A stretch of 64,000 bases of DNA. Source: Zygnema circumcarinatum SAG 698-1b (lineage: Eukaryota > Plantae > Zygnematophyceae). The stretch spans positions 558,001-622,000 of the forward strand of contig CM074814.1 of the NCBI GenBank assembly GCA_037447605.1, written 5' to 3'. Of this stretch, positions 1 to 64,000 are shown one piece after another; within the stretch, counting starts at the first letter, position 1, and every line of letters begins with the position of its first letter. Position numbers and translations under genes: made by a program. The notes beneath the pieces are model-generated. The model was not told the DNA's origin. It was given only the letters and a program-made list of their open reading frames with translations, and searched no databases.

Positions 1-1422
1 TCATAGAGAGGCGCCCAAAGCTGTCCTCTTTGAGGGCGTCCACGCCGGCCTGCAGCCCTCCCTCGTCCTTTGCAAACCCTAAATTGGAACTGAATTTGAC
101 TTGCCTACCACGATCCTCAAAACCTAAAACGCCATCTTAAAAAAAACCAAAGAAAAAAGGGGAAAAAAAAAAAAACCTGAATAAAGGCTTGGAGATTCTA
201 TCTTATTTTCCTTTCATTCAAAAAAAAAAAAAATTGGTCCTATACCTGGAAAAAGACGAGGCCCGGCGAATGGGTATCGAAGAGGCGGGGGAGCCACTCT
301 CCCAGGAGGTCCAAGTACTCGTGGTCCTGTGTCGCGTCACGCAGTTCTATGTCGTAGTCGGAGCGTGTTCTGGACCGCCACGGATAGTTGTTCGCGCCGT
401 GCATGGAAAACGAAACCACGCGCGCATCGCCATCGAATATGTGGGCGGTGCCGTTACCCTGTTGAGGAGAGAGGGCACTTGCAATGAGCTGCGGCAGAGT
501 GGGAGGGAGGGAGGGAGGGAGGGAGGGAGGGAGGGCCTCTCTCGCTCTCTTTCTCACTTTCTTTATCTCTCTCACTCTCTTCTCTCTCTCCCTCGCGCTC
601 TCTCTCTCTCTCGGGCGCGCGCTCTCTCTCGCTCTCTCTCGCCATCTCTATATACCTCGCTCACACACATCGACACACGCCATACATACACACGAACACG
701 GAAATACAGGCAATAGGGGGAAGGAGAGGAAGGGGGGAGGAGAGAGGGAGGAGGAGAGGGGGGGGAGGGGGAGGAGGAACGAAGGAAGGAGGAGGGAGGG
801 GGGAGGAGGGAAGTGGGAGGCAGGAGCGAAGGAGGGAAGAAGGACAGGGGAGGAGGAAGGAGTGAAGGTGGGAGAAATTAGGTGGGAGGTTGCAGAGAGG
901 GGAGAAGGAGGCATTGCAAATTTTAGGGTTTATGAGCGGAATCTCTTGTCGCTTGCGTTACGTGACGGAGTCACCTGATGCACGTCCAGGTCGATCACCA
1001 GCGCAGGAGCCGCCACGTGGCAGGCATCCGGATAGCACTCCAAAGCGGCGGCTGCTGCCACAGCGATGTCATTGAAGACGCCTGTTGGAAGGTTTAGGGT
1101 TTAGGGTTTAGGCTTTAGGGTTTGGATACAAGCTAAGGATACATGGGGTTCCGGTCATACATAGGGCATACGTCATCCATAGGGTTCAGTTTCTGAAACT
1201 AGGGTTAGGGTTTCAAATGAGGGTTTATCGCAGGATTTTAGGGTTAGGGTTTTAGGGTTGTCCGTGCTCTCACAGAAGCCCTCCCCGTGGTCCCTAAAGG
1301 CGTGGTGCGTGCCGCCCGCCAAGTGTCCCGCCACTGCGCGCCGCCCCGCCATCACCGCATGCATGGCTGCCACCGTGCCGCTGAACCCCCCCCCATGCAT
1401 GCATGCATGCATGTGAGCACGG

Positions 1423-1503
<81 letters not shown>

Positions 1504-4072
1504 GTCATCTAGCAGAAGAATACTTGTCATCACCTTCTCTTGTTGCTCTAAAACCATCTTTTGAGACCGTTGAAGCTTTCTCTTCTCTCCTTTCCTGTAC
1601 ATCATCTGCTATAGCATTAGAAGTTGTTAGTTTGGGATCATTCTCAAAAACTGTCTTCAAATCTTTTGCTTTGAAGATTGCAAGGGATATGCCGCTCCAA
1701 GAGTCATTTAGCAGTCTGATAAAATACTTGTCTTTTTCTCTGGTTGCTCTAATACCACTTGCAGGGGCCATTGAAGTCTTTTTTTTTTTTATCAACTTTA
1801 CTCTTAGTCTTAATTGATTTCATTCATTCATTCACCTCATTCAACAGACGATGCGTGAGAGTGAAGCTGATCAAAAGAAAACTTCAATGGCCTCAACAAC
1901 TGGTATCAGAGCAACAAGAGAAAAAAATTGACAAATATTTCATCAAACTACTAGACGGCAGCAACTATGACTCTTGGAGCGACCAATTGCTTGCGGTCTT
2001 CAAAGCAGAAGGTTTGCTGAAAACAGTTCCTGGGAATGATTCCAAATAGTAGCTTCTGATTCTACAGAATATCTCTTTCTCTCCCTCTAACTGTACTTAA
2101 TAGAGGCTTGGGAAAGGAGAGAAGGGAAAGCTTCAATGACCTCAACAGGGGAAAGGGAAGGGGAAGGGGCGAAAGGAAAGGGCTATAGCTAAAACTCGTT
2201 CTAAAATTTCCTATACTTTCCAAGAGAGTTTGAAGAGTCTCTAACATTTGGACGCTTCTTATAATTTGATTCCTATGGCTTCTAGGCCTCTCGAACTTTA
2301 GAGGGTGTTCAAAGTGGAGTTCCATAACCTTCTTTGCTTTCAGACCAAGAAGAATTTGTGAGGACTCTTTCAAATGGAGAGAGCCATGAAACATAAGACA
2401 TTGAGGAATGCACGAAATGCCAAAGACCGGAACTGAACGGCGCAAAAGTGACATGGAAAAGAGAGAGAGAGAGGGAGAGAGAGGGAGAGAGAGCGAGAGA
2501 GAGAGAGGGAGAGAAAGAGAACGTACCCCGTCGAGGCATACGACCTTCGAACCATTTCAGGGCTCCATGGAAACCCCGTCGTTCGAATTTCCATGGGAGA
2601 GAGCTCGCCCGTAGTTACTTTCCGTACATATCTGGCACACACGTGCAGGATATCAATAGGTGAAAAGCGCCAAAATAAACATTCAATTCTGCATTAACCA
2701 AAGGTTTGCAAAAGTTTTCTTTTCGAAAATGTTTACTAATTAAAGGGAGAGTGAAAATGGTCTCGATTTGCTGACACAAAGGGTTCTAAGAAAGTGCAAT
2801 TTTTTTTCTTAAGGGTAATACAAGGTATATACCTCCTTTACGGTTTACTTTAAACGAAACATTTTAGGGTTACATTGGGAGATGAGAGCGGTCCTCACTC
2901 CTGGTCATGCACACGTGTCAGCTCCTCATAGGTCGCTAGAGGGCTGGGAAGGAGCGTGAGGATGTCAGAGAGAGACGAATCGGCTTCGAGCAGCTGACGA
3001 GTTGCGAGGTATCTGCAACAAATACAAAAAAAAAATAATGGATGGAAAGGAGGAGTTGTACAATACGTGATACAATAATTCCTCATCAAGCATGCACATT
3101 TGAGCAATAGAGGATCGTAAGAAAACAGGGGCTTAGGAGAAGGGAAATGGAGGGAGAGGGAGAGGGAGAGGGAGAGGGAGGAGAACAAGGAGAGAGAGAA
3201 AGTGTGTGAGAGAGAAAGAGAGGAAGAGAGTGGGAGAGAGAGGGAGAGGGAGTGGGAGAGGGAGAGGGAGAGGGAGTGGGAGAGGGAGAGGGAGAGGGAG
3301 AGGGAGANNNNNNNNNNAGGGAGAGGGAGAGGGAGAGGGAGAGGGAGAGGGAGAGGGACCGGGAGCGGGAGCGGGAGAGGAAGAGGGAGAGGGAGAGGGA
3401 GAGAGAGAGGGAGAGGGACCGGGAGCGGGAGCGGGAGAGGAAGAGGGAGGGGGACAGGAGGAGAGAGAGAAAGAGAGTGAGAGAGAGAGAGCGAGATTGA
3501 GAGAGTAGCACTAAAGCGGGCCCTCACTTGTTCATTGGAAAGCGATGCCCTTCAGGAAGAACCACCTCCGCGTGGTCGGAGTGGAAAGCGAGCAGCCCTT
3601 CTCCCTCTCCTCCCTCCATGGCTGCCTGCACACTCGTCCTCTCCACCGCACCACTTTTGCTCCCTCCTTCCGCGAGAATTGCCGCCGCTTTTGTTGTTAG
3701 AAAACGTGAAGAGGTAAGGGAGGAAGGGCCCAAAAATTTGTGGTAATGAATTTGGGAGGTAGAGAAAGGGTTGGGGCTTGGAAGTGGGGGGGAGCTGAAT
3801 GGTGGTTTAGGGTTTAAGGAGCGGTTCAACCTGTGAGCTTCAAAGGGGTTACATGTAGAGGAGTTGAACGAGCGAATGTTGAAATTGGAAGTGTAAAAAG
3901 AAAAATGGCCATTTGGGTTTTCTTTAGTTCTACATTTTAAGACGATATTTGATTCAGATTTTACTTTAGATTTGCTTAAAAGGGAGGCACTTAATCGCAA
4001 GAGAGGCGGTACTTTGAACGGAAAGGAGAGCATCTTGGAGAGGGAGAGGTCCTGCAAGGTTCCTACAGACAT
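1..4072 (-). CDS. Zn-dependent histone/lysine deacetylase family protein, bacterial-like (HRFPM-type) clade, long N-terminal extension; 3' end lies beyond window start
   Basis: GT-AG exons (minus): 3528-4072, 2899-3012, 2527-2631, 1274-1380, 975-1081, 246-458, <1-49. They join in frame to ...HRFPMNKYLATRQ...RVHDQEYVRKV...GFPWSPEMVRRSYASTGGT...GGTHHAFRDHGEGFCVFNDIAV...VIDLDVHQGNGTA...SMHGANNYPW...VFFQAGVDALKEDSFGRLSM. The HH dyad, DxDVHQGNG and AGVD Zn ligands are intact. Start ATG at 4072 is inferred. Confidence 0.9.
1090..1260 (+). repeat. Interstitial plant telomere-like repeats (TTTAGGG and variants) in HDAC intron
   Basis: ggtttagggtttagggtttaggctttagggttt at about 1090-1123 and degenerate ttagggtt copies at about 1200-1260. 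Confidence 0.8.
1425..1500. repeat. (GA)n microsatellite
   Basis: Pure GA dinucleotide run of about 75 nt just upstream (on the sense strand) of the acceptor at 1381. Confidence 0.95.
1505..2145. mobile_element. LTR-retrotransposon remnant (tRNA-Met PBS plus copia-like gag N-terminus) present as inverted copies
   Basis: TGGTATCAGAGC at 1901-1912 followed by KLLDGSNYDSWSDQLLAVFKAEGLLKTV (copia gag N-terminus-like). A diverged inverted copy runs from about 1757 downward (tggtattagagcaaccagag...RLLNDSWSGISLAIFKAKDLKTV), with a further partial copy at about 1510-1570. Confidence 0.65.
3140..3505. repeat. (GAGAGG)n-type purine tract with internal direct duplication; contains an N gap
   Basis: gagagg hexamer arrays; gggaccgggagcgggagcgggagaggaagaggga occurs twice (about 3355 and 3415). 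Lies in HDAC intron 1. Confidence 0.85.
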
Positions 4073-5554
4073 GTGAAATGCGGGTTTGGAAATATTTAAT
4101 AAAAACTGCAAACCCTAAAAAGCTTTCCTAGAAATTAGGCTTTCGTTCTTGCGACCAGAGAAAACACTTATCAGATAAACCTAAACTGCTTTCCCTGAGA
4201 ACTTTTCATTCACTGTCCAGCTTCATAAAATTAAAATTTCCACCATTTGGCGTTTTAACTTTCCACATGACCCTAAATACTTCAGAAAGGAATTCGAATT
4301 CTGATACCTAAATTTCCGCGGTTCTTTAAGAAAATATGTAAGAAAACTTCCGCCCCCTTCGCCTGCTGTAAACGCCAACTGGATGCCGTAAAACTGGACA
4401 GAAGCTCAACAAATAACGTATCGACGTATATTCATATGTCAATATATCCTTACATACCTGAATATATCGATATTTTGATACCTACCTGATATATCGCATC
4501 CAGACCACGGTATACTTACTGTAGGAATTGTATCGCCATATTGGAATATATCTCCAAATAACTGACAATTTTTTTGACTCCGAAAAAAAAAAAAAAAATT
4601 TGACCATCCGGCGAAATTTCATTGAACTGAAATGTGAATCTTGAAGGTAAATGCACAGCCCTCAGCTGAGCCAATCAGAGCGAGCTCTTGTCCCGTCCGT
4701 ACAGAAATTTGTACTCTCCGTACTTTTTCACTATTTTTCGTATACAGTACATGCGGAATCTGGAAATACGGAATTCGTACAGTTTTCGTACACATTGTAC
4801 GGTCGGGTGCCTCGAATTCCCCGCCTTGAAGCTCTCCAAAGTCGGCGCGCCCGACCGTTCATCGGCCTGTCCGCGTTTTCCGGATGTCACGTGGCGGCTT
4901 CTGAATCCGCCACGTGTAGTCATCCGCCACGTGGCGCCAGCAGGGCAACGGCCTTTGACTTCTCGGCGCCTAAGTCGACCAATCCACGCTCGTCGTCGCA
5001 CACTCGGATTTCATATTCGGCACAGAGTTACAAAATATGTAATCATATTTCGATAATGCGTGCTGAATATTCGCTGTTTTGTATGTCAGTGCTACGCCCG
5101 CCGGCGCGTAGTTAATCGGCTTCGTCCTCCTCCCCTCGACTTCTGCGAAGCCATGGCGGCTCCTCCGTACCTCTCCCAATGTCTCTCCCACTGGCTCTCT
5201 CTCTCTCTCTCCCCTCCAACATAGATCTCCTCACTCCTCCCCCTTGTCACTCTCCAAGGAGCTCCGGAGCCGCCACGTGTCTCTGAATGTGCGCCCCACT
5301 TAACACGTTTCAAGGAAGGTGGAGTGAATGTAGAAGAGACCGCACTGCAGCCAACGAATCATAAATATCTTTTGTTAATTCCTTATCTGAATCTCTTTCA
5401 ATATAGTCGTTATCTTCTCTCTCTGAGCATCCTCTGCGGCTGCTCTATCTCATAAGGGTTCATATGCGAGCATACGCCTCCCACATGCTCTGGGAGGTTC
5501 AAAATAGGATTTTTCCAGGATAGCTTCTGGATTAAGCTGGGTGGATAGGAAGCC

Positions 5555-8500
5555 ATGGCGGAGCTTTGGTCGAGACGGTCTATTTCAGAGGCGAGTTCAG
5601 AGACTCCACGGGATGGCAGTGAAGGGGAGAAGGAAAGAGAGGGAGAGGGAGAGGGAGAGGGAGAGGCAGGAGAGGGAGGGGGTTACATTGAAGAGGAAGG
5701 TGGAAGCTTCTCAAGAGCCTCCTTTTCGGTGGATGATTCGACCGCTGAAGGTTTCTTTGAGAGCTTCATTACGCAGTCTGAGGGGACGGAACTCAATAGC
5801 GGTGAGTGATGGAGAACCAATGCTGCCATAAACACCGTAATGGAGAATATTAAAGGAATTATTCCTCTCTCCATCTCACTCTTTCCCCCTCTCCTAATTT
5901 CTCTGACTCACTCTCTCTCTCTCTCGCGTGATGAATTCCTTTCCATTTCTTGCTGTCACACTCCTAAATTGCTACTTCTAGCTCAAGATGTCGTAGTAAG
6001 ACCGCTCAATTAAACATAAAAGACACTGAATTTGGAACTTTCAAAAAGGAATCTCTATGTAAGCGAGTCGCTCTGGCTGTGCAAAATTCTGTGAAGCTTA
6101 ACCAACAGGATATTTTGAGGCTTCCTCTTGAACAACAGAGTATCCATATCTATATATATATAGATATAGGTATAGATATATATCGTATCTGCGCTCATGA
6201 AGGCGCGTGCTTACGAAAAAGAATGTCAGGGAGATTCTGGTTAAAGAGTTACATCGAACAGCAGCAACTTCTGTAGCGCAGTCCATGGCGCCTCTCATGT
6301 TGATCCATGCTTTCGTTTTGTGTAACATAATTTTTTCCAACTAATCATGAAGATATAGGTACTTTCGTTCTCATGCCCTTCCATCTTTTTCTTTTTTTTT
6401 CTTCTTGGTTTCATTTCTTTTTTTGACACATTGCGCACCGTGACAGGAGGTGACGCCCTGAGCGAGGAGCCCGCCGACTCGACGGGTCTCCCCGGCCCCT
6501 TTGCGGCCATTCAGTTCCGACTGCCAATTCCGAATTCCGAATGTCCGCCCTTTCAGGACTCGCCGGAGACTCCCTCCGGAAAGGGCGGCCGCGCTCTGCG
6601 GTAAGGGCTTCCCTCTGAATGGCAGGGGAGGGAGTACTGCCAAAGGAGTACGGGAATGAGAGATGAGCTTTGATATAGCTGAAGGAGATTACACGTTTGA
6701 TGAACATTGAATTCGATCGTTCCGGGGTTTGGAAGTTTAGAAGATAAAACTAATGTTTGGAAAGGTTACTTTTAGTTTTAGTTAGTTTTACTTTTAGTCT
6801 TAGCACTACTTGGAATCAAGGGGTTGGGGGAGAGAGTGCGGGAAATGCTCATTCAATCGCGGGATTACGCAGGGGACTCTCTATACGCACTCTTTGTCAA
6901 CTCAACCGAATATTGAAGCTCTATCTGTCTCTCTCACTCTCTCTCTCCCCCTCTCTCACACACACAAATGCATTAACTCACGCTCTCGCTCCCACTCTTT
7001 GTCACCGTCGCCCTAGCCATGTACGTAACCTGCATTCCATGCTGGCAGGGGTGCAGAGCTGCAAGGACAGAGCTGGGGAGGGCTCTCTCCTCCCCCTCCT
7101 CCTCCTCCTCCTCCTCCTCCTCCTCCTCCTCCTCCTCCTCCTCCTCCTCCTCCTCCTTCCCCCTCCCCTCACTCTCTCTCCTTCTCCACGGACTCCCCCT
7201 TGTTCCGGCCTCTCCCTTCGCCACCTTCCGCAGAGAGCCGCCTCGCGGGGGAGGTCACGGCACCGACCGACTGGGACGCAGGGACGTCCCTTGCGGCGCA
7301 AGGTCCGCTTCAAAACCTCTGAAATGAGGGAGGGAGGGAAGGAGAGAGGGAGGGAGGGAGGGAAGGAGAGAGGGAGGGAGGGAGGGAGAAAGGGAGGGAG
7401 GGAGGGAGGGAGGGAAGAAGCGGGGAAGGGAGGAATGGAGGGGGGAAGTGGGGAACGAAGGAGGGGGGAAGGGAGGGAGAGAAAGAGGGAGGGATGGAAA
7501 GAGGGAGTAAGGGAAAGAGGGAGGAAGGAAGGGAGTGAAGAAAGGAGGAGAGATGAAGGGGGGGGGGAGGGGAAAGGGAGGGAGGAACGGGGGAGTAAGA
7601 AAGGGCAGAAGGACGAAGGGAGGAAGGGACGGAGGGAGTGGGGAAGGGAGGGAGGGACGAGAGGGAGAGGAAGGGAGGGAAGGGGGAAGGGAGGGAGGGA
7701 GGAGAGGGAGAGGAAGGGAAGGGAGGGAGGGACGAGAGGGAGTGGAAGGGTGGGAGGGGGAAAGGGAGGGAGGGACGGGGGGAAGGGAGGGAGGGACGGT
7801 GGGGAAATAAGAGGGCGAGGAAGGGAGGGAGGGAGGGAGGGGGAAGGGAGGGACGGACGGGGGGGCGAGGAGGGGGAGAGGAAAGAAGGGAGGAAGGGAG
7901 GGAGGGAATTTTTTCTATTCTAGTTCCGTTTCTTGCTTCGCAGGAACACCGAAGAGGAGGCGGACGGCGGAGAGGAAGCGACCCGCCAACAGCACTTCGC
8001 AGTTTCGCGGAGTCACACATCACATAAGGACGGGGAGGTGGGAGGCCCACATTTGGTGAGCATTTCAAACCACTCTAAAATGATGATTTTATTCCTTTTT
8101 GGGTTCTTGCAGTGGTAGGAAAACGGTAGAAGATACCAAAAAGGGAAGACTAATTTTGAGTTTGGCTCGTTTTAACTAAGTTGAATGTGTGTTCAATGGT
8201 TTCCTCCGCCTTGCTTTTTTGCCTTTGATTTTTTTGAATTCCTTGCAACAGCGTGAGTAGAAATGTTGGGTTTTTTTCTCCCATTTTTGCCTCGCAGGGA
8301 AAATAGTCGCCAGCTGTATTTGGGAGGCTTTGACACAGGCAAGTCGCAAAGCACAAACAGAATTTAGACTTTCAGTTTCGATGCAAAGCAAATAAATAAA
8401 CTTTTAAAAGAACATTGATTTTGTTTTCCTTTACTGCGTCCAAGTATCGAGAGCTCAACTTCGTTAAAGTTGAAACCTCACCAATGTACGAAGCGAGGCA

Positions 8501-11122
8501 CTGCTTGTTGGACAGAGGAGCACGCTGCAGTAGCCTACGACATAGCTGCCATCAAATGCAGGTACGAGTCTCTCTCTCTCTTTTTCTCTCTCTCTCTCTC
8601 TCTCGCCCTCCTCTCCCTCATTTCGTCTCTCTATCAAAATTCCCTCTTCTCGTCATCCCCTCTCTCCCTACCCATCGCGCCTTTCTTCCTCTACCTTTCC
8701 CGCTCTTTCCCTTACCCTCTCTCACTTTCCCAAATTTACAAATTCCTGTCCTGTGCTGATAGGCTGTGCAATATTGCAGGGGGCAGGAGGCGCAGACCAA
8801 CCTCCCTCTCAGCAATTACGAGTCGCAGTTCACCAACATCCGTAAGTGCTTCTCTCTCCCTCTCTCTCCTTCCTTACTTGCGGGAGGCTCTCTCTCCCCA
8901 CCCACCAACTCCCTCCCTTTTTACTTCCCCTACTTTTCTGCATGGACACGCAAGATGCAAGAAGAGAGAGCGACGTTGAGGAAGGAAAGGAGTGAGGGAG
9001 GGAAGGAGGGAGGTATGGAGGGAGGAAGGGAGTGAGGGAGGGCAGGAGGGAGGTATTGAGGGAGGGAAGGAGGGAGGTATGGAGGGAGGGAGTGAGGGAG
9101 GGAAGGAGGCAGGTATGGAGGGAGGGAGGGAGGGAGAGGAGCGTGGGAGGGAGATAGGGGTGCTATATTCACTACTATCTCTTTGTTGCCCTCTGGGTGC
9201 TCTATGCAGGGGCGGTGTCAAAGGAGGAGCTGGTGATGTCCCTCCGCCGTCACAGCAAGGGCTTCTCGCGGGGCACATCGCAGTATCGCGGCGTTACAAA
9301 ACACCAAAAGGCGTGTTCCCTCTCTCCTTATTACCATTAGTATAATTTCAGGCTTAACCATCATCACTAGCACTGAAGAAAAAGCTTCCGTCAATCTGAT
9401 ATGAAAACGAGGCTCGCAATCTTGCTTCAAAGGGGTAGTCCTTGCAAGAAGTCTGCAGTACTACTGAAGGAAAAACTTGTGTTTGGGTGAAACTCTGAAG
9501 CTCATATCAGGCAGGCATATCTTCTGGCATCATGCATACATGCATGACGTGAGAGAGTTTCACACATTTCGCTCCGTTTCATTTCATTTCTCCATCGTCC
9601 CATGGATCTCATAAACTTGACATTGGGTGATTCCAAGTGCAGGGCAAGTGGGAGGCGAGAATAGGGCAGCTGCAGGGGAAGAAGTACATGTACCTCGGCC
9701 TGTACGGCACGGAGGAGGAGGCCGCGAGGGCGTACGACAGGGAGGCTATCAGGCAAACCTTCTCTCCTCAAATATTCTTAAACAATAAAAAATTAGGGTT
9801 CTTAGTCGGAGAATTTTACAACACTTTTTGCTAGAGCATGAACTGAGAACTAGTGATTTTTCTTCTATTGTGTTCTATGCAGACAGAAAGGGGCGTTGGC
9901 TGTAACAAACTTTGATATCTCAACGGTGAATATTTTTATTTTCTCTCAATCTCACTCTCACTCCCACCCGCCCTCCCACTTTTCCCGTTTGATAGCTCTT
10001 ATTGATGAATCTTTACGAAGCTAAAATGCACGTTTCAAAGTCAAGTCATATGAATAGACAACTCTTGCAAGAGAATCTTGCAACCATGTGTAGCTTTCCT
10101 AACCCTAATTCTATAAAACCTAAGAACCCTAACAACTGCTAACAAGACCTGTCACTTGCTCTTACCCTGAAAAACCTATCAGCATAAACAGAACATTATG
10201 CTGCTGCTGCGTGCAGTATTCCGACCAGCCCCTCCCTAAAGCGGAACGCACGCAGGGAGAGGCTTCCTCTCAGCCCTCTCAAGGAGGCCCTGAACTTCCT
10301 TTTTTGCAAGCCGGGCAGCAACTCGGGCAGCAAGAAGAAAATCGCAGAAACGAGCAGTTTCCATGGCTGAGAAGGGACCACCTCCTGCACGACCTCCAGC
10401 CTGACCCTGCTCTCTCTGAGACTGCCTCTCTTAGCGGCTCTCCTAGGGTCACTGCAGAAGGAGTGGGAGTGGGAGTGGGAGGGGGAGTGGGAGGGGGAGT
10501 GGGAGGAGGGGGAGGGGTGGTGGGAGGAGGAAAGGGAGGAGGGGTGCTGGGAGGGGAGGGAGGAGGAGGAGTAGGAGGGGGAGGGGGAGTGAGAGGACGA
10601 GGGGAAGGAGGAGGAGAGGATGTTGAAGCACTGTTTGGGTCACTGTGGCATGATGAGAGTGGGTATCTCGGAACATGTCAGTGTGCTCATATGGAAAATC
10701 CCCAGCTTGGTTTACATGAAGTGGAAGGGTCCAATGCTCAAGCAGGATACGCTTCTCTCCCCCTTCCCAGATCAGTAGAAGTACATGAACAGTGGGGCGG
10801 GCTTCTCTCTCCTTTTGACGGGCAAGCAATAGGCGTAGGAGGAGGGGAAATTTCTGGTTCTACAGGAATGATATCTCACAGCTTGAGTATGCCAGAATTG
10901 CAGCAAACACGTGCATGGTTAATGCAGCCATCTCATACTTCTCCAGGAGCAGTTTTCGGTGAAGGCCCTGCAGAAGCCTCTCTTTCTGATATGAAAAAGG
11001 GCATGGCAGCACACAGAAGGCAGCTTCGGAGGCAACGATTAACAGAAGCGGAAGAAAGTAGAAGTCGAGCTCAGAGTGGGAATGTGAATCCCTCTGCACA
11101 AAGGAGAGCTTTTACGCAGTAA
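5555..11122 (+). CDS. AP2: AP2 transcription factor with two AP2 domains (euAP2-like, no ANT-type insertion in R1)
   Basis: Domain exons 7944-8055, 8298-8338, 8516-8561, 8780-8841, 9210-9310, 9643-9752, 9883-9925, 10217-11122 give [58 protein letters not shown]-linker [39 protein letters not shown]...[32 protein letters not shown]. Three donors are GC. The 5' exons (5555-5801, 6447-6600, 7234-7312) are tentative and their phase linkage is not fully resolved. Confidence 0.88.
7093..7157. repeat. (CCT)n trinucleotide microsatellite
   Basis: About 21 CCT units in an AP2 intron. Confidence 0.9.
7323..7908. repeat. Long polypurine (G/A) low-complexity tract in AP2 intron
   Basis: About 590 nt dominated by ggag/ggaa/gagg units with few pyrimidines. 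Confidence 0.9.
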
Positions 11123-11911
11123 TGTACAGATTTAAATTGTTCGTCTGATTTGCTTCTTAGTCTGCAGAAAGAGGGGTTGAATGTGGAGAAGGTACATGTC
11201 AAAATGTCATCCGCTACAGAGGGATAGAGCCGATGCAGAATGAAAACCTGCAGGTCGTTTGGGTTTGAAAGAGTTTTGACTAACCTTTAACCCGAACCCT
11301 AACCCTAACTGTGATTCTACATTGAAATTTGAAGCAAATCTAAAATTAGTGTGTAGATTTTCAGTATTTCAGTCAGTATTTGAGTCAGTATTCGTAAGTC
11401 GTAGCATGGAAGACCAGGTGCAGGCTCGTGGCTAGAAACCCTAAAAGCATTAGTCATTCTCTAGAGCAGGCAGCCATGCTTCAGATTTAATGTGAGGAAG
11501 GCAGTTTGTAACTTTGTATAGTAGTGTGCAAACTTAGGGAGGTTTACATGCAAAGTCCCTCAAATGGAGGGCTTATTCCTGTAAAAATACTTCATAACTG
11601 AACAGAGATGCGCGAGATATTTTCAAGCCATTGTTGCCTGCATGCACTTGTATCCGATCCATTTTTTTGCAACGCGTCTATCTCCTCTGTCCCTTTCCTG
11701 CCTCTCTGCAAGCTCAAGTTTCTGTGTCAAAAATATTCGAGGAAAAACCCCTTTAACGTCATATCAATCGAGTAAAATAATCCTTGAAGCAGACGATGAG
11801 CCGCTTATGCACTGGCGGATCCACGGTTGAATTCAAGAGGGGCCTTTAGCTCTGTTCACAAACTTCAGTCACCACAGAATCACGGAGTACTTTAATCTCC
11901 TGCTTATAATA

Positions 11912-12044
11912 GGGGGTGTCAGACTTAACGAAATCTTACGAACAAAAAAGTTTTGTAAGTACTCCGCCGCACCAGGATTGCTATGTCACCGAAGTACTCG
12001 TTCTGGTCTCAAACTTACGAACAATTTTTAAGTCTGACACCCCC
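11912..12044. mobile_element. 133-bp MITE-like element with 17-bp perfect terminal inverted repeats and TA flanks
   Basis: TA-GGGGGTGTCAGACTTAA (11910-11928) and TTAAGTCTGACACCCCC-TA (12028-12046) are exact reverse complements. Internal direct repeat cttacgaaca occurs twice. Confidence 0.8.
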
Positions 12045-12424
12045 TAATTTCCTCTTGTTGTGCAGGTAGGGCGAATTTTTTCTTTGCTGGCCCCTCGTTG
12101 CGTAGCAGTTCCGTTACCCGTCGGAACGAGGAACTGTCACAAGGAACCGCTCATATGGTGTCGTCCGTACATAGTCGTATTCCACGGAATTAGGCTGATC
12201 CATGAAGTTGAACGCGCCGTGATTTCTGACTAGTTCCGTGAAGGAAATTTTGTTCACGGAAAGCTTGGAATTGCAATCACGGATTAGACGCATGTGACCA
12301 CCCACTCTCCCCGCTCTCCTCCCCCTCTCTCTCTCCACTCCCACCGTCTCCTCTCCCGCTCCCTCTCTCGCTCCCCTGCCCTCCTTCCTCCCTCCCCACT
12401 CTCTCCTCTTCTAAACTCACGGCC

Positions 12425-14118
12425 ATGGCCGGTGTATTGCGGCAGCGTTTCTCTCGGAGGCTTGTTCTCGGAGCCTTCTCTCAGCTACCCCATAGCAGCT
12501 CCAGACTCCATGCTGTTGTAGCTAACGGAAACGGACCTACTGTTGCGTACAGTACATGGAACGCTGTCGAGGTCATGCTTGCACGTGCGAGTTCCGCGGC
12601 CTGTCAGCGGAGCCCCCCCTGGCTGCCTCTGCTTCCTGTTAAAGGGCGCCACTTCAGTGGTAAGCGAAAGAGACCTGCATACATATTGCATACATGCCCC
12701 ATGATATACCTTTATGCATCCTCATGACATGATTTCATGGCCCATGCATGTCCTGCTTTCAGAACCCTATGCCATGGTTTCGGAGCAGAATGCCGTACTT
12801 CCATAACCCCATAACATGTTTTGACGGTCCAATTAACAGCTTTAATTGGCCTCGACATGCTCCTCTAAACCCATCATGATGCGTTTGGTAGCTCGGACAC
12901 ATATTTCCTTTGTACAGTGTCATGCTCTCATGCCCTCATGTCGTCCCCATGACATGCTTTTGTAGCTCTGTGACGTACCCTAACGACCCAATGCCATGCT
13001 TTGATAACCCCATGGCATGCTTCCATGCTTCAATGTGTAGGCACATAATATCCCCATATATATATTTTACATTTTTTTCTTCTTTTTTTATATGTTCCTC
13101 TTTGAAGTGCAGGTGCTGCGACTTCAAAGGTGGTAGTAGTCGCAACGGATGACGAGTTCCAAACGGCACTGAAAGATGCTCAAGGTGCAACTTCAAAGCA
13201 GGCCCCTACGCCTCGTTTCCTCCTTTCCCCTTCATTTGCTTTTTTAAGGAAATCAGTTTCTCTTCATGTTTCAAGGCTGTATTTCTCAATCTTTTAAAGA
13301 ATTGCTCTTTATTTTTTCTTTGATATTTTTTTGGGTGGGGTGGAAGGTGGAAACAGACAAGAGTCAACTGGCGGTGGTTGACTTTACTGCTGTGTGGTGT
13401 GCCCCTTGTAAGTGGCTCTCTCTTTTTCAAGCTAAAACTCCTTTGACTATACCTAATATATTATATATATAGTTTTTTTCATTCTCTGCCCGTCCCATAG
13501 TTGAACACATGTTCTATTACTGTCCAGCTTCATTACCCTGACCGACAAGGTCGCAATCTCAACCCTATAACAGAACGAGTCTAATTTGAAAACCTCTCCA
13601 CCGTGAACCCTTAAAATGACGTCCTAAGAGTTTTATGAAGGAGGACGGGCAGGCCAAAAGTTTGCTCCAATATTCGATCAACTGAGTATGGACTGGGAGG
13701 ATGTGCGCTTCCTCAAGGTCGACATTGATAACGTACGCAGTCTCAGATTTTCTTGGACATTTTGAGTTTTCAAGGATAGAAATGCAGAGGAAAAATGTAT
13801 TTCCCAAGGAAGATGTCTAAGTGCAGTGGATTTCATTTCTCGCGTTGGAAACAGGAAGATTTGCAGCAGACCGTCACGAGTGCAGGCATTAGAGCGGTGG
13901 TATGGCCCCNNNNNNNNNNCCCTCCCCCTCCCCTTCCCTTCTCGAGAGCTAATTTTTGCTTCGTTCCTTCCCTCTCTTCCCTTCCACTTTCTTGCTTTTA
14001 TTTTTCTTTCGGGCAGCCCACTTTTCAGTTCCACAAGGGAGGGAAGAAGAAGGGTGAATTTACCGGCGCCGACCTCGAGAAGTTGAACGACATGATTCAA
14101 CTACATCGCCAAACTTAA
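12425..14118 (+). CDS. TRXO: Thioredoxin, o-type (mitochondrial), active site WCAPC
   Basis: GT-AG exons 12425-12659, 13113-13184, 13357-13407, 13653-13732, 13855-13899, 14017-14118. Arg/Ser-rich presequence (MAGVLRQRFSRRLV...RHFS), then VVDFTAVWCAPCQKFAPIF...FLKVDIDNEDLQQTVTSAGIRAVPTFQFHKGGKK. The L..t......I.AVPT insert is typical of Trx-o. Confidence 0.88.
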
Positions 14119-14304
14119 AAGCGATGTCAAAATCAGCGGAAATAAGTCATTTTTTTTGGACGATTGTAGCCTTTCATTTTTTTGAGCGGTTGTACATAAG
14201 CATGTGCTCCGGAGCGTTGGCACAACATCCCTCTAAGGGCTTAAGAAGCGCCCTGTTTTCGCGTGACAAAGTATTGAAAGCAGCTGGAAGCTATGTAATG
14301 CATT

Positions 14305-14430
14305 TCATGCACAACAATATGCACAACAACTTGAACAACAACTTACACAACAACATGCACGACAACTTGAACAGCAACATGCACAACAACTTACACAACA
14401 TGCATGCTACATTCATGTACAACATGCACA
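14305..14430. repeat. 12-nt tandem repeat (consensus about ATGCACAACAAC)
   Basis: atgcacaacaat atgcacaacaac ttgaacaacaac ttacacaacaac atgcacgacaac ttgaacagcaac atgcacaacaac ttacacaac. Confidence 0.85.
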
Positions 14431-14935
14431 ACCTCAAGTGCATGTCGTACATGTATGTTGTGATAGAAACAGAGTCCGTAGAGGACATGAGAGGACATTC
14501 TATGTGATGGTCCGGACCTCCGGTTTGGGTGGACAAAAGACACGTGGCAGACTGTCGAGGCATTATCGACCAATATCGACCAATATCGAGATACCGGCGG
14601 TCATGCATACACACGACGTGACACGTAAATCCTGTGACGTGACGGTAAACCGCCAAAAGGTGAAATGTTTCCCTCGTCTTATGGTTTGACTTCCCTCCTC
14701 TCCTCTCTCCACCCTTCCTCTATCTCTCTCCTCTCCTCTCTCTCTCCCCCTAACCCCCCCCCCGCCCTCTTGCCCCCCTCCCCCCCTTCCCCCTCTCCCC
14801 CCCCCCCCTCCCACTCGCCCCTTCCCAACTCTTCCCTCCCCACCCACACCTCCCCTCCTTCGTGGTGAGTCTCATTTGCTATTTACCTTCCCGACATCCC
14901 ACTTTTAATTTGATTTTTGTTTTCCCTTCAGGCAG

Positions 14936-14998
14936 CCCGCATTTCAGTTCCACAAGGGAGGAAAGAAGTTCGGGGAGTCTTCCGACAACGACCAATAG
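14936..14998 (+). pseudogene. Duplicated copy of the Trx-o terminal exon with its acceptor site
   Basis: ttcaggcag|CCCGCATTTCAGTTCCACAAGGGAGGAAAGAAG aligns with gggcag|CCCACTTTTCAGTTCCACAAGGGAGGGAAGAAG (14017). Encodes PAFQFHKGGKKFGESSDNDQ*. Confidence 0.75.
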
Positions 14999-15080
14999 AA
15001 GACCCCCTCCCCCCCCTTCCCCCTTCCCCTCCCCTCCCTTGCTCCCTCCTCTCTCCCTCTCTCTCTCTCACTCTCTCTCT

Positions 15081-15086
<6 letters not shown>

Positions 15087-15146
<60 letters not shown>
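15087..15146. repeat. (CA)n microsatellite
   Basis: About 30 CA units. Confidence 0.95.
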
Positions 15147-15149
<3 letters not shown>

Positions 15150-15880
15150 GCACCACACAATGTGTGATATAACCAATATCTCCAAAAGTAGAAATTACAA
15201 GCACCCGTGCAATGAATTATGGGTTCTGCAAACCTTTTCGGGGTCAGAACAACGAATGAACCCTTGAATGGCAAGCCTTGGCGCTAAAACCCTAAACCCT
15301 AGCCCTAAAAAAACCTCCGCAACTCAACTGCGGAGAGAAACTCACAAGAAAGTGAGCCCTTCCAGACCCTCTCTCTGACGTGCATGCCGCGTTCCGAGAA
15401 ACAAGACTTCCCTACAAGACTTCAGGCTTCTCACTAAGCTCTCTTTCTTTCCTCCACTCTCTCTCTCCTTCTCTCTCTCTCTCTCACATCTCGCTGTGGG
15501 TAAAATTGCATGAATAGAAAGTTTTTTCCGCACCTTTTCGACAGGGTGATACTTTGAATATCTCGAATTGCCTTCGCCGTGCTCTCGCCTGTTCCGCTCC
15601 ATTCCGCTTTGCATGTCGCACTCGAGTAGGCATACATCTCCACCTCCCGTCCTCTTACTTTCCCGTTCTCTCACTTCCTCCCCACTCTCTAGCCCATTGC
15701 TTGCTTCCCCAACATCTCTCCCACTTTCCATTCCTTTCCTTCTCCTGCCACTTCCTCCACTCCTTCTCCCTCTCCCTCTCCCTCTCCCACTCCCTCACGT
15801 TTACTAATCCACAGCTGAGGGAGGACGGAGCGAGAGATTCCAAGGCCCCTCCCTCCCTCCTAACGAGTGAGAGTCTAATT

Positions 15881-18800
15881 CTAAGCCGCCTCGTCAGCTA
15901 CTCTCCCCTTGGCATAGTTAAACGAATTCTCTTCTCCCGAATTCCACCTCCCTCCTTCTCCCCCTAACCGGTATGTTCCTCCACTCCCATCATCACTCTC
16001 AAAGCTCCCGACCCTCCCTTGCCCTGCATCCCCTTCACTCTTACCACTACCACCTCCGCCACCTCTCGCTTCCTCTCCACCATACCTCGTTCCACCATAT
16101 CCTCCCCCAGCTTTTGTAGAGCCTGAGTTCTGTTCCACACTCTGTCCCCCTCTCGCTTTATTCATGTTAAGGGACGTACTCCCATTTTCGAGAATGCTAT
16201 CTTCATCCTCTCCCCCGTGCCGTGCCTCAGTCTTAGTCTCTCTGTACTGCTGCCGAACAGTTCCCTGCGTCTGTTTCTCCGTTTCAGTTCCGCTTGCCTG
16301 TGTTTGCTGCTTGTCCATTCGCTGTTACGCAGAAGTCAAAACGGACCGATTAAGAACTCTCTTCTCGACCTAGGAGAACCTAACCCTAAAACTGCCAAGC
16401 CATAAAATCCTTCAGTTTCTGCACTCTCTGAAACTCTGAAAGGGAGCTAGAAGAGCCTTTGTATGAGTGGAGAGTTCAAGAGTTTAAAGTTTCATTCACT
16501 TTTGTTTCGATGCCCTTTCCATTCATTTCTATTTCATATATGGCCCTGGAGGATTCGGGACTTCAAGGTTTAGAATTGGAGTTCGAGGTTTGAACACAGT
16601 AAAACCCCCCCTTGAATACGAATTTTTTTGAGGTAGCAGACATCTATAGAAACAGTGGTCCTCTTTGATTGTCAACAGCAGCTTTTTAAGGTTTAGCTTG
16701 TTAGGGCTCGGAGAGGCCTAACCTGTTTTCCAGAATCTACAGAAGAAAGGTACTGCTTCATTCTGCTCAGTTCTTCATTCTGCATCCAAAACATGAACAT
16801 AATTGGACCCCGTCCCACCCCCAGAAAAACTGCAAGTCAATTCTATCTTCAATTCTCCTTTACAAGTGAAGAACTTTCTCCCGCCAGCAGCTGCTCTGTT
16901 GTACGTTGCCTTGTACTGAGCATGCAAGGAAACGGTCTAAAGAAGTGACTCCTACAAACAATTCGAAGAAAAGCTCTCTCTCCCTTCCCCTACTTTCAAC
17001 CCCACTACCTCTGTCTTCTCTCCTCTCTCTCGCTATGAACACCTTCCGTGCAAAGGTCAGTGGCTAGCCCTCATAAGTTGGACCTTAACTTTGTACAGAT
17101 GGTCCCCTTAACAGAACTTTAACTTTTAAAAACAACTTTAGCTCTATACGCTTTCTTCTATTTAGAAGTGATGAATTTCACCATTGAGCTGAGCTTAGAT
17201 TGAAGGTCCTGATATCGACGCTCTGCGTCTGCAGTCTGCTCCGCTGCCTTTGCAAGTTCCTCCTCCTTGCTCCTATAATCATGAGCAAAATCTTTCTTTT
17301 CAAAAAAAAATCAGCAGAAGCTGACTTAAGATATTCATGCAAGAACAATCAGTAAAACTAATCATCAAAACAAGGAGTCCCACAAAAGAAACGTTTCTTA
17401 CCTTTTCTCTGCTTCCAATAGTTTATGGACCTGCTGCACTTGCTCGATTTTCTGTTCCCATGCCCTCACCCTCCCTAGTTAGTTAGTTAGTTTTGTTAGT
17501 TAGTTAGTTGGTTTTGTTAGTTAGTTAGTTAGTTTTGTTAGTTAGTTAGTTCTAGTTAGTTAGTTGTTTTTTTTTCCCTAGTTTTTTTTTCCTAGTTTCT
17601 TCTCCTTAGTTGCTACCAGAAGGCTTGAACATGTAATGTTTGAACTGCATGAATGCCACCATTTGGAAAAGTCGGAAAAGAATCCAAGCTCCTGATCCAA
17701 ACAGAGAAGTTTCAGAACCATTCCTTGGAGGATGTTGACAATGTAAAGGATGTCAATGACAATGTACAACGATGTGATGGATGTAGATAATGTGAGTGAT
17801 GTAAAGGATGGAGGGCAAAAGAGGAGGATGGTAGCTTACCATTTCCAAGTCCGCTTTTTGGGTTTGAAGTGTCTGCTTCGACTGCACCTCATCATTCAGC
17901 TGTTTCTTTGTCTACAATTTCACAGGAAAGGGGGCCACATTGGTCGACCGAAATTTTAGTCATTTCTTCTTTGCCGAATGAAGGTTAGAAAATGAGTTTC
18001 CAATCAAATTGAATATCCGGGACACTGAGAATAAGGAGAGTTAATGTGACAGATAAACAGAAATAAGCAGTCGTGGTCAGAGGGCTGACACAGAAAGGGG
18101 GGGAGAGAGAGGGGAAAGGAGAGAGCAAGTGAGAAAGGGGCGACAGAGAATGGGAACAAGGAGAGAGCGAGAGAGAGAGGGGGAGAGGTCCCTTAACCTC
18201 GATCGAGAAAAGTTTAAATTTAATATTCCATTTAGACTTAGTCTTAGCTAGCTTTCATCCTTTCTTAAGCAGAACTAAGTAAACAAAAAAGAAAACAACT
18301 AACATATTCATCCCTTCCAGCCTGACAACATCATTCAAATGTCTGAAGTGAAAAGCCTTCTCTATTCCAATAAAGATAATCTTCACGTTTCCGATGTTTT
18401 CTCAAAATCTCGATGCATTCTAAGACACTATTTAAACCATCAAGACCTTTCACATCACAACCCAAAAAATCCTCATTTTTTTGCTTAACACAGTAGCTAC
18501 TTTCATCACATGGAACCCCCGAATCTTAATTCTACTTACCAGATCATGTGCTTCTTGGATTTGCGCTCCCTTCATTCTCTCTTTCTCAAACTTATCCTTC
18601 CATTCAGTCACAGTCTTCAGCGAATCCTCATACATTTTTTCAAACTGTCTCCTGCGATCCCCCAACCCTAAAAACCTCAGCGATTGAGCAGTGCCTGAGC
18701 TCCGTGACTTATAAATTACATTTGCTTTCTAAATTTTGAACCTTCTAAGGCCCATCCTGCCACAGCTGTTGGTTCAAGGAAGAGTTGTATCTACCCTGAA

Positions 18801-18916
18801 CGCTGACTGTGTGTGAGTTCCCTCTGCATGGCGACGTGATGTTGATAGAAGATCACTCCCGCAGTGAGGAGAAGTGCCAAATAACAGACCCGTCCTGCTG
18901 CTCCGCTTCTTGCCAT
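15881..18916 (-). CDS. Type II membrane-anchored coiled-coil protein with Gly/Ser/Glu-rich low-complexity C-terminal tail (Golgi-membrane-protein-like architecture)
   Basis: Phase-consistent GT-AG exons 18808-18916, 18540-18667, 17840-17911, 17402-17451, 17182-17272, 16723-16779, 15881-16321. Protein: MARSGAAGRVCYLALLLTAGVIFYQHH (signal anchor), then heptad-rich ...RRRQFEKMYEDSLKTVTEWKDKFEKERMKGAQIQEAHDLTKKQLNDEV...KIEQVQQVHKLLEAEKRSKEEELAKAAEQ...NEELSRMKQ, then a Gly-rich tail. Family assignment is by architecture only. Confidence 0.7.
17476..17566 (-). repeat. (CTAA)n array (TTAG on + strand) at the 3' end of an intron
   Basis: Blocks of ttag repeats separated by tttg on +. On the minus sense strand it reads actaactaactaac. 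Confidence 0.85.
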
Positions 18917-21378
18917 ACTTAGAGCACGCTCCTCCTAAACTTCTCTCTGCACAATAATAAATGGAAAAGCGAAGAGCGAAGAGAGGGAGGGAAGTGGAGG
19001 GGCAAGTGGAGATAGGAACAGGAGGGAGGAGAGATGAGAGAGGGGGGAAGGGAGGAGAAGGAGAGGAGAAAGAGGAGGAAGGAGAAGGGCAAAGAGAGAG
19101 AGAAGGGGAGAGGAAAAAGGCAAGACCGGAGGGGAAAGTGGAGAGAGAAAAAAAGGGAGAGGAGAGGGCGGGATAAGGCAGAAGTCTCCGGTTAAGAAGA
19201 GAGAAACAAAAACAGGGCCAAGATCCTGGTGTCGCTTCTGTGAAATCAGGAATGTGAGGTCAAAAAAATGCTGGGCTAATATAGACTGCAAAGGAATCTC
19301 TAATCCATTGATCTGATTCACTTCAGGCATCAACTCCATGAAAAACTGCAAGCGTAGCTGAAGTCAAATCTCGATTTGGTTTCCTCGAAACCTCCGAAAG
19401 CTTACTTCCGAAAGTGTTCCGCAGTTTTCATCATAATGCACAGAAATGTGGAAGTTGCAACTGATGTATCCACGCAGCAGAGGGAAGACAACCCTACAAC
19501 TGGCAACTCCCTCTCTCTCTGACTCTCTCACTCTCGCCCTCTCTCCCACTTTCAGTATCCCTCTCCCTGCTTTATCGATCTCCCTCTCCCTCTCCCTCAC
19601 CCCGCGTAACTCTCTCTCTGCATTCATCCCCTCTCTGCCTCTTCCATTATACGAATCCTCACGTCCCTATCTGCCAGCATCTCCTCTTAGCTGGCAGCCA
19701 TAAAAAAACTCTAATGTTCACCACTGCTGATCCGTTTTTAGACAGGAAAAAGTTGACTCAAACGGTTCGCCAGCTTGCCGTGGCTTTAATCTTACTGATC
19801 TCCAGACCAGAAGCCTAGCATTTATACGCTGCAAACTGCCCCTACCATACACATACATTTCTTCTCTCTCCTTGAGATGCATAACTGAGATCGTTTGAAT
19901 GCAAGTAGTCGCCTTTTCTGCGCATACCCAGACTTCAGCACTGATCTGCAAAGGCTTACCTTTACAGTTCCCGGCAGGCAGACCGATTCCAATCGAAAAA
20001 ATGCACCAGTAGAATCTGATACTGACCAAAGTTTCAGGTTTTTCAGCTTGTACAGATTCAGCGACAGATACAGGTACGAAAACACTCCAACTTATTGAGA
20101 AAGAGAGAGAGAGAGAGCGAGAGACGAAGGGTGCACCCTTTACCGTACATGTTGTACGGTCCGTGTTGTACGAATTCCAACTGTAGGACCGTACGGTAGA
20201 ATAGAAACCGTCATCCTCGCCGTAAAACAAGAGCTGTAACGGGTACAAGGAACATAGAGCGCTCTACGGACACCAACAATGGCCTTATTCCCACACCCCG
20301 AAAACCATATGCAGTACCAAAAATCCTTCCCGAAAAAACCGTCAAATTCATGAAGCCCTAACTTTCAGGCTTCTGATTGGTCAAACTTCGAGGGCCGCGC
20401 GCTGATTGGCTGAGGGAGAGGAAAAAAATCGTGGATTTTTTTTGGGGTAAAATGTACTGATAATCGGACGATACGATACTTCTCGGGATCCGGCCAGTTC
20501 ACCGGTTAGCGTACTGTTCCAGTTCCCGTTCAGTGCAGTGGAACAGATCGGGCGAAAATAGAAAAACGTTTGGGTAGAAAAGGGACGGGAATGTTTGCAA
20601 GTTTTGCCACAATAGGTAGTTCGAGATCTAGGATAGCGCATTGACATTGATCTCACGATGGCAAAACCATCATATACATGGGTTTGGATTCCAGAGTTGT
20701 TGTTCAATGTTGTTGTCGTTGTTGTAAAGTTGCATGTTCGTTTCGTTCGCTAGATATTTAAGTTTACTATTGAGAGCCCCAAAGGCCCCGAAGATAGATG
20801 GAGTAATCATCATTCATCGTCGTCGTGGTTCAAGCTTTCACAATGCACAAGCTTCACTACCAACAAAAATTTTATTTGATGCAAAGTGGTTACAGTTTCG
20901 AGAGAATTAGGGCATTCCAATGCAACGGTTGGCGGGGCTTGCAGACGTTGGCCGTGTACCGGATATCACCGGCACACACTGCCCAAAAGTCGCAACAAGG
21001 AAAAACTGTCCGCAGGCGAAGGGGTCATCCCCCTCAAGCATTTTGCTCTAATTTTGTTTCCAAAGACGTCAAAAAGGAGAAGGTGCCTGCAGTTCAACAC
21101 AACAATGAAAGACAGCGGGGGAGAGGGAATGCTGGAAGCTGGGAGGGAGGAGGGAGAGATAGAGAGAAAAGGAAAGTGGGAGAGAGAGAGTGGAGGCCTT
21201 CCTTCTCACAGACCCTCCTCCCCATCCCCTCTCTCTCCCTCCCTCCTCTCTCCCTCCTACTTTCCTCCCCTCCGGCCTCCTACCACCTACCCTCAGCCTC
21301 AGCCTCAGCACTGCGGCGTCCATCAACACTGAACATTACACTTCGGAAAATTCGCCATGGCAGCCCTCTCCAAAGTTT

Positions 21379-21655
21379 GAACCCTAATTCCGCCATGTTG
21401 ACCACCTTCAAACCCTAATTCCGCCATGTGGCCTACCTTCAAACCCTCGTTCCGCATTTGGCTCACCTTCGAACCCTAATTCCGCCGTGTGGGCCGCCTT
21501 CAAACCCTAATTCCGCCATGGAACCCGACTACAAACGCTAATTCTACCAAATTACCCGTCTCCAAACCCTAATTCCGCCATGTGGGTCGTCGTCAAACCC
21601 TAAATCCGCCATGGAACCCGTCTCCAAACCCTAATCCCGCCACGGAACTCGTCAA
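21379..21655 (+). repeat. About 31-nt minisatellite (about 9 copies), each unit carrying a telobox AAACCCTA
   Basis: Recurrent aaaccctaattccgccatgtgg...cttc units with substitutions. Confidence 0.85.
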
Positions 21656-21762
21656 CCCGTGCTTCGGCAGTCGCTGCTTGTTACCGAGGAAGGAGCGGAA
21701 GGGTACAGGTACAGGCGTGACGGATGTCACGTTTCCTCGGAGACCCGGAGGACAGCCTTTTG

Positions 21763-21777
21763 GGAAGCTTCTCGAAT
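21763..21777. promoter_or_regulatory. Perfect three-unit heat shock element upstream of DnaJ-1
   Basis: gGAAgcTTCtcGAAt matches nGAAnnTTCnnGAAn, about 725 nt upstream of the HSP40 ATG. Confidence 0.65.
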
Positions 21778-22102
21778 GCGAGCCGCGCCGTTCTACGCGC
21801 ATTTCCTGGAAATATGGTTGGAAAACAAAAAATGGAAAGAAATTTCCTTGCCGGAAAAAATTCGACCATTTTTTTGCGGGCAGAATGTAACCACTTCAAA
21901 AATGAATTCGATTCGAAAATTCTGGCCATACATATTACATTACTCGTCCAAAGGAGCATTCCTAAATTTCGGTTCCACGGACACATTGACCAACGAAATA
22001 AACTTTTCCAACTTCCAAAATTCCCAAACTTTTTCAAGGAAATGTAATTTTAACCTTGGCCCCTTATTCGTTCCGGTACACCCAATAAAAAACAGAAAAA
22101 AA

Positions 22103-22203
22103 AACCCGCGCAGTTTCACGGCCTTTGAAAAAACCGCGCGGTCTCACGCCCTTTTGAGGAAACCGCGCGGTCTCACGCCCTTTTGAGGAAACCGCGCGGT
22201 TTT
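22103..22203. repeat. 29-nt tandem repeat containing the palindrome AACCGCGCGG(TT) in the DnaJ-1 promoter
   Basis: aaccgcgcggtctcacgcccttttgagga is exact at 22132-22160 and 22161-22189, with a degenerate copy before and a partial copy after. Confidence 0.85.
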
Positions 22204-22500
22204 TTGCCTGGAATCGGAGGGTGCTTTCCGGAAGGAGGAGAAGCTTCTGTCAGCTCCTCTTTCCTCTACTACCTTTCTAGGAGCTCGCAAGGAAGTTGAT
22301 TCTTCCTCCTCTCTCTGTGGTCCTCTCTCTCTCCCGTGCTCTCTCTCCTGCTGTCCAGTTATGTCCTCTCGTTAAGCAGCCGATTTCAGTTTCTTGAACA
22401 TCTCTGGTGGTTAGAAGGAGTTTTATTGGAGCAACAGAGTCTTGGAGCAGGATTGTGGATCAGAGGTTGAGGGAGGCGGTGGCAAGAGCAGGAGGGCATC

Positions 22501-25456
22501 ATGTTCGGCCGCATGGGGAGCAGCAAGAAGAGTGACAATTCCAAATATTATGATATTTTAGGAGTGACAAAGAGTGCTTCTGCTGACGAAATTAAGAAAG
22601 CGTACAGAAAGGCAGCTATAAAAGAGCATCCTGACAAAGGTGGTGATCCAGAGAAGGTAAGCACTTGGCTTTTTTCATGCCTGCGCAAGCGAAAAGGTGT
22701 GGAGTACTTTTCAATTATGCGCCTATTCCTGACAGGGCTGCTGCTGTTTAAGGATCTCCTGAAGCGCCGGATGCTTGGTTGATCGTTGTGATTGCCTTAT
22801 TGACATATTTGGAATGCAATGAGAGGAGGGTACTGGATGGTTCGCTTACCCTGTGTTTTGCATGTGTGGAGCTTGCAGTTTAAGGAGATCGCTCAAGCTT
22901 ATGAAGTGTTGAGTGATCCAGAGAAGCGTGAGATATATGATCAATATGGGGAGGATGCCATCAAGGAGGGCTTGGGTGGTGGTGGAGGCGGAGGACATAG
23001 TCCATTTGATATCTTTGAATCTCTCTTTGGGTCAGGCGGAGGTGGATTCGGCGGCGGATTCGGAGGTATGTCAAACCCTGAGCTTCTTTCAGGAGTTTCT
23101 GTGGTAAGCATTTTTGGAAGTGATTAGTGTCTCTTCTTCGCCGATTCTCGAGTCTTTGGAAGGCGGATATGATTCAAGAAGGTGTATATTCGGTATACAA
23201 GAGAGGCGAGATGCAGAAATAATATCTGTACAAGAGTATTGAACAGAAGAAGGCTTGCATTTTGGCAGGTTCTCGCAGAAGTCGTCAGAGGAAAGGAGAG
23301 GATGTCGTACATCCGTTGAAGGTGTCTTTGGAAGATTTGTACAATGGCACCTCGAAGAAGCTCTCTCTTTCAAGGAATGTACTGTGCCCGAAATGCAAAG
23401 GGTACGCCCTATCCTTTCCAAGTGTCTCTTGGAGTTTGTATTGACGTTCATATGTGTATATTATCGTCACGTCCCGGGAATGGAAGTTCCCTGTCCAGCG
23501 TTTTTAATTGTAATGTCTGACTTGAATTGTATTGGCTTGAATGCACCGGAAAACATTTTGATTTTGCAAATTGACTATTTTGACAGGAAAGGATCAAAGA
23601 CTGGCGCATCGAGCACATGTTCTGGTTGCCAAGGTTCAGGAATGAAGGTTTCTATACGTCAGCTCGGACCCAACATGATTCAGCAGATGCAGCATGTTTG
23701 TCCTGATTGCCGAGGATCAGGTAATGAATGACCTGTCACTGATTTTGCTACCTGAGATTATGTTCTGATCGAGTAGGACTGAAAAAAGCAATCACCTACT
23801 TTCAAGATTTGCTTTGTAAAACAAGTAAAATTAGGGGACATCATATCGTTTTTGTTTGATGATTAGGTCAACTAAGAACTCCCTGTCCGTGAAGGGTATC
23901 CTGCGGGATAGTTCTCGTCTTGTTGATTAAGTTGCTCTCTTAACGAGTACTTGGATTCTTTATCATGTTGATCAAATTGAAAACACGAACTTTCTCTTTG
24001 CTTTCGGTGTGTACAGGTGAAATGATTAGTGAAAAGGATAAGTGTGGGCAGTGCAATGGTGAGAAGGTAGTTCAGGAAAAGAAATTCCTGGAAGTGCATG
24101 TGGAGAAGGGTATGCAGCATGGCCAGCGGATCACGTTCCAAGGAGAAGCAGATGAAGCCGTGAGTTTGCTATTTGCCTTGCAGTTTTCATTTTTGGGATC
24201 TTGTTAGAATGTTGTGAAAGTGGGCTGCTAGAGGTCCCTTCCGTTTTTCATTTCTTTCTGTCGGTCTTTTGCGTCTTTCTTGCCTGAGAGGCGATTTTTA
24301 TTTGTCTCAGCCGAGTAGCATTTTTTCGTCGAAAAGAATGGCTTTGGTTGCAGTGTGCCACATAAAATGATCTGGGTCTGGCTTTTTGGCTTTCTTGTTG
24401 GTTTACTTCCAGGTTCTTAAAGGTTTGTCATGATAGTCTTGACCCCTTGTACGTCTTACTCTTGTTTTGTTTGATCATTACTCCTTGAATGCTATCGTCA
24501 TTGCTTGTGAACTTGCTTTAGCTGAACATATTACAGTGCGTCGCGAATCTGCAATGAACAGTTTATAGTCGTATTTTCTATACGTGTCTTGCCGCATCTG
24601 AATGATCTTGCTCTGCCTATTTCCTTTCACACCTAACGACAAGCTCTTGTCGTTTGTGGTGGAGGTTGGGTGCAATAGTCAGTTAGCGGTGGATTTAGCC
24701 TTTCAGGCGTGAGATTCTGACATTTTTCACTCGTTTTTGTGTTTGCAGCCCGATACAGTCACTGGGGACATTGTTTTTGTGCTGCAACAGAAGGAGCATC
24801 CCAAGTTTAAGAGGAAGGGAGATGATCTCTTCACTGAGCACTCGCTAACACTGACTGAAGCACTTTGCGGCTTCCAGTTTCCCATGACTCACCTTGATGG
24901 ACGGCAGCTTCTGATTAAGTCGCATGTGGGAGAAATCATTAAGCCAAGTGAGTCTTTCTTCCTACGGCTGGTATTAAAAAAAAATCCTTGCAGGCTGGAG
25001 TTCGTGGTTCCTGACCTTCCTTGGCTTGGTTGGAACTTCAATGCGGAAGCATCTTGCCTGCTAGACTTTTGTTCACTGTTTATACGGTCGTCGGGACATG
25101 TATTGTGTTCTAAGCGATGCTTTGCTGACCTTGCAGAGCAATTCAAAGCGATTAATGATGAAGGTATGCCTGGGTATCAAAGGCCCTTCGTGAAGGGTCG
25201 ACTGTACATTCAGTTCAATGTGGAGTTTCCGGAGTCCGGCTCCCTGAGTGTGGAGCAATGTAAGTTGCTAGAGACAGTTCTCCCACCAAGGCCTGCCAAC
25301 ACCTTGACAGAAATGGAGTTAGATGAGTGTGAAGAGACAACTCTCCATGATGTGAACATTGAGGACGAGATGAGGCGGAAACAGCAGGCCGCTCAAGAAG
25401 CCTATGATGAAGATGATGAGGGAGCCGGGCCCAGGGTTCAGTGTGCTCAGCAGTAG
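22501..25456 (+). CDS. J3: Class A (type I) DnaJ/HSP40, ATJ2/ATJ3-like, CaaX end CAQQ
   Basis: Exons 22501-22656, 22879-23065, 23269-23401, 23587-23720, 24017-24159, 24749-24947, 25137-25456. J-domain [13 protein letters not shown] linker, four CxxCxGxG-type repeats, C-terminal ...PRVQCAQQ*. Confidence 0.96.
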
Positions 25457-27234
25457 TTTCTCCTTTATCCCTGGAAGCACAGAGGGAGGGGGGCTTTACG
25501 GACAGTACAGATGATATGTTCAGTGGAGCTGGAGCACTGCTGCTTTACGGCATGTGCCATGTAGCCTCTGAATAAGAAAGGGGATTGTATGGTGGGTACT
25601 TCATCTTAGCAGCTGGGAAGGGGAGGGAGAGGGGGGGAGGATGGGGAGAGGGGAGGGATAGCTGGATTTTCTATTGATTGGGTGCCGTCTGTTCCTTCAA
25701 GTGGTTGGTCTTAGTTTCTTCTTTGCAGTCGCGGTGCTAAAGATCAGAAGAGTAGCCTCGAACACACAATGTGCAGAGAGTGGAAAGGTGGGCGAGAGAT
25801 TGTTTCTAGGAGGACCGGGGCGATGGTCCTTTCTGATTCCGATTCCAACAATCTGTAACGTAGCGTTTGCTGGAATTCGAGTCACTTTTTACTCAGATGC
25901 TTGTGTATCCGAGGGCTTCCTTTTTTCAGGTTATTGGTATATGTGATGGGGCCAGAGTAGCGAACTAATCGAGGGATGTACTTAAGGAGTAGAGTGATAG
26001 GGAAGTACTGAAATTGGAAGCTGGGCTTCAAATGAGTGAGTGTGCTGCTAGTAGTCTTGTCCAGTCGCTTTGTCTGTCTGTGCGTTTGTTTGTCTTTTTG
26101 TTTATATGGCCTGTCTTGCTGTATGTCTATCTGTGTCTCTCTGTTTTCTACTTTGGTCTGTCTGTCTGTCTGTCTGTCTGTCTGCCTGTCTAATTGGCCT
26201 GGCTGACCTCTCCCTGTGCTGTCCTGTCTCTGATGCCTGTCGGAAGTGCGCGGTTTCCTCCTCCGCTACCTTTTTGCGTTAAAGCAAGTTAAAAAGGTGA
26301 TCTTTACCAAGATTTTGGGTTTTCTTGTTTGAATGAAGAACAGGATGTATGGGTGTATCTGCTGTTTGATGCTGTGGATTTTTTTAAAGGTTCTATCAAA
26401 AGCTGGCGTGGAGGAAGGGTGAACTCATTCTGCAACTTCTTTTCTTAAAAATAAAAGAGGGCGGAAATACGATATGGAGAGTGCTTGAAATGAGAGTGCC
26501 TGCCAGCCGTTGACTTGACCGCAAACAACCTGTACGGTCGACAACTTCTAGAACATCCGACCGTATGGTACGGACGACCTTCTGGAACGCCAATGGTCGG
26601 GTCCAAAAATTGAACCAATCACTGAACGTCACGTAAGTAAATAATTAAACGTGGCAAATCCTGATTGGCTCCGGTTACGCAGGATACGGAAATGCAAATC
26701 ACCGCCCTCGTCCTTTGTGCCGTACGCATCTGTACGGATTCAAATATTCAGTCGACCTTGAACCAATCATATGATGCCACGTCTGAATGACTACACGTGG
26801 TAATTTATGATTGGATCCATAAAAAGTGGGAGCTGTAATTTGGCCAATCAGATCCCTCGTTGTCCTTTGTACGTACGTACGTACGTACGAAGACAAAATC
26901 GTGTCTGCGGAGAAAAAAAAAACTATGGCCGTACGCCATTGGGCCTTTCACTTGCTGAGAAATTTTCATAATTTCACAGTTAGGTTACGGGACGGAACGG
27001 CGATGCACGGAACATAATCAGAACGGGACGAAACGTGGCGAAACGTAACGGGACGTGATGGAACGTAACTGAACAGGACCGTAACTCGCACGTGGAACCT
27101 TGAACATGTACTTTGAAGCTTGGGCTTTGGAGCAGTTGCAGGCGAAGCTGACCTGCTCTCGCAATTGCGGCTGTTCCTGCTGCGGAGCCGCACAATATCT
27201 GAGTGTTTTTTTTTACTTTGAGGAGCTTGATAAT

Positions 27235-31788
<4,554 letters not shown>

Positions 31789-32537
31789 GGGGGGGGGGAG
31801 AGTTGGGGAGAGACTCTCATTGCTTGGAGGAGGTAATGTAGTGCTCGGGAGGGGGGCGAGGAAAGGAGGGATTGGGGAAAGCAGGAGAGGGAGAGGGAGA
31901 GGGAGAGGGAGAGGGATTGGGAGAGGGAGTGGGAGAGGTATGTGAGGACTAAAGAGAGGAAGGAGTAGACAACAGGGAGAGAGCGGAACAAGAGAAGGAG
32001 AGGAGAAAGAAAGAAGAAAACCATTTTATGAGAGTACAGCGTATGTCCTTGTTCGAGTTTTTTTTTTTTTTCCTTTTGTACAGCATGGGCCTACTTTGAA
32101 GTGGAGCATCCATACATGGACACATCCGTCCTATGAATAAAATGACCTGAATTTGAAGGATATTGTAACCATTCTGCCGTTCTCTCTCGCCTCCCTCCCT
32201 TTCTCCCTCCTATCAACCCCTTGCTTTCACTCCCCTCAACCAATCTCCTAAATTAAATCCCTGTACGGCGCATCCCTTTTTGCTGAATGCCTTGCCCCGA
32301 AACATCCCCCCTTCGCTGTTGTTGCAACAGTCTACAAACGGATATGCGGCATTCTACAAAAACACTTCAAAAGTTTCTTGCATATTACGACATGATGACA
32401 GACAATCTCGATTAAAAAGAGTGCAAAGGAACTGGGCGCTACTCACCTATACAAGGACAATGTCAAAATTCGTCCCTACTAATTTATATGGGGGACGCTA
32501 TTCTCAAGGATTCTCTTAATTTTGCTCCAACGCCCTC

Positions 32538-34802
32538 TTACGACGCTGCAGCAGTAGCTGTAGCCAATATGGCTTTTATCTCACTGATTCGCAGTTCGGT
32601 TGCTTTCATATCCTCGGGATAATAGCCAAGAGGCTCTTCAATGAGAGGGATGTCAAGTGAGAGGACGCCTTCAAGCGTGGCATGAAGGCAGTAGGCGGAG
32701 TAGGTGATGTGGTACCCCCCCTCTTGAACAATAAGGAGACGGCCTTCACAATGTATCTCAGCCATATCTCGCATCATGCGACCGAGGGATCGGTAGCCAT
32801 CCGTAGTTAGGGATTGGCGCCCATTAGGATCAAACTGCACCTTGTAAGCCCCCAATACGAGGAAACCCATTAAGTGAGTATAAGGAAGAGCAGGAACAAC
32901 ATAAATTATGTCAATGATAGCCGCACACAGATGATAACAATCGTACCTGGCTTGAATCCTGGCCAATAACAAAAACAAGAATTTCTGGTTGGAATGAGTC
33001 GATGGCTGGTTGCACAAGCTCCTGCATGGCTCTTGCGTAGCCAATATCTCCAGTTCCGCAAGGAAGAGGAATGTTGAGATTAAACCCGATTCCCTTCCCT
33101 CGGCCAACTTGGTCAGCCTGCAGAACAGTAACATTCCAAAAGGAGTTATTCATTAAGAAGAAAGAGCGTCAACCTACACTTGTCCTCCTTAGGACGCAGT
33201 AAATGTAGGGTTCCCTTGCCATACAACTTTTTTAATTCAAAGTATCAATATAATGTTCCATTAAGGACCATGCTCTCACTTGTAAACTCTGAGGATGAGA
33301 AGAGCCCCAGGACCCGTGGTCCATGTGAAGGGAAATAGTTAACACATCATTTCGTTCAAAAAAACCCTGCAAGAAACAAAAAAAAAAAAAAAAGAGGAGC
33401 GAACTCATAAGGCATTCAAAGGGAAAAATGTGTTGTAGAAGATCACCAAGGCAGACCCCAGTTGTAACGACAAGCATCAAACCATGTCAAGATTCGTGAT
33501 CCACCACACGCAAGTCTGTTGTATGCGTTTAAATCAATCATATCATCACGGATCAAAAAAAAGCAGCGCATCAACAAGAGCAAGAAAAAGAACAAACGGT
33601 CATTAAGAGTACCATTATTCTTTAACAAAAAGATTGCTGCTCACCTCCGCCGTTCCATTGCCATAGTGCACATCGATATCAACCAAAGCTACTTTGTGCA
33701 GGCCGGACGTGATAGCTAACTCTGCAGCCAGACCTGCATTGTTCAAGAAGCAGTATCCATCGGCCCTGGTCGGCTGCGCATGATGCCCCGGAGGTCGAAC
33801 TAGGGCAAATCCAAGCTTGCCATGGCCATTCAATATGAATTCCATTGCAGATAATGCTGTTCCAGCAGCGATAAGAGCTGCATTCCATGATCCAGGATTA
33901 AGCTTTGTTCCGGAACAAAACAACTTCCCTCCTTGAGCGTCCGCTTCAACAAGTGATGCGATATACTCTGCTCCATAAAAGCAAAGCACTTTGCTCCATG
34001 TTAGTGGTTCAGAGTTGCCTTAATTGAGTGGTGCTCGTAATCGATTCATGTTTTTTCTTATGAGAGCTCGGGTGGTCCACCAGACGTAGACCGCTCAGGA
34101 CTGGTGTGTCTGTTAAAGTCGTTCGTAGGAAAAAATGCGGAAATTGGAACAAGAGGGATGCTTTGATAAAATGGTTTTGATAATCCTAAAGAAGACCTCA
34201 GGTGGAACATTATTGATGTACCGGACAACTGTGAGCTTATTGAATAAGAATTTCGTTTACTCGCTGAAGCTTAGGGCTGAAGAACGATGCTTTTGCAACT
34301 TGGCTGCAGATTTTTTATGATTTCAACAGATGATGATTGACGGAAACTTTCTGCTTATCTTTAAAGCGCAGGAGGCAACTCGAAGCCATCGCATAACCGA
34401 CCAAACAAATATGAACAATGTTGAGTCAAGCAGAATGGCTAACCAGCGCCTCGACGAACAACAGTAAGATAAATTTTAAAAAAATAAGGCTCATAAAGTG
34501 GGTAGAAAGGAAGCAGCCTCTCGCATTCTCGCCTTATGCATTCAGAAATTGGAAGGTTTACCTTCAGTGTGAAAGCTGTAGAGCTCATTGAGATCTGCTT
34601 TCCGGCCTCCGTGCCACTTTATCGACTCGGCAATAGGTCCTTTTTTCAATACAGAAACCATATTCCGAAACCTGTCAGGATTTTCTGGATGTTTATCCAG
34701 AACTTCCAGAAAATCAGGTTGAATAAAGGTATCAAAAACGCCGTCTCCAGGATCATGTGCCAGCATGGCTGCATCCCAGAACACGTGTATCACGTCTCCC
34801 AT
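32538..34802 (-). CDS. HDA8: Histone deacetylase 8-like (class II RPD3/HDA1)
   Basis: Exons 34562-34802, 33645-33967, 33280-33366, 32947-33117, 32538-32834. Motifs VFWDAAMLAHD, LDKHPENPDR, RPPGHHAQPTRADGYCFLNN, DIDVHYGNGT, SLHMDHGSWG, GQDSSQFDPNGRQSL, QEGGYH match plant HDA8. Confidence 0.95.
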
Positions 34803-36529
34803 CCCGTTTCTACAGTTACAAACTGCAACAAATCTCAATATCTTGAGCTTGAACACAGGCAACCAAACGGGCAGGCTCTAAGAACTTATTCAGTGTGGAA
34901 TTAAAAATTATACCATATGTGGCAATGCGAGCGAGGACTTAAACGATTTCTTTTTTTTAATGAACAAAAATAGAAGAATATATCATCCTCTTCAAGCGAT
35001 TGGAGATCTCAAGCCCAAAAATTGTTTCAAAAAATTGAGTCCCCGCCACAAAGGCGCAGCTTGGAGCAGAGCCTGCACTGTGCAGGGAGGGCTACTTTTT
35101 GGGACCAAACAGCCAATCGGATATTGCCACGTGGCGTTTTCTCCACGTGGAAATCTCAGATTGGTCAAAGCGTGCCACGTGTTATGTTCGCTTAAAAGAC
35201 TATTGAGCAGGCCGTTCTCTGTTGTCAATAACGCTCATTAGTCCCGTTGAACTAGGAAACCACGACGCGATTCACATCATGGAACTGGACAAGTACGCAA
35301 CTGCGTTACATATAGAAGGTGGACATTCGAAGTCGAGATTCGGAATTCCATGAATCGCTTCAACAAGAAAGAAAAAAGTTCAGTTGTGAAAAGAACAGCC
35401 TTTCGCTAAGCTGATTACGACTGCAATTCTCTTTCCTCGTGGTTCCCCGTGTCACCTCCAACAATCAATGTCCAATGTCTACCTTGGATGGTATCGCCAT
35501 CATGAGACCAAAGCAAATTCTTCTCCTTTCCGTTTCACTTGTTTCCGCACTAGCATTGTGCAATACAGCCATGGGAAGGAAAGGGAAGTGGCATTGATCT
35601 CACGATGGCGAGGCCATCACATGTGCATGGACAAAAGCAGCATGGGGAACCACGAGAAACTGGCCGCAAAGGACCTAAGCACAAAAGAAAAAAGCATGGG
35701 AATGGTATCTGGGAAAATAATTTGACCTCATAACACATATTTTTTCTGCACCACGTGGCAACAATTAGAGCAAACGATATCTGTTATCGTGACATGGCAC
35801 CGACGTGGCAAGCTCTTACTGAACAGGATCTTTTTTTTCTTTATCGCCCTCCCTTAAATCCAGCCTCCCCGCCAGTTTCAAACCAGAGCCGCACGTGCGG
35901 TCGGCTCGCAACTTTACTTTTGTTTTGATGGTTTTTAGGGTTTCAGGGGTTTTGGGAATGAAAAAAACCTGAACCGAAATGGTTTGCAACTTTAGAAAGA
36001 AGCTGGAAAGAAACTTGGACATGCAGGTGGACCTTTAGGGCCACGGGAAGTGCAATTCCATTTTTTTCCCCTCAACGCCTTACTCCATTGCCCCTTAGAT
36101 CGCTTCACCCAAACCTTACTACTGTTACAGCACCGGCAAGCTGCATCGAAGAGTGCTTAGCTCCATCCACCCCATTGATAAATCCCTTACCAGTGCGGCA
36201 TATCGGCACACACCACCAAAGCTGACCTCATTACAAACCTCTACAAGGCCAAACCTCCACTAAGAAGCAATTTATTCGATTTAAACAAACAAACAAGTAT
36301 TACCGAACCTTCCTTCTCCCCTCAAACGTTCCTCTCCCTTCCCCCCTTCCACCGCCCCCCTCCCTCCCTTGGTAATGCCTCTCCTTCAAGAGACTCAGCA
36401 CCCTAGGCCACTGCGACATTACTTATCATCTTGCAGCATCAAAATGAACAGCCCATTTCATGGCATGTCCATACGATGGCGGTTCTGGCTATTTACATAA
36501 AAAGAGACAAATCTTCCGGAGCCTTCCTC

Positions 36530-38228
36530 CTAGTAGGAACCACGGATGTAATCGTTGAGGCGCGCCACTTCCAGGCGATGCTCTTGCACCACAGCACGCA
36601 CAACATCGCCAATGCTCACCATTCCCCTCATTTTGCGGTCCTCGCAGACAGGAATATGTCGAATACGGTTGTCTGCAAGTTCGAGGTACGGATTAATACG
36701 GGTGGACAAAGAAAACTTCACATTCATAAGGTTTTTAATCCGGAAAACTGCCATCCTACAATGAGAAAACGACAGGATCAATTCTAGATATAATCACAGT
36801 CCTACAAGGGGATGCATTGCCCGAGATTGATGTGAAACAGATCTCATATATCGATTTCAACAGGAGGTTGTTCGTCAGTCACCCTAAGTCATACTGTTAA
36901 CCAAAAGGAAAATCAGAAATCCTGAATCAGTTGTAGTGCGTTCTTACCAGTCATGAGCTCCATGGCACGCAGCACTTTCGTATCAGGCGTGACAGTGATA
37001 AGCTTGTTCTGCAGGAGAGCGGAGCAAACGTCAGATAGCAGCACAAGAGCAGGTGCAGATGGCGCAATTCGAAGAAAAGTGAAGGACAAATCACCCTCTG
37101 AAACTCAGGAGCTCTTCAACTGCTGCAGTGCATTGGCACGAAATTCTAAACAACTGACAGAGCCGACTTGCATAATCAAAGGATGCACTTGGACTGCCAA
37201 GAGAGCTCACCTCTTCTGTCATGATGTCACCGACCTTGGTGGTCTTCGAGGAACGGCCCTGTACTATGATTTTCCGCAGATAATCTGCAAGTGCGAGAGG
37301 ACAACTCGAAAACACATTCAGAAGGAAGAGTAACAAAAAGAGACAGCCTCTAGTTCTCAATCAACTGATCGAATTCGTAAAACAGCATGAACAGCAATGC
37401 GAGAACGCAAGTTACCTCGTTCTGTGATGATTCCGGCGATGGCTCCGCTCGAGTCCGTCCTCATCACCAGCAGCGCTCCTACATTATGGGATGTCATCTG
37501 CCGACAGAAGGATTTACGTAAGCTTTCTTGTTCTGGAAAATCACAATACAAATTACCGACATAACGAAAGAAACATGCTCATCGTACACTCGCTCCCTAT
37601 GACACAATGCTGTGTAATCCTCGAGCCAAAAACGACCAAAGAAAAGCACGGTTCAGCATGCACATGTTAATTGGCAGTCAGATTTGAAAAAAAAAAAAAT
37701 GTGAGGTCGCCATCCTTATGCAGCTATCAGCGAAAGACCAGAACGGTAAAGCAAATTGAGAAAACCGAGCGAAAAGTTGCTATACATTGAAATCCATCCA
37801 TGAAACAGATTTCACATCTCAAGAAAATTCTAAAACGGCCAAGTATAAACGTGCAACGAATTGAGTGACAATCAGGAATCAACATGAATATCACAGTCAA
37901 TAAGAGAAAATAATCACAGAATCAATATCAATATCACTGCCAGAAAAGCACCGCAGGCACGCACCGACTTCACAGCATCGTACACGGTATCATCGGTCGT
38001 GCACCACAGCCAAGAACCGCTGTTTTCTGTTCCTTTGGAACGCAAAATATCTGCAATTGTGGTGCTTTCAAAGTTGTTGCTCTCCTCCTGAGCAGCCTCC
38101 GGCATCCCCCCTCCCAACAGGCGCACAAAAGTCTTGGAAGCCGGGTATACGGGCACCACACGCAGCCGCCATTGCTCGGCCAGAACACGGCTCGCAGCGG
38201 CCAGACTCCTCACTCCCTGATTCTGCAT
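36530..38228 (-). CDS. CBSX3: CBS-domain protein CBSX3-like (mitochondrial)
   Basis: Exons 37965-38228, 37416-37497, 37211-37284, 36948-37008, 36530-36672. Presequence, then TTIADIL..KG..SGSWLWCTTDDTVYDAVKSMTSHNVGALLV...GIITERDYLRKIIVQGRSSKTTKVGDIMTEENKLITV...RHIPV...GMVSIGDVVRAVV..HRLEVARLNDYIRGSY*. Confidence 0.95.
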
Positions 38229-39849
38229 CTTGCTCAGAACAATCAGAAAATGGAATTTGCGTGAAACCACAACCAGAGTCAGAAACTGGAGGCTTGCACG
38301 AGCAGCAGCAGCAGGTCTCCAATACTATTCCCTTTCTCTGCACAGAAAGAAAGGAGCGGAGGGCCTTGTTCTTGCTGGTCCCCTTCTTGGCCGTCCAAGG
38401 AATTTGAAGGAGCCCTGCAAGACCCAGCCCTGCCAATCCGCTCCTCCTTCCAGTTCTTTTCGAGCAGGCCTGCCCACCGCGAGGGAAAAGTTTTGCCTTA
38501 AATTTTTAATTTTCTTACCGGGGAATGGAATTGGTTTTACGGGCTTACGGCTATACGATGCTCAGGATAGAAATATGTTTTGGCTTTCGGGCAGGAAGGG
38601 AGAAGATATTTTCAGGCGGAAATTCCATAGAAAAAAAAATCGAATGATAACGAATTTTTTCTTGCTGTTTCGGTTATGGCGAAGGTGCCAGCTCCAACCA
38701 CGTGCGAAGTGACGTCAACGCGCGTGCCAAAAATCTGGCGAGCCGGATAACGCTGACGCCGACACACTACACGACACACTTTTCCACGTGGCGCGTATCC
38801 GTCGGCACCAGGGGAGGACCCACCTGCCCGGCGCAAGTAAATCGCTCCTGAAAAGGAAACAAATACCCTGCTAATATGGACAACTACTTAAACATTATTT
38901 CAATCGAAATACATGTACTTATTCTATACTGATGGACATTTTGACAAACAGGATACTATCTGCCACGTGGACGCACGTGGGCTAAAAAGATCGCCACAAC
39001 CGACATATGGTGCCGTCCGTCACCGACATTTCATACAAACCGAAATACCGTTTCTATGTTTGCACATTTCCCTTCCCCGGAAGATGACAAACCTTCAGGA
39101 ATTCGACGTTCCAAATTCCGCCATTCGTCCTGTCCGAGCAAAAGTACGGAATCAGAATTCCAGTCATTTGAAATCTGGCATAGGCTTTTATGAAATTTCG
39201 GAAAGGCCAGGCACGAGGAACAGTACCCCAACATGGAACCTACATGGAACACGCACACAGACACATGGAAACCTTGAAGTCCGAGGTATGAAATCACATG
39301 TTCACCAACATGTCTTTACAAGGATCTACTCCTAGAAACGCTCCACACATCTAGCTCTACGTCAACAACACTATGGCGGGCCACCATGCTGTTGCGCATT
39401 GCCTCATGTTGGTCCCATCAACATTGTTCGTCCAGGCATGAATCCCTCCATCAACACGGCTCCAAGGATGCTTGATGATGGTCCATGTGCATGTTGTTGG
39501 CGCATGAGTCACACGACTGTACGTACGTTCAAACCACTTTCGGGAAAAATACCGCGATACAGTACTCGAATCGTCCAAACACTGTATCGGAATACGATAC
39601 GGTATGATATATCGGATCATAGCATGTCAAACTATTTACTATATCGTATCGATGTTCGGTACTGAGGGGAGCCGCACAGGATGTATCGATTTTTTTTTTA
39701 CCAATTTAGCCGGAGTCAATCAGGGTCTGCCACGTGTCCCATTTTCACACGGGACAAGCTGCCATTGTGCTTGCTCGCTTGATGGACACCGGCCCAAGTG
39801 TTTATTTGAACTCCGCCTCCCCTCCCTCTGACCTCCTCCCTCCACAGCC

Positions 39850-42381
39850 ATGTCTGCCGCCTGCAGCCCGGCATGCCTTCCGGCAGAGTTCATTGTGGTT
39901 CGGCACGGGGAGACGACATGCAACGCTGCCGGCATCCTGCAGGTATGCCTTTCTGCGTTTTGGCGGTTTGTATCTGTTGGACTCGATTATGTCCAAACAT
40001 CTTTTTTTTTTGCGGATGTAGTCACTATTTTTGATACTCAAGATATCGTATTTGAATGATTTCCTTGCTGGGATGAATCAGATATTAGGGTTGCAAAATG
40101 TAATGGAAAATGCTCCGCGGCTCAGTCGGGTAGGATAAACATTTTTGTCAAGTTCAACGTGAAGCTCTGGGATTATGCTGGTCATGATGATGACGAGGTC
40201 AAACGTTGAGATTTTCAGGATAGGATGGAGGACAGCGTAGTGAGTAAGTGGTTAATGTTTGTGAAAAGAAAGAGGCATTCCCGGTGATGGTTGGATGTTT
40301 CAGACTGATTTTGAAGAGTCCTTTATTTAGGTTGTACGGGTTAGGGTTAGGAACATCAATAATCAAGGCTGGAAAGTTGATGCGCGGTTATTGCTCTGAC
40401 TTTCAGGGCCAAATGGATTCAGAACTGAATGCTGTGGGGCGGCTTCAAGCAGTGGCGGTGAGCAGGGCCTTGCTTTCAGTTGGGAGGAAATCGGAGTTTG
40501 TAACGTTGTTGCGAAAAATCTGTTTCATTTGGATGTCAATATTAGATCTGGAACCAGAAAGTATAACCTTTACAAACCTCGCATCTCAATCGTTTTAGGT
40601 CATTCAAGTCGACTTCCCCATTTGGCGACATTCTTTGTCTTCTTCCGCTTCCGCTCCGTTCCTTGTCTAATAAGCTTGAGAATGCAGCGTTTTCTGTGTC
40701 CGATGCTATTCCTATGGTAGGTCATTTGTGGCCGGCTCACACTGGTTCTACTTTTTGTCTTTGTTCGGGTGCATTCGATGGCGACGCCATCGTGAGGTCA
40801 ATGCATATCCACATTTCACCTCTTTATGTTTAAGAATGTGATAATGTTTGCTTGCTGCACCGTGTGATGTACAGTATAGGTGGCAGAGCGATTGGCGAAG
40901 GGAGACCTGCCCTTCAGTGCCATCTATTCTTCTGATCTTCGACGCGCCTCTGACACTGCAACAGAGATCGCAAAGCTCACTGGCCTCCAGGTGACTTCCT
41001 GATGTGTCATGAATTAACTTCATTCTCAGCATTGAGAAATACTTAAGTGTGGCGTGACTTTCATTTGCGCAACAAAATGATTCATGGAGAGTGTCCGTTG
41101 ATGATCTATGAAATGTAGTGGTGTGGTAGCTTCCAACTTCCAGTTTACGAAACACGTGACTGCTTATGGTTTGAAAGAGGCCATCGACTCCTGCCCTGCC
41201 TCGATTGCACCATCAATATCCCTTCCACTACTTACTAATCCCTCTATTTCTACCCCAAAAGTATTCTTCAACCCTTCGAGCAGTTCATCGTGTTCAGTGT
41301 GAAACATCATTATCACATCGCGTTGTGTGAATTTGCAGGTGGCTAAGGATAAGGGCCTGCGGGAGCGTCACTTAGGACTATTACAAGGGCTCACACTTAG
41401 AGAGGCAAGAGTGATGCACCCCAAGGCTTACCAGGCATTCATGTCACGTAAGGCGGACACAGTCATTCCTGTAAGAAAGCTGCTTCCGCTGATTCTCTTC
41501 ATGAAGATGACTTCTGTGTAGTCAGAGATTGAGTCTTGTGCGCTCATGCAAGTCTTTTCTGTTTGTGGCACGGAATAGATGTCTGTGTTTACAACTTGGA
41601 CCGATACTGATACTTGGATGTTTGTCCTGTCGCTTTCCCAGGGAGGGGGGGAAAGCAAGGAAGGTCTTCATCAACGTGTAAAGCAAACTATGGAAAGGAT
41701 TGCCAAGAACCATTCAGGTACACCTGCACTGCTTTTCAACACTTCTTGAGGGCCCCCTCGTCCTTGGCTTCTGAGAAGGTCATGATGTTTGAGCTGCATG
41801 TTGCATGGTTCTTGCTGGAGATTGTCAAGGGTCTGGACTGTACCTTAAATGTTGATCTAGGATGTAAGGAAAGTGATTGTAGCAGTACAATATCCGCTGT
41901 GTTAATCGTGTAGTCTGACACTACTTAGACGGAAGTTCCTTTATTTGAAGGAGAAAGACACACATGCGATGTTCCCAGGAGCTAGAATCGGCCTTTTCAG
42001 CAACAAATATACCGAATTTTGCAGTTTTGCAATTAACAAAAGGCTTTTAGTTGTCCTGAAGGCATGTCTCTGAAGCCTAGTCAGACCCAACTCAGTTTTG
42101 CTTCAAAATCTGTAGTAGTCCCTTGCTGTTTATGAATTTACCTTATTGTCATGTGTGCAGGAGAGCGCATAGTGGTAGTAAGCCACGGGGGCGTAATGAA
42201 TTGCTTCTACGAAGAGGCAACAGGCTTGCCACGTCCTCAAAAGGTGGTGAATGCATCCATCAATGTTCTGCAGATTGCGAATGGGGAAGAGTGGAGCATC
42301 ATATCTTGGGGAGATGTGAAGCATTTGGAGGGGGTGAGCTTCCTAACAGATGCTTTTGGAGGAGGTAGTGACTCAGCCTAA
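39850..42381 (+). CDS. IPSP: Histidine phosphatase / phosphoglycerate-mutase-like protein, similar to metal-independent phosphoserine phosphatase
   Basis: Exons 39850-39942, 40407-40457, 40880-40990, 41339-41470, 41642-41717, 42161-42381. RHGET, YSSDLRRA, LRERHLG, GGES and VVSHGG motifs are present. Confidence 0.9.
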
Positions 42382-42506
42382 AGTTGTTTATGAGACCAAG
42401 TATGGGGTATGATCTACGAGGCTCTGATTCTGAATCCTAGAAGCCCAAACCTCGTATCAGGTGGGTACTTTCATTTGGGATCATTAGGTCATAACTATGT
42501 ATTCAT

Positions 42507-43176
42507 TTATGAATAAGCAAAATTGGACTCCCCATTGAAGCGCTGAAAGACACTGCCACATTTTTTTCTGATTTGCCACCAGCGGAGTATTTTTTCTCGT
42601 AGTTCAGCACAGTAGCGTGTAAGAGCTCTCGAAACTTCATTACTCGCTTCCTGAAAATCATGAGGCTGTGCGAGAGAGCTATCATACGAACCAGTCATGG
42701 TATCCTTGGAAGAGATGTCACGTTCAAGCACGGATAGATTTGATAGGGCTTGGTCCTTCTCGGCTTTGAATCTCCCCACGTCAGGGGGGGGCTTTGAATC
42801 TCCCCGCGTCCCCTGTGAATCTCCCCAGGGTTTCAACTCCAATCGGATATCTCGAGTTCCACCTGAAGATGACCGACAGATTTTTGGTAGTTCCTCACCA
42901 TTTCTTCCTCCCTTGCGAGATATTTGTTGTACTGACCTTCTAAAACTTCTCGTTCTTTCTTATACTTTTCCATCGATAACCGACCTCGCTCTTCTTGCTT
43001 GTTGGCAATCTTTTGCAATTGAATCAACTCCCCGTCCATCACACCTATGTTTTCATTCAAATCCGTCAGCTGCTTCTCCAAACATGCGAGATCAAATTTT
43101 TCAATTCTTTCTCGAATCTCACTGCCTGCCACATCCTTTCAAATTTCGACGGCAGCCCCTTGATCTCCTCCATTCC
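42507..43176 (-). pseudogene. Intronless coiled-coil-coding segment broken by two frameshifts
   Basis: MEEIKGLPSKFERMWQ (ATG about 43173), shift, AGSEIRERIEKFDLACLEKQLTDLNE...HLQVELEISD, shift at about 42840, ELKPWGD...AEKDQALSNLSVLERD...AELREKILRWW. The segments abut in successive frames with no splice signals. No family recognised. Confidence 0.45.
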
Positions 43177-43195
43177 CGTTTCATTTAGCCGTGGG

Positions 43196-43236
43196 CCACG
43201 TGGCATCCACGTGGTGTCCATGTGGCATCCACGTGG
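43196..43236. promoter_or_regulatory. Four G-boxes at an exact 11-bp period
   Basis: CCACGTGG at 43196, 43207 and 43229, and CCATGTGG at 43218. Confidence 0.7.
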
Positions 43237-44246
43237 TTTCTTCATCGTGCGTCTACCTAAACTGCGGGATTTTCCGTAACCCTAAAGTCCGCCACGTGTG
43301 AAACTCGCAGTTGCTTTCCACTTTTTTCGAAGGCGCCGGGGCAGCCGTCGGCCAATCGACCACCACGTGTCACCGCTCACAGCTCAGGCCCAATCGCATC
43401 GCTAACGGCGATTCCCAACGTCCGACGTGGCATCCTGCGAGTGGTTCGCGGAATTCTGGTTTTGTGGATTCCGAAGCCCTTTGGTCGGAAAAAACGGGGA
43501 AACGAAACCACGAGTGAAATGGAGGACTGCCTGAATGGGAGTTTTTGTGCGTTTTTTGAGGGTCCAGTTTTCTTCAGCTGGTTGAAGCTCCAGAGTTGGA
43601 AACTGGGGCGGAGAGTTTTTCAACGTTTTAGGGTTTTAGGATTTCCTTCATGTGAACTCGTTGGCAAACATCACCTGCACCTTCTATCGCAAGGGGCTGG
43701 TGTTGGGATACTTTTAGTATTTTTTTTAGGAATTTGAATGTTTTTAAACTGTTTTTAAGGAAGAACTTCACTTCTGTAAAGTAGCTCAGACGTTCATTGG
43801 AGATCTATGTCGTAGACGAGAACCACCAAGTGATCGAGCACAACTCCAGATAGAACTGTAAGGATGCAAAACCAGTACCTTTTTCGCTCTTTGCTCTTCC
43901 CCTCATTTTTATGAAATTTAAAATTATGAAGGTGACTATGGTGCCGACACTTCAAGCCATTTCATGGATCAGATTTTAAAAAAGGAAGAGCATTTAGCGT
44001 TCAGCATCTTCCTCTTCAACAGCAGAGATGAACCCCCTCCCTCTACAGGTTCCAAAGCCTTTGGCAAAACATTTGTACACACCCTCGTGGCAGTCGTGCC
44101 ATTTATTCATTATAACCGGGAGAAAAGGAAAAAAAAAAAAAAAACAAATAAACAGAATACACTCTCCACTCACAAACTTTAAAAAACTAAAGCAAAATCT
44201 AACTCCTTTCACTTCATTTAGTTCAGTTCTCCTCCGTTCCGTTCGG

Positions 44247-46958
44247 TCACGTTGACAAGGACGGCTGTAACTGAATCACGATTAGGGTTATGTTGTCATC
44301 CCCCTTCCGTTCCGTCAGTGCGAACTGAACTAGCGAGTCACATGCTCTCTGCATGTCTCCGTGCTCCTTGAGCTTCACCCGCAGAAACCGCGCTGCTTCT
44401 GAACTCTTCACTGCATCCCACAGCCCATCGGACGCGAGCATAACAAACTCCGCATCGTCAGGAACCTCTAAGCACTTCACATCAGGCAGGGGCGTAATCC
44501 ACTCCGTGTCGGTCCTCATCTTTGAAGCAAACCTCGTGGTCCACCTCCCCTTCTTTATTCCCTGCAACAACATCTCCTTCCTTCTTGTCTTATACATGGA
44601 GTTTCCAAACGCACGGGACACTGCTAAAAACCCACACACACGCCCTCCTTTCACCCACCCTCCCGCCTTTGTGATCCTCTCTACCTCTGCCAGCGCCATT
44701 TGACTGTCCCCCCCAAGTCTATGGTCTTCACAGAGGTCCTGAGTCTCCCCTGCCCGGCAAAGCACAGCCCGTGAATCCCCCGCATGGGCGAGCACAATTC
44801 TATCCTTTCTCACAAACATCGCTGAAGCTGTGGACCCTGCATCCTGCTCCATAGCACCTTCCAGTCCTTCTTGAAAGGCTAGCAACCGAGAGTCAGTTCG
44901 CAGGAATGCCTGTGTGAGAGATTCCTGCAAGCTGGATATGGTTTCCTCCTCAAAATCCTTTTCTAGGGCTTGACCTCCATCTAGAGCTGCCAAACATTCC
45001 GCATACAGTTCTTGTTTAAGGAACTGAGAAGCTGAGTGGCCTGCATGGCCATCAAATACCCCAGCGAAGACAAATCCAAAGGGAGCATCCTCAACTACGA
45101 TTAATTCATCCTCCATTTCCTCCCTCCTTCCCTGCACCGTTACCCAAGACACGGCCAGCTGTCCCTCTGCGGTTGGTTGGCTTGCCTCCAGCACTGCTTG
45201 CGGCCTCCCTCCCATATTCCCCCCTCTGTTCCTTTCCTCTTTTTGGGCCACAACAGGGAGCACATTGTGTGATGGCAGTGAAACTGCCGGGAAACTTCCG
45301 TCAGAATTACATTGGAAGGAAGCGGTGGCTTTGCAGATTGGGGTCTTCGGAGGCGACGTTTTGGAGATAAAGCCTGTTGGGCATAGTCATACCACAGATG
45401 GTAGAAAAATGTCAGGGAGCACTGCACACTTGACCAATTACAATTCATAGAGGATGACCTTCCAAAGGATTTTGTAGACCTGTCCTGTGTGTGTGTCCAG
45501 TCCAATTAAAGTGTTTTCCAATAAGTTGTTGAGTTTACTTCCTTCCTTGTTCCAAACATTTTGCTTTTTGAAGCCCTTACGAGGTAAACATCTTGTGGAA
45601 GAGGGTAGCAACAATGGGTAAGGTCATTCTCAGTATTGGCTATCTTAACCACAGCCCTTGCCTTTTTTCCCCAGCAGATTGGTTATCAAACGAGAAATTA
45701 GCACCAAAGCCCCGAAAGACCACAGGGCTTTCCTTTTCTCGACAACAGCACACAGTGACCTAGAAATGGCAAACGTGTATGACAGGGTTTTGCATATGGA
45801 TCTTGATCCGATTCTAAGCAGTGAACTTTCTGAAATTGAAGGCTGATTAGATTTGAAATGGGTCAAAACGGACGAGCAAAGGTACATGCATGTACACATG
45901 GGTCCAACTTTACTATTGATAACGGCACGTGTCCATGATCCACCGATGAGAAGAATGCAGACAATGGGCCAAAGAAAGCAAGACGTATGATGAAGCAGCA
46001 AGGTAAGAAAGATACACGGCTCCTTTCCCAAGCCCAAATTCCTCTCTAATAGACGCAGGTGATTCTGCTGTTCTATAGAGGGATGGAGGAACGAAGGAGA
46101 CAGGATACGAGGGAGAAGGGACGAGAAAAGCGAGGGAAAGAGGGAGAGAAGAAAAGGAGAGCGGAAGAGAGAGAGAGGATGTGCTAGTGCATACAAAAGA
46201 GGAGATGGCAAGAGGGCGAGGGAAACAAGGAGAACGATGGAATGGGGAGGCGTGGAAAAAAAGAGGAAGGAAAAACAATCACCTGATTGTGATCTCCAAG
46301 AATCTGTCCTTACTGAATTGAGGCTGAAGCTGGTTCCTAGTCCTTGGTTCCGGGTGCTGCAGCAATCACGGAATATGAAATGAAGCAATGAAACAAGGCA
46401 AGCAAGGTTGACTACAATTCTTCATTCACAAGACTGATTGAAGCCACATCAATTTGCAAGCATTCGGTTCACTCAATTGCATTCACGTGTGCTGATAGAG
46501 GACATGATTGCGCTTTACGGCTGCACTGACGCATATAAACGACAATGCTGTGATCACCACCAAAGCAGAATACAACTAAAGTTTGGAAAATTTGAATTCC
46601 TTGACAGACGTTTGCTTTCATTTAATAGACTTGAGCTTGTTAAGAGATTTGCTCACAACCGCGCCGTACTACAGTCCTGCAAGCCATGCATGACTGCAAA
46701 TATACATCATCATGCAGCCTAACATTCCAGAGGAGCCTATTACACATGAAAAAAACTAGTTCTTTCAAAAACTGCGCAATGCAGCTCACGGCTACAGCTA
46801 ACGAACTGCTCCAGACCCTATAAGCTACAGCAATCTGAACAATGGCGGATTCTTGAGACCTCTCTACGCCCATAAGGGACCAGACAGACTCCTTACAAGG
46901 AATATGCGATGTGGCCTCCACAGAGAAAATGCTGTTGACAGGCTGCCATGGCTACCAT
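44247..46958 (-). CDS. PPH1: PP2C phosphatase, PPH1/TAP38 (LHCII state-transition phosphatase)-like
   Basis: Catalytic exon 44247-45373 (VQGRREEMED, FDGHAG, LYAECLAAL, AHAGDSRAV, GGWVKGGRVCG.LAVSRAFG, GIKKGRWTTRFASK, LASDGLWD, DNIT). The ORF-track start at 45263 is a GTG, not an ATG. Phase-consistent 5' exons 46897-46958 and 46283-46356 give an S/T-rich transit-peptide-like N-terminus (MVAMAACQQH...GTSFSLNSVRTDSWRSQSGFISKTSPP); these two exons are less certain. Confidence 0.88.
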
Positions 46959-47744
46959 TGCTGGATCAGCAGTCAAACCACGCTTCCCTGCTCACAAAAG
47001 AACGTTAAGGAGGGATCCAAGTCCACTGCCTGTCGACCTCTAAGAGTTTGAAGCCAAAGGGAGGCCTGATTAGCGAGCTGCACACGGACAAGCGTCTGCC
47101 ATGGATTCTTGCCTCCGCTTTTTGCTGCTTTCTCCCTTTTAGGGTGAAGCCGGGAAAGGGAAAGGGCCGGACAAAGGAGGGAGGACGCTTCTTTGTCGCA
47201 GTTCCAGCTCTTGTCCCGTGGAACAGGAAGATCAAAACAAGCATAGGGAGCGTTTGCTCACATGTAAAACAATTTTCGTAAGAACTGCAAAAACTGCGAG
47301 GCTCGACATGGAAGAGCGTAAATACGGACATAGATCAGGACATTTTTTCGTCGCTGTGCGCTTTTACTCAAACAACGACCACTTACAAAACGTCACGTGT
47401 ACTATTTTGACACGTGACAGATAACAATTGGAAAATTTGCGAGTTAAGTTCACAATGAAAAGGCCACCTTGAGTTCACGTGCAAAATAAAGCGTACAGGC
47501 ATTGCGTTCGCTGTCTGACTGGCCGTACATAGAGAGGATAACGTACGGTCCGCTGGCAGCGACACGGTTCCATGCTGCGCCCGGCGGCCTATCAGGGCAC
47601 GGGCCCAGAGGCTTATCCGTTCGATGTGCCGCAGTTGGCAGTAAAACGACATCTGGCGAATTTTTTGACAGGGTATTTTCTATGTTAGATCCAATACTAT
47701 CTCGATATTCATTGGAAAATGACGATACAGTAATATCGATTTAA

Positions 47745-48060
47745 AAGATGCTGACGATACTGACGATATGGACAATACTGACAATATAATCGTTTCTGAC
47801 GATATGTACGATATTGACACTATGGACGATATAGACGATACTTACGATATGAACGATATTGACAATATGGATGCTATTGACGATATGGACAATACTGACG
47901 ATATGGTCAATATTATAGATATGTACGATATTCAATATATGAACGATACTAGCGATGTGGATGATACTGACGATATGTACAATACTGACGATATGGACGA
48001 TATTGGCGATATAGGAGATTTTGGCGATATTGGCGATGTGGACGATACGGCTGGTTGTCG
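47745..48060 (+). repeat. 9-nt-period minisatellite (GACGATATN) that reads as an Asp-rich open frame
   Basis: gacgatact/gacgatatg/gacaatact units; ORF 47768-48163 MDNTDNII...DDMDDIGDIGDFGDIGDVDD. Confidence 0.8.
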
Positions 48061-49788
48061 ATTTGTTGCAGCAGACGTCGATCGCATCTTACGGCTGCGA
48101 CTCCGTTTTGTATGGAAGGGAGTGGTACAGCTGACGTTGATTGCATCGTGCGGATGGAGCTGATTCCCAAGTATGGCTCCGACGGCCGCTCCCGTTCAAA
48201 GTGATCGGGGCCCAAACCAAAAAAACCATCGCCATAGTGAAATCAATGCCACATCCCCGCCCCTGAAACCCGAAACGGTTTCTTTCCTTTGGGAAAAATG
48301 GGGGTGCACGTTTCTCAGAAGAGGAGACTCGCTCAATTTCAGAGGGTTGCTAACTTCCGCATGAAGGACACATCTTTTTTGGCAACGCAAATTTGTTATC
48401 ACAAACGCAGCAAACTGTCATTGGTTCCTGAATTGGAATTGCGCTGTGGAATTGTACGACAGAAGCAAAGCAAACGACAGCCAGACATTAGGCATTCGCA
48501 TGCATTCCTTAAGGTTGCATGTGGAGGGTATTTTTCGTCAGCCGACTTAATGTCTCCACAGCATTGGGATGGTCTGTGTCCGAATCGACTAACACCACTA
48601 CACAATTGAGCACTGAAAATTCGAGACTTCTGTGGGCAGGTCCCCCACCCAACAGGCGAGGTATAAGATGCAAAATATTTTTTGAGTCACGGTAGGACGT
48701 AGGAAATTAAGTACTTCAAAAGTCTTAACTACTGTACACTTTCCCTAACTCCAATCACTCACCGCAACTGTTACAATCAAACACTGAGAAGTGACACTTC
48801 AACATAGGAACTTCCGTACGCAGTACCGCTCACAACGTTTTGACCTCCGCCAAGGCAAAAATGAAAGACTTCAAAGTACTTTATGCGTACATTTAGCCAA
48901 TTTCTAGGAATATAGAAAGCCCATCCTACACAAGGCCATCCTACGAGAATGTTGCGAAGACATGGCCTGACTTCACAACCAAACAACACAAAACAACAAA
49001 ACTAAGAATCCCTTACCAATCGCAGGGATGCTTTAAAGTAGGCGCTACTCTGCTTGCGCTGTCAATCGACACTGAAAGGAAGAACGTAGAGAGCTCACGA
49101 ACTAACGCGTGAAGTCCTACACCAGTCATGTAGGATCACTGCCCTGCAGCAACAGTCGTATGGCTGCATACACATGACAGCCCACAGCAACATCTGCTCC
49201 GATGCTAGTGACAGTCGAATTCACTAAATGAATCTTCATGCATGTCTAAGTATAAACTATTTTATACTGTGAAACTGCGAATAGAGTGCATGCATTACCT
49301 ACTCCTTCATCTGTCCAGAATGCGCACGAGCCAGCCCCTGTAGTGATCCCAAGATAGAACTCTATCTAAATGGCATACACAACATCACCTGAATAAGACA
49401 GAAACACGAAGTAGACACAGACACGAGTCAGGTTAGTAGGAAAATGAGCTGACATATGAAGGCGAGTGATTATGTTCAGCAAGCTCCTAGGCTCGTCTGC
49501 CTCGCAACATGGATCACGGCTCAGCCCCTCAACCTCACCTCACAAATGCAGCAATGAGCTTATCTCTCATCTCATCCCAGCTATAGATGTCTCACATATG
49601 GCTGCACCACATGATGCTCACCCACGTATATCATGCATGATGCGTGATGTTTTAATGTGCATCCTATGTGTATGGAGTCCTGGTGAGGAACGTGTTATGT
49701 GATAGAGAAGCTCACCTTTTTTTGCTGATGCGCCTTCATCGGCTGGTGCAGTTCCACGACCAAGAGCTAGTTGTAGCATCCATTTCCA

Positions 49789-52700
49789 TCAAGGATTGAA
49801 GGGGTTGGTGATGTCCATATCGAAGGCCACAAGGATCACGATTGCAGAAATGATGGCAAGCCAAATCAAGGCTGAGCCTGCCCCGTAAAAGTCGAGCCCT
49901 CACCATGCTCACATAAGTCTTTCCCTGAGATTCCTAAGAGATGAGAAGGAGCACTTTCTTGACCCTCGCATGATACAAACAGCAACAGGAACGAAGTCCT
50001 TGAGGGCAATCAAGGACAGTTACACATCATGAGGCCACAAACTTGTGAAACGTGACCTCGACTAGTACTTAAGAAATTGATGACCTCGTGGGATACTGGA
50101 GTAGGTGATGACCAATTACTTACGAGTGCTCAATCCCGTAGCCACTGCTGCTGCTTGTCCTTCCAGACCTCCTTTACGCTCAATCTCTTTGCTACTGACA
50201 CTAACCACTCTTGAACCCTCTGCATCTCCCTCTCGCGTTGCCTCGTTAATAGGAGCTAATCCCTTATCAAGCACCTTCACTTGGTCCCCAGAAAATACAA
50301 TCTCTTTCGCATCTTCAAGAAACTTATTTGACTTCAAGGCGTCCTTCACCCCTTCGAGACCCTTTCCTTCCAAGACCGTACTCTTAGCCTTTTCCAAAGC
50401 CCCTTCTCTCAAAGCAGGACTATTGATAGATTCCACCTTCTTACCTAAATCTAGAGCTTCCCCATACTCTCTCACCCCTTCAGCCAAAGATCCGTTCTTG
50501 TTGAACTCCGTTCCACTTCCTCTCTCCACTTTCTGATATGAATTATCCTCAACCTCGTCCCAACCATCATCAAATAGACCTGCCCATAGCCCTTGCCAGC
50601 CACCTCTCAGCTTCATTTCACCATTTACACCTTCATTCCTTCCCTCGTTCCTCTTCAAACCACCATTCTCTGTCCCTGAACTCCACATTGCACCATTTCC
50701 ATCCTCAGAATTCTCCAATTTTCCCACATGTTTCCTCTCCTCCGCTCCCTTTCGAATACTCGGAAAGGGCAAAGATCTGAGGCCATTCCCTCCCTCGTGA
50801 GAACCCCGTCCACCACCTCCAATGGCTGCTCCATTCGACCTTCCAACTCCCTCCATTGCTTTTTCCATATCCGCCCTTAAATTCTCACCCATCTCTTTGG
50901 CCTGCGCCAATATCTTTTCAGCAACTTCCTTCGGTACTCCCGGTACATCCAAAAGTGAAGCTGCTCTGTCAGCTTCCTTCGCCAACTTACTCGCCATATT
51001 TGCCATTTCCAAAAATACTGGAGGGATCTGCGTCTCCTTTGGAGGAGGAACAAGGCTAGTTTGCTTAGCTACTATGTCACCAAACTCATCCTCTTCAACA
51101 TATGCTTTATATGTAAGTCGCATTTTCAGCTCCCCAGAAGATCTCTGAGCAGCTGGTCCCCACCCGAGGCGGAGAGGCAAATTCAGGTCCATTGGTACAG
51201 TGTCTTGCAAAATGGAAAGAGGAACCTGCTCAGGCAATGCAGGAAAGTACAATGTTAAGTAAATCATGATATTTTCTGTGTGGTCTACCAAAACTTTATC
51301 CTTTGGTCACAAGTATTCTAGCAAAATCCCCCCCCCCGCCCACATGAACCTCGGAACCATACAAAATTTCCAACTGAGGATGGGTATTGAAAATGAAAAT
51401 TGACGTGGCGCCATATTTGCGCTCAGTACGCCCTCTAAAAGGGGGCTGCCAACCCTTTTTATCTGTTCCTAGCGTTACATTTTTGTACCGTTGTAAGTGA
51501 AACAATTAAAACATTTGCATAGAGCGATCTCTACTGACGTCATCCTCTAAGATGTAACTCTGGTTGTCCATGATGCGATAAGGAGGCAAGGAAGCTTCAG
51601 AACTTTTTGGTCCGTTTGAAGTTGTATTCCAAGAAAAGGTTGGCACCCACCTCTCCATAACCGACAGTATAAGTGACACCTAACGCATCGCGGACTCGGA
51701 CAGTCAAACGCTGAGACTTCGGATCAACAACCAGTAGCTGGAAATCCTGTAGTTTTCAAAACACACACATCCAAAGTCTTTGTGTAAGCTGTTGAGTAGC
51801 TTGAATGTTTCCGCTGGTTCAGTTTTGAGACACTGAATAAGTGCTAAACATGGAAGCGGGAAACTCCTTCCACATTCTTCTTCAACATTATAGAGAAAAC
51901 AAATATGTCTGTCAGTTTGTCCTTGAATCCTGTTTGAGCACAAACCATAGGTTGTTTCTTACGGCGTAGAGTCAACACTAAGCTGCATTGAATACATCTC
52001 CCTAGAATATCACACAATTCGATAGCATATTCTGTAATTCAAAATACAAGGGCGTTCAATGGCAGACGTACAGACACAATATACAATATACCTGATTCCA
52101 CAACGGAGCACCTGGGGGGCCGATTGTGGAGGTTTCAGAGTTTTTTTTGCTAGCAACCACCTGTTCTCCAAGCGTGAGGACTACATATGGATCTGAAGTC
52201 CCTGCAAGAAGTGAGACAAAAACTTCTATCATACTGCACAAATGCAAGTGTGATTGGCTACTCTCTCACCCTGGCGAACCAATCATAAGTCCCGCTGGGC
52301 TTCTTGCAGGTAGACTAGCATGGACTGTCTTTATGGCTAGCAGGACCTCATCATCTCAAATTACAACTATGGACAGATCCAATGCATGCTTGCCCCACAC
52401 ACTGAAAGAGAGCCACAGCTTACCATAACTAAAATACGGTAGCCTCCGTGCTGCGATTAGCGTCAATGAAAGCTCTCCAGCAAATCCAAAATTTCCAAAA
52501 AGCGATTGTCCTTCCTTGAATGCCACCCCCTTTCGTCCCTTTTTCCCCTTGAGAAGGTCGACCACACTTTTGTTGGGACGCACAAATAGTCTCGGAAGGT
52601 CCTCCGTCAGCAGCTTTTCCAAAAACCTGCAAATTAAAGTTCTTCATTCTATAAAAAACATAGAAACTGAGGTTTGGCATAGGACATGCCATCACTGAAG

Positions 52701-55653
52701 TTCAAAAATTAGCACAGACAAATGCTTTACACTGTATGGAGAGAAGAGTCAACTGAAGGATCGTGCCAGTCAAATCTCACATCTCCATTACCAATAGTTA
52801 AACGACGCGATAGCTACAAGTCATACTTTAAACAATGTCTACAACAACTAGAAAAGACAAGGTGATTGAGGAGCACCTGGAGAGGAACGGGATGGCTGAA
52901 AGTGACGGGTAGCACGGTCAACCAACAGCCAGGAAATACAATTGATCGTAATGGTATGCAAAACCAAGGCAACAAAGGCAAACAGATCAGTTACCAAATC
53001 GGATAAGATGTTGGCTTCTCACAAACGGACGCATACATCCCAGGATATAAACAGTCAATGTCTGATTGACAGCCGGCAGCTTGATGAAATGTCCCATTCT
53101 TCCGTTTCATTCTAGTCTAGAATGCTTTGCTCTTGACTCCCCTTCTTGACACTCTCCTCCTCAACTTGCCTTTCTCATCCCTCTCAGCACTTCCAATTTC
53201 CATCCATCAAGTCCCTCTCGTTCTTTCCATTCCCTTCTCAACCTTCGCTCCCAACCTTTTGCCTTCAATTCCTGACATCCCTTCCACCCCGTAATACTCT
53301 CCCTGCACGTCCCAATCCCCATTGCCACTGAACCCAGAGCCGCCAAAACACGTTCTTCTCCTCCCTTCCTTTCCTTTCCTTTCCAGTCCATCCCTTGACT
53401 TTCCTTCATCTCAGTCTGCCGCGAGTAGTAAAGAGAGTAGGAAATTATGAATACCCATAAGATTGACAAGTCGAAACGGGGCGAGAGCCAACTTGATTTT
53501 TGGCAGCGTCACAAATGCCCATGTGGCAGTCCCAATCCAAGGTTCACATGGTATCAACTGCATTTTGACCCAAATCTCGGCATCAACGTCCAGGTCTCGT
53601 ACACCAACAGGAATTGTCAGTGGCAAGAAACCGAGCTTCAGTGGAACTTCTAGCAACATGCGGGCTTCTCCAGTGTACCGAAGACCAATTTGATACCTGC
53701 CAAAGAAACAGAAAAACATATCAGCATGCGAAAGACCTGCACAGGACTTGGCTTGCATGCTGCTTTCCTGCCCTTCAGTAAAAGCATACCCGGAAAGAAA
53801 TGACCTATCGTAAGTGCATATCGTGTGTGCGGGCATCCGCCATTCATTAAAATGAGGGAGTGGGCGGGGGGGAGAGGGGAGGGAGGACAAGAGGGAGAGG
53901 GAGAGTAAAAATGAATCTCCTTTCTGCATTAACTTCTCTTGCAAGGAAACCAACTTACTGCAAATCAGTAGCCCGTCGTGAAGTTTTTCGTTCAATGCTT
54001 CGGACAGAAATTGGTTCATCACCAAGAAAAAACTGTTTCACCTTCACTCGCTGGACATAACTGGGCTTTTTGAGATCGTCAATCAGTGGCTGAAGCAAGC
54101 CGACCATCCATCTCTCGATCCCGCGCCTATAAACCTTTACTACCTTCCGCAATACCATGTTCATCCACTCCACTGACTCCTTCTTAAGCATATCAAGAGC
54201 AGAACCCATAGGAGGAATCTCTGCAGGAGCGCGCAAATTCTCGTTCTGCTGCTTCTCCCATTCTGCTTGCTCCTCAGGACTCCGCTGCTTTTCCGGAATG
54301 TTAAAATTGGAAGAACCCCTGACAATGGTAGCCACATTTCTTTGTTTAGATGCACAACGCCAACAATCCAACAATTTTAGGATAGCGCCCATGCACCGCA
54401 ATGTCGTCTCGCTAATGGCAAAAGGCCAGTTTGGACATTAGCCAACTAAAGAGCGTTAAGTGCAGGGATAATGTATTCAAAAAGTTGGCTTTCAGAATAC
54501 TGACCCGAATATGTTCAATTAGCATACAAGTCAAAATACAAGCAAAGGACATAGAAGCAACAGTTAACAAGTTTAATGCTTTAACTGCAATCCTTGAGTT
54601 TGATTCTTTCCATTACAGGACATTCCAAACCACCCTGCTCTGAACTCCATATGCTACTAACCCAGTTGCCAAAATTTAACGGTAGATCACACTAGTCCTC
54701 ACCAGAAAAACCTGTTGCTTCACAGCAAAAGCGTACTTTTTCCTTATAATGGCTAAAAGCACAGGCAACAAGGGAACAAAATGTACTCACACTGAATCTT
54801 TTGCCACTTCCGATCTCCACCGTTTCACCATTTTAAGGAAGATAATAACAAGCCCAATTCCCAGGAAAAACTTTTTCTGCAACAAAGGCTGCAGGGGCGC
54901 TGGTACCGCCGCTTGTACTGACGCAGTCAACTGCTGAACCCTTCCAGAAGATTCTCTGATGAACCCTTGGGCTTCAGGTGGCAGGCTTTGTTCCACCTCT
55001 ATCGCTTTCTCCTGCACAACCCGAGCAATCTCTTGCTGCTTCTCCTGCATCTCCTGTGCCAACTTCTGTCCTTGCACTCGAGCCGACATCACCGCTCCAG
55101 CCGCATACTCTTGCGCAGATGTGATGTCAATGATTTCAACTCGGGCAAGCGGCAGGTATCCTTTATCTCCTGCAGCCGTGTGCGGACGCTGAGTCTCAGA
55201 CTCCACAGCTTCCAAACCCCGCTCTTGGTTTTCTGTTTCCACCTCTCGTTTGCCACCTGTCGATATTACTTTTCTGCTTTTGGCATCAGCATCCGCTGAA
55301 GCCACGGTATGTGTATATTGAACATAAGTGGCCTCCTTAGTTTCCAACCCTTCTACTGCACTCAAAGGCTTCCTTTTGACATTCAAGTAGGTCAAGACTT
55401 GAGGAGAAATGAAAGCCGTTCTAAACAATGAACGTCTTCGACTAACTGTTCGAGAGCGGACATACCCGGAAAAAAGTTTTATTTGGCAAACTGTTCCGCT
55501 GTTGTGGATTCTGCCATTACATGATTGTTGCATCCTGTTTCTGTAATAGAGCCGACCTCGTTGCTGCAAGGCGGCTCGGTTCGTCTGGCGGCTCCGTGTG
55601 GGAGCACATTCACAAGGTAGCTTCGCAAAACCTAAGCAGCTTGTAACCTCCAT
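49789..55653 (-). CDS. NTMC2T5: NTMC2T5-like plastid SMP-C2 membrane-contact/lipid-transfer protein, copy A
   Basis: Exons 54791-55653, 53959-54318, 53455-53696, 52877-52895 (19-nt microexon AIPFLS), 52424-52626, 52092-52201, 51651-51746, 50124-51225, 49789-49877. Transit peptide, TM, SMP (KESVEWMNMVL..VYR...DLQYQIGLRYTG), C2 (GELSLTL...DPYVVLTLG...PPGAPLWNQDF), and C-terminal TM ending NPFNP*. Confidence 0.9.
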
Positions 55654-56729
55654 CTCGCAGGCTGAGAACCCCTAAAAAGGTAAAATCCTCGATCAAAGAT
55701 GGGAATGGTACTGGATGTATTTACTTGGTAATCAAAATCGTTTCTGTAGTCAAATAATACAACAAGCAGTGTACAATGATGTCTCAGAAACCAAGCATAT
55801 TCAATTCTTCACGCATAAACATGCAGGAAATCTGGAAAAAATATAGAAATCGATCTAGCATGATTAATATTAATGCTTGCACGCTCGACAAAACGTAAAA
55901 TGTAAATAGTAGCACTTCATAGATAAATTCTCAACACAAAAGAATGCTTCCAAAAGAAGGCTCTTGCAACAGACCTGTACCTAAAACATCGGCCTTGACG
56001 TCAACTTTATCGCTAGTACTGTCCCAGATTGTATCCAAACAGTAACATCGTCACAAAACATCGCTAAAAGTTGGTGTATCATGGGATTCGGAAACACCTC
56101 TTATGCGAGTAAACTGCACTTGATACATCTTCAATGTAGCGGCTTGCTCGACACTTCTTCTCCAATGTGCAAAAAAGTACAACAAAATCAAAATCATTTC
56201 AAAATGACTTTGTAAGCTAATAATCTTGCAACAGTCTTGCATCTGATACGACCCCTTGATGATGTTTCATCTTGATCATCCAATAAGAATCCAAACAGGT
56301 TCATACCGTTCTGAATCATTTGACCACGACCGAAACGTTTCGATGACTCTTAAAGCAAAAAAACTCGGCACCAGATCTGCGCTTCAATCTCAGCTCTCCA
56401 AACCCAAACAAACAGAAACCTGCCGAACCTGCAAAACCTGCAGATTCTTTTATGGAAAGGTGCGAAAAGAGGAACATTTTTGGCAAGAGAAGTCCGGCTG
56501 GACCTCTGCCTGACCTTCGAGGGCGACTGGGCGCTGACTGCCAGGTGGCGCCATTTGGGGACGTAACGTGGCACTGTGTAAGTCGTGGCGTGCAGTAAAA
56601 GGTCCACGTGGTGGCTCGAGAAGCGGCTACAAGGTACTTCCGCCACGTGGCGGTTTCTGGATGGCCGGGGGGTCGATTCCGTACGGGAAGGGGTTTCGGT
56701 ACAGTACCGCGGTGAGTCGCCGTTGGAGG

Positions 56730-57090
56730 TTGCTTTGCCAACTAGCCACTGGTTGGTTGCAATCATTTGGATGTGGTTGGCTGGGTCTTGTATTGGGCGG
56801 CTCAACCCATCCATTGCCATGGTTGGCTGGGAACGTCAACCCAGTGAGTGAAACTGTCCTAGGTAACTGCATTATTAGGTCTGTACATGCAAGCCAGGTA
56901 GAACCATTGGACCAGACAATTGCAATGGTTGCACATTGCATTCAATGGTTGAGAGCAATCGCCAACCATAAGTTGGTGGACCCAGCTAACCATTGACAAG
57001 GGTTGTCATTGGCAATGGTTGACAACCATTGCAACCACTGAATGGCAGACCCAGCCAACCATTGTCATTGGTGCCAACCATTTCCATTCA
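56730..57090. repeat. Foldback-type inverted array of CAACCATTG / CCCAGCCAACCA motifs between the two NTMC2T5 genes
   Basis: tggttggctgggtc (56774) is the exact reverse complement of gacccagccaacca (57048). A second pair lies at 56819/56980, with many aaccattg/caatggtt copies between. Confidence 0.65.
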
Positions 57091-58179
57091 AATAGTTGTC
57101 AACTCTTGCTTCCACCATCCTTCGGCGCAGCGGTTGTTGGTGCCCGTCCCGGTGGGCTCCCACCCCTCCCTCCGCGTGCCGTGCCCATATCGGTGACCTT
57201 CGCGGCTGCTTCTAGCGTCGTGTTGTTGAGCCTAGAAGGATATCCGTTTTTTCCTTTGGTTCCCCATGTTGATTTTATCCACGTACATGTACATTTGATG
57301 GCCATGCCTTCGTGAGATCAACTCTATTTTCACTTCATTTTTTGTTTTCAACTGACTCCTGTCAAAGTGGCAATAGTTGCTTGGGGGATCCAGCACAGTA
57401 AAATGTTCGCCAGTCATTGGCGAACCTGCCAACCATTGGCATTGTTGCCCATCAGATCCATGCGCGTCCTTGCCGTTCATCTCCTCTTTTTTGAAAATTC
57501 AAACACTGCTTGCCTCCTGGCCGGAAGCCCTTGTCGCTTTCCCCGCCGACCAAAAGATTCCGTTGGGTCGTACCGTGCTGTACACCAGAAAGGTCGTACG
57601 AATCACCGACAATCGGGTCCAGGAGATCCGCCCCGAAAAGCACGCCTCGCGTCATTGCCAAAATATCTGCTCGCGTCCACGTTGGCAACTGATCTCAGCC
57701 GTCAGATCAACATTTGGAAGGCTGGTTTGAGCTCTCGAGGAATCCAAAATTCGCGTCGACCAATCAGGGGATTTCTCACCGACACCGTCAAAAAAGCCCC
57801 TGCCACGTGGCCCTAATCTGAGTGCTTTTTCCCGAACTCCCGCGGAACTTTCGACACTGAAAGGCGATTGGTCGCTAAATCACTGGTGCGGGTCCAGGAT
57901 GCATTTCAGCCTTCCACGTGGCACAAACCTTGAATCGAACGGGCGATACTCGTTGCCGCAACTTGTGACTGCGTTTGAAAATGTTTTTAGTGGTCGCTGA
58001 ACGTCGCTCGTGTTTTTTGTGAACGGCGCGTCGGCCCCCACCTGGAACCTTGCTAGGGCGCCACGCCAGAGGAACGAAGGGTACAAATGGGGTATATCTT
58101 CCAACGGCCGATTTATCCCCTTATCGCAAGTTCGCAACCCTGAGTTGTCTGAGCGCCACTCCGTTCCGTGGCGGAAACC

Positions 58180-58240
58180 GAAAACCAGAAACCGCATACC
58201 GCAAACTGAGAACCACAAACCGCAAACCACAAACCGCCAT
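58180..58240 (+). repeat. 7-nt AAACC(G/A)C tandem repeat
   Basis: aaaccg aaaacca gaaaccgc ataccgc aaactga gaaccac aaaccgc aaaccac aaaccgc. Confidence 0.7.
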
Positions 58241-59390
58241 GCGCAAGTTTGATTTATGCGCCATAATTTTTTATTGAATAGTCAGATGTCGAATGATATA
58301 TCGCCACGTAGCAGCTTGTACCACGTGTCGAAGTTATATTGGTCGAAATTATTTATTTTTTTCCATACTTTTTCTCAAGGTGAATGCAAACGAACCAATC
58401 CCGTCACAGCTCGACGGCGGGAAAACCGCAAACCAGCCTCAGGCGAGATACTGACGTAAGGAAACGTTAGTAAGTTGCAAACTTGTAATTTTTCGGTTGC
58501 GAGAATTGCGCAGGACCTCATCAAGAAAATGGGGTAGAAGCGTGCAGAAAAATGGCCCGGCTCGAGTGTGTGAGCAGAGGCGCTACCTCAGCGGCCCGGC
58601 CTGCTCTTGCTCTGCCTCGCTCTCTCCCTCACTCTCTCTCTCTCTCTCTCTCGCTCTCTTTCTGCGGGAGGGAGAGGCTTCAGGGGGGAGCTTGGAAGGG
58701 CGCCAGCTGGAGGTTCTGCAAGGGTTCTGGAAGGCCTTAGCCCTTGTATGGTTTGGAAGGACGAGCGGTAAGGAGCATGCGCCTGCTTTTTCCAGTCATC
58801 TATTGCATGCAGAGAGAAGAGAGAGAGAGTGTGTGAGATAGAGGAGAGAAGGAATCTGGAGAGAGAGAGGGAGAGCGGGAGAGAGAGTTGAGAGAGGGAG
58901 AGAGTGAGAGAGAAAAGCAATCTGGAGAGAAGGAGCGGGAGAGAGGGAGAGAGTGAGAGAGAAGCAATCTGAAGAGAGAGAGAGCGGGAGAGGGAGGTGA
59001 TGAAGAGGAGGGGAGGGACAGAGAGAGAAATAGGGAAGTTAGTTAGTTAAACGGATGGAAAGACAGTAAAGGGACTAAGATAGTGCAAGGGGAGGCGAGA
59101 GGGGTTGTTGAGATAAGCGAGCAGAGAGCAGAGGGCAGATGTGAAGGATGAGAGAAAAAAACGAATTATTTCAGAAGGGAATATGGCGAGAGAAAGAGCT
59201 AGATATCTGAAGCAAAGGCAGCAGGTTGACTTAAATCATCAGTCTCAAACATGTTTCTAGTTACAAAGAGTTGCTGAGAGTGTGCTTGTCTTCTGAAGAA
59301 TCTCCTAAAGTTTTATCGGAGGAGAAACGAGAGGAATAATAGTCACTATTCCCGGCTTGCAGATTGAATCCCTGAAGACAGAGGCTGCCC

Positions 59391-62306
59391 ATGGCCGCCG
59401 GAGGGTTCTCTACTTGGGAGAGCTGGGTGGTAGCGAGACCCTCGCAAAACTTAACTCTCGCATCCTCTTCTTTAAGATCCAATAGCTTCACCAGTTCCTG
59501 TACTCATAATGCCCTTCTATCAAAAGAAGCTCTAGGCTCTCCCTTCAGGCAAATAATCCGTGAAAAATGCGGCAGGAGACGCACCGAACCAGGCCAAAAA
59601 ACTCCCAAAATTCGCAAATCGAGACGAGGAGTCCTGGTAATTGCTAAGTCCTCTCTTCGCTGCAGCCGCTTTGCAGGCGAGTTGAATGGGAGTGGGTTCG
59701 GAATAGGGGGTGAATCAAAGCTTGAAAGGGGAGCTAGCAGTAAAGTAGGATTTAGTGATACACGACATCGGCATCGCGTAGTGCGAACAGTGCCAAGGGC
59801 AATTCCGCCTCTTTTGTGGATTCAAATGCCGGAAGCAGGTCCTATGAGAGATTTAGTTTTTTCAATTTTTGGAGCAAGCGGAACTTCACTTCTTGCAGGG
59901 GCAGCAGTGTGGGCGTGGCATCGGGAAGAGCTCAGGGTGAGCTTACTGCTTCGCTTTGATGGTGCTTGGGATGGGTATGGGGTGCGGATGTTCGTGATGT
60001 ATAGCATGCATCTTGCATGGACATGATGTATGCCTGATGCCCGGGCAATTTCTCTCCCTCGTACGCATGTGTTAGTGCGTCTTCTAGTTAGAAGAGGTTT
60101 GTTTTTTGTGGAAGGTGTTTGCTCAGCTTCAGTGAAGGGAGGTGACTACTCACTGACAGAAGAAGTTTGAGTCAATGCGAATTGGAGGTGCTTAGCAAGC
60201 TTTTTGTACGAGGGGATATTCTTACCCGTAGGCTAAGCTGCGTAGGTGCACACATACGACATCTACTACGCCTGGATGCTCAGTTATGCAGAATTGAGCA
60301 TGTGCAAAACAATATTTATCCGTTTTTCCATGAAGAACGTTGTTCTTCCCAGCTAACATCTTAATTTCTTTGTTGGTTTCCTTTCAGCTGAGAGCTGCAG
60401 CTGCAGAGAGAGGCCGAGCTGCCCTTCCTGAACCCCCGAATGTTGCGGGCCAGAAAGAGTCTGTGGAGTGGGTGAACATGGTCATTCAAAAGATATGGCG
60501 AGTGTACCGCCGGAGTTTGGAAGCGTGGCTAGTGGGCCTTCTGCAGCCGGCCATAGACAAGCTGCCCAAACCTGACTATGTCACTCGAGTCGAAATTGCC
60601 GAGTTCTCTCTCAATTATGAGCCGATATCTGTGAGGAACGTTCAGAGGCGGGCATCAAGGCGCTCCAATGACTTGCAGTAAGGCCTTTCTTTCTTAGTCT
60701 CTTCTTATTCTGGACTAAACCCATTTCTGAGCCCTGGGAGAGTTATGTAAGGAGTAAAGGGTGTAAAGCTCAAACAACTACCTGGATGGAGATTGGGTCC
60801 ATATAGTTGAGGTTGTTTGCCAGCAAATCTGTCTCTCGCTTTCTCAGCATGTTTCGCCTTCCTCCGCAAGAAATAGCTTCCCAATCTGACTGCAGGTTTA
60901 ATGGGTTTGGACCAGTCTGTGAGAACAAGACAAACTGAGGGGAAAGAAAGGAATGAGTGTGTTAGAATCATCGAGCTTTAGCACATAGCTGAAATAGGCT
61001 TGCCACCTAATTTATCGAATGCCGCAAATCAAATCAAATTGAATCGAGTTTCATACTGACATCTCGCCATATTCCAATAGTCGTCGTTCGTAGTTGCCTG
61101 TGGCTTCACTCCTTCGCCTTTTTCTTCACTCTCCATTTCCTTCGGTTGTTCTTTCTTTCCCCCTTTCTCTTCGCTTACATTTCGTTTCTGCACTTCCTGC
61201 CCCACCCCACCCCCCTCNNNNNNNNNNCCCCCCCCCCCCCCTCCCACTTTCCCTTTTCTCCCTCTCCCTCTTCATCTCTTTGCAACTCCCTTATCGTTTC
61301 CCTCTCACTGCCTCCACCCTCGCCCTGCCTCCCGTTTTCTCTCTCCTGTTTCTACCACTCCCTTTCATCCCTCTCGTCCCTCTCCGCTTCCCCGTTCTCC
61401 CCTCCTTCCCCCCCTCCTAATTTCTTCTGTACCGCTGGACAACAGTTAATGCTTCATTCCTCCCTTTTTCTTCCTGCAGATACCACATAGGGCTGCGGTA
61501 TACGGGGGGAGCCCGCTGTCTCCTTGTGCTCCATTTGAACCGCAACGGTATGCAGACGGCAATTCCTGTGGGAGTGCATGATCTCGATGTGGATGGAGAG
61601 CTATGGGTGAAGCTTCGACTCACACCACGCAAGCCCTATGTGGGCACACTTTCGTTAGCATTTGTGCGACTTCCAACAATCAAGTTGGTTTTGGCACCAT
61701 TTCGCATCGTTAATCTGTTTGGTGAGTGGTGGGCAACTCTCATGTGAAGAGCACACTTAAGTACTCAGTAAAATTGAAATCCGTTTCGTAGTAGAAAAGT
61801 TTCATAGGGCTGAATCTAAATCATGCGTGGTGGGTCGTTGGTGGGAGTGATGTCGACGAGTGCGTAAAGTTAGTGTTGTCCTCGTGGCTCTCACTTCTCA
61901 CATTGACCTGATATGCTGAAACTACTGTTGCGAGATGGTCACTCAAATTGAACTAACGAGGAGCTGGGTTTTGGGTTGTGGGCATATTTTCCATGATCTA
62001 TTCTTCTGGTTTCATCAGCTATACCCTTCTTGTCCAGGTGAGCGGCATGCTAAAACGAATTGCCAGAACTTCGTTTGCTTAAACACAATGCACATCCCAA
62101 AGCCGAACTCTCTGAACTGAGCAAAACAAAACTCGCTGCACATGTTACATGCATTAGCATGTTGTAGGATATTTCTCACTCCTCTGCCACTGTAAAAGCT
62201 CCCATTTTCACAAATTAGAGTAACTCCACATAGCTCTACAGGCTTCCGAATCTTCCAGTGGAGTGTCTTTCGCCGTTACAACTCATCAACGCTGACTACA
62301 CCCTCT

Positions 62307-62370
<64 letters not shown>

Positions 62371-64000
62371 CCTCCCTCCCTCCCTCTCTCTCACGGATGC
62401 CCCTATCGCAGGTTTCTTTCGAAGCTGCTGACGGTCGACCTTCCTCGCCTGCTTGTGCTCCCTCGCCACATAACCTTCGACTTTCTTCCAAGCGGAGAAG
62501 ACCCGAAGCAGCTAAGTCCTGGAAACGCAGTGTTGGACCTTCTTACAACGGAAACACTGAGCGGACTCGCCACACAAAGTGAACCAAGCGAACACTTTGT
62601 GGGAGAGCTCACTGTCACTTTATGTGAGGCACGAAATCTGCCGACGTGGAATCTGACAGGTGTGTGGAAAACGAGAACATCTTGGAAAAGTCGTAGAGTT
62701 CTGAAAACTCACTTACATTTACAAACCCTAAACCTACCCTAGTTTCCAAGCCTAACTGCAAATGAAAAATCCTGGTGGTTCTATGGACTGATTTCTGGGA
62801 TGTGTTCATGTGTTTTCTATCCATCCATTGTAATGTTCTTCTTAATTGGCTTTTATTGGCAGGTTGGAGCAACCCGTACTGTGCATTGTCACTTGGAGAG
62901 CTCACGCAGGAGAGTAAACGCAACAGAGAGACTTCTCACCCAGCAGGTTCGAGGGATCCTGTATGGAATCAGGTAAACTGCATAGCAACTAAAAACTGAG
63001 TGCTATATGTTTAAAGCAGGAATTTGTCGTGCGGCCCCTTAAATGCATGTATTCCTTCAGACTTAAATGCATGTATTCCTTTAGACTAAGTTTGATGTTT
63101 TCACTGCTTTCAGGAGTTTATGATGTCAATTAACCATTGTTATTGGAAATCATAGGAGGTTTGTGTTCTAATGACTTGTATTGAAATGCAACCTATCATT
63201 TGATGCTCGTGGTTTCTTTCTCAAAAAACGGCAAAGTAAACTTTGGGCATGTCGCCTCTTCTTTGCTGCAGGATTTTCATTTCTGGGTGGAAGATCCTGT
63301 CCGGCAAAAGCTGACTGTGCACGTGCGCGATTCCAGCATCACTCTGAACCCTAATATTGGGTTCATTCAGGTGAGAACTTCTATTAAAAATTTGAAGTGA
63401 ACTCCTAGGGAAGGGCTTCTTGATAGGACAGAAGTGTACTTTTTCACCAAAGTTTTTCCCTCTAAAGTCAGTATTTGTTCCTTTCATCGACGTTCGATCA
63501 ACTGAACCTGACTCAATGATCTCTGTAGCTGTTGTGGCAAAAGTTTCAATGTTCAATTATCTGAAAGATTGTTTGTTTTGTTTCTTTGTCCGGTTGAACT
63601 CTGCAGATCCCTGTTTGGCAATTACAGGACTGCGTTCCGCTCAGTATATGGTGTCCCCTTATGCAGAATGGGCCCTTTGGAGTGAAACAAGTACAGGGAG
63701 AGCTGCGTCTGCTGCTCACATACAAGTCCTATGTCGATAGAGAGAATGATCTTGATCAGGCTATAACCCCCCCTGTGTCGTACATCAAAGTGTTCTCAGA
63801 TGATGGGGAAAGCGATTCGGAGAAGGATAAGGTCGATGTAGACTCTGACAGTGACAGCGAGAAGATGAGGCGATTGAGGATGGAAGATGACAGTGAACTC
63901 AGTAGCTCAGATGGAGAAAGTCATGAGCAAAAATGGCAGGAAAAGATGAAGCGGTATATGGAGGGAGTTGGTAGTGAGGGAGAATCAACAGTTGTTGGGG
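59391..64000 (+). CDS. NTMC2T5-like SMP-C2 protein, copy B (divergent paralogue), 3' end beyond window
   Basis: Exons 59391-59936, 60388-60677, 61480-61721, 62019-62037 (19-nt microexon AIPFLS), 62412-62659, 62863-62972, 63272-63370, 63607->64000. QKESVEWVNMV, DLQYHIGLRYTG, GELTVTLCEARNL..GWSNPY..WNQDF, GELRLLLTYKSYV. Confidence 0.88.
62308..62392. repeat. (CT)n microsatellite before an NTMC2T5-B acceptor
   Basis: About 60-nt CT run plus a ccct tail ending about 20 nt before the AG at 62411. Confidence 0.9.

What the first reader, a model, noticed from the sequence alone, without database searches (positions are those of the whole stretch)
8339..9882. Three GC-AG introns concentrated inside the two AP2 DNA-binding domains
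Seen: intact AP2 domains can be assembled only with GC donors at 8339 (ACAG|gcaagt, GGFDT|EEHAA), 9311 (AAAG|gcgtgt, TKHQK|GKWEAR) and 9753 (TCAG|gcaaac, EAIR|QKGA). The nearby GT alternatives either shift the frame or delete conserved residues (VTKHQK, YDREAIR). That is 3 of the 7 introns from the first domain exon onward, whereas every other donor I assigned in the window is GT. Known: GC donors are a rare minority (around one percent) of plant introns and are weaker and often regulated. Inference: splicing-level control of a developmental TF, switching between two-domain, one-domain or NMD isoforms, or lineage-specific GC tolerance under selection.
Basis: partly seen in the sequence, partly recalled or inferred. 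Interest (0 to 1): 0.8.

Follow-up and report, generated by a model that had tools for sequence, protein, structure and literature searches.

The report
Three GC-AG introns in algal AP2
A two-domain AP2 transcription-factor gene of a conjugating-type green alga needs the rare GC (not GT) start for three of its seven domain-region introns. Relatives carry GT at two of these sites, so this looks like an ordinary, lineage-specific splice-site variant; no regulatory switch has been shown.

Summary
GC stands at 8339-40, 9311-12 and 9753-54, and only these donors give an indel-free two-AP2-domain protein. That protein is collinear with a clade of algal AP2 proteins (Closterium, Chlorokybus, Cymbomonas, Elliptochloris, a transcript contig).

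- **GT alternatives:** every in-frame GT option adds or deletes 3-25 residues and has very poor flanks.
- **Donor strength:** the flanks of the three GC donors rank 38th, 21st and 31st among 38 GT donors of this window.
- **Background:** 34 other introns I could place in the window are all GT (Fisher p=0.003).
- **Sequence errors:** public contigs from three studies read the same bases at 9311 and 9753. Nothing covers 8339.
- **Relatives:** Closterium NIES-65 and four environmental contigs carry GT at the same positions and phases as introns 5 and 6. Intron 2 is absent in Closterium. The GC state is therefore derived, not conserved.
- **Selection:** the exons are under strong purifying selection.
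- **RNA:** evidence is weak. Only the GT-AG intron 7 junction appears in a contig. GT and GC introns alike are crossed by unspliced contigs, and an antisense spliced transcript overlaps the last exon.

The regulatory-switch reading is untested. The scan noted GC-AG donors elsewhere in this genome (s1-406554, s1-404146, s1-321781; unchecked).

The parts
7944..8055 (+). Exon E1 of the domain region: basic stretch and start of AP2 domain 1 (..[27 protein letters not shown]). Upstream exons and the start codon were not resolved.
   Evidence: Translation. Aligns to the WRI1 chain 7wq5 and to Closterium P0131 at 79-85% identity.
8056..8297 (+). Intron 1, GT-AG (TTTG|GTGAGC), phase 2.
   Evidence: Closterium L006 has an intron at the same position with a GT donor.
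8298..8338 (+). Exon E2 ([13 protein letters not shown]).
   Evidence: Maps to P0166 residues 269-281.
8339..8515 (+). Intron 2, GC-AG (ACAG|GCAAGT ... GGACAG|AG), phase 1, 177 nt, 38% G+C. No homologous intron was found in any relative examined.
   Evidence: Junction contiguity: P0166 281 then 282. Flank score is above all 38 GT donors. The intron is absent in Closterium L006, where GGFDSEKQAAL is contiguous. No read evidence at this place.
8516..8561 (+). Exon E3 ((E)[14 protein letters not shown]).
8562..8779 (+). Intron 3, GT-AG (GCAG|GTACGA).
   Evidence: Same position with a GT donor in Closterium.
8780..8841 (+). Exon E4: end of domain 1 and start of the linker.
8842..9209 (+). Intron 4, GT-AG (ATCC|GTAAGT). 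Contains a GGGAGG-type purine-rich repeat at about 8960-9140.
9210..9310 (+). Exon E5: conserved linker and start of AP2 domain 2 ([33 protein letters not shown]).
   Evidence: Aligns to WRI1 residues 90-120. 32 of 33 residues are identical in environmental contig L003.
9311..9642 (+). Intron 5, GC-AG (AAAG|GCGTGT ... GTGCAG|GG), phase 0, 332 nt, 43% G+C. Two cryptic GT dinucleotides lie 2 and 4 nt downstream of the GC.
   Evidence: Relatives have GT at the same position: AAG|GTAAAG in Closterium, AAG|GTACGT in L003, AAG|GTGCGT in L005. Contigs of three studies read the same bases at 9311.
9643..9752 (+). Exon E6: core of AP2 domain 2 ([36 protein letters not shown] + AG).
   Evidence: Pfam AP2 positions 13-46, 32.7 bits. 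Aligns without gaps to WRI1 123-158.
9753..9882 (+). Intron 6, GC-AG (TCAG|GCAAAC ... TATGCAG|AC), phase 2, 130 nt, 33% G+C.
   Evidence: Relatives have GT at the same position and phase (AG|GTGAGT, AG|GTGACT, AG|GTGACG, AG|GTGATT). Contigs of four runs cross it unspliced with identical letters.
9883..9925 (+). Exon E7: end of AP2 domain 2 ((R)[14 protein letters not shown]).
   Evidence: Collinear with P0136 residues 135-149.
9926..10216 (+). Intron 7, GT-AG (AACG|GTGAAT). This is the only junction of the gene seen spliced in public data.
   Evidence: The joint 9924->10216, GT..AG, appears in run X6. Same position with a GT donor in L001, L005 and Closterium.
10217..11122 (+). Exon E8: 301-codon C-terminal region rich in low-complexity Gly/Val, ending in stop TAA at 11120-11122. 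No relatives were found for it. Its GC3 is 0.41, against 0.75 in the domain exons.
10385..10938 (-). Intron(s) of an antisense transcript overlapping E8. Two alternative minus-strand GT donors (at 10879 and 10938) share one acceptor (10385).
   Evidence: Joints 10383->10879 (run X3) and 10383->10938 (run X6), both CT..AC on the + strand. The sites were read.

Best explanation
These are three ordinary major-spliceosome (U2-type) GC-AG introns in an intact, selectively constrained AP2-subfamily gene (euAP2-like, no ANT-type insertion) of a zygnematophyte-like streptophyte alga.

Introns 5 and 6 sit at old intron positions that carry GT in relatives. The C at +2 is therefore a derived change in this lineage (direction inferred). 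Intron 2 has no counterpart in the relatives examined.

The GC donors are tolerated because the rest of each donor pairs well with U1. Each follows an exonic AG, and that AG is fixed by coding at introns 5 and 6 (AAG Lys; AG|G Arg). The intronic +3 to +6 positions are average to perfect.

The mature mRNA that encodes the two-domain factor must use them. They may be removed somewhat less efficiently than GT introns, as GC donors are in general. A dedicated switch is neither needed nor shown.

Shown: the sequence, the collinearity with homologues, GT in relatives, purifying selection and the donor context. Inferred: that the junctions are used, and that the change is neutral or nearly so.
For: - **Exact collinearity.** At all three junctions the model matches P0136 (an intronless transcript contig), P0166, P0227, P0190, P0154 and P0131.
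- **Alternatives are poor.** Only the GC donors keep the domains free of indels. The flanks of the GT alternatives score below essentially every real donor, while the GC donors rank 38/38, 21/38 and 31/38.
- **Relatives carry GT.** The homologous sites of introns 5 and 6 have GT, at the same phase, in Closterium NIES-65 and in L001, L003, L004 and L005.
- **Selection.** pN is 0.05-0.10 with synonymous sites saturated, so the exons are under purifying selection.
- **Not assembly errors at two sites.** The bases at 9311 and 9753 are the same in contigs of three studies.
- **The gene is expressed and spliced.** The sense-strand splicing of intron 7 is seen.
- **No special features.** There is no U12-type donor motif, no Rfam family, no unusual local folding at the donors and no repeat family in the GC introns.
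- **Literature.** GC-AG introns are a known 1.2% class in plants with lower average usage (PMC6310983). GT>GC conversions accumulate in other lineages (PMC2490688).
Against: - No RNA evidence for any of the three GC-AG junctions. Contigs of four runs run through introns 5 and 6 unspliced. In X6 the contig that carries the spliced intron 7 junction continues unspliced through intron 6.
- 8339 is not covered by any independent read data.
- Intron 2 has no homologous intron in the relatives examined, so its GC cannot be polarised.
- Three GC donors in one gene is unlikely by chance at ordinary rates (5.8e-5 at 1.2%), and 0 of 34 neighbouring introns are GC. A purely neutral account therefore leans on an elevated genome-wide rate and on the look-elsewhere effect, and I could not measure the rate.
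Confidence: 0.65

Rival explanations
1. Regulatory switch. The GC donors make the introns that split the domains slow or conditional. The cell would then toggle between a full two-domain factor and truncated or NMD-targeted isoforms, possibly together with the antisense transcript over exon 8.
For: Retaining intron 2, 5 or 6 gives a stop after 9, 9 or 27 extra codons. In run X6 the contig with the spliced intron 7 junction runs unspliced through intron 6. GC donors are associated with alternative splicing in several lineages (PMC2490688, PMC7242645) and have lower usage in plants (PMC6310983). The three sites are concentrated in one gene (Fisher p=0.0033). An antisense spliced RNA exists.
Against: GC is not conserved: relatives have GT at introns 5 and 6. 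Unspliced contigs cover GT introns 1, 3 and 7 as well, so the coverage is not specific to GC introns. De Bruijn contigs with k=31 cannot link intron 6 and the intron 7 junction, which lie 43 nt apart, to one molecule or one strand. The donor flanks are average to perfect, not weak. No structured element or conserved intronic motif was found.
Confidence: 0.15
2. Chance cluster in a genome where GC-AG donors are generally common (several percent). The gene is then simply in the tail of the distribution and was picked out by a scan of about a thousand windows.
For: Other first-stage notes on this genome report GC donors: two of seven in CYP710, three neighbouring genes with GC first introns, and 'GC-AG introns are strongly over-represented' in a 54-kb stretch (all unchecked). 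At a 5% rate P(>=3 of 7) is 3.8e-3, so dozens of genes of this kind would be expected genome-wide. A chlorophyte homologue also carries a GC-AG intron in its AP2 domain.
Against: In this window 34 of 34 other introns are GT, giving an upper 95% bound of 8.4%. This reading is compatible with the best explanation rather than opposed to it.
Confidence: 0.1
3. Decaying or non-functional copy. T>C changes at +2 have crippled splicing, and the locus now yields mostly unspliced, untranslatable RNA.
For: No spliced GC junction was seen, and unspliced contigs appear in four runs. GC3 of exon 8 is low (0.41) and that exon has no relatives.
Against: All eight exons are open. The domain exons differ from distant relatives almost only at synonymous sites (pN 0.05-0.10). 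Every conserved AP2 residue stretch is intact. Intron 7 is spliced in the sense direction. The 301-codon open frame of exon 8 is unlikely without selection.
Confidence: 0.05
4. The GC donors are not used. The real junctions would be nearby GT sites, giving a protein with small insertions or deletions; or position 8339 is a base-calling error.
For: In-frame GT options exist, for example GT9315 with acceptor 9637, which adds three residues. 8339 lacks independent coverage.
Against: All GT options change the length of the most conserved parts of the domain, whereas more than ten homologues are exactly collinear with the GC model. The flanks of the GT options score -1.9 to -8.8, against a median of 4.3 for real donors. 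9311 and 9753 are confirmed by contigs of three studies.
Confidence: 0.05

Closest known systems
GC-AG introns of plants, the major non-canonical U2-type class (Pucker & Brockington 2018, PMC6310983)
   Same: GC at +1/+2 with a normal AG acceptor. The rest of the donor has a good consensus. The introns interrupt conserved coding sequence at positions shared with GT introns of relatives.
   Different: Three occur in one gene, all inside or at the edge of the two DNA-binding domains, against a class average of 1.2%. Usage in RNA is not demonstrated here.
GT>GC donor conversions during evolution (Churbanov et al. 2008, PMC2490688)
   Same: The homologous donor is GT in relatives and GC here, with unchanged position and phase (introns 5 and 6).
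   Different: That work is on mammals and uses parsimony on many genomes. Here the direction is inferred from a few relatives whose synonymous sites are saturated, and a link to alternative splicing is untested.
AP2-subfamily (two AP2 domains) transcription factors: the euAP2-like algal clade and WRI1 (PDB 7wq5)
   Same: Two AP2 domains are joined by the conserved linker. Exon E6 aligns without gaps to WRI1 123-158. Domain 1 lacks the ANT/WRI1-type insertion, and the first turn of domain 2 has the shorter euAP2 length, as in P0247, which its source names 'AP2-like factor (euAP2 lineage)'.
   Different: The C-terminal 301 residues have no detectable relatives. A miR172 site and function were not examined. 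The N-terminus was not resolved.

Membership tests
U2-type GC-AG intron | GC at intron positions +1/+2 and AG at the 3' end, in the frame required by the flanking coding exons | tested here: met
   The three GC..AG pairs are the only ones giving an indel-free protein collinear with homologues.
U2-type GC-AG intron | Good U1 complementarity at the remaining donor positions (compensation) | tested here: met
   A position weight matrix built from 38 GT donors of the window scores the GC donors 8.0, 4.4 and 5.7, against a median of 4.3.
U2-type GC-AG intron | Junction observed in spliced RNA | tested here: inconclusive
   No contig of four public runs shows the joints. Only intron 7 (GT-AG) is seen spliced, and contigs cannot show absence.
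U2-type GC-AG intron | Homologous intron position in relatives | tested here: met
   Introns 5 and 6 have the same position and phase, with GT donors, in Closterium NIES-65 and in L001, L003, L004 and L005. For intron 2 the feature is not met: the intron is absent in Closterium, and Elliptochloris, Cymbomonas and L010 have introns at other positions.
U12-type (minor) intron with GC or AT donor | Donor motif RTATCCTT and a TCCTTAAC-like branch site near the 3' end | tested here: not met
   The donors read GCAAGT, GCGTGT and GCAAAC, and no ATCCTT follows them.
AP2 subfamily (two AP2 domains), euAP2-like | Two AP2 domains plus the conserved linker, without the ANT-type insertion in domain 1 | tested here: met
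   Exon-by-exon matches to WRI1 chain 7wq5. Pfam AP2 on E6 scores 32.7 bits for that exon alone, against a cutoff of 33.3. Collinear with algal AP2 proteins that have WE.GKQVYLGGFD without an insertion.
Regulated intron-retention / NMD switch | Retention creates a premature stop | tested here: met
   Stops follow 9, 9 and 27 codons into introns 2, 5 and 6.
Regulated intron-retention / NMD switch | The weak splice site is conserved in related species | tested here: not met
   Relatives have GT at introns 5 and 6.
Regulated intron-retention / NMD switch | Retention ratio changes with condition or tissue | not testable with these tools
   Only contigs of four runs were available, with no strand and no quantification.

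The most novel reading that the evidence does not exclude
This zygnematophyte lineage may have relaxed the requirement for U at +2 of the 5' splice site, so that GC-AG introns make up several percent of all introns. This AP2 gene would be an extreme case in which three domain-splitting introns became slow GC introns. Together with the antisense transcript over exon 8, these would gate production of the full two-domain factor by intron retention and NMD.
Probability: 0.15. Interest if true: 0.55.

Novelty: new member of a known kind. Interest (0 to 1): 0.3.

Why it matters
For annotation, gene finders that allow only GT donors would break or mis-frame this AP2 gene, and probably others in this genome. 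Models for this alga should admit GC donors.

For biology, if the many unchecked notes of GC donors in this genome hold up, a streptophyte alga close to land plants would have an unusually high GC-AG load. That would make it a natural system for asking how 5' splice-site recognition drifts.

As it stands, the gene itself is an ordinary, constrained AP2 factor with an uncommon but known kind of intron.

Tried and rejected
- **Word search with exon 8**: no relatives. This genome's own proteins are not in the collection. The best PPH1 hit is 63% identical, followed by an unnamed transcriptome protein (57%), Mesotaenium and Closterium. I therefore could not recover an annotated model or name the species.
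- **Public reads**: only Logan contigs were available. They do not show the GC junctions and cannot quantify or assign strand. Unspliced coverage is not specific to GC introns. I do not count the X6 contig (intron 6 unspliced next to the spliced intron 7 junction) as proof of retention, because 31-mers cannot span the 43-nt exon 7.
- **U12-type introns:** rejected; no ATCCTT motif.
- **Local GC bias or biased gene conversion as the cause:** rejected. The three GC introns are the AT-richer ones (33-43% G+C). DnaJ2 has a similarly high GC3 (0.71) and only GT donors.
- **Origin from a repeat or introner:** no other copy of introns 2, 5 or 6 in the window.
- **RNA structure or a known RNA family at the donors:** none.
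- **Relatives for intron 2:** the P0140 look-up failed. Elliptochloris, Cymbomonas and L010 are too distant and have different intron positions.
- **First attempt to search E1:** I repeated it with a stop-free 45-codon reference.
- **Literature:** no paper gives GC-AG rates for Zygnematophyceae.
- Joined peptides of two neighbouring exons were computed only locally, to enumerate alternative junctions.
- **Structure prediction and complex prediction:** not used, as no claim here rests on them.

Full report
**What is there.** The stretch lies in a plus-strand gene whose exons I placed by reading and translating:

| Exon | Coordinates |
|---|---|
| E1 | 7944-8055 |
| E2 | 8298-8338 |
| E3 | 8516-8561 |
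| E4 | 8780-8841 |
| E5 | 9210-9310 |
| E6 | 9643-9752 |
| E7 | 9883-9925 |
| E8 | 10217-11122 (stop TAA) |

The seven introns between them begin GT, GC, GT, GT, GC, GC, GT, and all end in (C)AG. I could not resolve the exons upstream of E1. A 570-nt GGGAGGGA-like tract and a (CCT)n run lie there.

**The protein.** Searched exon by exon:
- E1, E5 and E6 match the two-AP2-domain protein WRI1 (PDB 7wq5). E6 aligns without gaps to residues 123-158 and E5 to the linker and the start of domain 2.
- E6 alone scores 32.7 bits on Pfam AP2.
- A library-wide phmmer search with E6 brought in a clade of algal AP2 proteins: Closterium sp. NIES-65, Chlorokybus, Cymbomonas, Elliptochloris, an intronless transcript contig P0136, and several metagenomic ones.
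- In the members displayed, the motifs read GGFD[ST]-E.., T[KR]HQK-G[KR]WEAR and ..EA[IV]-[RKAT]Q... There is no gap relative to my model at any of the three GC junctions.
- The gene lacks the ANT/WRI1 insertion in domain 1. One clade member is named by its source as euAP2 lineage.

**Are the GC donors needed?** I enumerated every GT or GC donor and AG acceptor around each of the three introns that keeps the frame open. Only the GC donors give domains of the conserved length. The GT options change the length as follows:

| Intron | GT option | Effect |
|---|---|---|
| 2 | GT8343 | adds 22-25 residues |
| 5 | GT9293 | removes VTKHQK |
| 5 | GT9315 with acceptor 9637 | adds three residues |
| 6 | GT9732 | removes YDREAIR |
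| 6 | GT9798 | adds 15 residues |

A weight matrix built from the flanks of 38 GT donors of this window scores the GC donors 8.0, 4.4 and 5.7, against a GT median of 4.3. The GT alternatives score -1.9 to -8.8. The GC donors are therefore good donors apart from the C at +2, which is the usual picture for GC-AG introns.

**Are they sequencing errors?** Contigs of four public runs from three studies cover 9311 and 9753 with no differing letter. Nothing covers 8263-8504, so 8339 rests on the assembly alone.

**Is the concentration unusual?** I placed 34 further introns in the window by homology or by comparing paralogues. They come from two tandem DnaJ-A genes, two NTMC2T5 paralogues, a histone-deacetylase-like gene, a CBS-domain gene and a phosphoglycerate-mutase-like gene. 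All 34 start with GT.
- 3/7 against 0/34 gives Fisher p=0.0033.
- P(>=3 of 7) is 5.8e-5 at the plant average of 1.2% (PMC6310983), 3.8e-3 at 5% and 1.1e-2 at the pooled window rate.
- The finding was picked out of about a thousand windows. Other first-stage notes on this genome report GC donors repeatedly, and one says they are strongly over-represented. These notes are unchecked.
- I could not measure the genome-wide rate. From this window, the upper 95% bound is 8.4%.

**Relatives.**
- In Closterium sp. NIES-65 (L006, GCA_948144175.1), introns 1, 3, 5, 6 and 7 lie at the same codon positions and phases, and all start GT. Intron 2 is absent.
- Four short environmental contigs of closer relatives (L001, L003, L004, L005) also have GT at introns 5 and 6 and at intron 7. 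In L003, 32 of 33 residues of E5 are identical to ours.
- More distant green algae have other intron positions. Elliptochloris has a GC-AG intron of its own elsewhere in domain 1.
- The GC state at introns 5 and 6 is therefore derived in this lineage. The GC at intron 2 cannot be polarised.
- Between this gene and the environmental relatives, synonymous sites are saturated while pN is 0.05-0.10. The domain exons have been under purifying selection, which argues that the gene is functional and hence that these introns are removed.

**RNA evidence.** No run on record as RNA was available, only Logan contigs. Two of the four runs laid contain spliced joints, so at least those are RNA-derived.
- The only sense junction seen is intron 7, 9925|10217, GT..AG, in X6. 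It confirms the E7-E8 link.
- No contig shows a GC-AG junction, but none shows the GT junctions of introns 1, 3 or 4 either.
- Contigs run unspliced through introns 1, 3, 5, 6 and 7.
- Two joints, 10383->10879 and 10383->10938, have CT..AC ends. These are canonical GT..AG on the minus strand, with good donor and acceptor context. An antisense spliced transcript therefore overlaps exon 8, and it may supply much of the unspliced coverage.
- The X6 contig that joins E7 to E8 continues unspliced through intron 6. Exon 7 is 43 nt, so 31-mers cannot tie the two features to one molecule or strand.
- Retention of the GC introns is therefore possible but not shown, and it is not specific to them.

**Other checks.**
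- The GC introns are the AT-richer ones (33-43% G+C), so local GC bias does not explain the C.
- They have no other copy in the window.
- No Rfam family was found in the window, and there is no unusual folding at the donors.
- They lack U12-type motifs.
- Retention would end the frame after 9, 9 and 27 codons.

**Organism.** The PPH1-like gene of the window is most similar to an unnamed Logan protein (63%), an unnamed transcriptome protein (57%), Mesotaenium (54%) and Closterium (54%), with land plants below these. This fits a zygnematophyte-like streptophyte alga, as earlier notes of the scan say. I could not name the species, and its own proteins are not in the searched collection.

**Verdict.** The best reading is three ordinary, compensated GC-AG introns that arose from GT in this lineage, in a constrained AP2 gene. 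The switch hypothesis remains open, but the lack of conservation, the good donor context and the non-specific unspliced coverage all count against it. Literature links GC donors with alternative splicing and lower usage in general (PMC2490688, PMC7242645, PMC6310983), so a modest effect on efficiency is plausible.

Searches with a joined model or with words spanning a junction were left out.

Noticed in passing
window 10385-10938 (minus strand), extending at least over 10216-11500: Two RNA-derived contigs carry joints with minus-strand GT..AG ends. There are alternative donors at 10879 and 10938 and a shared acceptor at 10385. This points to an antisense spliced transcript over the last AP2 exon, and contig depth there is the highest of the locus.
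   Followed up: partly
window 22501-25456 and 27235-31785 (+): Tandem pair of DnaJ-A (J-domain, zinc-finger) genes with the same six intron positions. Eleven of the twelve donors were placed and all are GT; intron 2 of the second copy is ambiguous. GC3 differs strongly between the two copies (0.49 against 0.71).
   Followed up: partly
L006:4591-7644 (Closterium sp. NIES-65, GCA_948144175.1): The Closterium homologue's locus holds about six tandem copies of the E1-like exon and four of the E6-like exon. Its 1082-residue model (CAI6006714.1) repeats domain pieces. This is either a real exon-level tandem amplification or an assembly artefact.
   Followed up: no
L008:~715-805 (Elliptochloris bilobata, GCA_040144335.1): The chlorophyte AP2 homologue has its own GC-AG intron (CAG|GCAAGC) inside domain 1, between HHC(R) and TGRW. 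That position is not shared with the window gene.
   Followed up: partly
window 7095-7157, 7330-7900, 8960-9140, 10460-10600: A (CCT)n run and long GGGAGGGA-like purine-rich low-complexity tracts lie upstream of E1 and inside intron 4. A related tract lies in frame in exon 8, where it encodes a Gly/Val-rich stretch.
   Followed up: no
window 10217-11119: Exon 8 has GC3 of 0.41 against 0.75 in the domain exons of the same gene. It has no detectable relatives, although its 301 codons are open.
   Followed up: partly
window 3308-3317, 13910-13919, 61218-61227: Three 10-base runs of N, which are small assembly gaps.
   Followed up: no
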